NCBI GenBank assembly: GCA_964106915.2
Contig: OZ066924.1
Source of the DNA: Podarcis gaigeae
Taxonomy: Eukaryota
DNA length: 64,000 bases
Strand: one strand, 5' to 3'
This document shows, one piece after another, positions 1 through 64,000 of this stretch. Positions within the stretch are counted from its first letter, which is position 1. Each line of letters opens with the position of its first letter. Under the pieces are notes generated by a model. That model did no database searches. It worked only from the letters and a program-made list of their open reading frames with translations, and had not been told where the DNA came from. The translations under genes were made by a program, and so were the position numbers.

Positions 1-299
1 AGAGTTCTTTGAGAGTTTAAGCAGCATATAGATAGAGGTGTTCTGGCTGACATTGTGTTCTTGGACTTTCTAAAAGCTTTTGGCAAAGTACCTTGTCAGA
101 GACTCTCCAGTATGCTTAGCAGTCGTGATATAAGCGGAGAGGTCCTCTTGTGGACCAGGAATTGGTTCAGTAACAAGAGGCAGAGTGTAGAAATAAATGA
201 GCAGTTCTGCTGGAGGGAAGGAAGGAAGGAAGGAAGGAAGGAAGGAAGGGAGCCCTCCATGAACCTGTGCTTTTAAACTTGTTCATAAATGATCTAGAG

Positions 300-437
300 C
301 AACCTTTCTCAACCTGTGGGTCCCCAGATGTTGTTGAAGTACAACTCCCATCACCCCTAGCTAGCAAGGCCAGAGTTCAGGGATGATGGGAATTGTAGTC
401 CAACAACATCTGGGGACCCACAGGTTGAGAACTGCTG
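300..437. mobile_element. foldback hAT MITE with SPIN-like termini
   Basis: Long inverted arms TTCTCAACCTGTGGGTCCCCAGATGTTGTTG / CAACAACATCTGGGGACCCACAGGTTGAGAA; 8-bp TSD ATCTAGAG at 292-299 and 438-445. Confidence 0.85.
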
Positions 438-445
438 ATCTAGAG

Positions 446-691
446 CATGGGTAGGCAACCTAAGGCCCGGGGCTGGATCCGGCCCAATCGCCTTCTAAAT
501 CCGGCCCTCGGACGGTCCAGGAATCAGTGTGTTTTTACATGAGTAGAATGTGTGCTTTTATTTAAAATGCATCTCTGGGTTATTTGTGGGGCATAGGAAT
601 TTGTTTTTTGTTTTCAAATTATAGCCCGGCCCTCCACAAGGTCTGGGCCACAGTGGACCGGCCCCCTGCTGAAAAAGTTTGCTGACCCCTG
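446..691. mobile_element. hAT-Charlie MITE, OposCharlie1 (OC1)-like
   Basis: Termini CATGGGTAGGCAACCT / AGTTTGCTGACCCCTG, GGCCC subterminal repeats, TSD ATCTAGAG at 438-445 and 692-699. Family name from memory. Confidence 0.8.
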
Positions 692-1095
692 ATCTAGAGT
701 TAGGGTTGTGGCCAAGTTTGCTCAAACAAAAAACGGATTCTGAGGAGCCCAAAAAGAACCTCTGCATACTGAGTGAATGCATCATAAAATGGCAGTTGAG
801 AGGAATTGAAAATAAAACTTACCAACATCATACTTCTGTTTTATACATCTGTGGGGTGTCTTCTTTTGGAATGCTTTGTACAGTTCTGGTCACCTTGCCT
901 GAAAAAAACGATGCTGTACAGTTGGAAAAGGCTCAGAAAAGGGCAGCCTTTTAAATGATGATTAAATGATGCCTGACATGGAGACAGTGAATAGAGGAAA
1001 GATTTTCTCCCTCTCTCATAACCCTGGAACTTGTGGGCATCCAGCATAGCTGCATCTTGGAGTATTCAGGACAGAGAGAAAGAAAGCGCTTCTCC

Positions 1096-1224
1096 AGCCT
1101 TCCCCTGAATTGGGGCCATCCAGGTGTTTTCACTACAACTCCCATCAGCACTGTCCCCATGGAGCTGCATGGATGGGAGTTGTAGTTCAAAACTTCCAGA
1201 GGGCACCAGGTTGGGGAAGGTTGC
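1096..1224. mobile_element. degenerate foldback MITE, same class as 300-437
   Basis: Inverted ACTACAACTCCCATC / GATGGGAGTTGTAGT and CCTTCCCC / GGGGAAGG. Confidence 0.65.
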
Positions 1225-1734
1225 TGCAGAGGTTTTGTCCAGTCAGATACTTTATGAAGCTCCAGGTGCTTCCTGGGCTGTGGATTTCCAGCCAGTGGTC
1301 TAACAGGTCCATTCGCAAGTGGAATGAATCTGTGTTCTGTTTCCATAGGAAAACGCAGCTTGGATGTGTTCCTTCACTGGATGAGCCAGTCGGTGTTGGG
1401 AAAAATTGGACTGTGACCCCATTTTTTAAGGAGTTTGTTTAAGATGTGCTTTTACACAACAGCCGCCCAATCCTCCTTCAGGCAACTGTAATGGAAGTTG
1501 CTGGTTATACTTAGTGACTGTAGTAGTGAATGCACAAATGCCAGAAAGCATCTTGACTTCCCTTTGCAACTGACTGCTCTGAAAATAATAGCACACCGAA
1601 TCAAAGAGCCCAAACAGGCACCCAAGAATGTTTTGCATTTTGACCATTCTGGGAAGGTTGACCTGCTAGCAGGTTGCCCAGGGGGGTGAACCTGCCACTT
1701 CATGTGTTTTTAAATCAGTCCATCACCTTCAGGA

Positions 1735-1926
1735 GCAAAGGAGGCTGCCGTATAGTGAGTCAGAGCCATGACCCATCATCAGTGTCTACTTTGATTTGGC
1801 CAGGCCTCTCTGGGATTTCAGGCAGAGAGGGGTCTCACCCAGCCCTGTCTGGAGAAGCCAGGCTTTGAACCTGGAACCTTCTGCAGGCACAGCAGATGCC
1901 GGACCACTGAGCTATAGCCCTCCCCC
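1735..1926 (-). mobile_element. tRNA-derived SINE (Squam3-like)
   Basis: Minus strand GGGGAGGGCTATAGCTCAGTGG...GCAGAAGGTTCCAGGTTCAA (A and B boxes), followed by body and a CTGACTCACTATACGGCAGC tail. Confidence 0.75.
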
Positions 1927-4330
1927 TAGCACAGAAGCAGGCAGGTGCACAGGTAAGTTGCAGCTCCTTTTTCAGACATGGTCAGCTTAGGATGTGGATG
2001 CATTTTTTCTTTCCTTATTCTCTTTGCCTCGTTTTGAAAAGTGTCCAATAATCTCATAAAGGGGGCTCATCTGTCATGGCCTTATGGTTTAGTATGCTTT
2101 TCTGGTGGTGTTTTGGAGACCCATTATGATGCATCAATGGGCATTTCTGTGGTCAGAGGTGCCATCTGGACAACCCGTTTGGAGTGGAGGCAGAATGCAG
2201 AAGTTGTGGGCACTTTGGTAAACACCAGCGGCTGCTTTTCTGTTTAAATAACGAGCGAGGGCTGTCATTAGGACACAGAAGTCCTTCCCAAGCAGAAGGG
2301 ATACTGAATGTTAAGCCAAAGCAAATATGTGAAACAGAATTCTGGGGAATAAATTATGCAGATGAAGTCCAAACCGTTTGTGCACAGGAAGCATTTGCTT
2401 TTGGGAGAAAGAAAGCCCTGCAAACATCGTCTTCTCCCATTTGGAACCTTCTCTAGCTCAAGACATAATCATCTGGGAATATCCCTCTTTTGAGCCCCAT
2501 AGAAATAAACAGGAGATGCGCAGGGCACAGTTTTTCTATTATTTATCTATCTAACAAATGAGGTTAAGTGGACAGGGCACCCCAGGAAATATGTCAAAGC
2601 TGATAATATTGAGAAAGAGCAAATGGTTAGAGCTGTTGAGAGGTGCAAAGGCGGCACCTTGATAAGAGCATCAGGAGAGCTCTGAAGCTGGAGAGACCAC
2701 AGGGGGCCCATCTGGTCTGGCATCCTGTTCATGCCGTGGCCAAGAGAAGCCCAAGAGCAGGACACAGGATCACCAGCAGCTGGTGTTCAGAGGTGCTTGG
2801 ATGGCACTGAAGGGCTTGGGAGATGTTGTGCAGTCCCCCGGTAACAACAAAAATTATCCAGGAGCTGCATATTGAAGGGGTTAAGTTTAAATCAGTGCTA
2901 AAATGCCAGCAGTAACCCTGGGTTTCCAAATGCACGAAGGGGTGAAGCTCCTGCAGTTACCATCTGTTGGCTGGGAGACTCATTGGCAGAAATGAAATCA
3001 AGAGAGCAGGCTAGAGAGCTTGATCCGCCTAATCCTTCTGCTGCAAACACTGTCTGGCTGCTGCCTTTGGGCAAACGGGTTTCCGTTGTTTGACTTCGCC
3101 CCATCCTTCAGCCTTGCCTTCTTCTCAGGTGGGGCTTCACAGCCCTTTCTTCAAACAGAGCTCATCCTCGCCCTGGGCTTTTGAGAGCTATCTCGTCTCA
3201 GCAGCTTTAATTGGAGGGTCCTGCTTTTTGTGGCGGGTGCAGTGGAGAGATTTAAAGCGTCTGTCTAAAGCACCATTGTTGTGTCAGTTCTGGTTCAGTG
3301 CAGTGGGAAGCTCCCTTCTTGCAATGAGGCGCAGTTTGTAAGGACCAACAGCAAAGGGTATCTTCTCTGCAGCAAATACAGCCTTTCTGTTGTGGGTTGA
3401 CTGTGGATGTGTTTGGAGGGGTGATGGGTCAGTTTACAGCAGGAGTGCCTCCCCCCCCCCGCCCCACCAGAGCACATTAGACTCCCAACTCCCACCATCC
3501 CTGCTCATTGGCCATGCTGGATACTGGAGCTGGTAAGAGCTGGGAGTCCAGCAACATCTGGAGGGCCACAGGTGTTCCCCATCTGTGGCTTAAAGGGCAG
3601 TGTGGTGCACATGATAGGAGGTGGCAGGTGTTGCTTTTTGCTCTTCAGGAGGATTGCAAAATGTTTACATTGATTGCATATATGAGATTCCTCATAGAAC
3701 GAATTGTCTTAACAGTTGTGCAAAGGCTAGAACAATAAAACCCCTTACTGGGATTAAAAATCACAGCGAAAGGAATCTCTGGAACAGGAATAGCAACAAC
3801 CTCTGGCTTATAGGGCAGTATATAAATTCAATTATTATTATTAAACAATTATCCTAACTTTGTCAGTACTGCCAGCTTGTACATCCAAGACTTTCTCCCA
3901 GGAAAAGAGCTGAGAATACTCCTGAGGTCACTCTCTCTCAATCAAGGAATCACCGAGACACAGTTTTGGGCCATGTTCTCCTTCTCATTTGCCCTCTTAC
4001 CTATTCCTTTTGTGAATTGCTTCTCATGACATATCTTGAATCGATTTCACAGTAAAATCGTCAAGAATAAAAACAATTGCATATATGCAAACAATCCTAT
4101 ATATGCAGTTTAAAACAGCTGCATATACAAAAACAATTTCAAATAGAGACGCAGACTGGGGCAACCTGAGTTATATTCACTGGAAAGGTTCTTTGTGTGC
4201 GTTTTCAGAGAGAGGCAGCCTGCCAGGGAGGAGGCGCAGGAGATGTTCCTGTTGTCATTCAAGCTAAGATACAGAGCTAGCCGTGTTAGTGGACAAGGTG
4301 GTGAAACAAGAGGAACAAGCTGAGATGCCC

Positions 4331-4351
4331 TTCAGCACCATGGTCAGCAGC
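4331..4351 (+). promoter_or_regulatory. RE1/NRSE-like site
   Basis: TTCAGCACCATGGTCAGCAGC: perfect left half-site, one mismatch in the right half-site (GGTCAG), divergent 3' end. Confidence 0.45.
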
Positions 4352-4421
4352 ACCAGCTGCTGTCTGATTCCGCATTGGGATGTGCCAAAGCGCTACCTGC
4401 CCCTCCTTGCTTGTGTCTTGT

Positions 4422-4783
4422 GCCTCGGTCCTGTATACCTGAAGGAGCATCTCCACCCCATCGTTCAGCCTAGACACTGAGGTCCAGCTCCAAGGGCCTT
4501 CTGGTGGTTTCCTCCCTGTGAGAAGTTGAGGTTACAGGGAACCAGGCAGAGAGCCTTATCAGTGGTGGCGCCCTCCCTGTGGAACACCCTCCCATCAGAT
4601 GTCAAGGAAATAAGCAACTATCTTACTTTTAAAGGACATCTGAAGGCAGCCCTGTTTAGGGAAGTTTTTAATATTTAATGCTGTATTGTTTTTAACACTT
4701 GATTGGGAGCCGCCCAGAGTGGCTGGGGAAACCCACCCAGATGGGCGGGGTATAAATAATACATAATTATTATAAATTATTGT
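4422..4783 (+). mobile_element. L2 LINE 3' end
   Basis: ORF2 C-terminus ...SVVAPSLWNTLPSDVKE...HLKAALFREVF, 3' UTR GCCGCCCAGAGTGGCTGGGG and AT-rich tail; four further copies in the window. Confidence 0.8.
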
Positions 4784-5282
4784 TATGTATTTCTTATTGT
4801 TGGAATGCATTGCGAAAGAGAGGCTGTTTTGTTATTTAAAGAGGGCTCGTTTGTGCAGGAAATGAGCTTGCAGTTGTTAGGCAGAGTCTGCTTGACATGT
4901 TTGTGCAGCGTTCTTAACCCTTTTCTATGCTGAGGCCTCTGCTCTAACGCAGCCCAGGATTTTATCACCTCTCCAGTAAGAGGTGCACATCCCAGTTAAT
5001 ATCTGCCGCTAAACATTTGACGGGCCACAATCCTTAACATGGTGCTTTGTTCAGGGCTGGAGGAAGGTGATTGGTGGTTTGAGGAATTTGGTCTAGTTCC
5101 CTTGCTATGGTCAGATGGTTCCCTAGTTTAGACTCCATGGGGCAGCAGGGTGTGTGGATGTGGTCTGCCTCCAGAGACCAATGGATCTGGGAAGTTTATT
5201 GTAGATGAGGCCAGTCTCTGAAATCAGAAGTTGGTCAGGGTTGTTGACACAATTTCTTTCTATGCAGGTTTTGGTGTCCTCG

Positions 5283-5815
5283 GGTGTCTTCCCGTGTAAA
5301 AGTTGGGGTGTCTAGGCGACGTTTCGACGAGGTCTCACTCGTCATCTTCAGGCTGGTGCTTTCGGCTTCTTGTTACTGGAACAGAGCGGGATCTCAATGT
5401 TTGAGTTCCTATAAATACTGTAGAGGGGGTGTGGTGTCTAGCCTCCAATGTTCTGGGCAGAGAGGAAGTTCCCAGGCTAGTGTGCCTTTTCTTCTTTTGT
5501 TCCTTAATTACTTGAGAGATACCTTGAGTGATTTCTTGAGTGATATCCTGAGTACCACTTAGGTGGGTCATTAGGTGTGGATTAGTTGCTAAAGTCTTTG
5601 TGTCTTGACCTCTTGAACTTTGTGAAGAGTTTTCCTGAGAAGATGGCTGTATTGCACTTAGTTGTGCTTTGGCTTGGCTTCGTGTATAGGGGCGAGCTGT
5701 GGTTTTGTGGCTTGTGTCAGCCAGATCTGTGTAGGGATTGCAGGGGGGTGCAGCATCCGGAGGTGCCACCATGGATTGGCTACTGGATGGTGTCAGTAAT
5801 TCATCTGTGGAGAAT
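5283..5815 (-). mobile_element. Penelope-like element 3' fragment with hammerhead-like pLTR motif
   Basis: Minus strand CTGAAGAT-GACGAG-tgagac-CTCGTC-GAAACGTC. Boundaries approximate. Confidence 0.6.
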
Positions 5816-6030
5816 TTCTTTCTATCTAGACACTTGAGGGGAGCCTCTTCTGCTCTGTGGTTTATGCTGAGCTGGGGCTGAGAAGGTGGGTGAGATGTGA
5901 GCTCAAGCCCCTCTTGTCTAGCGTCTGATGGATGTTACCCACCCCGCCTCGCCTCTCCCAGAGCATTGGTCTTCCTCTCCCTGTACAGTCAGTCACTAAT
6001 GCATTTGCACCCTTCTCCAGAGCAGGAGCC

Positions 6031-6032
<2 letters not shown>

Positions 6033-6090
<58 letters not shown>
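6033..6090 (+). repeat. (GT)n(GA)n compound microsatellite
   Basis: Seen directly. Confidence 0.95.
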
Positions 6091-6098
<8 letters not shown>

Positions 6099-6951
6099 AG
6101 CGCTCTGGTGTGCATTTGATGGGCCATTTTCTGCTAGAGGCTCAGCTGCATCTTCTGTGGTTTATCCACCCACATGCTTAGGGAAGAATTGCTTACCATA
6201 CAGTTTATCTGGAGTTCAGAGCTTTACTCTTCAGGAAGTTGGAATGAAGTAGAGAGATAACTAGGATTTTTTAAATATAGAATTATGTATACCTCATAGA
6301 CATCAAAGCACTTGGCCTACATTGCCGAACTCTTTCTTTATCAGTTTTAATAATTCCTCACTGATTCAGCCCCAAATTAAGTCTTAGCAGTGAATTAAAA
6401 CTCCAAGCCCCCACAGTGCAGAATGTTTAAACTCCTAACTGGAAGTGGAAGCCCAGGGAAAGGCTGTCGCTTTGCCTGCAGAAGCTTCCAGGTTCCTTCT
6501 CCAGCTTCATCTGAATAAAGCTTTCTTGGAGAGCTGCTGCAGCTCAGAGTGGACCTCTTCCAACCCCTTCCTCTGTGGATTGTCTTTGGCTACCTTAAAT
6601 TCCTTGGTATCTAGACTGAAGCCCTATTCTGCCTCCACGAGGAATGCATCCAGAGAGCTTCTGTGTGGCGGCAGCTTGTTCTGAGGAGGCGCTGCTATTA
6701 GAAAGCAGCTTCCCTGGTGGGGTTGACACAACTGCTTGGAGAGCCTCCCTGTTGGTGCTCTGCATTCCTGGCAGGAGGCTCCTGGAGTCTCTCACGGGTT
6801 GTGGCTGTCAGGCCTTTGAACCTGGCATTGGACCATCAGGAGATTCCCCAGGCTAGGTCTGGAGGTGATCTCTTTTTCTTCCTTCCGCTCTCTGGTCTGG
6901 GAGTGAGCTTCATGTTGGATGACCTGCCCTGGTGTGGCTTGTCTTTGGAGC

Positions 6952-7379
6952 TGTCACAGTCCGGTTCACGGGCGATCGAAGTCCTGGCAGGGGACATCAG
7001 GACCGGGGGCAAGATCGCGGGGTGGGAGCAGGAAGGGGGGTCCAGAAGCCAGGAGCCAAGAGTCCGAGGGTCAGAGAGCCGGGAGTCAAGAAGCCAAGGG
7101 TCCGAGGGTCAGGAAGCAGGGAGTCAAGAAGCAGAGGTTCAAGGATCAGGAAGCAAGAAGCCAAATGCAGCAAGGCAGGAAACGTGTTGCTGCGGCAAAA
7201 AGCCAAAGGGAAATGCTGACCTTATATCCCTTCCTAGCTCTTGCCACCAGGTGCTGTGAGTTACCAGTCGGCCTCACCTGTGTGGCTGCGCCTTGCCTCT
7301 TTAGAACAAACTTAGGAAAGCCCCAGTCCTGCAAAGTCCTATTGGTCACAGGGCCTGGCTCCTGCACGCACACCTGACA
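6952..7379 (-). mobile_element. probable solo LTR (Gypsy-like)
   Basis: TGTCA...TGACA termini, internal ~37-bp tandem duplications, CCAAT then GATATAAG on the minus strand. Flanks GGAGC/CCAGC are not a clean TSD. Confidence 0.5.
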
Positions 7380-7989
7380 CCAGCTGCCACACACTCACCT
7401 GAGAGAACCAGCGCTTATTTTGGCTTCTCCAGACCCTTCCCTTTCCCCATAAACGTTGGCAACTCCCATCATTCGCCCTCCGCTAAAGCATTTTGGTCAT
7501 TTATTTCCATCGAATTCTTCTGTGGCCTTTTGAAAATAGCCACACAATCTCTTCATCTCGCTCTCACTCAGAAGGCAGATCAGGAAAAAAAGATGTCTTG
7601 ATGACAGGTACATGCTGAAAAATAAGGAAGCATAATTGAAACAGCAGGCCAATGTAAACCAAAATAACAGCAGTTACTATGCTGTGACTAATTAATTAAT
7701 TAAAATGCCTTTTTCCAAACACAACGTACCATAAAAATGGCTAAAAATAGGTTTAAAAACAAACTCACGGTGGGTTTAAAAACAATATAGAATAAGCACT
7801 GAAAGCAGAGACCTCTTCATCCAACTGGAAAAGCCTTTTCAAACAAAAATGTATTTAATTGTTAATGAAAGTACAGATAGTTGGCCCCTATTGTATCTCG
7901 GCAAGGATTCTGTTCCACAAAACAGGGGCTGCCACATGGAAAGCCCTGCTCTGAGTTACTGCTTTTGTTTTATGGACTTTAAGGTGAAA

Positions 7990-9000
7990 AACTCCCACGG
8001 AAAGCAGTGACCTGCTGATTGTAGCAGATCTAAAGGCTGCCAGTGAACTCATCCCCAGTCAATTTCTCTAAACCTTTTAAAGCCATCTAAGCTAGTTGCC
8101 ATAATCACATATTCCGGCAGCAAGTTCTGTAAGTTAATTAAAAATGTGAAGTGGATTTTTCTCTTGTGTCCTGAATCTGCTATTAGTTAGTTTCACTAGG
8201 TGATCGAAAGAGAGAGGGAAAAATCTGATGGGAAATTAAACCTTTGCTTCTCATATACTGTGTGTAACCTCTGCCCCAAGCTCCCCCCTCCACACTTCAT
8301 ACACACAACTTCTGTCTGTCTAAAAATCTCCAAAAGTCAGCATTTCCTCTTCTTGGTGGTGCTCCAGTTCCCTGATCATTTTGAACCATGAACATCACTT
8401 TTGTGATGTTCTTTTTTGAGATGAGACAACCAGAAGTGTCTGTAATATTCCAGATTCAGGTAGGTAGCCGTGTTGGTCTGGTAGAAATATATATATAAAA
8501 TAAATTGTCCAGTAGCACCTTAGAGACCAACTAAGTTTGTTCTTGGTATGAGCGTCAGGTATCTGAAGAAGTGTGCACGCACACAAACGCTCGTACCAAG
8601 AACAAACTTAGTTGGTCTCTAAGGTGTTACTGGACAATTTTTTATTTTTATATATTTGTAATATTCCAGATGTGGTTGCACCACAAATTTCAATAGCAGC
8701 AGTACAGTACTTGAGACTTTATTTCCTAATACTCTGTAGCATGAAATTTGTCTTCTCACAGCTGCTGCTGCTGCTGCTGCTGCTGCACACTGCCCCATAT
8801 TTCCATTGGTTTCTCAACTGCAACCCCAACATCTCTCTCTCCTGGTCAGTTGTCACCAGCTCAGACTCCTTCAGTATATATGGGATGTACTCCCCACTTC
8901 CTCTCCCCCAGTCCTCATCACTTCATGCTTATTCAGATTGAACCTCGTTTGCCATTTTATTGCCCATTCATCCAGCTGGGAGAGATCCCCTGACTTCCGA
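7990..9000 (-). mobile_element. old CR1 LINE 3' fragment
   Basis: Minus strand remnants PHLEY...FWLSHLKK and MATSLDGFKR; interrupted by the element at 8456-8656 and by (CTG)n. Confidence 0.7.
8456..8656. mobile_element. palindromic Penelope/Neptune-like pLTR insertion
   Basis: ~70-bp inverted arms around a degenerate hammerhead core; 15-bp TSD TGTAATATTCCAGAT at 8441-8455 and 8657-8671. Confidence 0.8.
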
Positions 9001-9829
9001 TTTGTGCCTTACGAGGACTAAGGCTGTGTTCTGCAATGCTGCTACAACCCATCCACCTATTCCCATTTTGAGAGGGTGTGTCCTTAAACCTCCATCAGAG
9101 GCAGCCAAACACACAAAGAGGACCGCCCAACAAACGAGCATTGAAAACTTTGACCAGGATCTCAGGAGGGAGTGAAGAGCTTGAGTTTTGTGGGGTGGGA
9201 GGGTACTTTGCATGCTTCTCAAGAAGAGACGTGAGGAGCAGCCGCTGATGTGAGCCTCAGGGTGACAAGTTGGTCTTGAGGAAGCCTCATGAAGTGGAGC
9301 CTTCAGAGGAGAAGCTCCAACCTTGTTGAGAGAGTTCCACCTCTCCCTTTGGGCCCCCCAAAGGCTGCAAGGTGATTTCCAAGTTCCAAGTCATAAATAT
9401 GGTAAAAATAATAACTGTGCAGCAAAAGCCAGAAACCGATTAAACTAGTAGCGAGGAGTAGGCATAAATGCAAGTCAGTTTAAAGTAATATAAAGCTAAC
9501 AGCAGGCATTGGAGAGGTTTGGGCAGAGAGTTCTGCCTTTCCTTCCTTCCAGTGGGGAATTTTTGTTCTTGTTGGGCGTTGGGTCACACTGGCTGGGTTG
9601 TCAGCTACTCTCTAGGGCTGCTGGGGAGCCACCTGGCTCTCTCTGAAGCACAGTCTCCGTGCCCAAGTTTGCGTGCACCAGTGATGATGTTTTGGCAGTT
9701 AATGCCAGAGTGGGTGTACAGCCGGTGATGAAGAGATACGGGATAAAAAGACCGACCCCCCCCCCCCGGCAACTATGCAATTGCAATTAGCTGCAGCCCC
9801 TGCAGCCTCTCCCTTTCCTAGCGAGCTGT

Positions 9830-10544
9830 GAAGAAATCAGTTGTGGGTGCTCTGCTCCGTGTGTGTGTGTGTGTGTGTGTGTGTCCGCCTTGCTGTGCTG
9901 CCTGCTCTCATCTTTCCCGAGGAGGAGCTCGTTCGTTGCTTTTTGTCACATTGCTTTTTGCCACTGAATGGATAATAAAATTAAGGAATTGTTTCATGCC
10001 AGGGTGTGCGGGGGAGAGGGAGGGTGTGGGGCTGCATGGCTCCAGGCAGAAACACGGAGGAGGAGGAGGAGGAGTTGAAGTAACAGGAGCTGCACGGCAG
10101 TGGCGGCAGCAGCAGCAGCGGCGGTGGCGGCTTTCCTTTTCTTTCCCAGCACAATGCTGAAGAGAAGGACGAAGTTGAGCTGCTCCTCTGGCTGTCTGGG
10201 AAACTGAACGCAGGCTGGAGATCCAAGCTGTGCCTTGGAAGGGCCTTTCTAGAGCAGCGCTTCCAGAGTGACCTCGCCGCTCCTTCGGCTTCTCTGTTTC
10301 TCCTGCGGGCTCAGGGCAGCTGTGGATTTTTTTGATTTAAAAAGTCTTCCACTTTACACTTCCTGCCGCCTGGATGCTGTGGAGCCCGATGCCTTTCCCA
10401 CCACGACCCGTGAAAGACCCCACCCTCGCCCGGGGCTGCTCCTTCTGGGAAAGGGAGCTTTCGTAGTCTTTCACTTTCCTTTGATTTCCCCAAGTTTCTT
10501 TTCTGTTTGCATTTCCTTATGCTTTTGTGTGTTTTAGCCGCAAG
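9830..10544 (+). promoter_or_regulatory. putative internal promoter and non-coding first exon of the bMunc13-2 transcript
   Basis: Locally GC/CpG-richer, with (TG)n, (GGA)n and GCA/GCG tracts; ends in a consensus donor CAAG|GTAAGT at 10544/10545. The downstream big exon has an acceptor and an in-frame stop before its ATG. The 5' boundary is a guess. Confidence 0.5.
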
Positions 10545-10624
10545 GTAAGTTCTAAGACTGCAAGCATGAAGTTTGAGGCAGCTCTCAAGAGGTGGGGGGA
10601 GATGGACGGCTCTGTGTGAGTGTT

Positions 10625-10664
<40 letters not shown>

Positions 10665-13600
10665 GTCCTGACCTGCTGGCTTCCCTTAATGCTTAGCAGC
10701 CTTCAACTGGAGTATTTTGGCATGCTCTGTCTCTGCGGTTTGTCTTTCATGCTCACAAATCAGAGGATCGGTAGACTCCTACATGTCAATTGTTTCAACT
10801 GGAATTGAGCATTGAGGGATTCACTTGGGGGGGGGACGGGGGACACAGAACTACTTACTTTATGGTGAAGAATCTTATTTGAAGGGCACGTGGTTAGGGA
10901 GCCTGTTGAATTATTTTGTTCAGCAGCGACTTCACCAAATTGAAGCACTCAAAGCTGAAAATATTTCTGCCCTTGAACTCTTTCCCCCCGTCAGGGTCTT
11001 GAGACAGGCTAGAGGGAGGCAGAGCAGTAAGTGCCGAGCGCCTTGCGATTCCTTCTTCTGCCCTCCTGCCTCATCCAAAGAGAACCCTGGCATCTCTCCC
11101 GGCTGAAGCCAGCTCTGGCTTGGGGGTTGGGAGTATCCCTGGCTGGGATTCTGCTTTGCACGAGAGGCAGAAATAGGAAAAGCTTCTTGCTGCCTCACAT
11201 AATTGTTGTGTGAACCCACTTGTGAAGCTGACAAGGAAGAACGAGTGACGGAGAGTCGCTCCTCAGGGAGGAATGGGAGTGCTGAAATTCACTCTTGTTT
11301 GATGTCTTGCTTTGCCATTCTAAGTCCCAGGCTGGGCACTTGGGTCCCGGTTTTGCTGAAGCCCCGTTTGCCAGGCCCTGGAGTTTAACTGGGAGTGAAA
11401 AAAGGCAGCCTTCCTCTCAGGGGTGCACATTGCTGCCCCTGTTAGAGTCCACAGTCTTGGAAAGGGGCGTGAACTTTCACAGTCAGCTGCCTGGAAATGG
11501 CAATCTAGCACAGATTCACCCGAGTTCATTTCTTTTATGGAGATTGTTCAGAAACATAAAATCAGTGACACAGGAGGCTTGCAGGTGGTTTGCTTTTCTT
11601 TTTGGGTGTCACCAGGACAGCTTTTAGCGGGCAGCCTTCGTTGTCCAAGACATCACATACCCAAGTTCCCCGTGCAAACAACTGGCATGCTTCAAATTTC
11701 CTTGCAGAGGAGTCTGGAGGGAAAGAGATCTGAGGAGCCTGGCATGGGCCGCGGCCGGCCTGCAACTCTCCCAGGGGCGCTGGCGTCACCTTGGATACAG
11801 AAGCTGCCTTGCCTCTTGCCGTTTCATGTCTGCCTGGCTAAAAACCTGCTTTGAATCCTCGTGCGGAGCAGAGACAAAATATCTCGTCGTGCTGTCAGAA
11901 ACCAAACTTCATTCTCGCCAACAAGAAACATGTTTCTTAGCATATAGATCAAATAGTGGCCAGTCCACTGCCCCCCTTGGGCATCTGTGCCCCCAGTTTC
12001 ATTTTCCCCCAGAAGACTTTCCAAGCACATTTCAAGTGTTTGCACTTTGCACCCAGTTGGTCAAATGTCTTCTGAATCTCGCATTTTTCTGGCTGCAATG
12101 TATCTGCTATTCCTTGATCTATGGAGAATGTTACTGGAATTTTCATACCTTGTTCCTAAGAGTAGGTTTCCATGTCTGTTGACTTTTGCTTCTAGATTGT
12201 TCAAAGAGTAGGCTAGTCTGTGTAGGCTTACTTTCGCTTACTCTTTCGCTTACTTACCTTTCTGAAGGAAAATTGTCACCTGCCAATTGTTGAAATGCTT
12301 CTAACGTTAACTAAAATTAATGGGTGCCTCAGTTTTGTTCATAGAGCTTATCTTGATGGAGGCATTAGTGATAAGCTTTCTTAGCAAGTAGGAGAATGGG
12401 AAGGTCTTTCAAGGTGGCTTCTCTCCCTTCCGTAGGAGGAGGCGGTTAGGATGACAGAGCCTTGTAGCAATCAGCACTGGTTACTCAAGGCTGAGTGACT
12501 TGACAAGTTCTATCACCGGCTTTTTGTACCAATCAGTTTGTGTTCTGTTCTTGTCATTCATCCCCCAGAAAGCTTTGTTGCTTTCTGCCACATGTGTCCC
12601 CTCTGACTGCCATGTAACTAGGATGTCATGGGACCTGTAGCTTGGCTTGGGATGCCTGAGTCCCTTTACATTCCCAAATGCATTCCTTGGCACAAGAGGC
12701 TGTGCCAGGCTGAGCCTCTGCAACGGCCCCCATGAATCTTGTGAGAGCGATGTAGGAAGCTAGGAGTCAGGCCCATTGAGCTCAGCATTGTCTGCCCTGA
12801 TCAGCAGCTGTAGCATCTCCACATCTGTTTATTTTGCATCCTTCTCTTTGCTTCCCGTTTTCTTCTTCTATAAACATTTTGATCTGAGTCTCTATTCCCT
12901 TCTGAGCTTGGTGAGCGACTTGCTAGCGCATGTGCTTGCTCTGGCTGGAGTTTAGAATATTTCCCCTTTGATAAGCGTTCTCATTCGGCTCTCTGCCTTC
13001 CGAAACGTGATTCATCCAGCCGCGTAGTGCCTGCTTCAGCTCTCGCTGAGATTAGCAGCTTGCTTATTGGCAGATCAGGCTTTAGAAAATAAACAGTTTG
13101 GGAAGCAAGCGACGGGGACAGAAACTGTCGTCCTGAAGTGTCATCAAATTGCAATTGCAATCTTTGCTTGCCAGCCTCCGGGGATGATGGAGCCAAGAAA
13201 GCAGCATCATCCCGGCAGGTTGGCCAGGCCCTGTTTGAAGCAGGCGTAGTCCTCCCTTGGCCATAAAAGGTGCCGTGTAAGAATTCCCAGCAAGTGTCAG
13301 AATTGCCGCATGTCGAGAAGGGCTGCCATAGCAACCTTTCCTTTGGCACTCAGCTGTGAGTTTTCATTCTTCGGCTTCTGCTGTAGCCTTGCAAGCCTAA
13401 CCCAAAGCAAGGCGGCCAGGTTTGACTCGCAGGATTAGGCCCACCCAGCCCATGCTCTCCAGGCTTACAGGCATGAGAGAGGAGCCCGGAGGCCTTCTTG
13501 CTGATCCCTGGCCTCAGGTTCTCCAGAGCGAGACGGCTACCAAAGACAGATGGAAAACCCATTTTAGCCCACCTTCCATGGCTAATAGCTTTGCCCGTGT

Positions 13601-16316
13601 CTATCAGTCAGATTCGTGTCAGCCTTGAAAAAAGCTTCCCCAGCCATTTCCCCACATAGTGCCTTGCGGAGGTGAATTTTGTGTGTGAGTTCTGTGTTGT
13701 GATTCCATCCAGTTTACTTGGGTGATCCTTAGCATTAGGAGACAATGAGTGTCTTGCTGTTTAACTCTTGTTGATCGATGTTTCCAACTTGATTGGCTTT
13801 CCCAGGAGCTACAATTAGCTATTTCAGCATCTTAATGGCTGCCTTATTGCAAGGCAACAGTATCTTTGACTGGATCAGCTTATCTTCAAATGAGTTTTTC
13901 TGGGCCCTTAATACCAAAGGAGCATCCTTTATCACCTGAAAGCTGGTTAGCAGACTTGCAAGGCTAGCTAGGCAGATACACATTTTCACATTGTGCAGCC
14001 TTCTTGAATGCTATTTTGAGAGTCTACTGGAGGAAGATCTCAGCAGGAGAGAGACTCTTTCCTTCTCCCACCCTAGATGGGCTGCTGCTATCCATCAGCC
14101 CCCCACAGGTGGGGTTGGAGTTTGGAGTGCTTTTATAAAAACTCCCCTTCTCTTCCCCTTGTTGCTGTGGTGGTTGCTCAAGGTATCTGATCAGCTGTAT
14201 GCTGCAGCCACAAGATCCAGTTTGATTGCTGCTGAGATGAGTTTAGGACCAGAAGAAATCCTAAGGTCAAATCCTGACACTGCCCTCCATGTTCCCTCCC
14301 TACCCACCGTTGGACTGGCAGAGAGCTGAAAGCTATAAATCCCATCCTCCACCTGCCAGTTCCTAAACTTTGTTGCTTTGGCCACGATTCTCCTTCTCCA
14401 AGCCTTTGTCTTCTCCAGGAACACAAATATCCTTGGAGTGTCATAGAATTCCAGACTCAAAAAAGGTATTTTTTTAAAAAAGGGTAATTGGTTTGTTGTG
14501 ATTTCATGATGCCCAGAAGTTTATGCCCCCAGATAGGACCCCCCCCATTTCCCCCATTTTTATTTTTTTATTATTGACTGCTTTCCGTAGGTCCCTTGCT
14601 GTAATACCATGCTGCCAAGAGGTGGGGTTTTTTTTGTAGCTCCCCAAGACCCGCCCCCCCATGTGCCCTTTTGAAAGACGCCCACGGTGTGCTCTGCTCC
14701 CCCCTTTGATATGCTACCCCCAGAGGGCCAATGTGGTTCTCAGCCTGCACACAATTTAGCCACCCTGATACAGAGCATGTGATGGCACCCAAAGCGGCTG
14801 CACCTTGTTTTCCCTTGTGCTCCCTGCTAGTTCTCTGCCACCTCCTTGGCAGCAATTTGGGGTTTTGCTTGCTGACTCTCTTGTGGCTCATTACAAATGA
14901 TGTGGCTGCTGGATGGTGCCCTCTGCCTGTCAGGCCAGCTTTGAATAGCAGGGGCTTGTAGGCGGGGGCTCTTGTGGGGTGCCCCACTGCTAAGGAGCTG
15001 CCTTTCTCTGTTGACTGCAAAGCTTAAATATGAAAAAATAAAATATTTCCTTTCTGGGACTGATCTTAGTGCTTTTAACAACTTAGAATGTTTTTATTGC
15101 ATATTTTCATAAACTGCTTATCCAGCCTGAGCTTCTGGGGATAAGCTTTTTTTTTTTGCACCCGTTCCCATTATGGTCCTTAACGGTTTCCGTGGAAGTT
15201 GCAAGCCCAGCAAACTTCAAACAAGGTTTCTAGCGATAAATGCCTCTCTTCCTGCCCCCCACTCCCAAAGCTGTGCATCTCCTCTTAGGAGATTGTTCCT
15301 GTACTTGGGCTGAGGTGTGAAACTTCATCTGGGAGGCAGCCATCTCTTTCCAATGCCTGTGTCTCCAGCCTGCCCCCTCTGCTCCAATGTGCTTAGTCAC
15401 TTAGAGATAGTTAGGTTCTTTGACACTGGAAATGAATGACTGCTTACTCTGTGGGCTGAAACGGTGTCACTGTCATTGATGTGCCCTCAGAAGAAGCGAG
15501 ATTTTGCAGGGCAATGCCGCTCGCCCTCAAGAGAAGAACACACAGCTGAGTAGCAGGCCGATCCTGCAGACACCTTCCAAACAGTCCAGCGGCTTTTTCT
15601 CTTAAACAAAATTGAAGCTTTTTCCATCAGAAAAATGTTGTCTTCTTAATTATTAAGATTTCCGCCCCAGCCTTCCAGTCCATAGTCAGAAAAGTAAACA
15701 GAAAAGCAGACAGCTTTCAGTAGAACTGGGAAAGAGACGGTGCTTCACACATTACGCTGCTGTGGGATTCTGAATACTGTGCATGGAAAAGTGGGTTTTG
15801 TTTCGCTGCTCCAGCAGTTTCTGAATGGAGCTGAGTGTCGGCAGACCCCGCTGTGCTGAGCCAGGCTGGGGGGCTTGCTGGAACAGAGAGACCCCTCTTT
15901 GAGGAGGGTCCTTGAGCATCTGAAGCTGAGGAATGCAAATCCACATAGGAAATACAGCCTGCAGGGGTTTCTACCTTGGGCAGGGTGAAAAGTAGTGTAG
16001 GAGCCGGAATAATGTCGAAGGGGTGCATTTCAATGCTTGTTTAAATACTGCCCCCCAAGTTGTGAGCCACTGTGTGGAGCCAATGAGGCTGTTCTGTGTC
16101 CTGCTCAGAACTCTCCCTTGACTTTGCAGTTGCCCCGAAGGGCCCCGAGCACAAGAGCCCTCTCCCCTCCTGTGTCTCAGAAGCATCTCTGTCATCTCCA
16201 ACTGCAGAGGCAGAGCATAGCCATCATGACCCATAGCCATCGATCGCTGTCTTCCCCATGAGTTTGTCCCATCCTAGTTGGTGGCCCTCGCTGCCTCCTG
16301 TGGGAGGGAGTCCCAC

Positions 16317-16320
<4 letters not shown>

Positions 16321-16365
<45 letters not shown>

Positions 16366-16440
16366 TTATTTATACCCCACCCATCTGACTGGGTTTCTCC
16401 AGCCACTCTGGGCGGCTTACAACAGAATATTAAAATACAA
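16321..16440 (-). mobile_element. L2 3' terminus with (TTA)n tail
   Basis: Reverse complement of the L2 3' UTR seen at 4422, 29043 and 59585. Confidence 0.8.
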
Positions 16441-16484
16441 TCCCCCCCCCAAAAAAAACTTTTATTTAGCATTTACACCAACAG

Positions 16485-16778
16485 TCCAGCAGTTACTTAA
16501 ACTTTTATTTACCTTACAATATTAAGACATTAAACAGCTACAGTGAAAACAAATGCTATTGGCAACTTGCAAATAAAGAGTTCCGTTAACACCTAAAAGT
16601 CACCCCTCAGACGCAGCACAAGATGGAGGGTGGATTCCTTCTGGATGTTGTAGTCGGAGAGCGTGCGGCCATCTTCCAGCTGCTTCCCAGCAAAGACCAG
16701 CCTCTGCTGGTCAGGGGGAATGCCTGCTTTGTCCTGGATCTCAGCTTTCACGGTCTCAGTGGTGTCACTGGGTTTAAC
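16485..16778 (-). pseudogene. 5'-truncated ubiquitin processed pseudogene (last unit of a polyubiquitin mRNA plus 3' UTR)
   Basis: [61 protein letters not shown] corresponds to ubiquitin 17-76 plus one extra residue, with E18K, I23T, N25T, K29E, E34A, I44V and G76D. AATAAA at 16509-16504 on the minus strand. No start region. Confidence 0.92.
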
Positions 16779-18256
16779 TGGACTTCCTGGCTCTGCTCCG
16801 AGTGCCTGTTCCTCTCCTCCTCCTCCTCCTCTTCCTCCTCCTCCTCCAGGACCCTTCAGCACCCACTATTTTACCCCTATTTATTTTTAAGGAACAACTG
16901 CAAATGTTAACTCTCGCCAGGTTTATGGTAAATCTTTCTTACCGATGCAAAATAATAGTTACAGAAACTGGCTGAGTTTCTTGCTCACTAGGCCAGTCGC
17001 AGTTGGTGTAGAATTATGTAATTGTCCAAGGTTTCAATTCTGTGAAACCTTGCATATTTCTCAGTTGCGAGGAGGTGGCCCAATAAAAATGTCTTCTGTA
17101 TTATATGCGTATCTCATGCCACTAGTCCCCACTGGAGTAACAGCAAGGAAAGAGGCACCTATCTTCTTCCAAACCGCTTAAGTTTTTTTGCGCAATGAAG
17201 AGGCATGTAAATTTTGTTAAAGTCATAAAAAGAAGTGTATTCCTGCCTCCTAGGAGATTGCAATCTAACCTTCAACATGGGGAGGGGGAGAACGTTCTGT
17301 TCACTTGCCTGTATCTTCATTAAGGGATGAGGACTAAGTGGTTGTGCTGAGCCTTCCCTTAACTGATTTTAGGATATTAGCAGATGACCTTAAAGCTATA
17401 AAAAGAAAGCTTCTGTGTGCAGGCAAGGCCTTATCTGTGTGTTCTTTCATCATTTTTCTTGTGAAAATGATAGCTGCACACAGACAGATCTGTGCCCATA
17501 CAAAGACGTACCTTGAAGCTGGAACTGGCTTGTGCCTGCGCCTCTTAGGGAGCAGGGCAGAGCTGCTGGCTGCCTGCCAAGGAGCACTTTGGGCAGGTAA
17601 TGGATAGGCCAGGATATGGTACCTGAGGGGGATAAATAGAGAGGGCTCTGCTGCTAAGACTTCAGTTTTGATAAAATTCCGGTCTCCGTGGTGGAAAAGG
17701 AAACCATTCTCATAAAGCAAATTTGGGGAGGGGGGGCTGAAGCTGAAGGGATCCTTTACTTGTTTGCAAAAGTCAGGGAGACCTTCCTGCTCACCACTTG
17801 GGCCCCAGGACCTTCATTCAGTTGGAAGGCTGAAATGGAACAGCAGGTTATACCGGCATGCTTGCGAAAATAGATTTGTCCTGCTGCACGGGTGCAATTT
17901 TGTTGGATTACGTGGCCCAAGCTAGTGTGTGTGTGTATGTGTGTGAATGTGTGCGTCGCTTTTTTCTCCACTGACTCCGATACACAGTGTCTCTGTCCCT
18001 TCTCTTGACAGCAGCTTCTGATGAGTCTTAATCCTTGGCCGAGAGAGCCTTGCTGGGCGGGCAGCGAGGGGCACAGGCCTCTGCCGCTTAGTGGCATGAT
18101 GAGAGGGCGCCAACACGGCCGCTGAGGATGTGTGCCGGCAGATGCACCCTAAGGCTAGAAGATGACATTGCTTCTGTGCTTAGAACGTCTGCTGTGAAAC
18201 TCTTAACTGGGCAGCCCTCTCAGAAGCAGAAGGCCCTGCTGTTTCTGGAGGAGAAG

Positions 18257-20603
18257 ATGAAGAAGCTTCTGCAAGGGCCGGCGAGCGAGCTCTCCCTGAG
18301 CCAGAATCACCACCAGCAGCTTTCCCTCGTGGAAATAGAAACGGACACCTTTGTCTGTGGCGTCAATAGGAAATCTGCAAGCAGTGACTTTTCCGCTGCT
18401 CAGGGGAGGAGCCCTGGGACCAGGGAGGCCAGTAATGGTGGGCTGGACTGGGATGGATACATCGAAGTCCCACGGGCGCTAGTTCCAAGCCAGTGTGACT
18501 TAGGGGGCGTCTCCGGCTGCCTGGCCTCAGAGAGCCTTCTGGAGCAAATGGAGAGCCCCGAGGAGCAAGCCGATCTCGCTGCCCTGAGCCTTGGCACCAA
18601 CTGGAGGGGAGTTGCTGGGGAAAGAGAAGGGGAAGGGCCCTGCCCTCCAAGCAAGCCCCTCGCCTACACTCCCTGCAGCCCTGGGCCCAGAGACCGCTCT
18701 GCCGATGTCATTGAGTACATCGTGAAAGAGCTCCAAGGGATAAGTCGCATCCAGACCGAGATTGCTGAGCTCCAGCAGCACCTCACCTTGATCAAAGGCT
18801 CCGTGGACGAAGTCTCCAGCTGCGTGGACACTGTTCTGAGCGAGATTGAGGGCCTGCAGAGCAGCTCTGGCCCCACCAGCAAAAACTCCCCGTTGCCAAA
18901 GGCCAAGGCCAGGGAGCCCCTCCTGGGAGGGCCCATCAGAGAGCCAGTGTTGTATTTTTATGGCATCCCAGAGCAGGAGGGGGAGAACACCAAGGAGCTA
19001 GTCCACCGTTTCTTGTCAGAGTACCACTGTTTCAATGGCATTCAGCGTAGCAAGTACATCAAGGATGCTTACAGATCTGGTGCAGCAACAGGCAAGCAGC
19101 TGGCCCCACGACCCGCTGTTGTAAAGCTTGCTAACGCTGAGCAGCGAGACTTCATTCTCCAGAAATCGATTCTTTTGCAAAGTGCAGGAGTTACCATTGT
19201 GGCCAGCAGTGAGCAAAGCCAGCAGAACGGCCAGGTGGGTCCTGGGGCACAGCTGGGCACCTTGCCCTCGCCAGGCCAGAGTGGGAACCACTGGGGCTCC
19301 TTGCACATTCGTGGGGAAGTGGTCAGGACAGATGGAGATGGGCAGCTCCAGGTGGACTCTTGCCAGGCTCAGCAGGAAAACGCTTGCCAAGAGGTTCACC
19401 ACCGCATAGGGGAGAGGCTTAACTTTCAACCGAAATCCACCCTACCTAGGAAGAGCAACTTAATTGCTGAACTTGAAGAAAAAGTAGGGAGAGTTGTACA
19501 AATAATGGGCACTAGTGAGCAGACTTTGCACAGAAGCAGCTCTTCCAGTGGAGTCCTTGATGCGTCCCACAAGAAGCTGGAAGGCCCTGGGCATGAGAAC
19601 AAAGGCAGGGATTCCTTGCCATCCCCGGAGTGCTTGGGCAAGGTGCCCGCCTTGTGTGAGGGAGGAGGGGGACGTGCTTCAGATGCTGAAAATGCCACCA
19701 AGGGCAGCTCCTCTCCTGTGGAAGAGGACCAAGCAGGAGGGCTGACTCCAGGGGAAAGCGAGACGGACTGTGATGCCACCACGCTGGAGTTTCTCAGTCC
19801 TGAGCAAGTCAGTCTCCTGGAGGAGGCACCGGTGGCCATGACCACTCCCGGCTGTGATGGTGCTCTGCGCAAATTGGTTGACAGCAGTGAGACGCTCAAA
19901 GACATGATCCAGATTGACCTGAACGAGCAAGACCCAACCGATCAGGTCTTCAGGGATGTCCTAGAAAATTCCCAGTACTTCCTTGAGCACTCTCGGGACA
20001 GCATTGATCTCGTGGACATGAGGTTTTACACTAACAAACTGGGCAAAGCACTGAATCACTTCCGGTCTGCGCTGCAGGTGGTGTTCCACAAACTGGAGAC
20101 CGGGGACCCAGAAGTCCTCCTTGAAGGGGAAAAGAGCTTCCATATGAACAGTGAGCCAGCTCCTGCCCTCCGTAGCCCAAGTGTGCACGGCAGCTTGGAT
20201 ACCTTTGCTGAAACCCCCCCTAGTCAGTCTTCTGAGAGCCAGGCTAACACGACTGTGAGCAGTGACAGTGTGGGCCTGATTCAGAGAACTCTTCCCAGTG
20301 CTTCATTGCCTCTTGACGAAGCTCCGGTCCCCGACCTGGTGCCCCCACCGGATTCTGAGAGCTGTGTGGAGCAGCCCTTCCCCTCTGGAGAGGCCCAGCA
20401 GGATCCGGGTTCTGCACCTGTGCAGCCCGGCGGGTGCCGACCTATGAGCCTCGAGAAGGTGTGTGCCGAGACCATCTACCTGAACAAGTGCATCAACAAC
20501 TTCAAGAATGTCCTGAGGGAAAAGAGGCAGATGCGTCGGAGGCTCTTGAAGGAACTGGCCCAGGAGGCAAGCTGGACTTCCTCGGCTGAAGAGATTCATT
20601 CAG
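18257..20603 (+). CDS. UNC13B: bMunc13-2-specific large N-terminal coding exon (coiled coil, ORF1p-RRM-like segment, two calmodulin-binding helices)
   Basis: 835-codon ORF 18128-20635. ATG 18257 (MKKLL) matches the recalled rat bMunc13-2 start MKRLL; ATG 18128 is an in-frame alternative. In-frame TAG at 18089. Donor CAG|GTACTC after 20603 (phase 1). Probable acceptor tcttgacag|cag at 18011/18014. Confidence 0.9.
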
Positions 20604-23600
20604 GTACTCCCAAAGTTCTTGAGATTTGCTGGTGAAATGCTTGCTCATTTTTTGTCAGAAAGTTTAGCAGCTGCAGGCAGAATGATTAAATAGAAATGGT
20701 TTATTGAAGTTTGGTCATAGATAGCAGATGATAAAAGCCAAAGACAAAGGCTGCCCTATCTCTGCACCCTTAACAAATGCAAAAAAACACACAAAACTCC
20801 AGTTTCTGGAGGTCTGCCAAATGATTTGTGATGTTCTATCTCCAAGGAAGCAGACATTGACTTCAGATCTGCTTCTTGGCAAACTGAAAGCATGTTGGGA
20901 AAGTGTTTCCAATACCATCCACTTGGAAGCACGAGCTTTTCCATGTCTCTTTACTTTCACAGGAAATATTGAACTAGGAGCCAGTTGCCATTTCCCATAT
21001 AAATTTGCCAGGGAAGCTGAAATCGCCTGAAATGTTTAAATAACCACCTCCAAGGAAGAGCTCCGCTAGAACACTGTTTCCCTCCATGTGCCCCTTGAGA
21101 AATCCACATAAGAGGTGTTCTGTTGGAGTGCAGAATTCATGTGGATCGTACCCTCCATTATGTTTGTCATGTGCCTTACTTCAAGAGCCCTCTTCTGTGG
21201 AGTTTATATTGAGGACTGTTCAGATGATAATCAGTTGTGGGGTCCACGTGAGCTGCTTCTTAGCGATTGTAGGCACTTGAGATTCCAATTGGGTTAGGCT
21301 TCGTGTTTTATCTTTGTGGGTTTGTGAAAGGGGAAGAGCAGAAGCAAAGGGGAAGAGCAGAAGCAAAATTCATCAGAAGCGTCACCCAGCGAGATTCAGG
21401 GAGCTGCTTTGGTCCTTATGTACTACTGAGCTGCAAAAGGACCATGTCTTGGGGGCGGGGGGGGCACCACCTGCTCACTCGCTAAAATAAGCAAAAGATT
21501 TGCACATAGCTGACCCTTGGGTATAGTGGCAAAGGCGCTTTCAGCTCCCCCCTAAGGAATGCCCCACCTGATTCCAGACACTCATGTGTGATGCATGTTT
21601 TCTGAAATTGCGTCCACGTGGGCCCACAGTAGCCCCCTCCACCACACTGGACAGCAGCGCCTGTCTCCAAGGATAAAGATTAGGCTCACTCTCCCCTCCT
21701 CCTTTTGCTGTGTGCATTATTACAAAGACAGAACATCATGCCTAGGACAGTTTGACACATTGCCCCGTGTGGGAGAATGACTTCTCTCAGAACTCTGCAG
21801 TCCATGCGCCCAGGCCAGAACCACAGTGGCTTCCCACAGCGGCAACATCAAGTCGTAGTGTAGTCTGCATGCACATCTCCCACATTTATGGGGCATGCCA
21901 GATGCACACATGGAAGGCACGCAGTGCTTCTGCAGTGTATGAAAGGGCTCTTGATGGTGGGATGACAGCAACTCCCACTTTCCAAGACAAGCCTCATGTC
22001 TTCCTCCAAACTTCATCTTTCCCTGCTTAGAGCGGTTTTCCAAATACTTTTAACGTGTTGTGTCGCAGCTGTGCTTCGGAAGGAAGAACACCAAGTTGAA
22101 CAAGTGTTGGGCTTGGGAGAGCTGGACTCTCATCCTTGCTCACTCACAGGCTGAAGGCTGCTTCACACATTAGGGGAACAACCACCTCCCTGATGCACAC
22201 TTTTCTTTGATGCTTGAAGGCGAGATGCATGGAAGGAAGACGTGGGAAACTTGCAGGAGCTGTGATTGGCTGCAATTCCCACTCTGGGCAGGCTGGAACC
22301 TCTTGCCATTTGATTTCTGCCGTTCTAAAACAGGGTTGTGGGGGGTTTCCTCCTCTGCAGGACTAAAGGAAAGCAGCACGGCACTTTCAACACTTTAAAT
22401 GATTTTCATAAATCATGGGTCGTAAAATTCTCTAGCAGAGTTATGGATAGTGCAGAAGGTTTGAGGCTCAATATTACTGTGGAAATAGTGGTTTTTATGA
22501 GGCAAGGATCCTGCCACAAAATGGTCCCAGGCAATGATAATTCTAGTAAATTAAAATGCCCTAGCCATCCATCCTGTGGCTAGAAAATTTACTCCAGGTC
22601 GTTATAAAATCAGCTTATTAGGGTTGGAGGCAGAGAAGTTATTTTTGCTGAGGGCTGGCAAAAGTTTGGAGCATTTGCCATCTTCCTTCATAAGAAACCT
22701 TGATCTTACTCAGAATAGCTCGTTTCTAAGTAGAGGCAGTTTCTGACTGCAAACCACATTAGCCTTTTGTGTTCAGGTAACAATTAAGAACAACAATGGA
22801 AGCCCTTGGAAATCAATGGCTGACATTGTGGCGCCATTGGGGAGCTTGTGACAAACTATTCATTTTCCTAATTTCTTGTTCTTTGATTTGACAACAAATA
22901 TTTACCAAAACTGAAATGGGAACAGTTGCTAAAATCTGCCAGCAATTTAGTGCTAGATTTTTCAAGTAATGCTTCAGTTCTCTTTAGAAAACAGATGGGA
23001 GAAGGATTCATTTCTCCTCCACCTGTTAAATCACTGCTCATGTGTGTTCCTTTTGTGCATGTTTTCATTAGGGAATGGAAGATTTAGAATTTGAAACAGG
23101 AGAGAGAGAGAGAGAGAGAATGAGAATGAGAATGAATGGGGCAAAGGTGGGCCTGATGTTTCAGACTCCTAAGTCCCCAATTCTTTCTTTGTTCTTTTAT
23201 GCCCAAGAAAAACTAGATGACGTTTACTAAGAAAATGTGCTTTTGTTGTAATGAAGAAGCTTGATTCAGAGCACACCCTGTCAGGCATTTTCCTTGGGAC
23301 AGTTTCAGATGAACTTCAGAGGTGATGGTTGGGTGCGTTTCTGGTATGTCAGCTCCTTGTTTGAAAATTAGATTCTTCTGGCATGGGGCTCTCTCTCTAG
23401 GCGTAATCCTAACCCCTTTACCAATTTTATTTCACTTTTTGAAAGCCAAGGGTCATCTACTTTTTGGATAATAACTGCCACACGGGCTCCCCCCCCCTTT
23501 TTGTTTTGGCCAGCAGTCACCATTATGGATTAAAATTACTATCCATGCAACTTTCTTAAAAGTAAAAAGCCATATTCTACTGCATGATGCATGTACACTC

Positions 23601-23726
23601 AAGTTATGGTCTAATCTCAAATTAAATCAGATTGAACATGCTCCCCCTGGATTTGGGCTTCCTGGGCCCTTTGATCAATATCAGGTTTTTGGGGAGGGAA
23701 GCTGAGTAGCTGTGAGATACGGAGAT

Positions 23727-23747
23727 GGTGCTGTCCAAGGTGCTGAA
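23727..23747 (-). promoter_or_regulatory. RE1/NRSE (REST-binding) site
   Basis: Reverse complement TTCAGCACCTTGGACAGCACC: both half-sites TCAGCACC and GGACAG intact with the canonical 2-nt spacer. Confidence 0.75.
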
Positions 23748-24258
23748 TCGAGGGCTTTGGCTACTGAGCTCCCAGTAACACTCATCCAGACTTCATTTTG
23801 CACCACACTTTCCAGGCAAAGGTCCATGCTTTAAACTCCATGTCCAAACAGTTTGTTTGTTTGTTTGTTTTGTCCTGGCGCCTCCCCGGTAAAAACCCGC
23901 ATTTTACTGCTGAATCGGAGCAAATAGCAATCTGCGGGGAACCCAATTGTGGTTTGCTTTATTCGTTGGTAAAACATGGGCTCTACCTGTGAAAGCAGCA
24001 GGGAAGAGAAAACGAAACTGCTCAGACATGGAGCTTTAAAGTGCAGACCTGGGCCCAGAAACGCAGCGCAAAAGGAAGTCTGCCTGAGCCTTAAGAGTGC
24101 GTCAAGTGGGGAGGGAGGGAGAGAGAGAAAGCCCCCCCCCTGCCTGTGCCACTCATTGGCCTTTCATTGGACTGCTTGGTGTAACAAATGTTCCAAGAAC
24201 CACTAATAACCTCCCTAACATTTTTTTATACATGAGGTGGAGTGTTTTGAATTGAAGG

Positions 24259-24415
24259 AAAAACAAAAAAATTCCTTCCTTCCAGTGTATCTGAAGAAGT
24301 GTGCATGCACACGAAAGCTCATACCAAGAACTGACTTAGTTGGTCTTTAAGGTGCTACTGGAAGGAATTTTTTTGTTTTGACTATGGCAGACCAACACGG
24401 CTACCTATCTGTAAC
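24259..24415 (+). mobile_element. Penelope/Neptune-like pLTR insertion
   Basis: Same family as 8456-8656; short inverted 5' piece; 12-bp TSD TTGAATTGAAGG at 24247-24258 and 24416-24427. Confidence 0.8.
24287..24324 (+). ncRNA. minimal type-I hammerhead ribozyme-like motif
   Basis: GUAU-CUGAAGA-A-GUGUG(CAUG)CACAC-GAAA-GCUC-AUAC: stems I and II perfect, palindromic AGCU stem III, one extra A after the core. Confidence 0.65.
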
Positions 24416-25249
24416 TTGAATTGAAGGGTTTGCTGAAAAGCTGTATGCATATCCATTTCCCTGCTAGCTTGCTTGTCCTGAGGGACAGGACCTCGCAGCA
24501 TTTTTTTTAAAAAAAAATGTTTAGAGAAAGCTTCAATAGTGTTTCATGGAATTGTTATTTAGATGTGATAAATCAGTGTGTGGTGTTTTATCCAACCTTC
24601 TTCGTTAAAAGTATTAGCTTCTGGGACAGTGCTGCAGTTTTGTAACAGAAGCATTTGGCATTTCCCTTCCTTATGGAACAAAACGTTGTCTGAATGTTGT
24701 GTCACCACAGCTTCCCTGGACCCTTTTGCCCCAGGCTCAAAGACATCCTCTCCGGAGGATGTGGGAACCAGCCAACTCTCAGGATCCCTGGAGCTTTGTG
24801 GGTCATCATTAAGGAAAGGGGACATGACTTCTTAAGTGAGTCAAGATTTTTGTAGGTGCCTGGTACTGTTGTGAATTTTGAGGCAGGTGTGACTATGCTA
24901 TGCTAATTAAAAGGTTTACTTGCAATTAAGATTCTATGCCCACAATATGTTGCTGATGCTAAGAAGAAAATGAAATATGAGTGTTTTATTGAAACTGCCA
25001 CAGAAATTCATTTTAAAAACATAACCACCCCAACCTTCCGGCACCTTCAGTGTACAAAGTTGAGCCTATGTTTTTCAAGCTAAATGGACCTTTCCTACTA
25101 GGGATTTTGGGGGCGATACAGAAATTTTACATCTCTGCACTTCTTTGCTTCATTTTCCATACTTGGTCAACAGCATAATTTTTCCGTGTTAACTGTGTGA
25201 CTCTCCTTTCCTCTCCTTTGTGTTCCCCCCACCCCTTTCTCCTTTGCAG

Positions 25250-25272
25250 AAGGAAGTAGAGGAGAACTTCAG
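25250..25272 (+). CDS. UNC13B: 23-nt microexon, (E)GSRGELQ
   Basis: Long pyrimidine tract, then tttgcag|AAGGAAGTAGAGGAGAACTTCAG|gttata. Converts phase 1 to phase 0. Peptide EGSRGELQ resembles recalled rat EGKREALQ. Confidence 0.88.
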
Positions 25273-26203
25273 GTTATATACTGTTCATTCTAACCAGTGT
25301 GTCTCCTACTTTTGACACTCCAGTGTGTTATTCGTGCATGCCCTGTTGAATTGTCACTTGGCTGTTTGGCTGACCCCTGAAGTACCCCCCCCCCCAAGTC
25401 TCTTGGCAAGTTCAGCATGCAACAGTCTTGGGAGGAATTCCTGATCTTGTGTATGAACTGAGAGGAGTCTGTTCAGTGCAGGTAGCTTTTATAAAGGAAG
25501 AAAACATTCCTACTTAACACCTTGTTGATGTTGCAAATCCGTGTTTGCTGTGCGTACGCAGTTCCTTCCCAGTCCCAGCAGAGGATAAATGTACTGTGTG
25601 CCATGGGAAGGTTACCTGGAGTGTGTGTGTATCTGTGGGTCACAGAGGCTCAACTTTTACCTCTTGGCCAGCAGTTCTTAAAATATAAATATTATTTTGT
25701 GTTTGTCACTTTGGCAGAAGACTTGCTGCTAATTCTAAGGATTGGCAGAGCCATAATTCCTTCTGGTGCTTCTGGGCAAAATTGTTTTGTGTTTCTTGGA
25801 AGCACTGTGCAAACTCATGGGCAGAAACGGTCTTTAGGGGTCTGCAGGCTACAAGCAACAAGGGCTTTATCCTTGTGCTACCTTGAACTCAAAAGACTCA
25901 TTGTCCATTTCTAGCCATTTTATTCAGAAGTCAGACACCAGAGGGATGAAGCCCAAGAGCAACGTTCTGTAAAAAACAAAGCAGGTTTCTAATTCAGGTT
26001 TGTCTACATGTTTCTTAGCAAGATCATGCATTTGACTTTTTGGTTTAAGATTTGATAGCCTCCATGCACAGTTTCCAGGGTGAGAAGGCTGTGCATCCAG
26101 AGTTTGTCTAAATCGTGCTTCCCCAAGTGGGCTTGCTTTATTTGACTGCCGATTTAGACTCCAAATACATGTTCTGTCACTTTAATCTGACTGCATCCTT
26201 GCA

Positions 26204-26469
26204 TAATAATAATAATAATAATAATAATTTATTTATACCCCGCCCATCTGGCTGGGCCTCCCCAGCCACTCTGGGCGGCTTCCATAAAAACCAAAAATAC
26301 AGTAAAATATCACACGTTAAAAACTTCCCTGAACAGGGCTGCCTTAAGATGTCTTCTGAATGTCAGGTAGTTGTTTATCGCTTTGACATCTGCTGGAAGG
26401 GCGTTCCACAGGGCGGGCGCCACTACCGAGAAGGCTCTCTGCCTGGTTCCCTGTAGCTTTGCTTCTCGC
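26204..26469 (-). mobile_element. L2 LINE 3' end with (TTA)n tail
   Basis: Reverse complement of the L2 family 3' end. Confidence 0.8.
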
Positions 26470-28051
26470 CAGCAGACTTAAGCCCAGGCACCTCAGAGGA
26501 GACCTGCAGCTGGATCAGACCCACGGTCTGTCTGGCCTACCATCCTGTCCTTGCAGATGCCTACAGCTAGTTCAGAAGCATGACAGGAGTGAGCCAGCAC
26601 TTGTGCTGCCCTTCTCGTGTGTCACAGGAGTGAGTCAAAGTGGCCACGTCATCTCGGCTAGCGCTGGCGCCGTGCCTTCACATGAGTGGATTTCTTGAAT
26701 GCCACATGATTGATCTGTGACTTGCTCAGCGCAGGCAGCTTTCCTGTTGATTCCTCCACCTTTGCTCTTGTAGGAATTCCTCTGAGAGGCAGCCCTGGGC
26801 AGCTGCGGATTCCCAGGGAGGGGTCTGGGTGGAAATTGCCCTCCTCTGAGACAAAGGGCTGCTTAGCCTGGCCAGAGAAAGTGTTACTGGGGAAATGAAG
26901 CTCCCCTTCTCTCCTTTGTCCATGAACTCCTGAACTCCTCATTCAAAGGGCAGTTAGATTGCCTTCCTTGGCGCAGTTAGCAGAAACTTGGTAGTTGGCT
27001 ACTGAGGAGGCCAAGAACAAGGTAGCAATTGACCAAAAGGGGCTCCTCCTTTCACCTTTCACTATTTTTTTGTTTGTCTGCCAGCCTCTGTTCCACTTGT
27101 TGGCTGCTCTGGTTCCAGGACCTTAGAATAAGTGGCTTCCTATTGAAGTAGCCTGCCTCCTCTCGGTGCTCATTCTGGGACTCATCCTGGTGGCAGCTTC
27201 CTGCACAGACTGTGGGGCAGCTCATGTGAGAGCCTTGGACGCCAGCCATGGAGGTGGCAGAGCCCTCTCTCTCTCACCCCCTCCTCAGGCTGGGGAATTT
27301 GAGCAGACATTCTCTCTCCTGGAAGTGGATGCCGCTGCCTGCATGAGCCTTTTGTTCCCTTGTGCTCTCTAGGCAAGGATGGCTGCTTTTCAGGAATTTG
27401 TCTAGCATGTATTTGTTCTTCCAGGAAACAGGCTGCTACTAAATGGTTGCTGCTGCTGCTGCAGCTCCTTGGTGGTGCAGGTGCCAGGAACAGCTGGCAG
27501 GCTCCTCTGGCACCTCACAGAAGCTCCCCCCCCCCCCGGCTGTTTCCTGGCTTAGGGATTGAAAAGCAGTGAGAGACCAGGCACTTTCCCCTGGTTTCAG
27601 AGGGGCCGAAGGAAAGGCAGATGCGTGACTCAATTCCGGTGTCTTTAGCCTTACGTCCGTTTGTTCTGTTTGTTTGTGTGCTCTCAATAAATAAGTATTT
27701 TGGAAATGTTCTCGGCAACATTAGGACTTGCTCTAGGATCTGCTCTTGCCAAACTCTTGGTTGTTGTTTTTTTAAAAGAAATGTTTGCGGGTTGATTCCC
27801 CCTCAAAAGCACATTGCACTGAACAGGCTCTTTTTGCCCCTCTCCTGTGTGCCGCCGTGTCCACACCACTGGGCAGCACAGCCTCCCTGCCGTCCTCTGA
27901 GGTGCTAATGAACATGAAGCGCTTTGTGTCCATTTTCGTGCATGAAACGTCCTCCCTGATTTTGAACTCTGCAGCTGGCTTGAACTTTGCTCAGCACAAT
28001 TAATTCTTCTCTCTCTCTCTCTCCTTCTCTCTCTCTTAAAAAAAAATTAAG

Positions 28052-28098
28052 GGTCCGGATGATGGCGATCCGTCCAAATCACCGTGGTTCAAAGGAGG
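28052..28098 (+). CDS. UNC13B: 47-nt exon GPDDGDPSKSPWFKG(G), first exon shared by b and ub isoforms
   Basis: ttaag|GGTCCGGAT...GGAGG|gtaagt; resembles mammalian I(S/P)DDGDPSLPQWLPEG; phase 0 to 2. Confidence 0.88.
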
Positions 28099-29042
28099 GT
28101 AAGTGGCCTTTGACAACTTCTGTTTTTATATTGTAAACTGCCCTGTAATCCTCGGATGAAGGGCAGTATAGTAATTTAATAAGTAATAATAATTAAGAAT
28201 GGATTACTGGCACACAAGCCTCTCGGAGCTTCTTGCCTGCCCTGCAAAGGACCTTCTGAGGGCAGCCGGTGAAGTTGGGGTGATCTCCCTCCTCCTGGGT
28301 GTCTCTGCACCTGCTCTTGCCGCCTTCCCCCATTAGGAACTGCAGGCTTGCCAGGAGAAAGACGGGAAGGCACCATTTTACATGCTGTTTGATTTTAAAT
28401 GTGTTCGTGTGTTTGATGAGAGCCATATGGCTTTGATCTGTAATATTTGAATTCTGCTCCCTCCGAGGGCTGGTGTGCTGTTGCAGCCGGCGGGACTGAG
28501 CAGGGGGGCACTGGAAGCTCCACCCCGAAACGTCTGCCTGAGACTGACTTGCCTCTCTCCCTGCATATAAATCAGGTTTCCAAACAATGAATTAGGCAAA
28601 ACTAATCAAACATGAAATTAAACGAGGGGAGGCTTTAATTTCAATGAGCCTCTTTCCTGAGCTGGCTTCTCTCTTTCGTCTCCTCCTGCCACACCCGCAG
28701 ATGTGCCGCGCTGCTTAGCAACTCCCCCTGTGCTGGGAGGTTTGTGGGCCATCACCCCAGAGGCGGCAAGGGAACTGTTTTTGTTTCTTCAAGTGTGCGA
28801 AGCGCCTCCTCACATGAGCTGCTTGTGAATTGCACACACTCAGCTGCCTTGAAAGAGGCGCAGATGTACCCCAGCATGCTTCACTCCAGCTATGCCAGCT
28901 GTAACTAGGGGAAAACTCAAAAGCCCCCCACCCTCCCCTTGCTGAACAGAAGCATCAGCCAGCCCTGGGCAGTGGCTGGGCAGTTATCCTGGCCAAAAGT
29001 GTGCCTTGCAGGGGGCAGTGTCATTGAGGGTCATGTCCACCA

Positions 29043-29208
29043 CATGTCAAAGAGAACAACAACTACCAGACTTTTAGAAGACATCTGAAGGCAGCCCTGT
29101 TTAGGGAAGCTTTTAATGTTTGATGTATTACGGTATTTTAATATTTTGTTGGAAGCCGCCCAGAGTGGCTGGGGAAATCCAGCCAGATGGGCGGGATATA
29201 AATAATAA

Positions 29209-29247
<39 letters not shown>
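29043..29247 (+). mobile_element. L2 LINE 3' end with (TTA)n tail
   Basis: Same family. Confidence 0.8.
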
Positions 29248-31276
29248 GTGCCTTGGAGAAGAGGCTGCAGGGAGGGTGTCAGACAGAGAGTTGAAGCTGA
29301 GGCTCCATGCTTGCTTGAGCCAGCAGCACCACCTCCTGTCCTTGGCAAGAGACCAACCCTTTTTTCCTGGGGCCACTTGCACTAACTTGCTAGTGTGAGC
29401 TGCCTCCCTAAGGCACCTTCTCTGGCTTTCTGCTTAACCTGTTGCCATCATAGATAACAGAAATGGAGAAATGGAGCCTTTGGGGTGTGGACACATGACC
29501 CCAAAGGCCACTAGCCTGGCCACTGCTCTCTTCCATTGTCCCTCTGCAGAACCCCCTAAGTCTGGGCCCCATAAGCTTTGCCATGGCCTCCTTCTCTACC
29601 CCCCCCCCTTCTGTAAAAACTCTTGAGCAAATGGAAATCGAAGCAAAGGGCAGGAGGGCAAGAGCAAGGCAGGGCGGCTGGAGAGGGAAAGAAAGGAGCC
29701 GGGGTCAGGGAGACTGGAGGACGTCCAGCTTGAGGGGAGACGAGGAAGGAAGCCTATGGGGGGGGTCTGGATCCAGGGGAAATGGGCTGTGCTGAGTGGG
29801 GGGCAGTATTGTGCCCCGAATCCTGTCTCCCTTCTGGGTGAAGGCTTCCTGGCTTGGGTCTGAGGTTCCTTTTCCATGCTGCCTTTGCAGAGATAATTAG
29901 CTGTGTGCTTGTTGCGCACAAGCCAATTATCCCCATCCGCTCGTCTCTAACTTTGCCGCTCACGTTTTTCCAAGCGTCTGTGCGCATCAGCGTGACAAGG
30001 TATTATCAAAGCTGACAAGCGTTCTCCTGAGGGCAATAGACTTCCAGCACAGTGCAGATAACACACTCCCCGGAGTTATTCAATGTGAAATATATGTAAC
30101 TTAGTACAGCAATATTTAAAGTTTCGCTGACAGCTTCACTCCGTGTTATTGTTCACCTGCAGCGCAAGAGGGAGGCGGCAGAGATGGATTCCAGAGCAGG
30201 GAAATGGTTGCATTTTCCCCTTGCCTGCCAGAATTTCTGCCTGCCTCACTGCCGAAGGAATTGGGCCTTTTTAATGTGCTCCTAAGTGATCTGCATGGGG
30301 TGGTGATGCCGTGTATGGCTCAGGGAGGAAAGAAGGAAACGGGGCTGTGAGGAGTCCGAAAAGAATATGTCCAAACTAGGCAAATGCCATTAAAGTAGTG
30401 CATGTGCTTCTGTATACTGATTGGGACACAAAATGCGAGCTCTGCCTATTCCCTGCTGAGGCCCAAATCAGTTTGCCACCGAGGGAAAGGAGGCAGGCAT
30501 TGGGCCTGTAGAGCAGCCAGACTCTTCTGCTCTCCTGCTTGCTCCTGCCCCAAAGGGCAGAGGTGATGGAAACTGTAGCCCAACAGCGTTTGGAGGGCAC
30601 AGGTTAGAATCAGATCATTTTGAAGCCCAAACCTGTCTAAGGCTCTCATCCCAAATCCACAGATAATCTTCAGGGGTCTGGGATGGGAAGGGCTTCCTCC
30701 TCCTCCTCCTCCTCCTCCTCCTCCTCGCTGGCTCTCCTGATGAGCCGGTGCTTTTCTCTTTTAAAATGTAGATTACAGGCGCCTGAAGAGCTTTCCTGTT
30801 GTGGCTCTTTGGAGTTCAAAGAGTGTGCTGCCATGAGGGCCTGATGAATTCTGACACCTTCCCCATTGCTGCTTGCCATGCCTCTTTGGAGGAAAGAAGA
30901 GAACAAAACCTGATTTAATGTGTACATGGGATGGATTTGAGCAAGGCGCCCTTGATTTCAGAACTGTCAGGGCGCCTGTGCTGTGAAACCTGAACTGACG
31001 GGAATAATTCACAGACTTAAAGCCGCACAAAAGCCGCTCGGCATCCAGTCACGTCAAGGTTATTCCTTGGAGTGTGGAGCATTTCTTGCCTTGTTGAACT
31101 GATGTGTTTTTAGGTGTTGGTTTCTCCAGGCCAAGGCGAGATCCTGCATTGCCCGCGGGATTCTTCAGTCTGCAGGAGGCCTCACGTGGGTCCCTCAAGA
31201 GCACCTGGCTGACAGATGATCACTTGTGGCTTGCCATCACTGCTTGCCCTCATGTCTTTCCCCCTTTGCTTTCCAG

Positions 31277-31355
31277 GCCAGCCGGGGGTCTCTATGGCAT
31301 CGACAGCATGCCTGACCTGCGCAAGAAGAAGCCCACCCCACTTGTCAGTGACCTG
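31277..31355 (+). CDS. UNC13B: exon [26 protein letters not shown]
   Basis: ttccag|G...CTG|gtgag; conserved Munc13 motif [11 protein letters not shown]. Confidence 0.96.
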
Positions 31356-33059
31356 GTGAGACTTCCTGCCCCCCCTCTCCCCTCCATGAATATAATGGAA
31401 GTGGTATTTACTGCTTTTCCTTCAAGTGCAGAAATGTTATAGGAACAAGACTCTTATGATGGGGATCCCTGGCAAACTCTCCTTTGAAAAGCTGCAGCTT
31501 CTTGATGGAGCAAGTTTTCTCTGGAGGCCTCTGCATGGCAGCCTCCTGCCCTCAGTCCAGCTAAACTAAAAGCGAGGAAGGCAGGGAAGAGGCAAATCTT
31601 TTCCCAAGCGTTTCCTCTGTTTTGTAGACTCTGAAACAAATGTGTTAGTTTCACGTTTGCCTCTCTGTGCTGTGTGGATATATTTTGCAGACTGTCCCCT
31701 TTTCAAGTCTTGCTTGTTTCACTTTATATGCTGCTTCCGCCGTTCAGCATTTCTTTAGCCCTCCCGGGGTCTTGTGTGCCACCTGCAACTTGGAAATGAC
31801 ATGGTCTCTTGCCCAGATGGGGGCTCGGTCTCTTCCACCCAATCCAACACTGATTTCTTGAAGAGAGGCCTCACTCATCACCAAAGGACCTGCTTTCATG
31901 CCTTGCATTTGGCACAGAAAAGCGGTGGAGATATTATCAGAGTCAGTAAATCAAGGCGATGTAAATCTGTGTTCAAAACACACCAGAAAACATCAAAGCC
32001 GGAGTCGTGGGCAGTGGGTGAAGTGGGCAGTGGGTGAAAGCACGGGTGGGTGAAGGGGGGGGATACAAATTTGGAAAGAGAATTGGCTACAGGTTTAAAA
32101 CTAGATTATCAGGAGGAGCCTTGTTCTGAACAAAGGCTCCTTTGGGTGTTTGCCTCATGTGTTGGGAACTGGTGAAAAGGGGATGGCAAACGAGTTGTGG
32201 GGATTCCTTTATATAGAGGATTCGTGCCATTTGGTTGGCTACAGTGGCATAGTGTGGTGGGCAGGGTCACAGGGTCAGCTGGCCTGGGTGCAAAATTCTT
32301 AAAGGTGCAACATTTCAAAAGGAAGAAAAGAGAAAGTAGCAATCATAAATCAATAGTAGTCCCTCCCCCTCACACAGAAAATTCCCCAAAGTTCATGGGG
32401 TGGACTGAGGAGTGGATTTGGGCGATGGCTGGTTGCTAGGGTGCCCCCTGAAGGGCTTTAGAAAGATGCCCTTTCCCAACCAATCCCCTGTTCTGTTCTT
32501 CACCATGCTTGACGCTCACGGGGCATTCCTGCTGCCACCGACCTATTGCCCCTTTGTTCCAGCCTATCAGTGGGCGGTGCCAAGGATACTTGCCTTGCCC
32601 TGGGTTCTGGCAACTCACGCTATGCCACTGGTTGGTTATAAGGCTTCCATAGTTTTTCAGAGCTGCACACTTGAAAGCAAGAAAGGTTTCGATTAACGTT
32701 ACTGAGACTTAACAACAGATTTCAGGAACACACTAGATGAGCACAAGAGTCCTTCTACTTCCTTATCAGTAGCATTGACCAAGGCCAATGTCACCAATTC
32801 CTCTAGACACTAAGATGGGAGTAGTACTTTCTCAACATTTCTGCAAAAGCAAAGGAAAGCAGTGAACTTATTTTCTGCACTGGCAGCAAGATCAGTCTTG
32901 CTTAATCCACACAGCGTAGAATAATAGCTAACTGGAGAATTGCATCTGTATCATTGCAAAGAGGAAGCCTGGGCAATGTGTTTGTAGCTCTAGTGATGGG
33001 AGGACTAATGGAATTAACCTGTTATGCTTCTCTTGTATGCTGACATTCTCTTCCTACAG

Positions 33060-33065
33060 GCCATG
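33060..33065 (+). CDS. UNC13B: 6-nt neural microexon GCCATG (Ala-Met)
   Basis: ttctcttcctacag|GCCATG|gtaagt; phase 0/0; gives VSDL-AM-SLVQ as in Munc13-1; upstream TGC motifs. Confidence 0.88.
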
Positions 33066-34066
33066 GTAAGTGGAGATCCAACCATACACTCCTTCCTACA
33101 ACCATCTATTTAGTTGCATTTCCCTTTCTGGTGGCTGTCCCCCCCCCTTTTTTTTGTTTATTTCTGCAGTTTGTTCAATGGGGATACCCTGCCACATTCC
33201 GCTTCCTTGCCCATCAGTGCCTTAAGGATCCCACACAGTCTTGCTGTGAAATGGCCCTAGTTCTGGGGGCTTGGGCCACCTTCAGAGTGAGCATCATCAC
33301 CTTGCCTGAGTGTGGCTGGAGGGCTCCGTGGATGAGGCCCTGATCCGCCTCCTGGCTCCCCTGTGCACTTGGCGGTGGGAGCAGCCAGTGGGCAAGCTCA
33401 TTTCAGTCAGTGGCTGCCGAATATGGCATGTGGACGGATCCAGACATGCATGCCCACTTCTCCCTTTCTCAACCCTCCATGCGTGGTTCCTCCCCCTTCT
33501 GGTCCCGGTGGTCTCTCTTCCATGGAGGAGAATTGCTGGTTTCCCCCACCCGCAGCCTGGGGGAAGGTCCCAACTGTCTCCTGCAATGGCAGAGGCCAGC
33601 TTCCTTGAAAGCTGCCCTCAAAACATTGGGCAAAAATCTATCTGTTGGGGATCCTTTGGGTACATCTTGCCTTTTTTTTCCCAAGCAAGAGGCTGGATTC
33701 AGTAGGTCGGATCCCTTTATGTGATCCCCCTTGGACCTTCCTTCTGTGCCCTGCCTGTGACACGAGGAAGAGCTCTGATGAGTGGCTAATTGGGGGGCCA
33801 AGTGGGTGACCTCCTTCTGGGGCCTTCTTCCTCTCGGGCAGAGGAGCTGTGGTGGGAATGGCAGAGCAGGCAAGCCTGCTGGAGCACGGAAGCCCCTTCT
33901 CACCTGTTGCGCTCCTAATAGTTTGGCTTCCTGCCCTCCCTTCAAGGAGCTCAGGGCGTCTGACTTGGGGGTCAGCAACATGCGCAGAGACCACCCTGAG
34001 CTGTGAATGATGCTCTTGAAAGAAGCACAAGGGTGCAGAGTAACTGAGGCTGCTTTTCTTTCACAG

Positions 34067-34141
34067 TCGCTGGTCCAGTCCCGGAAGGCCGGAATTACCT
34101 CAGCCATGGCCACCCGAACTTCTCTCAAGGACGAGGAGCTG
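34067..34141 (+). CDS. UNC13B: exon SLVQSRKAGITSAMATRTSLKDEEL
   Basis: tttcacag|TCG...CTG|gtaagg; 75 nt, phase 0/0. Confidence 0.96.
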
Positions 34142-34973
34142 GTAAGGGAGCCGGAGAGCTCGCCTCCGCCTTCTGGCAGGCCCCGGCCTGTGGTCCGAGT
34201 GCCCCTCGCGCTCTCCGTGGAGCACAAAAGCCGGCTCAGAGCGAAGCTGGCGTGGAAAGTCCGCCCTCGTCGGCACAGGCGAGATCAAAATAGCATGAAA
34301 GGGGGAGACTTTCAAAGGCAGCCAAGAGAGCTGAACTTGCTCCCACAGAACAGCCATTACAAGAACAATGGGGTGTGTGCCGGGGGGGGGCGGTTAATTA
34401 CCTACGTGGGACTGCTGAAAGGAAAAGCAGCAGCACCTGAGGAGACAGAACAGAGCAGCTCTTGCGCTGCTGTTTCCATCAAGTCTCCTGCTCCTTGCCT
34501 GTCCTTTGAAAGCACTGCCCAGGGCCTGGCTCTTAGGAGCGATGGGGCGGGGGCCACGGAGGGCTCCCCACACGCTGCCACCACAACACAATGCAGGCAT
34601 TGCTGGCCTGGTCGGGTGCCGGGCCTGGTTGAAAGGAAGCTCACAGGAGAGGAGGGCTCTGCTTGCTCAGCCTACGTGGATCAGGCCCCACCACTCTGGC
34701 TTTGGTTACTAGGGGCAGCTAGCACACTCGAGGTGCTCTTCTCCTGCGATGAAGTACCCCCCCCCCCGGCCTCTTTTGGTTTGGAAACGCTGGCCCTGAA
34801 CACGTCCTTGCTGAGTTTGGCAAGGAGCTGTTCGCCGTAAGTGCTGCTCTCTGCGCGCTGCCTGGAAGGGCGGCTCTGCTTCAGGGCTGACCCCGGCAGG
34901 CATCCCATAAAGCCGGCAGGTGAGGCCAGGTCCCGTATTCTGACCCTTCAAGAAAACGGAGCCTGATCCCTAA

Positions 34974-35273
<300 letters not shown>

Positions 35274-38062
35274 TAGCCCCTCCCTTTCCTGTGGGGCAAG
35301 AACTGCTAGGGGTAGAGGGGGCGGGCTGTAGGGCAGCCACATTTGTTTCATTTCTCAGTGGCTTGTTTTTGGGGAATGAGGCAAATGAATGGAAAGGCTT
35401 AAAAAATGGGGGTGAGGAAATGGAAAGAAGGCTCTTGAGATTCTGAACAGCAGTCAAGACGCTGTTGGGTCTCCCTGGTGATGGTGCTTCGTCTGCTCTG
35501 GGTGGGGCTGGGTAATGGGTGGCCGCCCAAGTGTTGCTGGGCTACAGCTCCCCTTGTTCCATGGGGGCTGGGGGCGCAGGAGAGTTGGAGTCCAGCAGCA
35601 CCTGCCGTGGGGCATCAGGTGAGCCAGCTCTGACGTGCAGGAGGTGGAGATGTTCTTCAACCCAGCCTTGGCACAGGAGACCCAAGTGACCTCAGTGGCC
35701 AGAAGGACCTTGCAGACAGCTGTGTCCTCTCTAGACTGAGAACATCTGACTGCTTGGTAACCTCCCCTCTGGATCTGACGCAGTCCACGGTTGTTCACTC
35801 ATGTCAGCTGTCCCGGGAGGGGCCCCTCTTTTTTTCCTTTTTGTTGAAGGAAAAGCCAAAATAAAATAAGTTTACTCTTGTGGGTTTCTGTCTGTATCAC
35901 AAATAGAAAGCTGTGTTTTTGTCTTTCCCTTCTTGGGGGAGAGGTCTCTTTCCCCCTCCATGGGGAAAACAAGCTGTTTCCTTGTTAGCTGCTGACCGCT
36001 TTGGCCTCCTGTCTTTGGGAAGAGTTAAAGCTCAGAAAAGCTGACACTTTGGGCAGTAGCTTTGTTCTGGGCTGGCCCCATCCCTCTCCCTTGATGCAGC
36101 AGGAAGGACATCGATACTCAGCCTGGCTTTGTGTTTCCTTTCCTGCCTCTGCTCTTGGCACCTGAAGGTTTTAGCCAAGTAGCATTTTGGTCTCGGTGGA
36201 TCACTTTGAATATAATTTCAACCATGGAGTCCTGGGAGGAGTTGCCTCTTGTTTTTGTGTGTGCAAATTGCCTCCTTTGTCTTGTGAAGGACAGATGGCT
36301 TTTTAGCAGCTCTGTGAGGGAGGTAAAAAAGAAAAAGAAGTCCACCTGGTTTGCAGCTTCACAGAAATAGAAATCTCACATTTTGAATGCAACAGGTGCG
36401 GCAGATGCATTGATGCCCAGTTGGCAAATCCTGCAGGGAAGCTATGAGGCCTAATTTTGGTTTTGTTTTCTGAGAGTTGACCCACCACTGGCAACTTGCT
36501 GAGGCTGCCTGCTCAGCCCGTCTTTTCCTAGAGTTGAACTAGACGGCTCATTCCTGCTTGATATCATTCATCTGAATCACCACCATGGTTTGTCAAGAGG
36601 CCTGCTTTCTGAACGCAGGAAGGAAATTTGTGGGGTGTGTGGAACAGGGCAGAGATGAGAGACCATAGGCCAGGACCTGGGCAAAGCACTTAGAGGCAGC
36701 GTCCTGCACTGGGCAAACTAGGCAGAATCCTTGTCATGTCTGTTGCTGTGTCTTCCTCCCTGCTGCAACAGTTCACAGGGGCTCAGAACAGTTGCTTGTA
36801 TGCCATGAATGCCATGACCTGGGATCATTATTTGGGCATACATAAAAGTCTCTACACTTCGGGACACTCCTGCAGGAGAACAAAGGATTGAAAACAGACT
36901 CTGCCATTTGGATGCCCCCTTTTCTTGGGTTTCATATCCTTATTTCTTAAGTCGTAGTTCGTGCAAACACTTTATCTTGGTGCCGGTTCTGCGCCATTTT
37001 GAATTGAATTTGATAGGAGCATGTAGCTTGCCTATGTTCAGTTAAGGTCTGGAGCCCCATCACAAACCATCGTCAACCTCCCCCCCTCCGGCCCGGCAGA
37101 GCAGTGGGGAGAGACTATTTCCCCTAATGAAGGTAAGGGGGGAGAGGAGGGTGCCCCCCTCCCTGGCGCATCTTGCAGTGCTTTTAGCTGTGAGGCTGCA
37201 GCATCCTTGACTCAAACCCTGGAAGCCAACCAGCCACTTTGGGAACTGGTTCACTTCCGACTCCGCTCTGGTTGTTTGATCAAAAGGGGGAATTCTCGTT
37301 CTCTTCCTTTTACAAACCTTGGTGCTGAGTGTTCAGGCGGTGATTGAAGTGCAACCTTTGTGAGCGCCAGTTTCGTCACAGGCTCTCTGTCAAGAAGTGT
37401 TTGGGCAGCAGAAGGAACGCTGGTTTTTATTTTAAATCGCAAAGCCTATTTTAGGGTTCCAAGAACAAATCATTTTCAGGCATTACCCTCCTACCTAACA
37501 GATGTCCCCCATACCATCAGCAGGAGGAAGGTGCACATTTCTCCACTAAGGCAAATGGCACTTGGGGGGAAACTCCCGAGGGGATCCCCAGTTCCTGTGC
37601 AGCAAGCACGTTCCGTTGGAGGCTTCCCTCTCCTTGTGACCACCCTGCGCAAGATGCTGGGGGAGCCAGAAGCCACCGGGGGGGGGGTTGGCTCCTGAGG
37701 CTGGGATGCTGTTCTGTCATCTGGCCAGGAAAAGACCTTTAAGTTACAGGCTAGCAGGATCCCCTTTCCCCCCTACTCAGCCTCTACTTATAAACGCTGT
37801 TTCTGTCTGTCTGTCTGTGTGTGCCCATGCGGCTCTCCCATTAGCAACAAGTGCTCTGTTTCCAACTGCCTTGGGTGGCATCAGGAATCTCAGTCTTGCA
37901 TACCACACGGCCCTGGCTTAGGGGAATTGAGTTGGGTCCAACTTCCTGGAAACTAGCATGATTCCAAGAGCAGTTTTGCTCCCCTGCCCTCTTTCCAGCC
38001 GGATCGACGGGGTCAGCTCTTTGCCAGCCGTCCCTTGCTAATCCTTTCCGCATTGTTTGCAG

Positions 38063-38290
38063 GAGCGGCAGAGAAGTGCTCGAAGCATGGGGCCGAGGAT
38101 CGCACCCAGAACATCATCATGGCCATGAAGGATCGCATGAAGATCCGAGAGAGGAACAAACCAGAGATCTTTGACCTGATCAGAGATGTCTTCAGTGAGA
38201 GCAAAATGACCCACTCTCAGCAGATGAAGACGGTCAAGCAGAGCGTTCTGGACGGTACCTCCAAGTGGTCAGCCAAAATCACCATCACAG
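38063..38290 (+). CDS. UNC13B: exon, C1-C2B linker ([10 protein letters not shown]...SAKITIT)
   Basis: ttgcag|GA...ACAG|gtcagc; phase 1/1. Confidence 0.97.
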
Positions 38291-38403
38291 GTCAGCAAGG
38301 CAGCCTGAGCCGGGAGGGGGGGGAAGGTGCCTTAGCTGCTCCTGGAACTGCCTCGTGTGTTTCTTTAGCTGTGCCGTCTTGCTACGATAATGTGTTTTTC
38401 TGA

Positions 38404-38568
<165 letters not shown>

Positions 38569-38702
38569 TAAGTATTTGTGTGTTGTTTTTCCACTCCTCT
38601 TTCATAGATTCCCGTGTTGTCCTTTTTGTTTACAAAACACCTTGGGGGGGGGAGGGGACACAAATACCTGCCAAATATCTCAATAATAATAAAAAGGCCA
38701 AA

Positions 38703-38849
38703 NNNNNNNNNNNNNNNNNNNNNNNNNNNNNNNNNNNNNNNNNNNNNNNNNNNNNNNNNNNNNNNNNNNNNNNNNNNNNNNNNNNNNNNNNNNNNNNNNN
38801 NNNNNNNNNNNNNNNNNNNNNNNNNNNNNNNNNNNNNNNNNNNNNNNNN
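38703..38849. other. assembly gap (147 N)
   Basis: Run of n; intronic, and the flanking exons join in frame. Confidence 1.
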
Positions 38850-39019
38850 AGCCCTGATTCAAGATAGCAGCATCCAGGGGCGCAAGAAGTGGGTAGCCAC
38901 CCACCCACAGGCATTTCTGGAGAAAGACAATTGAAAGGGGCCCAGTTGTCTGGCTTATCGTCTGGTTTGTGTAGTGAAATTCCTTGGTAGAGGCAGGAGG
39001 TACAACTGAATTACCTGCT

Positions 39020-39780
39020 GGAGATGGGAGTTGGAGATTGGGTGCTACAGCGGAGCTGCTCTTTTCTGACGGTTGGATTGAGAAGGTGGTCTCAGTCTGC
39101 AGCCATTGCACAATATAGCTTTACTCTCTCTTGTCCCCCCCGACCTCTTCAATGTCTTCTTGAAACCGACAGGGGAGGTTTGCCAGGGATTTGGGTACCT
39201 GCCTTTTCATCTGATCCAGAAGAGGCTGTGGACGTCTGGGCTCCATGATGGGCTGGGTGTGGGCTGAGGAGCTGGGGCTCAGTCCTGGGAAGGTGGAGGT
39301 GCTGCTGTTGGGCAATGTGTTGGACCATGACAGGTAGACGTCAGGGCTGCACTTTCCCTCTTGGCAGCTCAGGGCTGCCTTTGGAGCCAGCTTTGCTGAG
39401 AGATGCCTAAGTAGAAGCGATGCCTTTCAACGACTCCAGATGTTGTGCAACCTGATTCCCCTTCTGGGAAGGGATGATCTTGTCCCAGTTGGAGGACCGC
39501 TGTGCGCTATATATGGGGCTGCCTATGCAAAACATTTGGAAACGTCGGTTATTCCAGAGCACAGCAGCCAAGATATTAGCTGGGTCTCATTTGGGGGAAC
39601 TTCACTGGCTTCTGATTTCCTTTGGAGCTCAAAGTGCTGATTCTAGCCAAGAAAGCTTATTCATAGCCTGGGGGCTCTTCTCCTGTCAGAACCTTCCTTT
39701 CAGTGGAGATCTGATCAGGCCCTTCCAGAAGCTAGAGGGGGCTGTCACTGCAGAGAGGGCCTTCTCTGTGGGGCTGTCCC
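39020..39780 (+). mobile_element. old degraded L2 ORF2 fragment
   Basis: Remnants GWVWAEELGLSPGKVEVLLL (cf. WM..N.LKLNP.KTEVL) and ERAFSV. Confidence 0.5.
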
Positions 39781-40068
39781 ACTTTCTTTGCCTGCTCCAG
39801 ACCCATTGACCCGGCCTCCTCATTACTCTCTGCTAAGCCTCCTGCTTTCCTGACCTTTCAACAGAACTTGGGATCCGTCATCATCACCAGGTTTTATATT
39901 TATTTGTGCTGTTTATTTTTGAGTACTTTTGAGTATTGTTTCTGCTTTTGCTCCTTTTATTGAAATCAATGACATTTAAGTGGTTATTTGTAAGCTGCTC
40001 TCAGGACAAGGCAAAGGAAAAAGGAAAAAAAGAAACTTACATGGGCCTCTGGTTCTGTTTGTTAGAGG

Positions 40069-40285
40069 CAGGGCCGGCCCACCGATGAGGCAAGGTGAGG
40101 CAAGGTGAGGCAACCGCCTCAGGTGGCAAGATCCACAAGTGCAGCAGATCCCAATGTAGATCTTTATCCCCGCCCCCTCCCCCCGTTATGGATGTAGATC
40201 TTCATTCAGCCCTTATTCCCAAGCAGGGAAGGAGAGACCATTTTGTGGTTCGCCTCAGGTGCCCAAATGTCTTGGGCCGGCCCTG
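40069..40285. mobile_element. hAT MITE (Tip100-like termini)
   Basis: TIR CAGGGCCGGCCCA / TGGGCCGGCCCTG; perfect 8-bp TSD GTTAGAGG at 40061-40068 and 40286-40293. Confidence 0.9.
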
Positions 40286-41799
40286 GTTAGAGGGATTATG
40301 GTCCCTTCATCTTGCTTTAGGAAGGGCAGCAGGGTGCCTGCAGGGTGCTTCTCGGTTAACAGTGCAACCCCTGTATCTGTGCCCAAGTGGCATGAAACCT
40401 GGCGGGCAGCACGGTGACAGAGAGCACGGAAAGCTGCAGCTAAGGACTTTGTTAGTCTGCAAAGTGGTTGCCAAGTTAACAAGAGATGCCCTCAAGTTGC
40501 TGCTGCTGTCGTTTCACATTTAATTAACGCTAAACCTAAAGCGGAGTCGGCTGCTGCAGAACAGCTTTGTTCGATGGGTGCTCAGCTTCTTTAAAAAGGT
40601 CTCCTCCTTGACAGCAGTTGGCCAGCTTTTCCCTTCCTCCTCTTGGCCTCCCCCCTCCCTGGGCAAAGGAGCCCCATTACCCCCGGAAGACCCCAATGTG
40701 TCAGCCAAGGGACCTTTGCATTTGGTACTTTCGTCAGCTATCTGAGCTGCCATGGCTCTTCTTCCTTGAGAGCAGATTTTGAATGAAAATGGACGAAGTG
40801 GGTCTTCTGTGAGCTAGAGCTGGTGGATCTCACTCCATTCTGAGTGTCAAATGCAGTTTGTGTTTTCAAGAAAATTGCACACGTTACAAAGACTAAGCTT
40901 TTGCTTGGATGGATGAGGAAGCCTTCCTGGTCTTTCTTTAGAGAATCATTGTCCACAGGAGGCCTGACGGGTTCCTTACAAAGTATTCTGCAACCCCTCG
41001 ATAGTTTGCGGAGACACCTCCAGGTTTAAGAGCACGAATGGAGGAGAGACGGAATCCTTGCAATGGGCCCAGGGGTTCATGCAGGGTTCATTCAGCCCAG
41101 GGGTGCATAAACATCCCGGGAATCAGCTGCCACCCAGTGACCCTTCCCATTGCCCCAGGGCGGGTTCAGCACCGGGAGTGGAGTTTCTTTTCCCCCTGGG
41201 CTGGGAAGCCAGTTTCCTCCGGACGTTCGCTGCCCGTTCAATGCCAGCACCTGGTAAAGCAGAAGAGCTGCCTGCTCACAAGGCTGGAGCTGGAAAGCCG
41301 AGACATGGGCACGTCGAAGCTCTGCTGACGTCTCCAGATGTAATTGTCTCAAAGGGGGAATCAGAAAGCACAGCTCATCAGGGGAATAATCACGCATAAA
41401 CACAGGATTTCGGTGAGATGCTGAGCGTGATAATAGGCTGGGCCCCTGCAAGAAAGATTACAGAGCCAGGCGGAAGCTTTTAAGCAGCGACACTGTAGTT
41501 AACCACCCAGCTGGCTAGTTTGAGAGGATTTAATGGTAATCAAAACTGTTACATGCGGCTGCCTCATCTACACCTGATATTGATCATCAGCTGCAGGGAG
41601 GCATCTCATCTCTTGTAGCAGCTGGACTGGCTTTGGTAGCGAGGGAATAAATATATCACAAAAGTACCCCGCTAACTCCCCTCCCCCTCCCCACAAGGCA
41701 CCCAGCGACATTGCCATGTGGCTGGAAGAATACCATGCCTGGCAGCTTCTGGAACATTGGCATGACTTGGGCAGAGAGAGACCGCCCACATTTGACCAC

Positions 41800-42454
41800 T
41801 CGCAGTGTCATCCTGTTAAAAAAGCACGGTGCAGTTCTGAGAGAGGAGGAGTCGGGTTTTGTGTGAAGCATGTGTAGACTTGTGAAGAAATACATGACTG
41901 GAGCATAGAAAACAGATTGAGAGTATAGGGGTAAAAACTGTAGGAGACAGAAGCACCTTACTGGGGGTGTCTGCTATAGACCTCCAAGCCAGACTGAAGA
42001 CTTGGGTGGTGCAGATTACCAACCATTCAGAAAAGAAAGATATAGTAGTCATGGGAAACTTCAGCCTCCCCGATATCTGTTGGAATGCAAACTCTGCCAA
42101 GAAGGTCCAGCATGCACTTCGGCTCTGAGAAGGCCAATTTCAAAAAGCTTAAGGAGCTGCTGGGTGAGATTCCCATGCTCAGAAATGCTCAGAGAGAAGG
42201 GAGTCCAAGTTGGATGGGGATTTCTAAAAGGAGAAACAGGAGGTTCTGTGAAACACAGTGTTTGGGCTTATTATATGCGTCTCAGACTCTCTCTCCACAC
42301 ACACACACACACACACACACCAACTACTGGTGCGTTTGACTCTTGAGAAGCCTGCTTGATGCAGCATTTCCAGAGTAGTTGAGATTCCTGCACTGCAGGG
42401 GTTGGGCTAGATGACTCTTGGGGTCCCTCCTGACTTTGCAATTCTATGATTCTA
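41800..42454 (+). mobile_element. internally deleted CR1 (endonuclease remnant plus 3' tail)
   Basis: LGVCYRPP-like and VVMGNFS.PDICW remnants, KANFKKLKELLGEIP; ends in ATTCTATGATTCT. Confidence 0.8.
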
Positions 42455-43083
42455 AGCCCGAAAAGAGAGGTGGCACCCCCTGGCCCACCCTCTTGGCAGA
42501 GAGGGCAGAGCAGTGCCCCCCCCCCCGGGGAGCGAGAGGAGCCCACTCAGAGAGAGGCCTTCCGTGAGTCTGGATGGAGCTCTGCTTCACAGTGGGAGCT
42601 GACGGTAGGAAGGTTTCAGATGGAAGGCAGCCTCCCTGGGAACGTCTCTCATTTAATTCACTTTTAGCCGTGCAAATTGCCAGGAGTTTAAAAGGTGTCA
42701 ATTAATGGATCCCGAGTTACAGGTCAGTGGCAACTGGAAGCCCCACAAAGGCTTGGGGGAGAGCGAGGGAAATGCCACTGTCCTGATTGACAGAAGCTTC
42801 GCAGTTCGCCCATGACCCATTTTTTCACTTTCTTCTTCATTTTCTTCGGGTTGCTTGGCAACAGATGGTGCATTCTTAAAAAGGCTAAATCCCAAGCCTT
42901 GAGCACAGGCTCTGCGATGAGGCAGGTCGTGCGTTTTCCTCCCCGGGCTGGGTAGTTGCCAGGGCTGGTTAGGATGAGTAATTGTTCCCATCATGGGTCC
43001 ACCTGCCCCTCTCAGTCCGTCCTTTCTGTCGCTTGCCCTTTGTGAGCTGAGGCATTTGCCACAGGAGACAACCCGTCTTGCTA

Positions 43084-43084
<1 letters not shown>

Positions 43085-43130
<46 letters not shown>
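43085..43130 (+). repeat. (CA)n microsatellite
   Basis: Seen directly. Confidence 0.95.
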
Positions 43131-43134
<4 letters not shown>

Positions 43135-44087
43135 TGGGGCTGCGGGGAGAGAGGTGGACCCAAAAATGACTTTAGTCCAAACACATGCATCCTCTGTCCC
43201 TTGTACCTTCAGGTTGGCTTCAGTATCACATTTGCACACCAGAGATTGCATCCAGAATGACTTCTGAAAAGGCTGCGTGCCTCTGGAAAGCAGGTGTTCC
43301 GTAAGGATTCAAGAGCAAGCTGGGAGATGCTGGCTTGGTTCCTTTCTGCTCAGTGTAGCACCCCAGGAAACAGCCACAGGAGTGGCAAATGTTCATGTCA
43401 CGTGGTTTTTACCTGTGTCGCAATAAGCAGCTGTGCGGACAGGTTCCGAAAGAGCATTCCTGTGGGGGTCCAGGACCAAGGAAGAGGGTTGCAGCTTTTC
43501 CCCCTGGGAATGAGCTCAGCTTCTGCTGGGGATTGTCCACGCTCCGTGCCAAGATCACACGCAGGGTTGTTTTTGTATCGACTGGAGACCCAATGGCTTT
43601 AAACTGATGTGAAAAGCAAACGGCAGCCTGTCTTCACATCTTGAGGAAACATCATATTGGGCTGCCTGGGAAAGAGATGATTGCCAGGCAGAGCCCAGCT
43701 CCCTCTGCCAGTTGTCTCCCTCTGAGAAGTCTCAGGTCTCCCAACCTCATAGCTGGCAGAGCTCTCCAGGCCCTTTTGGGTGGGGGAAACGTCACCTGGT
43801 GGGCTCAGCTTATATGTGCAAGATTTCAGCTGGTTGTCAGGAAGGATGCAAAGCGGTGGCATTGCATCCTATTCTTTGGCCTGGAATCCCTCAATCCTTC
43901 CTCCTTTCCTCAGCAAATGGTGCATTTCTTTAGGAAAGCTGAGCCTAATACAGCAGAGGGCATGTGGGGCAGTGGAGGAGTGAGGGAGATACTTTTTTAA
44001 GGCAGGAGACAGAGCTACATGACAGTGCGCTTCCTCCTTGAACATCTTGAGACTTAGGCTGGTGCGCTGCTCATTTGGAGCTCTTGA

Positions 44088-44543
<456 letters not shown>

Positions 44544-45674
44544 TAAAGGGAAATTGTGTGAGAGAGACACAGAGAGAGACCCACTTCAGTCTGGGCTCAG
44601 CCAATAATTTAGTTTCTGGGCCTCAAAAATACAAGCTACAAAATCTTTCCACCTGGAAGCCCTGGCAGAGTCTGGCAGAGAGGCCACAGAAGTGGCTTCC
44701 CTGAGCCTTTCCCTGCAGGGCTGCCTTCTGAGCTCTGACTCGGCTGCACTGCCACGAGTGACTGCAACCTCTGACTGGGCTCAGAACCCAGATCCGCTGC
44801 CTCTCGCTGCGCACACAAGCAAGAGAACAGCTGCCGTGAAGACTCCCCCAGAAGAGTGTTGTGGGCAGAAGCAAAGCCGTCCGCAGACACCTCTCCTTAA
44901 CACCCCCCACGAGGCAGCAATATTTGGGGAAGAGTCTGGCTTGGTGAGAGCTCCAGGCAGATGGTGCCTGGGTTTGGGGGGAGGGCTTGGTTGCCTGCAA
45001 GAGTCCTCCGCTGCCCCCCTGCTCTGCTGAGCCGTCTCCTGCTTTCTTGCCTGGACTCTCATGGGGAGGGAAGGTTTGTGGGGGGGGGGACATTTCAGAG
45101 AGGGGCACTTGGCTGTGTCACAGAGGGAACTCTACTCCTCTCCCAGCCTGTGAAGTTGTCCTGTTCTCCATCTTCCTGATGGGCACCTCCAAGGCAGGTG
45201 CTCCCAAGGCATCCTGGAGTTGACTTTTGGCTGAGCCATCCCAGGGCTCTGAAGACATGGAAGTCTTCTCCTGCCTCTTCCCTTGTCTCCTTCCTCTGGA
45301 ATTGGATCCCCTGGGAGGAAAGGGCTGTTTCAGTTTCTTGAAGCCCAAGGCCTCCAACTCCAGGATTTTATAGCCAAAGGCAGGATCCTGCCACTGACAT
45401 TGCAGTGACTGATGGGACACAGGGCTGCAGAGAATGGGCTGCAAAGTTTGTTTGTGAGCCAGGTAGGCAGGAGCAGGGCTGTCTTGTTGGCACGGCTCTC
45501 TGCAGAGCCCCAATGCTGATATTTTAAGAGGCCCACAAATGGGAGAAGGGGTGCAGTCCTAGCCTTGGGGTACACAGCGCAGGGTTAACTCTGTTTTTTA
45601 AAAGAAAAAAAATCAATTTTTTTGGTTTTTCAAAGACTTACAGACATACAAATTACAAAGACACAAATCACATA

Positions 45675-45908
45675 CAGTGGATGCTCAGATTGCAAACATG
45701 ATACCTCAGGTTACAGACCCTTCAGGTTGCGTTTTTTCGGGTTATGGTCCACTGAAACCTGGAAGTACTGGAACGGGTTTCTTCCGGGTTTCAGCGGTCG
45801 CGCATGCTCAGAAGTGCAAGCCACACGTGCGCAGGCGCGGGTTGCGAACGCTGTGGGTTGTGAATGTGCATGCCGCATGGATCACATTCGCAACCCGAGT
45901 GTCCGCTG
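45675..45908. mobile_element. Tc1/mariner (Tigger-like) MITE
   Basis: TA|CAGTGGATGCTCAGATTGCAAACATGAT ... ATCACATTCGCAACCCGAGTGTCCGCTG|TA: imperfect TIRs with TA TSD. Confidence 0.8.
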
Positions 45909-46169
45909 TACACATATATTCGACTTCCCTCCCCCACTTTTGTGGTTTCTTTTTATTTAAAATTTCCACCCTGAATTTTCCACATTGCTCCACCTTTAAG
46001 TTAATATTTAGTTTCTCTTAATAATGTGTTTAGCTGTTTGTTTTACGTTAACCCTCGCAGGGTTGGCTCCGGCTGCCGCTCCCCTTTCTTCCTCCAGCCA
46101 ACCTTGCTGTGCTTTTGTGGAGGAGGCTCAGGGTTTCCCTCTTGAAAATGGGCTCGTTTTTCCTTTTAG

Positions 46170-46285
46170 AAAAAAGAACAGACAAGTCTGCTGTGTCCGG
46201 TGCCATCCGCCTTCAGATCAACGTGGAGATTAAAGGTGAAGAGAAGGTGGCCCCTTACCATGTCCAGTACACCTGCCTTCATGAG
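46170..46285 (+). CDS. UNC13B: exon, end of C2B ([15 protein letters not shown]...TCLHE)
   Basis: ttttag|AA...GAG|gtaagc. Confidence 0.97.
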
Positions 46286-46489
46286 GTAAGCTCCGCAGCA
46301 CGGTGGAGGAGGCCCAAGGCGGCAGCCTCTTTTCTCCTCTCGCAAAAAGAATGTTGTGGCACAGCGAATTCAGCATCCCCAAAGGCGGTTCCTCTGACTC
46401 TGGAAACCCCTCTCTCTCGCTTGCGTCTCTTGGACTCCAGGGGAAGCTGGCAGGCTAGTGGGGCAGAATGGGGGGAGACACTAGGCAGA

Positions 46490-46805
46490 CAGAAGCATCT
46501 CCTTCTTCACACATGCTTAAGCTATGGATTGCGCTCCTGCAAGACGCCATGGCGGCCACCAGCTTGGACTGCTTTAAAGAAGGATGAAGCAGATTCGTGG
46601 AGGAGGAGGAGGAGGAGAAGAGGGCTATTGATGGCTACGAGACTCCTTGGCTTTGCTCTGCCTCCCTGTTGGTGGCAGGGGTGCCTCTCAATGGCAGGTC
46701 TTGGGCATCACAAGGGGGAGAGCTGCTGTTATGCTCAGGTCCTGCTTGGGGCTTCCCATGGGATGCTGGTCCAGATGGGCCCCTTGGGTCTGACTTGGCT
46801 TCAGG
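46490..46805 (+). mobile_element. CR1 3' end
   Basis: KLW...[15 protein letters not shown]...RFVEE...AIDGY followed by 3' UTR. Confidence 0.7.
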
Positions 46806-48358
46806 TGCCTTGCTAGCTTCTCCAGAAAAGATTTGCAGGCTGCTGCCCAAAACAGTCTCCTGCCCTTGTGGGCACAGCCTGCTTCGATTTGTGCAGGGTC
46901 GCCCCCTGCCTAGGGGAAGAGAGGCACATCCATTTCCTTTGCTTATTTATTAGCTCCAAGGACGTTGTGCTGACTTTTAGTTGCTGCTCAGGAATGAGCA
47001 AGTTCGTGGCCTGCTGGCATCTCCTGTGCTGCAGCCTCTGGGCTCTGATTAAAATCCTGGAAGAATCCTGGTTCTGCGATGATTAGACGGTCATGTCCTC
47101 AAAGTTTCAACAAGGAACCAAATGGAAAGGAAGATGGAGTCCATCTTCCCAACATTGTCCTTTTCAGGCTGCATTGGCTCAAGGGCCTTTTGCAGTGGTG
47201 TGACTGTTCATTACTGAGCCCCAGAGCGGACAAGAGCCGTCCCTGAGCAGCCTGACAAGACAGAAAGCTCAAAGATGATTTGTGCCTGAAATTGAGCCAG
47301 CAGGGATGTCATTAGGAAATTCATTTGCATGACAGCAGCGAAGAACAGAAAGCTGGCCAGTAATGAATGTCTAGCAGGACACCAGTATGAGAACTGCTTA
47401 AGCCATTTCCTCGCCTTCTTTCTCTGCCCAGCCACCTGATGGTTTCATAGCCCCTCCAAAAGGGGGGTTAATTGGGGTCACTTTAGGGAGTCCCATTTTG
47501 CTCTGGGAAGTGTGATTCAAACTCCACCTGAGTTGAAACAGGCAAGCTGGTTCGCCATCCGGCCCTCGCCGCCAACTGACTCATCCTCTGGGGCTGCCTG
47601 GCCTGTTTAAGGAAGCGCTTTGCTCCAGGCCGGCCTCACAACCTTCTTTGGTTTTGCCTGCCCAGCAGAGCTGCCCAGTCTGTGACCTGGTTCTGTCCCC
47701 GTCACGGTTTCCTGATCGTTTGTGGAGAACAGAAGAAGAGCCTGCTCCATGCAGAGGGATAGTTGGAGAGAAGCAGCACACTGATCTTGGTAGCTCAGAC
47801 ACAGAAGAGGAGCATTTTGGACCCTGCATGCCACCACTCAGGCATCGAGGGCAGCATCTCTATAGTCACTTCTATCCCACCTTTGCATAGAGAGCTCACG
47901 GGTGACATGCCCTGATTTGATCCCCTGCCCATTTTATCTTCACAACACCCCTGTGAAGTAGAAAGGGTGTTGAGGTCACCCAGAGAGGATTTGAACTCTT
48001 CACACAAGTTCTTGGCAATAGCCCTCACCCTGAGCTTTAGCTTTCCGCAGAAGGGGTTGATTAACCAGAAAAGATTTGGGTGGGACAGCAGAGGTTGTCA
48101 GCAGAGGATGCAGTGCAGGGGGAGAGAGCAGCCTTCAGGCCAGGGGGAAGGCGAGGGTGGGGGACGAAACCCCACAAGTTTCCCCAAGCTACGAAGGCAG
48201 GTGGACTCTGGCCACTGGGCAGCTGCTCTTCCCTTTCTGAGTTCTTTAAGAGTACCCCGTGTATGTCAATGATAAAGGGAACCTGACTATGAGGGTGCTG
48301 TGTACCACTCCGACCTTCTGCTGGGTCCACACCTGAAGCAGTGCTGTGTCCGTGTCTG

Positions 48359-48389
<31 letters not shown>

Positions 48390-48429
48390 CCCAGCATTGA
48401 TGTGCTGGTCTGCTCCTTTTCTGTTCCAG

Positions 48430-48593
48430 AACCTCTTCCACCACCTGACAGATGTGCAAGGAAACGGGGTGGTGAAGATTCCTGATGCCAAAGGGGATGA
48501 CGCCTGGAAGGTTTACTTTGACGAGACGGGCCAGGAGATTGTGGACGAGTTTGCTATGCGCTACGGGATCGAGTCCATCTACCAGGCCATGAC
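48430..48593 (+). CDS. UNC13B: exon [11 protein letters not shown]...IYQAMT
   Basis: ttccag|AAC...AC|gtgagt. Confidence 0.97.
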
Positions 48594-50299
48594 GTGAGTT
48601 CCTGCCCGATGCTGAGCATCCCTTTCATCCCGGGTGCCACTGAAAGGTCCATTGGGGAAAGGTTTCCTGGTTAGGAAGGGGCGGGCTTGGGTTTGATGCG
48701 AGAAAGTCGAGTCAGAGAGCAGCTCAGGAAGTTGTGATGGCGGGACTTTTGAGAACTATCGTCCTTTAAAAACCTGCCTTCCGCAAACTCTTCTGCAGAA
48801 TATGATCCTGGCCTTTGTTGGCCTTCAGACTCCTCCTTGCATACTTCCATTTAAAATGCCAGTTTTGCCAACTGCAGGATCTCTGCTTCTGCTGCCTTGT
48901 ATCTTAACGCTGCTCCCTTATTCTGGGATGCCAGAGACAGGGCCCGGTGGGGCTGGAGGGGGCTGGGGTCCAGCAGACTGCGTCTGGTGCTCCCCTTGGG
49001 GAAACTGGATCCAGGTCCCCGGGGAGGCTCAGGGAGCTTGTAGGTTCCTCTGGGCTCATCCTGCCATCCTCAGGAAGGAAGTGGCCTCATTTGCATTTTT
49101 TCATTTAATTGCTCTCATTAAAGTGCAGAAAAGAAACCCTCCCGCAGGAAAACTTAAAACTCATTCCCCCAGCACTAGGGCTTGTGGGATGATTAAAGTA
49201 AACAATCAAAGAAAAACTGCTATAAATAAGGGAAAACAGTGCTTGAAAGGGGATTATGTCACGAGACATGACAGGAGAGAAGCACTCTCTAATTAATAGA
49301 GTTGGCGAGAAAGAGAGAGGCTGAGCAAGTCTTGCTGGAAAGTTGCTGGAGGGGAAGGGCGGAGCTGAGCAGAGAGGCTCTTGCTCCAGATTCCTGAGCG
49401 GGAGCTGAAGCAACAGGAGGCTCTGCTCTGCATCCCAGCTCCTGGGAGTCTCAGGTGGGGAGAGCCCTCCTCCTCCTGCTGCTGCTGCTGCTGCATTTGC
49501 TTCCCAGGAGAGGCAGCGAAGGATGTCTTGGCGTTGGGGATGTCCTTGCGCTCAGAGCGCTGGGCAGAGGCAGGGAGGCTTAGGTTCCTGGGCACTGGAT
49601 GAGTTTATTCCCAGCTGCTTCCTAATTCTGGTGCATCTTTTAAGGCGGCCTGTAAAACCAGCAGGCTAGTTAGCTGTGCTCCCTCTTGTTTCCTCGTTGA
49701 TGCTGGGGGTCAGGCAGAGATGACTTTGAACCTTTCCTGGCAACATCTGGACCCCCTGGCACCAGCCCACTTGCAGCCGGGATTCTCTATGGTGTGAAGC
49801 TCTTTGCTGTGTCATTCTGTTTGGGATGGATCATGCGATGGGTCTTGCTCATCTTCAGTGCCTATTCTGGGTTATGAGTGGGATTTCTCCCCCCCCACAC
49901 ACACCTGAGCCTCTGCTAGATCCTGAGTCCTCTCTCCACCCCCACGTCCCCCACAGCGTGGTGCCTCATCCAGTCTCTTGAGTCACTTGGAGCCATTTCC
50001 TCTGGGGGAAGCATTGGGCGGGGAGAGGGAGGAGAGTTTTGCTCCTGACTTGCACCCTGTGGCCTGGTTTTTGCAGGGAGGGGTGTGTGTGTTGGAGTGG
50101 ATGAGCTTCCGCTTCCCACCCCCAGCATCCCAGTCACCCTGTGATTTCTGGCACAACAGAGGTTGGGTTGGTGCTTGTTAGGAGAAGGGGGAGTCTTTTT
50201 TGAAGATAAAAGGCACCTTACGCATGCCCTTCCTTGAGATGGCTCTGAGCATCCCTGCAGCTTCTGCCTGATGGCCCCCAATGGCTTCTCTTCCCCCAG

Positions 50300-50450
50300 G
50301 CATTTTGCATGTCTCTCCTCCAAGTACATGTGCCCCGGGGTGCCAGCGGTGATGAGCACCTTGCTGGCCAACATCAATGCTTACTATGCTCACACCACAG
50401 CCTCCACCAACGTGTCTGCCTCCGACCGCTTCTCGGCTTCAAACTTTGGG
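50300..50450 (+). CDS. UNC13B: exon [18 protein letters not shown]...ASNFG (MUN region)
   Basis: cccccag|G...GGG|gtaagt. Confidence 0.97.
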
Positions 50451-52039
50451 GTAAGTGCCCCTGCTGTCTCCCCCCTGCCCCCCGCTTGCTTGCTTGTGGG
50501 TCCAGGTTCAAGGGGACAAGGAGCATCATTCTGTAGGTTGGAAGAAATGCTGCCTCTTCTTCCTGCCAAGGCAAGTTCCTTCACACTCACAAAGACACTT
50601 GCCCGAGTGATGCTGATGTAGAAATTGGGGTTTGGCTTTTGCTGCCCATCTCCCCTTGGGACTGAGTCCCCTAAGTCCATGGTCAGTCAGAGAAGAATGT
50701 AGGGAGGCAGGATCCAGTGGGAAGCAAGGCAGATCTTTATTTTTCTATTGCAACAGAGTTCTCTCCACTCCTTCCAAGGAGGGAGAGATCCTGAACAAAA
50801 GTGTGCAGGAACCTTTAAAGACTTTTGACATTGCCCAACCGCCTTAGCCAAAGAACACCACCAAATCATCATACATACATCACAGAAGGAGGCAGTTTAC
50901 AGCAGAAATCCTGTCTGCCAGGATGCCTGATAATGGCCTCTGGTTGCATTACCTGGGCAGTCTCGCCATTCTTTTGTGAAGGTTAATACTTTAGGATTTG
51001 TAGGCGAAAAGACAATGGGAAGGCTTTCCCCATTTGCCTCCCTTACTGCAGAGGAATATTTGAGGTCACTGGAAGAGTCAAAATGGCTTCAGGATTGCTC
51101 TCCTGTACTATTTCAGACACACGGCTAATATATTTAGATATCTGTGCATTTATGAATATTTATGCTATATTTGAGACCTCAGAATTCTTATAACAATGCC
51201 AGGGGCCTGCTCTGCCTGAAATGAATCAATCGGTGTTTGCATGCAGTTCTTTGGATTTTTGATGTTGCATGCCTGATAATGTAACAATCTTGAAATTGTT
51301 TGTGTTGCCGCTCTGTGGTTTTAAAGCAGAGAACGAAACCAAGTAGTGATGTCCCAGTCCTTAAACGTGGGCAGTGAAAATGCCTTTTAACCCTTTCAAA
51401 TCTCCAAGGCCTCAAGAGTTCCAAAATAACACTGATTGGATGTTTTCCCTTACTGTAAAGTAAGTGGGGCTGCTCTAAATCTTCATGGGATTCTTTTTCC
51501 CCACAGAGGGGTGATTCCTAAGGGATCCTATTTATTTCCTGACAGAGCCGCCCTCCTCAGGGCAGATTCCTCTGCCACCAGGTTACTCCTCAGGCCTGGG
51601 GGCCCAATGTGGCCCTTTGGGCATCTCTTTCACACTCTGGACTCTGGACTGGCCACGCCCCTTCAAGGGCCCTGCTTCACGACCTTCTCGGGTGCCTTTG
51701 CCCGGCTGGAATATGCCCTGGAAGTGACGGTGCCTCTCGCTTGCCTGAATGGAAGGTGGAGCAAAGTGTGTGCAGAAAAAGCACCTTAGCCTTTTGCAGC
51801 CTGCTGTCCGAATGCGCTCTTCTCACTTTTGCCACTGCCATGGCGACCCTGGGAGGTTGCAGCCCTCGGACAGAAAACAATTCTGCACCCACTGCTTCAA
51901 TGGATGCAAACCTTTTCACTCTGTTTGTGACTGAGTGGCCCTTTTTTGGGGGGGGGGGGAGAGAGAAATGTACCCCAGAAGGGGAGCTCCCCTTTAGGCC
52001 TGGAAATAGGTAAGGACCAGTTTTTGGCCGCCCCTCTAA

Positions 52040-52162
<123 letters not shown>

Positions 52163-53922
52163 TAGTTCTTGGCACTCGTGAACCCCCTCCTGAGCCTTCA
52201 AGGGCCTCGCATTCATTATGTCTGTAATCCTCACTGCTGTGCTGTAAAGTAGGCCAGCCTGATTATCCCCATGTTGGCCTGGGAGGGTGAGAGAGGCTTG
52301 TCTCAGGGTTTTGGCTGAGGCAGGGGGCTTCCTGGCTCCCACTGAGTGGAGTCCTGCTAGTCCTTTCTGCTTTTTTAAAAATAAACCTAGGGTAAGAAAT
52401 GTCTGAGCAGACAAAGGCTGGGTGGGTGGGGAGTTGTCCTTCCGCTTTCCAACTCAAAAATCCTCCTGTGGGATGAGGACACTTCAGAATTTAAAAATGG
52501 AGTGTAATAGTGACCTTTTGCAGAGTTGTCGTGCTCCCATCTAAATTAGCCAAGATTGGGAACAGGCTTTGCAGCTCTCGCCGGCTTGATAATGCCCTCT
52601 CCAAAAGACTTGGGGTGGGGAGGGGAGCCGCGCTCTTGCCTGCAGCTTCTGCACTGTGAACCATGCTCAATGCGTCTGCCCAGACAAATCCAGCATCACT
52701 GCACCCCTGCCAGGAAAGCCCAGCCTGTCACACTCAGGGTTCAGTTTGGATGGCTCTTAGTTAGGATCCCTTGATGGATGTTTCCACTGGGCTCAGCTGA
52801 ATGGCATCAACTAAAGCAAGCCTCTTTGCCAATTATTTTCTCTTTACCCCCTTAAAGGTGACCTTAGGAGGACTGTGATACCCAGATTGGGTCTTTATCA
52901 TGTTTTGGATAGCCTCTATTCCCATTAGTATTGCTATAGCAATGCAGAGCATGGCAGGGAGTTTCTCCTCGTTGCGATCAAGTAGAGAGAGCTCCTCTGC
53001 CTTGGTATACAGCCAGTTCGGCACGTGGTGACGATGTTGAGAGTTTCAGTTTCATTTTTGCAGTTTGGGGTTCTGCATAGCAATAAACAAAAAGGAATGT
53101 GCACCACATTGGCTAGAAACAGCGCAAGGAAATGGCCTTTGGGAATGGTGTAATTATACATTGTAGAATAATACCGCTCGTTATGGTGGGGGGAATAGTT
53201 AATCCTTGGATGAGATGCCGGTTCATTCTGCTGCCAAAAATAGTAGCCTAGTGTGAGCTGCAGTGAAATGTAATTAGATCTAATTTGTAATGATAAGACT
53301 CTCTTGCATAAATGGGCTCCTAATTGATTGTCCCCAAAGTGCAGCTGACGTTCTGTCTTGGGGAGCGAAGCCCTTCCACATTAATTAAAGGTGTCTTCTG
53401 CCCTGGAAACGTCAACAAGGAGGGAGGGCGGCTCCGGCTCAGAAGCCAGCAGGGCCAGAACCACCCAGAGAGGTTTCTTTCTTGTTGCCTTGGCTCTTGC
53501 TCACAGCCAACTTTTAAAAGGAAGCATCCGATCTGTTTCCTTGACGTTTATCGTTCTGAGGATGCCTCAACACAGAGTGAACCAAGCGTGTGGCCGTTGG
53601 GTGAATTGGTATCATTGTTGCGACCAGGGAAATCCTGCACTGAGGGGGAAGTCTCCCTTCCTTGTGCCCCTCCCTTCCGCCCTTCATCCCAGTCTTGTTT
53701 AGCTATAAGCAGTTTTTCCTGTCGGGTTAGACTCATGCAGGGATGTGGTCTTCTAAGAGATGTGAAGCTCCCATCAGCACCAGCCACCAAAAACCAGTAG
53801 TCAGCGGTGATGGGAAGTCCCCCAAACACCTGGAGGGTCACAGGTTCTCCACCTTTGGAAGAGCCTCCCGTGCCGCTGCCTGTTTGGGCCACTGAGCTGG
53901 GTGTTTGTCCCTGGGTGTTTGA

Positions 53923-54162
<240 letters not shown>

Positions 54163-54194
54163 TGAGAAAAGCACTCTCAGACTGTCCAGTCTAT

Positions 54195-54491
54195 GGACTT
54201 GTCCACACTTTTGCCCTGCTCTGTCCAGGCACAGCTCTGTGCTTAAAAGCTCCAGGCATGAGGTTTTTTCCCCCCTGAAGCTTTCCCTGCAAAAACTCGT
54301 TCTTTAATGCTCAGTTGGAGCAAACAGCAGTTCGGGTTTTCTGCGGATTGCCATTTGCTCTAATTGAGCTTCAAAGAGTAGGTTTTTCATGGGCAAAGCT
54401 CCGGAGCAAAAACGGGTGCTGCTCGGACATGGAGCTTTAAAATGCAGACTGTGCCTGGAAAGAGCGGAGAAATGTGAAGTGTGGAGAAGCC
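54195..54491. mobile_element. palindromic non-autonomous DNA element; related copies at ~23780-24095 and ~55470-55750
   Basis: Inverted termini GGACTTGTCCACACTT / AAGTGTGGAGAAGCC; internal motifs GGAGCAAA and GAGCTTTA shared between copies. Confidence 0.45.
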
Positions 54492-55259
54492 TTCAGCCTC
54501 CTGGTCCAAGGAGAGGTCAGCCTTTGCCTCCGAATGCAAGATCTCTCCTCCATCCTTCCAGCAAGTGGAGATTCTGCTGCAGGTCCCAACTGAGTTGTTA
54601 TCGCATCTCGCTCACTGGTGTGGCTATGAACTTTCCCGTGTGCTTATCTGACAGCCTTATTCATTTGCCAATTAATTAAATGCTGCTTATTTGTAAATAT
54701 CCCTGGAAACAAAGTTAAGTACTGGAACAAAACAATTCATTTTACAGGAACAAGAAGCGCATTATTCACAGTGAAGGCTGCTGCTGATTGGTAATGAAAT
54801 CTGCCTTTGTGCTTTTCCAGCTAACGGGGAAGCCAAGTGATGATTTCTGACACCCGTAAAGCTATTACCGCTTCGATGTGAGTGCTGGTGCAGGGAAGCG
54901 GCAGGCACACCTGTTTATTTTATCTGAACAAACAGGCTTATTCTGCTCCTGGAACATCAATACCTGTGCTGTCAAGTTCTTTTTCAGGCCAGGTGTCTGA
55001 GCTTGTTTTGACTGCTCAGAAATTCAGAATAAATGTTCTGCAATGGTGTTTTCCTCTGTTTGCAAATGTTCTGAGAAGCCGCATCTAAGGTTTTCCCTCT
55101 TCCAAAAACTCTGGTTTTTAAAGTCGCAGGGGTCCCGTGCATTCTCCAGAGCAGCAGGTTTCTAACACCCTTTGTAGGCAACAAAGCCTCGGCGATCTGA
55201 CTGCCAGCCTCAGAAGCGGCTTCTCTCTGCCTCCCACCCTCTCCTGCCTTCCTTTCCAG

Positions 55260-55394
55260 GTCCAGGAATTGCAGAGCCCTCCTCGTGCCAGTCAGGTGGT
55301 GAAGGATTGTGTCAAAGCCTGTCTCAACTCAACGTACGAGTATATCTTCAACAACTGCCAGGATTTGTACAGCCGCGAATACCAGACAGACCCT
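55260..55394 (+). CDS. UNC13B: exon [18 protein letters not shown]...EYQTDP
   Basis: ttccag|GTC...CCT|gtgagt; 135 nt. Confidence 0.96.
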
Positions 55395-55938
55395 GTGAGT
55401 CGAGGGTGACAATAGCATTTGTATTCCACTTCATCTGGAAAGCCCTCCCAGAGTGGCTTAGTAAGGGGTCAGAGTGTCTCTGCCCTTAGGCCCATGTTCC
55501 AGGCTCAGTCCACGCTTTAAAGCTCAGCGCCAGAGCATCCCCTGCCAGCGCTTTTGCCCGTCTTTTACCACTGAATCGGAGCAAACGGCAACCCACAGAA
55601 AAACCAGTTATCGTTGCTCTGATTTAGCGGTGAAACGCGGGTTTTCCCCTAGAAGGTGCTGGGGGGGGAGCCACACACTTGGAGAAAGAGCTTTATAGCC
55701 CCGGCCTGTGCAGCACGAAATGCAGCCCGAAAAGCAGACTGGATGAAGCTTAAGAAAGACGACCCAGAGGGTGGGAGGGAGAAGGAAGCCCAGATCTCAG
55801 TCGCACCATCTCCAGGGGCCCTGTGGGCCCAGGCACCCACAATTTTTTGGTTCTGGGTGCCTGGCTTCCCTCGTGCCCTGGCAGAAGGCGCAGGCCCTGG
55901 CCCAGTTGCCCATCTGGCACCTTTTGCTTTTCCTCTAG

Positions 55939-56072
55939 AACAAAGCTCAGGACATGTCTCCCGAGGAGCAAGGCCCCAGCATCAAGAACCTGGACTTCTG
56001 GCCCAAGCTCATCACCCTCATTGTCTCCATTGTCGAAGAGGACAAGAACTCCTATGCCCCCGTCCTCAACCA
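55939..56072 (+). CDS. UNC13B: exon [44 protein letters not shown](Q)
   Basis: cctctag|AAC...CA|gtaagc. Confidence 0.95.
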
Positions 56073-56351
56073 GTAAGCAGACTCCGTGAGCCGGCCGGAT
56101 TCGCTTTGCCTGCCTGTCTTTTTTGCCCTTCCTGTCTCTTTGGGGTGACCCTGTTTCGATGGTGTTCCCACTCAGACCCCTGCAGCGTTAGGGCTCAGAT
56201 GCTCTCCTGACGAGTGGGGTGAGAGCAGCTCCTCTTTGGGCTGGCCTTCCGGGTGCCTTTCTCCCCTCCGCCCCACTCCCCTCAAGAGCTCCTTGTGGAT
56301 GGGTCTAAGCGGGGCTGGGGGAGGGGCTGCATGCGTAGGGCAAGTGAATAA

Positions 56352-56780
<429 letters not shown>

Positions 56781-59584
56781 TGACATGGGAGCTTTCCCTG
56801 CCCTGCTCCAGCGAGGCTCCCATGGGTCGTGCCTTCCAGCTTCTTGCTCGGCAACTGGCCAGTCACGTTCCGCTTGGGTCGAAGCCTTGCAAAGGCCGGC
56901 TGTCCTCTAATCAAATTACTTCTCCGCGATGCTGCAGCCGGAATCCCTGAGCTCTGTGCCGTGTTCTGTGAGGAGCTGCCAAAAGCTCCCGGGGGAGTTT
57001 CTCAGGCCATCCAAGGAAGCCTTGCCAGCGCTGCTCTGCCAGCTCAGCACCGCTGTCGCTTCTTGGAATGGAGCTTGGCATCCTTCGCCCCATCAGGAGA
57101 CTGAGGACTGGCCCTCCTCCTGCACCAGGCGAGAAGCTGCCAAGCCCTAAGAGCAGCCGCTGGCTCTGTCCTCTCTGGGCCCAGTCACCTTCCCATTCTC
57201 TCTCCCCCTGGACAGAGGGCGGCATCTCTCTGCCCTTAGCCCCTGAATTTGTGCAGCTAGAGGAGAGGAAGTCCCTGCTCCCCTTGATTCGCGCTGTGGG
57301 CTAGTACCTGAGTGGAGCAGGGCAAAGAGGGTGACCCACAGTTCATGGGATGTTTCCAAGGACCTTCGTCTTGGGTCCCTGCTTCTCCTGCTCTTTGGCA
57401 TCCTGGGATGTGGGGCAGGGGAGAGGGCTGCTTGCCCCCACCTCTGCCCCAGACCTGTTGCTGGTGTCCACTTTTTCTTTGCCCCTTCTCGCTGAAAGGT
57501 TTGCTCTACACTTTTATATATATGGCATGCTTTTTTAAATTGAAGCCGTGCTTGTGGTGGGGCTGGGGGGGTCGCGATGGTCGGAGAGGCCTGTTGGTTG
57601 CTCCTCTCTGCACAGCCATCTGGGGAGACAGGAAGGGAGATCAGCCACATCCTGCACAGCCGGCCTGGGCTGGAAACAGAGCCAGCCTCTCCTGAGCTCC
57701 AGTCCCTGGAGGAGGCTGGCAGAGCTGGCCAGACAGGGCTGACCACTGATCCACTGCAAACTCCCCACTCCAAACTCTAAATGAGCCACTAGTCTGGGGA
57801 GCATTTAGGGGTGGCATTCCTACTCTGGTTGTTATCTTCAATGATCAGAGCATTAGAAAAATCTGGGCATCTGAGGTTAGTTTGCTCAAGGTGAGGGATC
57901 AAACCAGCAGGAAGAATACACAAGTGTGAATACATGGCATGGATCCTGCCATTAGCTACTCCTCCCCACCCTGCGATATCTTGGCAACATGCATACTCAT
58001 TTGAGTAATAATTATCCCAGGCCTCCAGCTCCTGTTTATGCAAAACACAATGGGGGGGGGGGAGGAGAGGGGGAAAGGGGCCAGGCGGTTAACTGCACTG
58101 AGCCATGATGAAGCCTCCTTCTGCGGGTTTGAGTTTTCAACCTTTGAAGCCGTTGCTGCCTTTGCTTCCTTTTCAATGCTCTGGGTTTGAGCATGATGCA
58201 TTTTGATCATGGCTAATAGGCACAGGGGATGTGATCTGTGTTTCAAGATGTCGCTTCAGGTAATTAGCATCCAATTGGTTCTGACACCTCGAAGAGCAGG
58301 AGTGAGACACACACACACACACACACACACTCCTGAGATTTTGTCCTCCCTCTGCTGCAGTTCTGCTACAAAGTGGAGCTCTTCTTTTGGAGCGCAAATG
58401 TGACTCTTCCATCTCCTGTATTTTGGTGGGCTAAGCCTCTTCCCTCTGGGCCCCTAATAATGTCTGGCCTGTGTGTGCTTTTTGTCTCACCCCCTTGCTC
58501 ATCTCTTAAGTTCTGGATAGAATGAGCACCCTCAAGGCATCACGTGGTAAGAGCCTTCCCTTTGGTGACCCTTCTGAATGTTTCTGCTAAAGACCTTTCC
58601 TCTCCATAGCGAGAATAATAGCACATAGCCTCCCACCCCCACCCCCACCCCATGGTGTGGTCGTCCACATCAACAGATGTAGAACATGAAGGGAGAGATC
58701 CAGAGGGTGGCAGCATAAGAACGGGGCCTTTTCTGCGATGGCTCCCCATTTATGGGGTGCTCTCTCCAGGGAGGCTCACCTGGTACCTATCTTTAGATGC
58801 CAGGCAAAAACATCCCTCTTCTTCCAGGCCTTTGGCTAATGAAACAATCTGTAGCCTTTTCAACTGGGGGAGGGGGGTGTATGCTTTCGGTTTGTCTTGT
58901 GCTTCTATATTGCAAACAGCCCTGTGATCCTTGGACGAAGGGCAGCGTAGAAATTTAAATAATAATCCTAAAGAGGTGAAGCGTCCTTCTGAGCAGCTCT
59001 CTCTAGAGGAGCGATTCCTGGTGAGGATGGGAGCCAGCCAGAGGCCTCTCGCCTTGCTCCGCTTCTGACACGGATAGACAGGAGGATCTGCAGCCAACTG
59101 GCAGCTTTTTGGAGCTGGGAGTCAGGGAGGGCGGTGTGAACATTGGTGGTTGGTTCACTCCTACCTTTTCTCTGTCCAAAGCCCCACCTATATTTCGCAT
59201 CCGCATGGTCCTCTTCCAGGGCGGTAAGAGCCTTTTTTCTTTCTCCCTGACTTATTCTAGTTTAGCAGATTCCCACCCCCTCCCAGGCTGTGCGTAGATC
59301 GCAAACCCCGAAGTGATGCTTAGTTTGCAGAGCAGACACGTCTGCCTGAGCCCCTTTCCATCTCAGGCCAGTGGCGCAGGAAGCAGCTTGTGTGTGTCGC
59401 TCCACCCTGCAGAAAACCCCGCCTGCTGCTCCTCTGCTCTGAGTGCGCTGTCCCTCCCAGCTTCTTTTCAGGTGCCAGGTACTGTGGGGCCTTCTCCTGG
59501 CCCGCCCTCCTTCTAGAGAGCCTCACTGGGAGAGCTCCACTGCTTGGCAGTGTCCAGGCGAAGGTATCCTGGTTTTATGTTTTC

Positions 59585-59967
59585 ATTTCCGAGCACAATT
59601 CAAAGTCTTGGTGCTGACCTTGAAAGCCCTAAACGGCTTCAGTTCAGTAGACCTGAAGGAGCGTCTCCACCCCCATCGTTCAGCCCAGACACTGAGGTCC
59701 AGCGCTGAGGGCCTTCTGGCGGTTCCCTCCCTGCGAGAAGCCAGGTTCCAGGGAACCAGGCAGAGGGCCTTCTCGGTAGTGGCGCCTGCCCTGTGGAACA
59801 CCCTCCCACCAGATGTCAGAGAGAACAACAACTACCAGACTTTAAGAAGACAGCTGAAGGCAGCCCTGTTTAGGGAAGCTTTTAATGTTTAATAGGTTAT
59901 TGTATTTAATATTCTGTTGAAAGCTGCCCAGAGTGGCTGGGGAAACCCAGCCAGATGGGCAGGGTAT

Positions 59968-60000
<33 letters not shown>
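59585..60000 (+). mobile_element. L2 LINE 3' end with (CAT)n tail
   Basis: Open ORF2 C-terminus RAQFKVLVLTLKALNG...RAFSVVAPALWNTLP...LKAALFREAF. Confidence 0.85.
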
Positions 60001-60132
60001 GATGTCCCTGGGAGGAAAAACCTATCGGCCATCGCAGCCCTTCCTCTCTGTAGGGTCAAGTGTGAAAATCTTGGCCGTTGCCAACGTATTGGCTTTTAGA
60101 CGTTGCTGTCCAAAACTACAGCACTGCGGTCT

Positions 60133-60320
60133 TAGAATCATAGAATCGTAGAGTTGAAAGATGCCCCAAGGCTCATGTAGTCCAACCCCCTGCTAGGTCA
60201 TAGATGAGAGATGGCCATCTAGGCTCTTTGAAGGAGAGTCCACTACCTCTCATGGGAGTCTCTCCACTGTTGGATGGCTCTGACGGCCAGAAGGTTTTCC
60301 CTGATGTTTAGCAGGGACCT
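60133..60320 (-). mobile_element. CR1 3' end
   Basis: AGAATCATAGAAT tail plus TAGTCCAACCCCCTGC. Confidence 0.7.
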
Positions 60321-61179
60321 CTTAAGTTCAGGGTATCATCTGAAAGCGCAGAAATCTTGAGAAGGAGGTCCGGCTCCTTCTTGAAGGAGGAGGCACAGGA
60401 TACAAATATACACGGTGCCTTCATGTTATGCCATTGGCTCTGTTTTCCCTGGATATTATCAAGTGGGGATCAGTGGCATTTACCAGCAATTTTTAAGAAT
60501 TTAGGCAGCCCAAGGTTAGAAAAGTTTCTGCCAGGATAGTTGGCATTTTTTGCATTGAGACAAGTGTCATGGAAACATTCTGGAAGCGAAGGTGCCAAAA
60601 GCTGAAGGCTCTGCGTTGGCTTTGAAGTCTCGTCTCTCCTGGTCCTTCTCTCTCCGCGTCCTGAAGTCTTAAGATGGGCTGGGAGAGCCAGACAGCAAGA
60701 GGCCTGAGCCCAGGAAAAACCTACAGGGAGCCTCGAAGGGCCATCACACACACAGAGGAGATGAAAAGCCCGAGTGTTTCCTGTTCTCTTCAGAGGTCTT
60801 GTGGTCCCGAGCAGTAAGGGTGAAAACGGTGTCCTGAGCCTAAGGTGTGAGGAGGAATGCAAAGGTCTTCTTCAGCTGCTGGGAATTCCCTCAAGGGGTC
60901 TTGGGAATGCCCTCCATGCTGTTGGGTGCTCCTTCTGATGTGTGGCACTGGTTGGTGTTGGCAGAACAGGAAAAGGTGGGCAGGGGATTTATTCCAATTA
61001 CCTAAACCTGAATAATTTAAAATGAAACTGAGGCTAGTGATGGAATTTAACCCATTTTTCCGTCTACAAGACGCCCCCATGTATAAGATTCCCCCTATTT
61101 TGGGGAACTCCGACTTAAGAAAATGGAGGGAGAGCTATAGGTGTATAAGAAGCCCCCAAATTTTGGAAATTATTGGAAA

Positions 61180-61432
61180 CCTAGTGTGGTGTAGTGGTTA
61201 AGAGCGACGGACTCGTAATCTGGTGAACCGGGTTCGCGTCTCCGCTCCTCCACCTGCAGCTGCTGGGTGACCTTGGGCCAGTCACACTTCTCTGAAGTCT
61301 CCCAGCCCCACTCACCTCACAGAGTGTTTGTTGTGGGGGAGGAAGGGAAAGGAGAATGTGAGCCGCTTTGAGACTCCTGAAGGGGAGTGAAAGGCGGGAT
61401 ATCAAATCCAAACTCTTCTTCTTCTTCTTCTT
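61180..61432 (+). mobile_element. tRNA-derived CORE SINE (Squam2-like) with (CTT)n tail, nested in a Tc1/pogo-like MITE (~61050-61450)
   Basis: A box TGGTGTAGTGG, B box GGTTCGCGTCTCC, CORE-like GGGTGACCTTGGGCCAGTCAC; host TIRs ATTTTTCCGTCTACAAG / CTTATACACGGAAAAAT. Confidence 0.85.
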
Positions 61433-62439
61433 ATACACGGAAAAATATGGTACCTTGGTCCTCCAATTATTCTGTAGCAGAAGAGCTCTTGCTTTCAGGA
61501 CGGCGGCTTCCTCTGACCAAATGTCTGGGGATCTCCTCGCGCCTTCAGGCTTAGATGGGTATCCACATGACCTCCTTTCTTTCTCTTTCTCCCCCCCAAT
61601 AAGTCTTAATTACTGGCCCTTGCCCTCCTTGAGTGCTAATAAAACTCTCCTGCTGTCTGACGTGGGACACAGAGTTGCTCTGCGCTTGCTTTCAGCAAAG
61701 CCCCTTTCCCCTGGGGGCTTTCGGGATCTTAGACCGGCCTGGCCATGCCTGGCAAACGACCTGCCCTTGGGGATTCCAGGACATTGACGCTTCCCTGGCC
61801 GCTTCTGCTGAAGAGAAGGAGGGGGGCGCCCTGGCCGGGGTCATCGGCTGCAGAGGATGGTGGCAAATCCTGCTGCCCCTCATTGCCCAGAGAATGCGCA
61901 GCTCTGCTCCTGGGAGGGAAGGGGGACTGTTTCTTGCAAGCAGTGGCTTCAGCCACACACTTAGGACCTGCAGATCCTCAGGTGGCTTGAAAGAGTTAGC
62001 TGGTTAGATCTGTCCGTGCCTCGGATGTGCCTCCTGGGCTTGGCCTGCGCTTGGATGGGAGACAGGGGGAGCCCCCCATGCTGCTGTCCTGAGCTCATGC
62101 GGAAGATTGGGGGAGGTCCGTTTCACCTTGGGGAAGAGCCCAGGAGCCACTGGCCCTCAGCGAGGAGAGACCAGAAGCTCCCTGGACCTTGTAGTTGCAG
62201 CGTGTGGGTCACTTCTTGGCAAAAGGTGCCGCTCAACCTGGAGAGCACCCAGCTGTCTGCCAGAGAAGGGGGTGGACAGGAGGGACTTTGGAAAAAGAGA
62301 AGAGGAGAAATCTGGGCACAAGGTCTCATGCTTGAGACGACTGACCTGGGGCAAGATGGAGGCATCATGCGCCCCAATGGCCTTGTGGGAAGTGTCTCTC
62401 TCGTCACCTGGGCAGGCAGACAGTGCAACCTGTCTTCAA

Positions 62440-62560
62440 CTTTTTGATTTGTATCCCACTTTTGCTCCACGATGGAACTCGAGGCAGAATCATGGGGTTC
62501 CCCGCTGGTCTCCCATCCAGCGCCAGACCAGACCCAGAGCTGCCCAGCTGCAGCAAGGCG
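62440..62560 (-). mobile_element. old 5S rRNA-derived SINE fragment; possible second copy on + at ~62030-62115
   Basis: Minus strand ...TGGATGGGAGACC...GGGAA resembles the 5S internal control region. Confidence 0.4.
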
Positions 62561-63169
62561 GCTGCTGTGTGCCCTTTTGAACTGGACCTGGCGACCTCTG
62601 TGGAGCAGGCAACTGCTTCTCCCGGCTGGTTCAGGAAGCTGCATGTGCTGGATTTGGAAGCTCGTTTTAGAGAGGCTGGAGGAGCCTGGAAATCCAGGAG
62701 GCCAAACCCAGTGCGCCCCCCTCCCCTTCCTTCTGGTTTGCCCAAGGACTGGGCTGGCTTGGGTGAGACGGGGGGCAGAGGGTGCTCCAGAAGACACTCC
62801 AGCATTGGGGGCTGCTTTTGTTTCTAGGGATTTGCTTTGTGCTTCCAGCTCTAGGAGATGTGCAGCCTCTTAGCAGGAGGACCAGCCCTAAGAAGCTGTT
62901 CTCCTCTCATTGCCATGGCAACCAGAAACTCTTCCCATCTATTTTTGAAGTGCTGTGTGGAAAATCAGCTCCGGGCCCCAACCGGATGAACTGCCATGCC
63001 CTGCGATCGTTAGCAGGATCCCAGGTTGTGGGGATTTCGTGGGTTTTGGACATGCACCGTGTGGCAGGGCGTTCTGCCCTGCGGATGTGCGGAGGCTCCT
63101 GTTTTTGTGGCAGGTTGCTGGGAAAGGAGCCGATTGAATTACTCACCTGACAGCATTCTCATTCCTTCT

Positions 63170-63240
63170 CCCTCCTTCCCTCCCCTCCCTCCCTCCCTCC
63201 CTCCCTCCCTCTCTCCCTCCCTCCCTCCCTCCCTCTCTCT
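63170..63240 (+). repeat. (CCCT)n tract merging with the acceptor pyrimidine tract
   Basis: Seen directly. Confidence 0.9.
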
Positions 63241-63265
63241 TCATCTCTCTCCACCTTCCTCACAG

Positions 63266-63392
63266 AACACGAGAAGCACCGGCTGTGCAAAAGCGCCGAC
63301 TACATGAACTTGCACTTCAAAGTGAAGTGGCTCTACAACGAGTATGTCTGCAGCCTGCCAGCCTTTGCCGGGAAAATACCTGAGTACCCTGC
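63266..63392 (+). CDS. UNC13B: exon [28 protein letters not shown]...PEYP(A)
   Basis: cctcacag|AA...GC|gtaagt; MUN motif [12 protein letters not shown]. Confidence 0.96.
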
Positions 63393-64000
63393 GTAAGTAC
63401 CTGGCTCACCCTGGGACCTCCGGCTCCCTTGCAAGGCACACACCCCTTGCCCCCCCCTGCGCCACTGCCTCCCCCCTTCGGAAAGCGGAGGCGCCTTAAG
63501 TTCTCCGGAGGATTCGGCTGTGTGACCCACAGTGCCCTTTCCTGGCGGCCTCAGCCTCCTTCCTCTTAGGGGTACGTGGAGCAGGATGCCTGCCTCCCCA
63601 GGTTGAAATGCTCACTGGTGCAAGGGAGGCCTTTCTGAGGCGTGGGGCTACCTCCTGGAAGGGCCAGTCTCTGCCACTTACTCTTTCGGTTGTCCAACGA
63701 GACACACATTTCTGTTGGTGTTTGTTCACCGCCACCACCCCATTCAAGAAGAAACCTTAGAGGGCTCAGCCCACCATCACAAAAGAAGTTCCAAAGGCCA
63801 GTGGTCTGCTGCCAGAGGGCTCTGAGCTGGGAGGACAAGCCAGAGCTATCTGTCCTTGCTTAGCCCCTCTCCTGGAGGCTGAGGGGGCAGCTCTGGCACC
63901 AGATGTTGCCTCTGGCCCCACAGAGGAAGAGCTGATGTAGAGTAATGGAATCACAGAATTGGGAGGGACCCAAGGGCCATCTAGTCCAAGCCCTGCAATG

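What the first reader, a model, noticed from the sequence alone, without database searches (positions are those of the whole stretch)
18704..19207. bMunc13-2 N-terminus looks like a domesticated LINE ORF1p (coiled coil + RRM)
Seen: a heptad segment DVIEYIVKELQGISRIQTEIAELQQHLTLIKGSVDEVSSCVDTVLSEIEGLQ (18704-18859), then 18944-19207 LYFYGIPEQEGENTKELVHRFL...IKDAYRSG...APRPAVVKL...QRDFILQKSILLQSAGVTI. Known: non-LTR retrotransposon ORF1p (L1 Transposase_22 type and related CR1/L2 ORF1s) is a trimeric coiled coil followed by a non-canonical RRM with the motif order hhhxG[IV]PE..EN, IxxAHR, PRPIIVKF, xKExIL, LKGxGIxI; human L1 has LRLIGVPE..EN, IQR, PRHIIVRF, KEKML. These motifs appear here in order with plausible spacing, inside a 2.3-kb intronless coding exon. 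From memory, rat bMunc13-2 conserves this block and Munc13-3 shares the coiled coil. Inference: an ancient exaptation, comparable to L1TD1 or Arc, that might give a vesicle-priming factor trimerisation or RNA binding. I do not know of a description of it. Caveats: a 28-aa Pro/Ser/Gly linker separates coil and RRM, and the basic RRxN entry motif is lost.
Basis: partly seen in the sequence, partly recalled or inferred. Interest (0 to 1): 0.9.

Follow-up and report, generated by a model that had tools for sequence, protein, structure and literature searches.

The report
LINE ORF1p-derived domain in bMunc13-2
The brain-specific N-terminus of the synaptic vesicle-priming protein Munc13-2 (and of its paralogue Munc13-3) contains a coiled coil plus RNA-recognition-type domain that descends from the ORF1 protein of a LINE retrotransposon, and the coiled coil is the very segment already known to anchor bMunc13-2 to active zones through ELKS1.

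Summary
Window 18010-20603 (+) is the large bMunc13-2-specific exon of UNC13B in a reptile, and transcript contigs of a close relative are spliced exactly at its two ends. [quoted passage not shown] These are islands of strong purifying selection (dN/dS about 0.03 and 0.1), separated by a neutrally evolving linker.

A profile of this block finds more than 100 small proteins (E 6e-10 to 5e-5 among 1.84 billion). The two I checked sit directly upstream of endonuclease/reverse-transcriptase ORF2s, so they are LINE ORF1s. Further support:
- Profile-profile comparison gives 99.5% probability (E 6e-23).
- An HMM built only from those ORF1s hits the window once, at 18725-19201.
- The ORF1 set links to human L1 ORF1p (E 4e-16).
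- An AlphaFold model made from Munc13 sequences alone has L1 ORF1p as its top structural matches (Z 10.7, against 8.5 or less for generic RRMs).

UNC13C carries the same module, is more ORF1-like, and is about 85% conserved from sharks to mammals. A tree joins UNC13B and UNC13C against the ORF1s, which fits one capture before the B/C split. The C-terminal domain of ORF1p is missing.

Prior art is one Methods paragraph (Kitao et al. 2025) noting the UNC13C exon. UNC13B, and the link to the ELKS1-binding coil (Kawabe et al. 2017), are not described there.

The parts
18010..20603 (+). bMunc13-2-specific large exon of UNC13B
   Evidence: Contigs of two small runs of a close relative (X1, X2) cover 18010-20603 and nothing outside it. 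They leave the window sequence exactly at 18010 and 20603. The loose ends map to 10518-10542 and 25250-25273 of the window. An AG precedes 18010 and GT follows 20603. tblastn of Anolis, kiwi and mammalian UNC13B maps this exon, followed by the common UNC13B exons up to 63393.
18257..18259 (+). Probable start codon (M-K-K-L-L-Q-G). The ORF opens at an earlier ATG, 18128, that is not conserved.
   Evidence: Residue 1 of the Anolis and mammalian bMunc13-2-type proteins aligns here. Conservation over ORF residues 1-30 is only 0.13.
18695..18862 (+). ORF1p-derived coiled-coil helix (residues 147-202 counted from Met 18257). It corresponds to the ELKS1-binding motif of mammalian bMunc13-2.
   Evidence: AF2 predicts a helix with pLDDT 92-97. 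29 columns are invariant in 23 tetrapods. dN/dS is 0.02-0.04. It aligns to the coiled coil of LINE ORF1s. The three-copy model passes: score 0.53 against a best control of 0.08. Kawabe et al. mapped ELKS1 binding to rat residues 145-187, which fall inside this helix in the alignment of mammalian orthologues.
18863..18946 (+). Degenerate linker, low-complexity and rich in Pro/Ser/Gly/Lys
   Evidence: pLDDT 34-54. Conservation 0.36. dN/dS 0.8-1.5. In hhalign it pairs without gaps with the distal part of the ORF1 coiled coil, so it looks like a decayed coil segment rather than an insertion. In UNC13C the same stretch is still helical-type sequence and invariant.
18947..19204 (+). [quoted passage not shown]
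   Evidence: AF2 with a Munc13-only MSA: pLDDT 80, pTM 0.71. Top PDB structural matches are 2w7a, 2ldy, 2ykp, 2ykq and 2yko. Profile against PDB sequences: L1 ORF1p first. hhalign of the RRM alone against LINE ORF1s: 99.4%, E 5e-22, 40% identity. dN/dS about 0.08-0.13.
10518..10542 (+). 3' end of the upstream exon that is spliced to 18010 in transcript contigs (probably the bMunc13-2 5' exon)
25250..25273 (+). Start of the next exon, joined to 20603 in transcript contigs

Best explanation
SHOWN: residues of about 147-316 of this reptile's bMunc13-2 (window 18695-19204) are homologous to the coiled coil and non-canonical RRM of a LINE retrotransposon 'type II' ORF1 protein. The C-terminal domain of ORF1p has been lost.

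SHOWN: the same module, in the same position, sits in the N-terminal exon of UNC13C (Munc13-3) in all jawed vertebrates sampled.

INFERRED: the simplest history is one capture of a LINE ORF1 as an alternative 5' coding exon of an ancestral vertebrate unc13 gene, before UNC13B and UNC13C separated.

How it works:
- SHOWN BY OTHERS, in rodents: the coil is the ELKS1-binding, active-zone-anchoring motif of bMunc13-2.
- INFERRED: it still forms an ORF1p-like parallel, in-register helical bundle. That bundle either docks, or exchanges strands with, the C-terminal coiled coil of ELKS1. This would parallel the switch between C2A homodimer and RIM heterodimer in Munc13-1 and ubMunc13-2.
- INFERRED: in UNC13B the RRM, now without a CTD or a basic loop and near neutral in charge, acts as a folded protein-interaction or stabilising module at the base of the coil, not as an RNA binder. 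It is kept under strong purifying selection in sharks and tetrapods. It is dispensable in ray-finned fish UNC13B, which kept only the coil.
For: Homology
- An exhaustive profile search found 397 hits at E<=1e-3. Beyond the UNC13B/C proteins there are more than 100 proteins of 140-470 aa that match coil plus RRM. With the RRM-only profile they still reach E as low as 3e-7, scaled to 1.84e9 sequences.
- Two of them are multi-copy and lie directly upstream of ORF2s with Exo_endo_phos and RVT_1, one in a sea urchin and one in a beetle.
- hhalign of UNC13B against the ORF1 set: 99.5%, E 6e-23. RRM alone: 99.4%, E 5e-22.
- Reciprocal test: the ORF1-only HMM scores the window ORF at 76.6 bits over residues 200-359, and is the only hit in the six-frame window.
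- The ORF1 set hits human L1 ORF1p at E 4e-16. UNC13B and UNC13C profiles hit L1 ORF1p directly, at E 0.007 and 4e-7.
- 16 of 24 UNC13C sequences hit Pfam PF02994, best E 1.8e-4.
- Structure: Foldseek and VIA-align both rank L1 ORF1p first.
- All four residues of the two conserved L1 ORF1p salt bridges (E165-R215, E169-R202; review PMC6428221) align with invariant E, E, R, R in UNC13B and UNC13C.

Host gene, not a transposon
- Spliced transcripts.
- Orthologues from shark to mammals.
- dN/dS 0.02-0.13 in the coil and RRM, against about 1 in the linker.

Single origin
- The tree splits the ORF1s from UNC13B+UNC13C with SH-aLRT 98.

Function
- ELKS1 binding was mapped to the coil (PMC5379939).
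- Three-copy coil model: score 0.53, best of 3 controls 0.08. That mark was reached by 21 of 30 proteins solved as pairs of one chain and by 0 of 23 solved as single chains. The three runs agree in at least 90% of their contacts and the partner's pLDDT is 80-81. Contacts are in register at a/d-type spacing.
Against: - Pfam's L1 model does not reach its threshold on any sequence, and gives no hit at all on UNC13B.
- The CTD, which in L1 ORF1p is needed for RNA binding, is absent.
- The direct UNC13B-to-L1 ORF1p sequence E-value is only 0.007. The case rests on intermediates (invertebrate ORF1s, UNC13C).
- The ORF1 set was picked by similarity to the query, and only two of its members were checked for an adjacent ORF2.
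- The tree is unrooted, built with the 'quick' method on 127 columns.
- The trimer model comes from a tool calibrated on two copies and mostly on microbes (on eukaryotes 17 of 29, animals 7 of 16). Coiled coils are easily modelled side by side.
- Kawabe et al. report 'stoichiometric' ELKS1 binding and found that the homologous Munc13-3 coil does not bind ELKS1.
- dS is near saturation, so the dN/dS values are rough.
Confidence: 0.85

Rival explanations
1. The RRM still binds RNA, as in ORF1p and L1TD1. Munc13-2/-3 would then tether or sense RNAs or RNPs at the active zone.
For: - The RRM fold and both hallmark salt bridges are preserved.
- Purifying selection is strong.
- The UNC13C RRM is as basic as LINE ORF1 RRMs: net charge +3.7, pI 9.1, against +4.9, pI 9.2. 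It also keeps Arg/Lys in the beta2-beta3 loop.
Against: - The CTD and the RRM-CTD linker arginine (R261 in L1), needed for RNA binding in L1 ORF1p, are missing. The ORF1 HMM match stops at position 175 of 231.
- The UNC13B RRM is near neutral (+1.1, pI 7.8). Its beta2-beta3 loop is shortened and non-basic in mammals.
- The adjacent coil is strongly acidic, about -7.
Confidence: 0.2
2. UNC13B and UNC13C each captured a related LINE ORF1 independently.
For: LINE ORF1 co-option as a coding exon has happened repeatedly in vertebrates: MYL4, RFX5, NUP42, USP4 (PMC12129022).
Against: - The tree puts UNC13B+UNC13C on one side of a branch against 70 ORF1s, SH-aLRT 98.
- Both have the module at the same place, in the large N-terminal exon upstream of C1-C2B-MUN.
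- Both lack the CTD.
- Their coils share specific sequence (K-E-L-Q-G-I-S-x-I-x-x-E-x-x-E-L..H) that the ORF1 consensus does not have.
Confidence: 0.05
3. The transfer went the other way: some LINEs acquired their ORF1 from a host unc13-type gene.
For: - The tree is unrooted.
- ORF1 modules are known to be shuffled among LINE lineages (PMC4120745).
Against: - Type II ORF1 occurs in the L1, L2, CR1 and R1 clades across animals, including echinoderms and insects.
- The host module was seen only in vertebrate UNC13B/C.
- The ORF1s have the full coil-RRM-CTD architecture, whereas the host copy is truncated.
Confidence: 0.03
4. The similarity is convergence, or only a generic RRM fold with a neighbouring helix. 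There is no common descent with ORF1p.
For: - Generic RRMs also match the model structurally (Z up to 8.5).
- There is no Pfam hit for UNC13B.
Against: - Sequence-level significance in both directions.
- Motif-by-motif correspondence, including the salt-bridge residues.
- ORF1p outranks every generic RRM in both sequence and structure searches.
Confidence: 0.02

Closest known systems
LINE 'type II' ORF1p (human L1 ORF1p; PDB 2ykp, 2yko, 2w7a, 2ldy; Pfam PF02994 Transposase_22)
   Same: - An N-terminal parallel coiled coil followed by a non-canonical RRM.
- Same motif order, and same residues for both conserved salt bridges.
- It is the best sequence and structure match in the PDB.
   Different: - No C-terminal domain, and no basic entry motif or basic loop in UNC13B.
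- Single-copy, spliced host exon fused to C1-C2B-MUN-C2C, with no ORF2.
- Pfam threshold not reached.
- The donor clade (L1, L2, CR1 or R1) is not determined. The nearest ORF1s found are from invertebrate LINEs that also score only below Pfam's threshold.
UNC13C (Munc13-3) ORF1p-like canonical exon, noted by Kitao, Ichiyanagi & Nakagawa, Genome Res 2025 (PMC12129022, Methods and Suppl. Fig. S8)
   Same: It is the paralogous copy of the same module: coil plus RRM, same position in the gene.
   Different: - That paper says 'no further analysis was performed' and does not mention UNC13B.
- The UNC13B copy is more diverged: degenerate linker, neutral RRM.
- The UNC13B copy is the one with a mapped function (ELKS1 binding).
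L1TD1, and Lyosin (MYL4-ORF1p fusion isoform)
   Same: Host proteins whose coding sequence derives from LINE ORF1p and is kept under selection (PMC4161310, PMC12129022).
   Different: - L1TD1 is a stand-alone gene with duplicated RRM-CTD units, and it binds RNA.
- Lyosin is restricted to sauropsids and expressed in testis.
- The Munc13 module is much older (shared by sharks and mammals), lacks the CTD, and sits in a core presynaptic protein.
ELKS1-binding coiled-coil motif of bMunc13-2 (Kawabe et al., J Cell Biol 2017, PMC5379939)
   Same: It is the same segment. Rat residues 145-187 lie inside the helix at 18695-18862 once the mammalian orthologues are aligned.
   Different: [quoted passage not shown] It recognises neither the adjoining RRM nor the transposon origin.

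Membership tests
LINE type II ORF1p (coiled coil - RRM - CTD; Transposase_22) | Significant sequence relationship to bona fide LINE ORF1 proteins | tested here: met
   - hhalign 99.5%, E 6e-23; RRM alone 99.4%, E 5e-22.
- The ORF1-only HMM scores the window at 70.8-76.6 bits.
- Two members of the ORF1 set were confirmed to lie next to EN+RT ORF2s, and the set links to human L1 ORF1p at E 4e-16.
LINE type II ORF1p (coiled coil - RRM - CTD; Transposase_22) | Non-canonical RRM fold with the conserved E165-R215 and E169-R202 salt-bridge residues | tested here: met
- L1 ORF1p is the top structural hit: Z 10.7, rmsd 2.7 A, 89 residues aligned; Foldseek E 4e-4.
- The four salt-bridge positions are invariant E, E, R, R.
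- The bridges themselves are inferred from the alignment, not measured.
LINE type II ORF1p (coiled coil - RRM - CTD; Transposase_22) | Parallel (trimeric) coiled coil directly N-terminal to the RRM | tested here: inconclusive
   - A helix is predicted and it aligns with the ORF1 coil.
- The three-copy model passes: score 0.53, best of 3 controls 0.08. The mark was reached by 21 of 30 proteins solved as pairs of one chain and by 0 of 23 solved as single chains.
- The oligomeric state was not measured, and in UNC13B a 28-residue degenerate linker intervenes.
LINE type II ORF1p (coiled coil - RRM - CTD; Transposase_22) | C-terminal domain (CTD) following the RRM | tested here: not met
   - The ORF1 HMM match ends at position 174-175 of 231, before the CTD.
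- Conservation collapses after 19207.
- UNC13C also ends at about position 184.
LINE type II ORF1p (coiled coil - RRM - CTD; Transposase_22) | Pfam PF02994 at its gathering threshold | tested here: not met
   - No hit for UNC13B, even at E<=10.
- UNC13C: 16 of 24 sequences hit, but below threshold (best E 1.8e-4).
LINE type II ORF1p (coiled coil - RRM - CTD; Transposase_22) | Encoded by a mobile element (ORF2 downstream, multi-copy) | tested here: not met
   It is a single hit in the 64-kb window, spliced to host exons, and orthologous across vertebrates. It is therefore a derivative, not an element.
Domesticated (exapted) ORF1p-derived host coding sequence | Orthologous conservation, purifying selection and expression as part of a host mRNA | tested here: met
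   - Found from shark to mammals.
- dN/dS 0.02-0.13, against about 1 in the linker.
- Transcript contigs are spliced at 18010 and 20603. These runs are only guessed to be RNA, but their coverage stops exactly at the exon borders.
bMunc13-2 ELKS1-binding motif | Positional and sequence identity with rat bMunc13-2 residues 145-187 | tested here: met
   In rodent and other mammalian orthologues the helix spans about residues 141-192 and is 29/56 invariant with the window. The mapping is from PMC5379939. ELKS1 binding in this reptile was not tested.

The most novel reading that the evidence does not exclude
An ancestral vertebrate unc13 gene acquired a LINE ORF1 as an alternative first coding exon before the UNC13B/C split. 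Since then the transposon's self-assembling coiled coil has served as an isoform-specific active-zone anchoring and oligomerisation device. This would be a homotrimer-to-ELKS1 switch, analogous to the C2A-RIM switch of Munc13-1. The still-basic RRM of Munc13-3, and perhaps that of bMunc13-2, would bind RNA or an RNP at release sites. That would couple a retrotransposon-derived RNA-binding fold to synaptic vesicle priming.
Probability: 0.15. Interest if true: 0.9.

Novelty: new member of a known kind. Interest (0 to 1): 0.72.

Why it matters
bMunc13-2 and Munc13-3 set release probability and short-term plasticity at defined synapse subsets. Their N-termini have been treated as 'novel' sequence of unknown origin with one short coiled-coil motif.

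If roughly 170 residues are a folded module inherited from a LINE ORF1 protein, three things follow:
- It gives a structural template (the L1 ORF1p trimer) for the ELKS1-binding region.
- It predicts self-association and a second, unstudied folded domain (the RRM) that is under strong constraint.
- It adds one of the oldest known ORF1p domestications, shared by sharks and mammals, in a core presynaptic gene, alongside Arc as a transposon-derived neuronal protein.

It also extends a one-paragraph note on UNC13C to its paralogue, and ties that note to existing functional data.

Tried and rejected
- Single-sequence searches gave nothing meaningful. Pfam on the ORF, the 168-aa block and the 88-aa RRM, and on 23 orthologues one by one, found no ORF1 family. 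Single-sequence phmmer against PDB gave only low-complexity and coiled-coil noise.
- The search of earlier findings near the locus returned nothing.
- The last word-indexed search, with the UNC13C profile as a stand-alone 181-aa query, was meant to pick up named vertebrate ORF1s. It returned only fragments and a few unnamed proteins. The donor LINE clade therefore could not be assigned.
- The supplements of Kitao et al., which would name the matching Dfam family, are not held.
- Raw RNA reads of a more distant species (X23) did not map at 90% likeness or better. Expression evidence therefore rests on contigs of runs that are only guessed to be RNA.
- Cyclostome and invertebrate-chordate unc13 loci could not be examined. 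The lower bound on age is the gnathostome ancestor.
- I did not build or search a joined multi-exon UNC13B model. Exons were only located one at a time by tblastn.
- The N run at 38703-38849 was left untouched.
- Considered and rejected: a recent LINE insertion or an annotation artefact. There is no ORF2, the exon is spliced, and orthologues exist in all tetrapods and sharks.
Full report
**1. What is at the coordinates**

It lies in an 835-codon ORF, 18128-20635.

The ORF is the large N-terminal exon of UNC13B. Its closest relatives are squamate, bird, mammal and frog proteins, 55-80% identical over the block. They are named unc-13 homolog B/C-like or left uncharacterised. Full-length Anolis, kiwi and mammalian UNC13B map onto this exon and then onto a series of downstream exons up to 63393.

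Contigs from two small sequencing runs of a closely related species cover 18010-20603 and nothing on either side. They diverge from the genome exactly at 18010 and at 20603. The diverging ends match window 10518-10542 and 25250-25273. Canonical AG and GT flank the exon. So the exon is expressed and spliced as 18010-20603. Those runs are only guessed to be RNA, but coverage that stops at exon borders and jumps to other exons is what mRNA gives.

The conserved start is the Met at 18257. I located exons one at a time and did not build or search a joined model.

**2. Anatomy and constraint**

[quoted passage not shown] With an alignment of Munc13 sequences only (A5), the second domain reaches pLDDT 80 and pTM 0.71.

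Across 36 tetrapod exons, the coil and the RRM are conservation islands in a poorly conserved exon.

| Region (ORF residues) | Conservation |
|---|---|
| Coil, 181-240 | 0.64-0.89 |
| Linker, 241-270 | 0.36 |
| RRM, 271-360 | 0.65-0.73 |
| N-terminal flank, 91-180 | 0.21-0.26 |
| Immediately after the RRM, 361-390 | 0.25 |

Pairwise Nei-Gojobori estimates against skink, gecko, snake and emu:

| Region | dN/dS |
|---|---|
| Coil | 0.02-0.04 |
| RRM | 0.08-0.13 |
| Linker | 0.8-1.5 |
| Rest of the exon | 0.14-0.52 |

dS is about 1, so these values are rough, but the ordering is clear.

**3. Is it an ORF1p?**

Single-sequence Pfam and PDB searches see nothing. Profiles do.

- *RRM profile against PDB.* The RRM-only profile (A3), searched against all PDB sequences, puts the four human L1 ORF1p entries first (E 0.007-0.028). 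The alignment runs from beta1 to alpha2.
- *Exhaustive search.* The coil+RRM profile (A2) was run with HMMER over 1.84 billion representatives and gave 397 hits at E<=1e-3. After the UNC13B/C proteins come more than 100 proteins of about 140-470 aa that match profile positions of about 15-168, with E from 6e-10 to 5e-5. With the RRM-only profile, many still score 3e-7 to 1e-4 at the same database size, so the signal is not coiled-coil noise.
- *These relatives are LINE ORF1s.* They are multi-copy in a sea urchin and in leaf and seed beetles. In both cases examined, an ORF with Exo_endo_phos and RVT_1 follows within 120-280 bp.
- *Profile against profile.* UNC13B against the ORF1 set gives 99.5%, E 6e-23 over 152 columns. 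The RRM alone gives 99.4%, E 5e-22, with 40% identity.
- *Reciprocal test.* An HMM built only from the 38 ORF1s scores the window ORF at 76.6 bits over residues 200-359. It is the single hit in the six-frame translation of the whole window, at 18725-19201.
- *Link to L1.* The ORF1 set itself hits human L1 ORF1p at E 4e-16, through coil, RRM and the start of the CTD.
- *Structure.* The model built from Munc13-only sequences has L1 ORF1p as its best Foldseek hits (E 4e-4 to 6e-3, TM 0.58-0.66). Generic RRMs score E 3e-3 or worse and TM 0.57 or less. VIA-align gives L1 ORF1p Z 10.7-9.3 (rmsd about 2.7 A, 86-91 residues aligned), ahead of the best generic RRM at 8.5.
[quoted passage not shown] In the HMMER alignments those four positions are the E of G-x-P-E, the E of E-N, the R of A-Y/H-R and the R of P-R-P. 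All four are invariant in UNC13B and UNC13C.

**4. What is missing**

The ORF1 HMM match stops at position 174-175 of 231, before the C-terminal domain. Conservation collapses after 19207.

In hhalign the UNC13B linker pairs without gaps with the distal ORF1 coil. It therefore looks like a decayed coil segment rather than an insertion.

**5. The paralogue**

UNC13C (Munc13-3) has the same coil+RRM at the equivalent place. It was found in horse, pig, marsupial, birds, lizards, frog, many teleosts and a shark, at 65-74% identity to the query. Mean column identity is 85%.

It is closer to the ORF1 consensus (L-R-F-L-N-V-P-E, A-H-R-L-G, K-P-R-P-I-L-V-Y-F, K-L-K-G-T-G-I-x-I-S-T-D), and its coil runs uninterrupted into the RRM.
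- Its profile hits L1 ORF1p at E 4e-7 over coil plus RRM.
- 16 of 24 sequences hit Pfam PF02994 below threshold, best E 1.8e-4.
- hhalign against the ORF1 set gives 99.7%, E 1e-25.

So Munc13-3 shares more than 'a short coiled-coil motif'.

**6. History**

UNC13B of a basking shark has the RRM (E 6e-17). UNC13B of bowfin and teleosts keeps only the coil.

A maximum-likelihood tree was built from 15 UNC13B, 14 UNC13C and 70 ORF1 sequences, using 127 columns. It was made with the quick method and is unrooted. It separates the ORF1s from UNC13B+UNC13C with SH-aLRT 98; UNC13B gets 99 and UNC13C 89.

With the shared gene position and the shared loss of the CTD, one capture before the B/C split is the economical reading. 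The module is at least as old as jawed vertebrates.

The inference that the ancestral gene had two alternative N-termini (C2A-type and ORF1p-type), as UNC13B still does, is mine and untested. In skink, snake and emu the exon lies inside a longer gene call with C2-C1-C2-MUN-C2, which is consistent with an internal alternative promoter exon.

The donor clade is open. Type II ORF1 occurs in L1, CR1, L2 and R1 (PMC4120745), and I could not classify the nearest elements.

**7. Function**

Kawabe et al. (PMC5379939) mapped ELKS1(771-976) binding to rat bMunc13-2 residues 145-187. They showed that deleting this segment impairs active-zone recruitment and priming, and that the homologous Munc13-3 coil does not bind ELKS1. 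In the alignment, mammalian residues of about 141-192 are the helix at 18695-18862. The ORF1p-derived coil is therefore the ELKS1 anchor.

A three-copy model of the helix passes the tool's test. The score is 0.53 and the best of 3 controls is 0.08. That mark was reached by 21 of 30 proteins solved as pairs of one chain and by 0 of 23 solved as single chains. The three runs agree in at least 90% of their contacts, the partner's pLDDT is 80-81, and the contacts are parallel and in register.

The calibration was on two copies and mainly on microbes (on eukaryotes 17 of 29, animals 7 of 16). This supports retained ORF1p-like self-association but does not show it.

The RRM core is near neutral in UNC13B (+1.1, pI 7.8). 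It is basic in UNC13C (+3.7, pI 9.1), like LINE ORF1 RRMs (+4.9, pI 9.2). The coils are about -7. With no CTD and a shortened, non-basic beta2-beta3 loop, I rate RNA binding by bMunc13-2 as unlikely, and by Munc13-3 as possible.

**8. Novelty**

No paper in the library holds both Munc13 and ORF1p. UNC13B with ORF1 gives only irrelevant hits.

[quoted passage not shown] UNC13B does not occur in either text.

The kind of thing (an ORF1p-derived host exon) and the paralogue are therefore known. As far as this library shows, four points are new: the UNC13B copy, the identity of its coil with the ELKS1-binding motif, the single ancient origin, and the pattern of RRM retention and loss.

**9. Verdict**

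It is a new member of a known kind. It should interest both synapse biologists and transposon biologists, and it gives clear experiments to do.

Noticed in passing
window 20468-20557 (+), ORF residues 781-810: A second, very strongly conserved island in the same exon (0.87 identity across 36 tetrapods). It is a basic amphipathic stretch just before the splice donor. It may be the calmodulin-binding site described for bMunc13-2; that suggestion is from memory and was not checked.
   Followed up: no
window 19928-20107 (+), ORF residues 601-660: Another conserved island (0.61-0.76) of unknown function in the otherwise fast-evolving exon. No Pfam family hits it.
   Followed up: no
window 10518-10542 and 25250-25273 (+): Exon ends joined to the big exon in transcript contigs of a related species: an upstream exon ending at 10542 (probably the bMunc13-2 5' exon) and a small downstream exon starting at 25250. 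tblastn with Anolis, kiwi and mammalian proteins did not pick up the downstream exon.
   Followed up: partly
window 38703-38849: A run of 147 N just after the exon block at 38065-38568.
   Followed up: no
P0125 (446 aa, Logan contig): The best-scoring ORF1-like relative (E 6e-10) carries a C-terminal NADAR domain (Pfam E 6e-29) after the coil-RRM. This is an unusual ORF1-NADAR fusion.
   Followed up: no
Alignment A4 (LINE ORF1 set): 3 of the 38 invertebrate ORF1s give weak hits to Pfam Baculo_FP_2nd (baculovirus FP protein domain 2). This hints at a link between these ORF1s and baculovirus FP25K-type proteins.
   Followed up: no
Teleost and bowfin UNC13B (P0089-P0124): UNC13B of ray-finned fishes keeps the coiled coil (E 1e-11 to 1e-20) but has no detectable RRM. 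UNC13C keeps both in the same fishes. This is a natural separation-of-function experiment.
   Followed up: partly
L001/L002 (Diadema setosum) and L003/L004 (Gonioctena quinquepunctata): Apparently intact or nearly intact LINEs, with a type II ORF1 followed by an EN+RT ORF2. L001 ORF2 is 985 aa and uninterrupted. The clade was not assigned.
   Followed up: partly

What the first reader, a model, noticed from the sequence alone, without database searches (positions are those of the whole stretch)
25250..25272. 23-nt microexon as a binary frame switch between bMunc13-2 and ubMunc13-2
Seen: the b exon ends in phase 1 and the shared exon at 28052 starts in phase 0. b with inclusion stays in frame; b with skipping hits TGA at 28060-28062. 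A phase-0 upstream exon, as the ub calmodulin exon must be, stays in frame on skipping; on inclusion it shifts and stops at TG|A across the 34141/35049 junction, far upstream of many junctions (NMD target). RBFOX TGCATG at 25335-25340 and GTGTG motifs flank the exon. Inference: one splicing decision licenses one isoform and destroys the other. I recall a TDP-43-sensitive frameshifting exon in human UNC13B near this position, which may be the ortholog; unverified. The ub exon is outside the window.
Basis: partly seen in the sequence, partly recalled or inferred. Interest (0 to 1): 0.78.

Follow-up and report, generated by a model that had tools for sequence, protein, structure and literature searches.

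The report
Frame-fixing 23-base exon of Munc13-2
A real 23-base exon in a lizard's UNC13B gene keeps the brain form of the synaptic protein Munc13-2 in frame and would wreck the ubiquitous form; it matches the "frameshift exon" already described in human UNC13B, so it is largely known.

Summary
The window is the UNC13B locus of a Podarcis-like lizard.

- **Frame logic.** The large b exon ends at 20603 in phase 1. The exon at 25250-25272 is 23 nt with an AG acceptor and a GT donor. The first shared exon starts at 28052 in phase 0. If b transcripts skip the exon they stop at TGA 28060-62. A phase-0 ub exon that includes it stops at TG|A across 34141/35049.
- **Transcript and annotation evidence.** A transcript contig of a sister species carries the 20603→25250 joint. 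RefSeq b-isoform models carry the 8-residue insert, from gar and frogs to mammals. None of 83 ub models has it.
- **Link to the human exon.** The FSE primer in Brown et al. 2022 spells KRGALQ, as in primate b isoforms. It matches a mammal's exon at 19 of 21 bases. This is therefore the ortholog of the human TDP-43-repressed, NMD-targeted exon.
- **New here.** Five amniotes share the 23-nt length, a weak GTT donor and a distal branch point. They also share a GU run next to a UGCAUG 53-95 nt downstream.

The frame switch is real, but it is annotated and largely described. Whether it is actively regulated in lizards was not tested. The scan had not noted this exon before.

The parts
18128..20603 (+). 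Large bMunc13-2-specific coding exon. The ATG used by the Podarcis muralis RefSeq model is at 18128, and the Anolis model starts at the later in-frame ATG at 18257. The exon ends in phase 1 with a carried G.
   Evidence: tblastn gives 96% identity to P0050 and 99% to P0049. The contig of run X1 covers the exon up to 20603.
20604..20609 (+). Donor of the b exon, CAG|GTACTC.
   Evidence: Joint 20603→25250.
25189..25193 (+). Candidate distal branch point TTAAC, 58 nt upstream of the exon. No AG occurs between it and the acceptor.
   Evidence: The TAA core is invariant in five amniotes. An AG-free zone and a yUnAy site at -44 to -67 are present in all five. Its function is inferred.
25200..25249 (+). 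Polypyrimidine tract (86% C+T) ending in TTGCAG. A UGC sits directly before the AG.
   Evidence: TTGCAG is kept in 4 of 5 species.
25250..25272 (+). 23-nt purine-rich coding microexon. In the b frame it reads (G)AA GGA AGT AGA GGA GAA CTT CAG, which is E GSRGELQ. Entered in phase 0 it reads KEVEENF plus AG.
   Evidence: RNA joint. RefSeq models. Orthologs of 23 nt in L001-L004.
25273..25278 (+). Weak donor GTTATA. The T at +3 is conserved in all five species.
25297..25328 (+). Two GTGTGT hexamers at 25297-302 and 25323-328, the GU-rich element upstream of the RBFOX site.
   Evidence: P about 0.01 for two in 150 nt. A GU run lies close to or overlapping the TGCATG in four of five species, and a long (GT)n in Galemys.
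25335..25340 (+). TGCATG, the RBFOX-type site 63 nt downstream of the donor.
   Evidence: It is the only invariant run of 5 or more columns in the flanking introns of four sauropsids. All five species have a TGCATG at +53 to +95.
25415..25419 (+). Second GCATG, 143 nt downstream.
   Evidence: It is invariant in lizard, snake and bird in the three-way alignment.
28052..28098 (+). First exon shared by the b and ub isoforms (47 nt, starts in phase 0, GPDDGDPSKSPWFKG). It contains TGA 28060-62, which stops b transcripts that skip the microexon.
   Evidence: GAT-GAT gives the same TGA in Lerista and Galemys.
31277..31355 (+). Second shared exon (79 nt).
34067..34141 (+). Third shared exon (75 nt). 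Its last two bases, TG, begin the stop codon of the ub-plus-microexon frame.
35049..35268 (+). C1-domain exon. Its first base, A, completes TG|A in the shifted frame.

Best explanation
Bases 25250-25272 are the second coding exon of bMunc13-2, the brain-type isoform of UNC13B. It is an ancient 23-nt microexon.

Shown here:
- Its 23 nt turn the phase-1 end of the b-specific exon into the phase-0 start of the first shared exon, adding E-GSRGELQ.
- Transcripts that start at the upstream ub promoter end their calmodulin-site exon in phase 0 and skip it.
- The two mismatched combinations both run into early stop codons. b with skipping stops at TGA 28060-62. ub with inclusion stops at TG|A across 34141/35049. 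Many exon junctions lie downstream of both stops.

By orthology and the literature:
- It is the lizard copy of the human UNC13B 'frameshift exon'. That exon is repressed by TDP-43 and sends ub transcripts to nonsense-mediated decay.

Inferred:
- The exon is poorly defined on its own, being tiny with a weak GTT donor and a distal branch point.
- Its purine-rich body and an RBFOX site 63 nt downstream pull it in within neurons, where the b promoter is active.
- GU-binding repressors such as TDP-43, bound beside that site, hold it out of ub transcripts.
- NMD removes whatever mismatches arise, so only promoter-matched mRNAs are seen.
For: - Frames were read exon by exon (sequences).
- The spliced contig of run X1, a sister species, joins 20603 to 25250 with GT..AG ends. 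It carries the 23 letters and then continues beyond them.
- The predicted peptide is identical to the Podarcis muralis RefSeq b isoform.
- The insert is present in about 104 of 114 b-type models from gar, amphibians, reptiles, birds and mammals. It is absent from 83 of 83 ub-type models.
- The ub junction reads ...KVRLQFEE|GPDDGDP.
- Brown et al. [quoted passage not shown] It is raised by TDP-43 knockdown, UPF1 knockdown and cycloheximide, and it is shared with a brain-expressed shorter isoform. Their FSE primer encodes EKRGALQ and matches the Galemys exon at 19 of 21 bases and the lizard exon at 15 of 21, both compared by eye.
- In five amniote genomes the exon is always 23 nt with a GTT donor, an AG-free zone and a distal yUnAy site. 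A TGCATG lies at +53 to +95, with a GU run close to or overlapping it in four of the five.
- TGCATG is the only invariant intronic run of 5 or more columns among four sauropsids, where 15% of downstream columns are invariant.
Against: - No read here shows a ub transcript with the exon or a b transcript without it. The two raw-read RNA runs had no depth on the b exon or the microexon, so NMD and regulation are untested in the lizard.
- RNA support rests on one contig in one run of a related species, plus evidence-based gene models.
- Binding of RBFOX, TDP-43 or SRRM4 is inferred from motifs only.
- In sauropsids the GU runs are short, 6-8 nt.
- The stop in the ub-plus-exon frame lies about 74 codons downstream in the lizard. 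Brown et al. place it at the start of the next exon in human.
Confidence: 0.85

Rival explanations
1. Plain frame adaptor with no regulatory role. The exon is simply constitutive in b transcripts. ub transcripts ignore it because their distant donor pairs with the stronger shared-exon acceptor, and ub inclusion is rare noise or a disease artefact.
For: Every evidence-based b model has the exon and no ub model does. In human tissue, Brown et al. saw no disease-linked rise in the exon. Nothing here shows ub inclusion in the lizard.
Against: A constitutive exon would not be expected to keep a weak GTT donor, a distal branch point and an exact RBFOX site next to GU runs over about 300 million years. 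In human neurons, inclusion in ub transcripts responds to TDP-43 dose and lowers the protein.
Confidence: 0.3
2. Primarily a poison exon. The conserved function would be dosage control of ubMunc13-2 by unproductive splicing, and the coding use in b transcripts would be secondary.
For: Inclusion in the ub frame gives a premature stop. NMD sensitivity is shown in human. Intronic regulatory motifs are conserved.
Against: The b exon ends in phase 1 in all five genomes, so b cannot be made without the exon. The peptide E-G-x-R-G-x-L-Q is kept from gar to mammals, with synonymous changes such as AGA/CGA, GAA/GAG and CTT/CTC. This points to coding constraint in the b frame.
Confidence: 0.1
3. Chance AG...GT pair that happens to fix the frame, and not a real exon.
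For: None beyond its small size.
Against: The spliced joint in RNA-derived contigs, RefSeq models and 23-nt orthologs in four other genomes.
Confidence: 0.01

Closest known systems
Human UNC13B 'frameshift exon' (FSE), Brown et al. 2022, Nature 603:131 (PMC8891020)
   Same: It sits in the same place, just upstream of the first exon shared by all isoforms. It has the same frameshift and premature stop in ub transcripts, and a brain-expressed isoform shares it. The printed FSE primer encodes the b-frame peptide and matches the mammalian ortholog at 19 of 21 bases.
   Different: In human the stop is reported at the start of the next exon. In the lizard it comes three exons later. A mammal (Galemys) has a long (GT)n tract downstream, whereas the lizard has only two GTGTGT hexamers. 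TDP-43 and NMD dependence are untested in the lizard. The paper treats the exon as a mis-splicing event and does not state that it is the obligatory coding exon of bMunc13-2.
bMunc13-2 / ubMunc13-2 alternative-promoter isoforms (Brose 1995, Koch 2000 and Betz 2001, as cited in Kawabe 2017, PMC5379939)
   Same: Two promoters give two unrelated N-termini that are spliced onto a common C-terminal part. The b form is largely brain-specific.
   Different: [quoted passage not shown] They do not spell out the phase mismatch or the 23-nt adaptor.
Neuronal microexons (3-27 nt; Irimia 2014; Quesnel-Vallières 2015, PMC4387716)
   Same: The size fits, the flanking introns are conserved, a UGC sits before the acceptor, and the gene is neuronal.
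   Different: Its length is not a multiple of three. The published SRRM4-dependent Unc13b microexon is a different exon, 6 nt long and lying between exons 13 and 14.
Poison (NMD) cassette exons
   Same: Inclusion in ub transcripts gives a premature stop upstream of many junctions.
   Different: The same exon is ordinary coding sequence when the transcript starts at the b promoter.

Membership tests
UNC13B b-isoform coding microexon | Lies between the b-specific large exon and the first shared exon, on the coding strand, with AG/GT sites | tested here: met
UNC13B b-isoform coding microexon | Spliced to the b exon in RNA | tested here: met
   Joint 20603→25250 in the contig of run X1, which is one run of a related species.
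UNC13B b-isoform coding microexon | Encodes the conserved E-G-x-R-x-x-x-Q insert of b isoforms and restores the frame | tested here: met
   The peptide is identical to the Podarcis muralis isoform X2.
Ortholog of the human UNC13B FSE | Sits directly upstream of the first shared exon and downstream of the calmodulin-site exon | tested here: inconclusive
   The downstream neighbour is confirmed. The ub exon is outside the window. The order ub→b→microexon is implied only by the Hemicordylus model P0054.
Ortholog of the human UNC13B FSE | Sequence correspondence with the human exon | tested here: met
   The FSE primer printed in PMC8891020 encodes EKRGALQ, against EGKRGALQ in primate b isoforms. 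It matches Galemys at 19 of 21 and the lizard at 15 of 21. The comparison was made by eye, and no human letters were sent to a tool.
Ortholog of the human UNC13B FSE | Frameshift with a premature stop in ub transcripts | tested here: met
Ortholog of the human UNC13B FSE | Repressed by TDP-43, and transcripts degraded by NMD | not testable with these tools
   Only GU motifs were seen. The raw-read runs were silent at this locus.
Neuronal microexon programme (RBFOX / SRRM4 / PTBP) | Length of 27 nt or less with conserved flanking intron elements | tested here: met
Neuronal microexon programme (RBFOX / SRRM4 / PTBP) | Neural-specific inclusion that depends on those factors | not testable with these tools
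   No tissue-resolved reads were available.
Poison exon (AS-NMD) | Inclusion creates a stop more than 50 nt upstream of a later exon junction | tested here: met
   The stop lies at the 34141/35049 junction. The next junction is 220 nt on and at least 10 further exons lie in the window. This holds in the ub context only.

The most novel reading that the evidence does not exclude
The exon would be an ancient, actively used post-transcriptional lock, conserved since early bony vertebrates. Neuronal factors, namely RBFOX at the conserved UGCAUG and perhaps SRRM4, would force its inclusion. Whatever promoter fires, only b-start mRNAs (ELKS-anchored Munc13-2) would then survive in those neurons, and ub-start mRNAs (RIM-anchored) would be destroyed. 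TDP-43, bound on the abutting GU run, would be the brake that lets other neurons keep ubMunc13-2. On this reading, the UNC13B loss seen after TDP-43 depletion is this normal switch thrown in the wrong cells.
Probability: 0.25. Interest if true: 0.6.

Novelty: already known. Interest (0 to 1): 0.3.

Why it matters
The finding ties together two literatures that treat the same 23 bases differently. [quoted passage not shown] ALS/FTD work describes a TDP-43-repressed 'frameshift exon'.

The exon is the obligatory coding adaptor of bMunc13-2. It also has a conserved composite of a GU run and UGCAUG beside it. Inclusion in ub transcripts after TDP-43 loss may therefore be misuse of a normal neuronal programme and not a purely aberrant event. 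That idea is testable.

For genome annotation there is a practical point. Models that miss the exon, including several Ensembl/UniProt entries such as the Anolis one, patch the frame with false splice sites.

Tried and rejected
- The published SRRM4-dependent Unc13b microexon is not this exon. It is 6 nt long and lies between exons 13 and 14.
- A motif scan and tblastn for the ub calmodulin-site exon in the window found nothing.
- The raw-read RNA runs X23 and X24 gave no depth at the b exon or the microexon. They covered only a dispersed repeat, so they say nothing on ub inclusion or b skipping.
- The contig of run X5 ended before the b-exon donor.
- Orthologous DNA for Pogona, Podarcis raffonei and Lagopus could not be fetched. 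The proteins were not on record or the gene range was too long.
- Rfam found no RNA family anywhere in the window.
- Five literature searches found no paper stating outright that the FSE is the b-isoform coding exon.
- The in-frame 'ub + b exon' route of the Hemicordylus model P0054 is closed in this window by TAG 18089-91.
Frames were followed exon by exon by reference, and the junction codons were read by eye.
- The N run at 38703-38849 was left untouched.

Full report
**Locus and species.** The window carries UNC13B (Munc13-2) on the + strand.
- A stop-free stretch at 18092-20632 encodes the bMunc13-2-specific N-terminus.
- It is 96% identical to the Podarcis muralis RefSeq isoform X2 (P0050) over 825 residues. 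It is 99% identical to a P. raffonei isoform (P0049) over 255 residues. The source is therefore a Podarcis-like lacertid lizard.
- Downstream shared exons were mapped by tblastn and their borders read from the sequence. They are 28052-28098, 31277-31355, 34067-34141 and 35049-35268 (the C1 domain), with more exons out to 63393.

**Check of the observation.**
- The b exon has its donor GT at 20604 and ends at 20603 with one carried base, G, which is phase 1.
- Bases 25250-25272 read AAGGAAGTAGAGGAGAACTTCAG. They are preceded by a 50-nt stretch that is 86% pyrimidine and ends in TTGCAG, and they are followed by GTTATA.
- With the carried G the exon reads GAA GGA AGT AGA GGA GAA CTT CAG, which is E GSRGELQ. 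It hands over in phase 0 to GGT CCG GAT GAT..., which is GPDDGDPSKSPWFKG.
- If the b exon joins 28052 directly, the frame reads G|GG TCC GGA TGA, with the stop at 28060-62.
- If a phase-0 exon enters the microexon, the frame reads as follows (with letters):
  - KEVEENF, then AG|G;
  - VRMMAIRPNHRGSKE, then G|GC;
  - [25 protein letters not shown], then TG|T;
  - RWSSPGRPELPQPWPPELLSRTRS, then TG|A.
- That stop sits on the 34141/35049 junction. The next junction is 220 nt further on and at least ten more exons follow in the window, so the usual rule predicts nonsense-mediated decay.
- These frames were followed exon by exon by reference.

**Is the exon used?**
- Read laying was run on window 19800-25799, which is 6,000 letters. 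One 1,282-letter contig of run X1, from a species about 98% identical, covers the b exon up to its end.
- That contig then jumps from 20603 to 25250. The tool prints the joint as 20600→25247 with 3 ambiguous letters, and the skipped piece has GT..AG ends.
- It places 27 letters on the far side. These are the 3 ambiguous letters, the 23 of the exon and 1 more. The contig then runs on for about 27 letters that do not lie on this stretch.
- The spliced joint shows that the run is RNA-derived.
- The two raw-read RNA runs of another relative had no depth on the b exon or the microexon. They say nothing about rare forms.

**Gene models.**
- A library search with the b exon and two word searches returned 251 proteins.
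- Of the models that carry the end of the b exon, about 104 of 114 have an 8-residue insert, E-G-x-R-x-x-x-Q, exactly at this junction. Five of these were missed by my pattern and counted by eye.
- Examples of the insert:
  - EGSRGELQ in lizards, turtles and crocodile;
  - ERSRGELQ in snakes;
  - EGGRGELQ in birds;
  - EGSRAEYQ and similar in frogs and salamander;
  - EGKRGALQ in placentals;
  - EGSREEDQ in gar.
- The models without it are, with one exception (Glossophaga, P0164), entries with no NCBI record (UniRef-only or metaclust) that patch the frame with odd splice sites. The Anolis entry P0001 is one of them.
- None of 83 models carrying the calmodulin-site exon has the insert. In Podarcis muralis, P. 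lilfordi, P. raffonei and Zootoca they read ...ARARWIRAINKVRLQFEE|G(P/L)DDGDPSKSPWFKGG.
- The first 433 residues of the ub isoform find nothing in the window, and a motif scan finds no calmodulin-site exon. The ub exons are outside the window.

**The human 'frameshift exon'.** Brown et al. 2022 (PMC8891020) report the following:
- UPF1 knockdown or cycloheximide raises it further.
- TDP-43 crosslinks lie near it.
- A 'shorter isoform UNC13B-210', expressed in brain tissue but not in cultured neurons, shares the exon.

The primer they place 'within the FSE' reads, as printed, like the sense strand of this exon. In the b frame it spells EKRGALQ. Primate b isoforms have EGKRGALQ at this junction (P0152 and P0165). 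It matches the last 21 bases of the Galemys exon at 19 positions and those of the lizard exon at 15, with the same TTCAG end. I made this comparison by eye and sent no human letters to a tool. The recalled exon is therefore the ortholog. I found no paper that says outright that this exon is the obligatory coding exon of bMunc13-2. Kawabe et al. [quoted passage not shown] The SRRM4-dependent Unc13b microexon of Quesnel-Vallières et al. 2015 is a different exon of 6 nt.

**Conserved anatomy.** Orthologous DNA could be fetched for a bee-eater (L001), a garter snake (L002), a desman (L003) and a skink (L004). In all five genomes the following hold:
- The exon is 23 nt and purine-rich, with the core GAGGA invariant in all five (the longer run GTAGAGGAGA is invariant in the four sauropsids).
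- The b exon ends ...S/A|G followed by GT, which is phase 1.
- The donor begins GTT, a poor match to the consensus.
- No AG occurs for 60 nt or more upstream of the acceptor.
- A yUnAy site lies 44-67 nt upstream, a candidate distal branch point.
- A TGCATG lies 53-95 nt downstream. A GU run lies close to or overlapping it in four of the five, and about 24 nt upstream of it in the skink.

Among the four sauropsids only 15% of the downstream intron columns are invariant. The only invariant run of five or more columns outside the exon and its splice sites is TGCATG at 25335-25340. The mammal has a (GT)n tract of about 30 nt running into its TGCATG, which fits the TDP-43 crosslinks reported in human. 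In the lizard window alone the motifs are only mildly unusual, with P about 0.06 for one TGCATG and about 0.01 for two GCATG or two GTGTGT in 150 nt. It is the conservation that carries the weight. GAT-GAT at the start of the shared exon gives the same TGA for b skipping in Lerista and Galemys.

**How it most likely works.**
- Shown: the exon is a frame adaptor. The b start needs it and the ub start cannot tolerate it.
- Shown in human by others: inclusion in ub transcripts leads to NMD and less protein, and TDP-43 holds the exon out.
- Inferred: the tiny exon with a weak donor and a distal branch point depends on its purine-rich body and on RBFOX bound downstream. These are available in neurons, where the b promoter fires.
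- Inferred: GU-binding TDP-43 next to the RBFOX site opposes this, and NMD clears mismatched products.
- Not testable here: whether cells use this as an active switch, or whether the exon is simply constitutive for b and ignored by ub.

**Verdict.** The observation and its frame logic are correct, and the orthology guess is confirmed. The exon is annotated in close relatives, and its human copy has been characterised. Interest is modest.

Noticed in passing
window 24283-24420: A dispersed repeat that looks like a SINE lies in the intron between the b exon and the microexon. It shows very high depth in all four RNA runs (thousands in contig word depth, about 200 in raw reads), with loose ends on both sides. 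It is therefore a multi-copy element and not a local transcript. Rfam finds no family there.
   Followed up: partly
window 17990-18130: A good acceptor (ttctcttgacag|C) lies at 18011/18012, upstream of the b start codon. The b frame is closed by TAG 18089-91, and a short upstream ORF (ATGATG...TGA, 18097-18126) ends just before the ATG at 18128. The large b exon may therefore be a second exon behind a non-coding first exon.
   Followed up: no
P0054 (Hemicordylus capensis isoform X3, 2473 aa): This RefSeq model joins the whole ub N-terminus (residues 1-419) in frame to an extended b exon, then the microexon and the shared part. That would be a third legal combination. In this window the same route hits a stop.
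   Followed up: partly
window 28005-28051: The acceptor of the first shared exon is unusual. A (CT)n run is followed by nine A, then TTAAG. The CU repeats look like PTB-type sites.
   Followed up: no
P0001, P0055-P0058, P0094, P0117, P0133, P0135, P0136, P0138: Entries with no NCBI record (UniRef-only or metaclust) for the b isoform in Anolis, Varanus, several birds, turtles and Naja miss the 23-nt exon. They repair the frame with false donors or by reading into the intron.
   Followed up: partly
L003 about 12210-12242 (Galemys): A (GT)n tract of about 30 nt begins 64 nt downstream of the mammalian microexon and runs into a TGCATG.
   Followed up: partly
PMC8891020, Methods: The 'reverse primer within the FSE' is printed in the sense orientation of the exon.
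   Followed up: no
window 25385-25667: A low-depth contig of run X1 covers intron sequence downstream of the microexon. It could be pre-mRNA or a trace of DNA.
   Followed up: no
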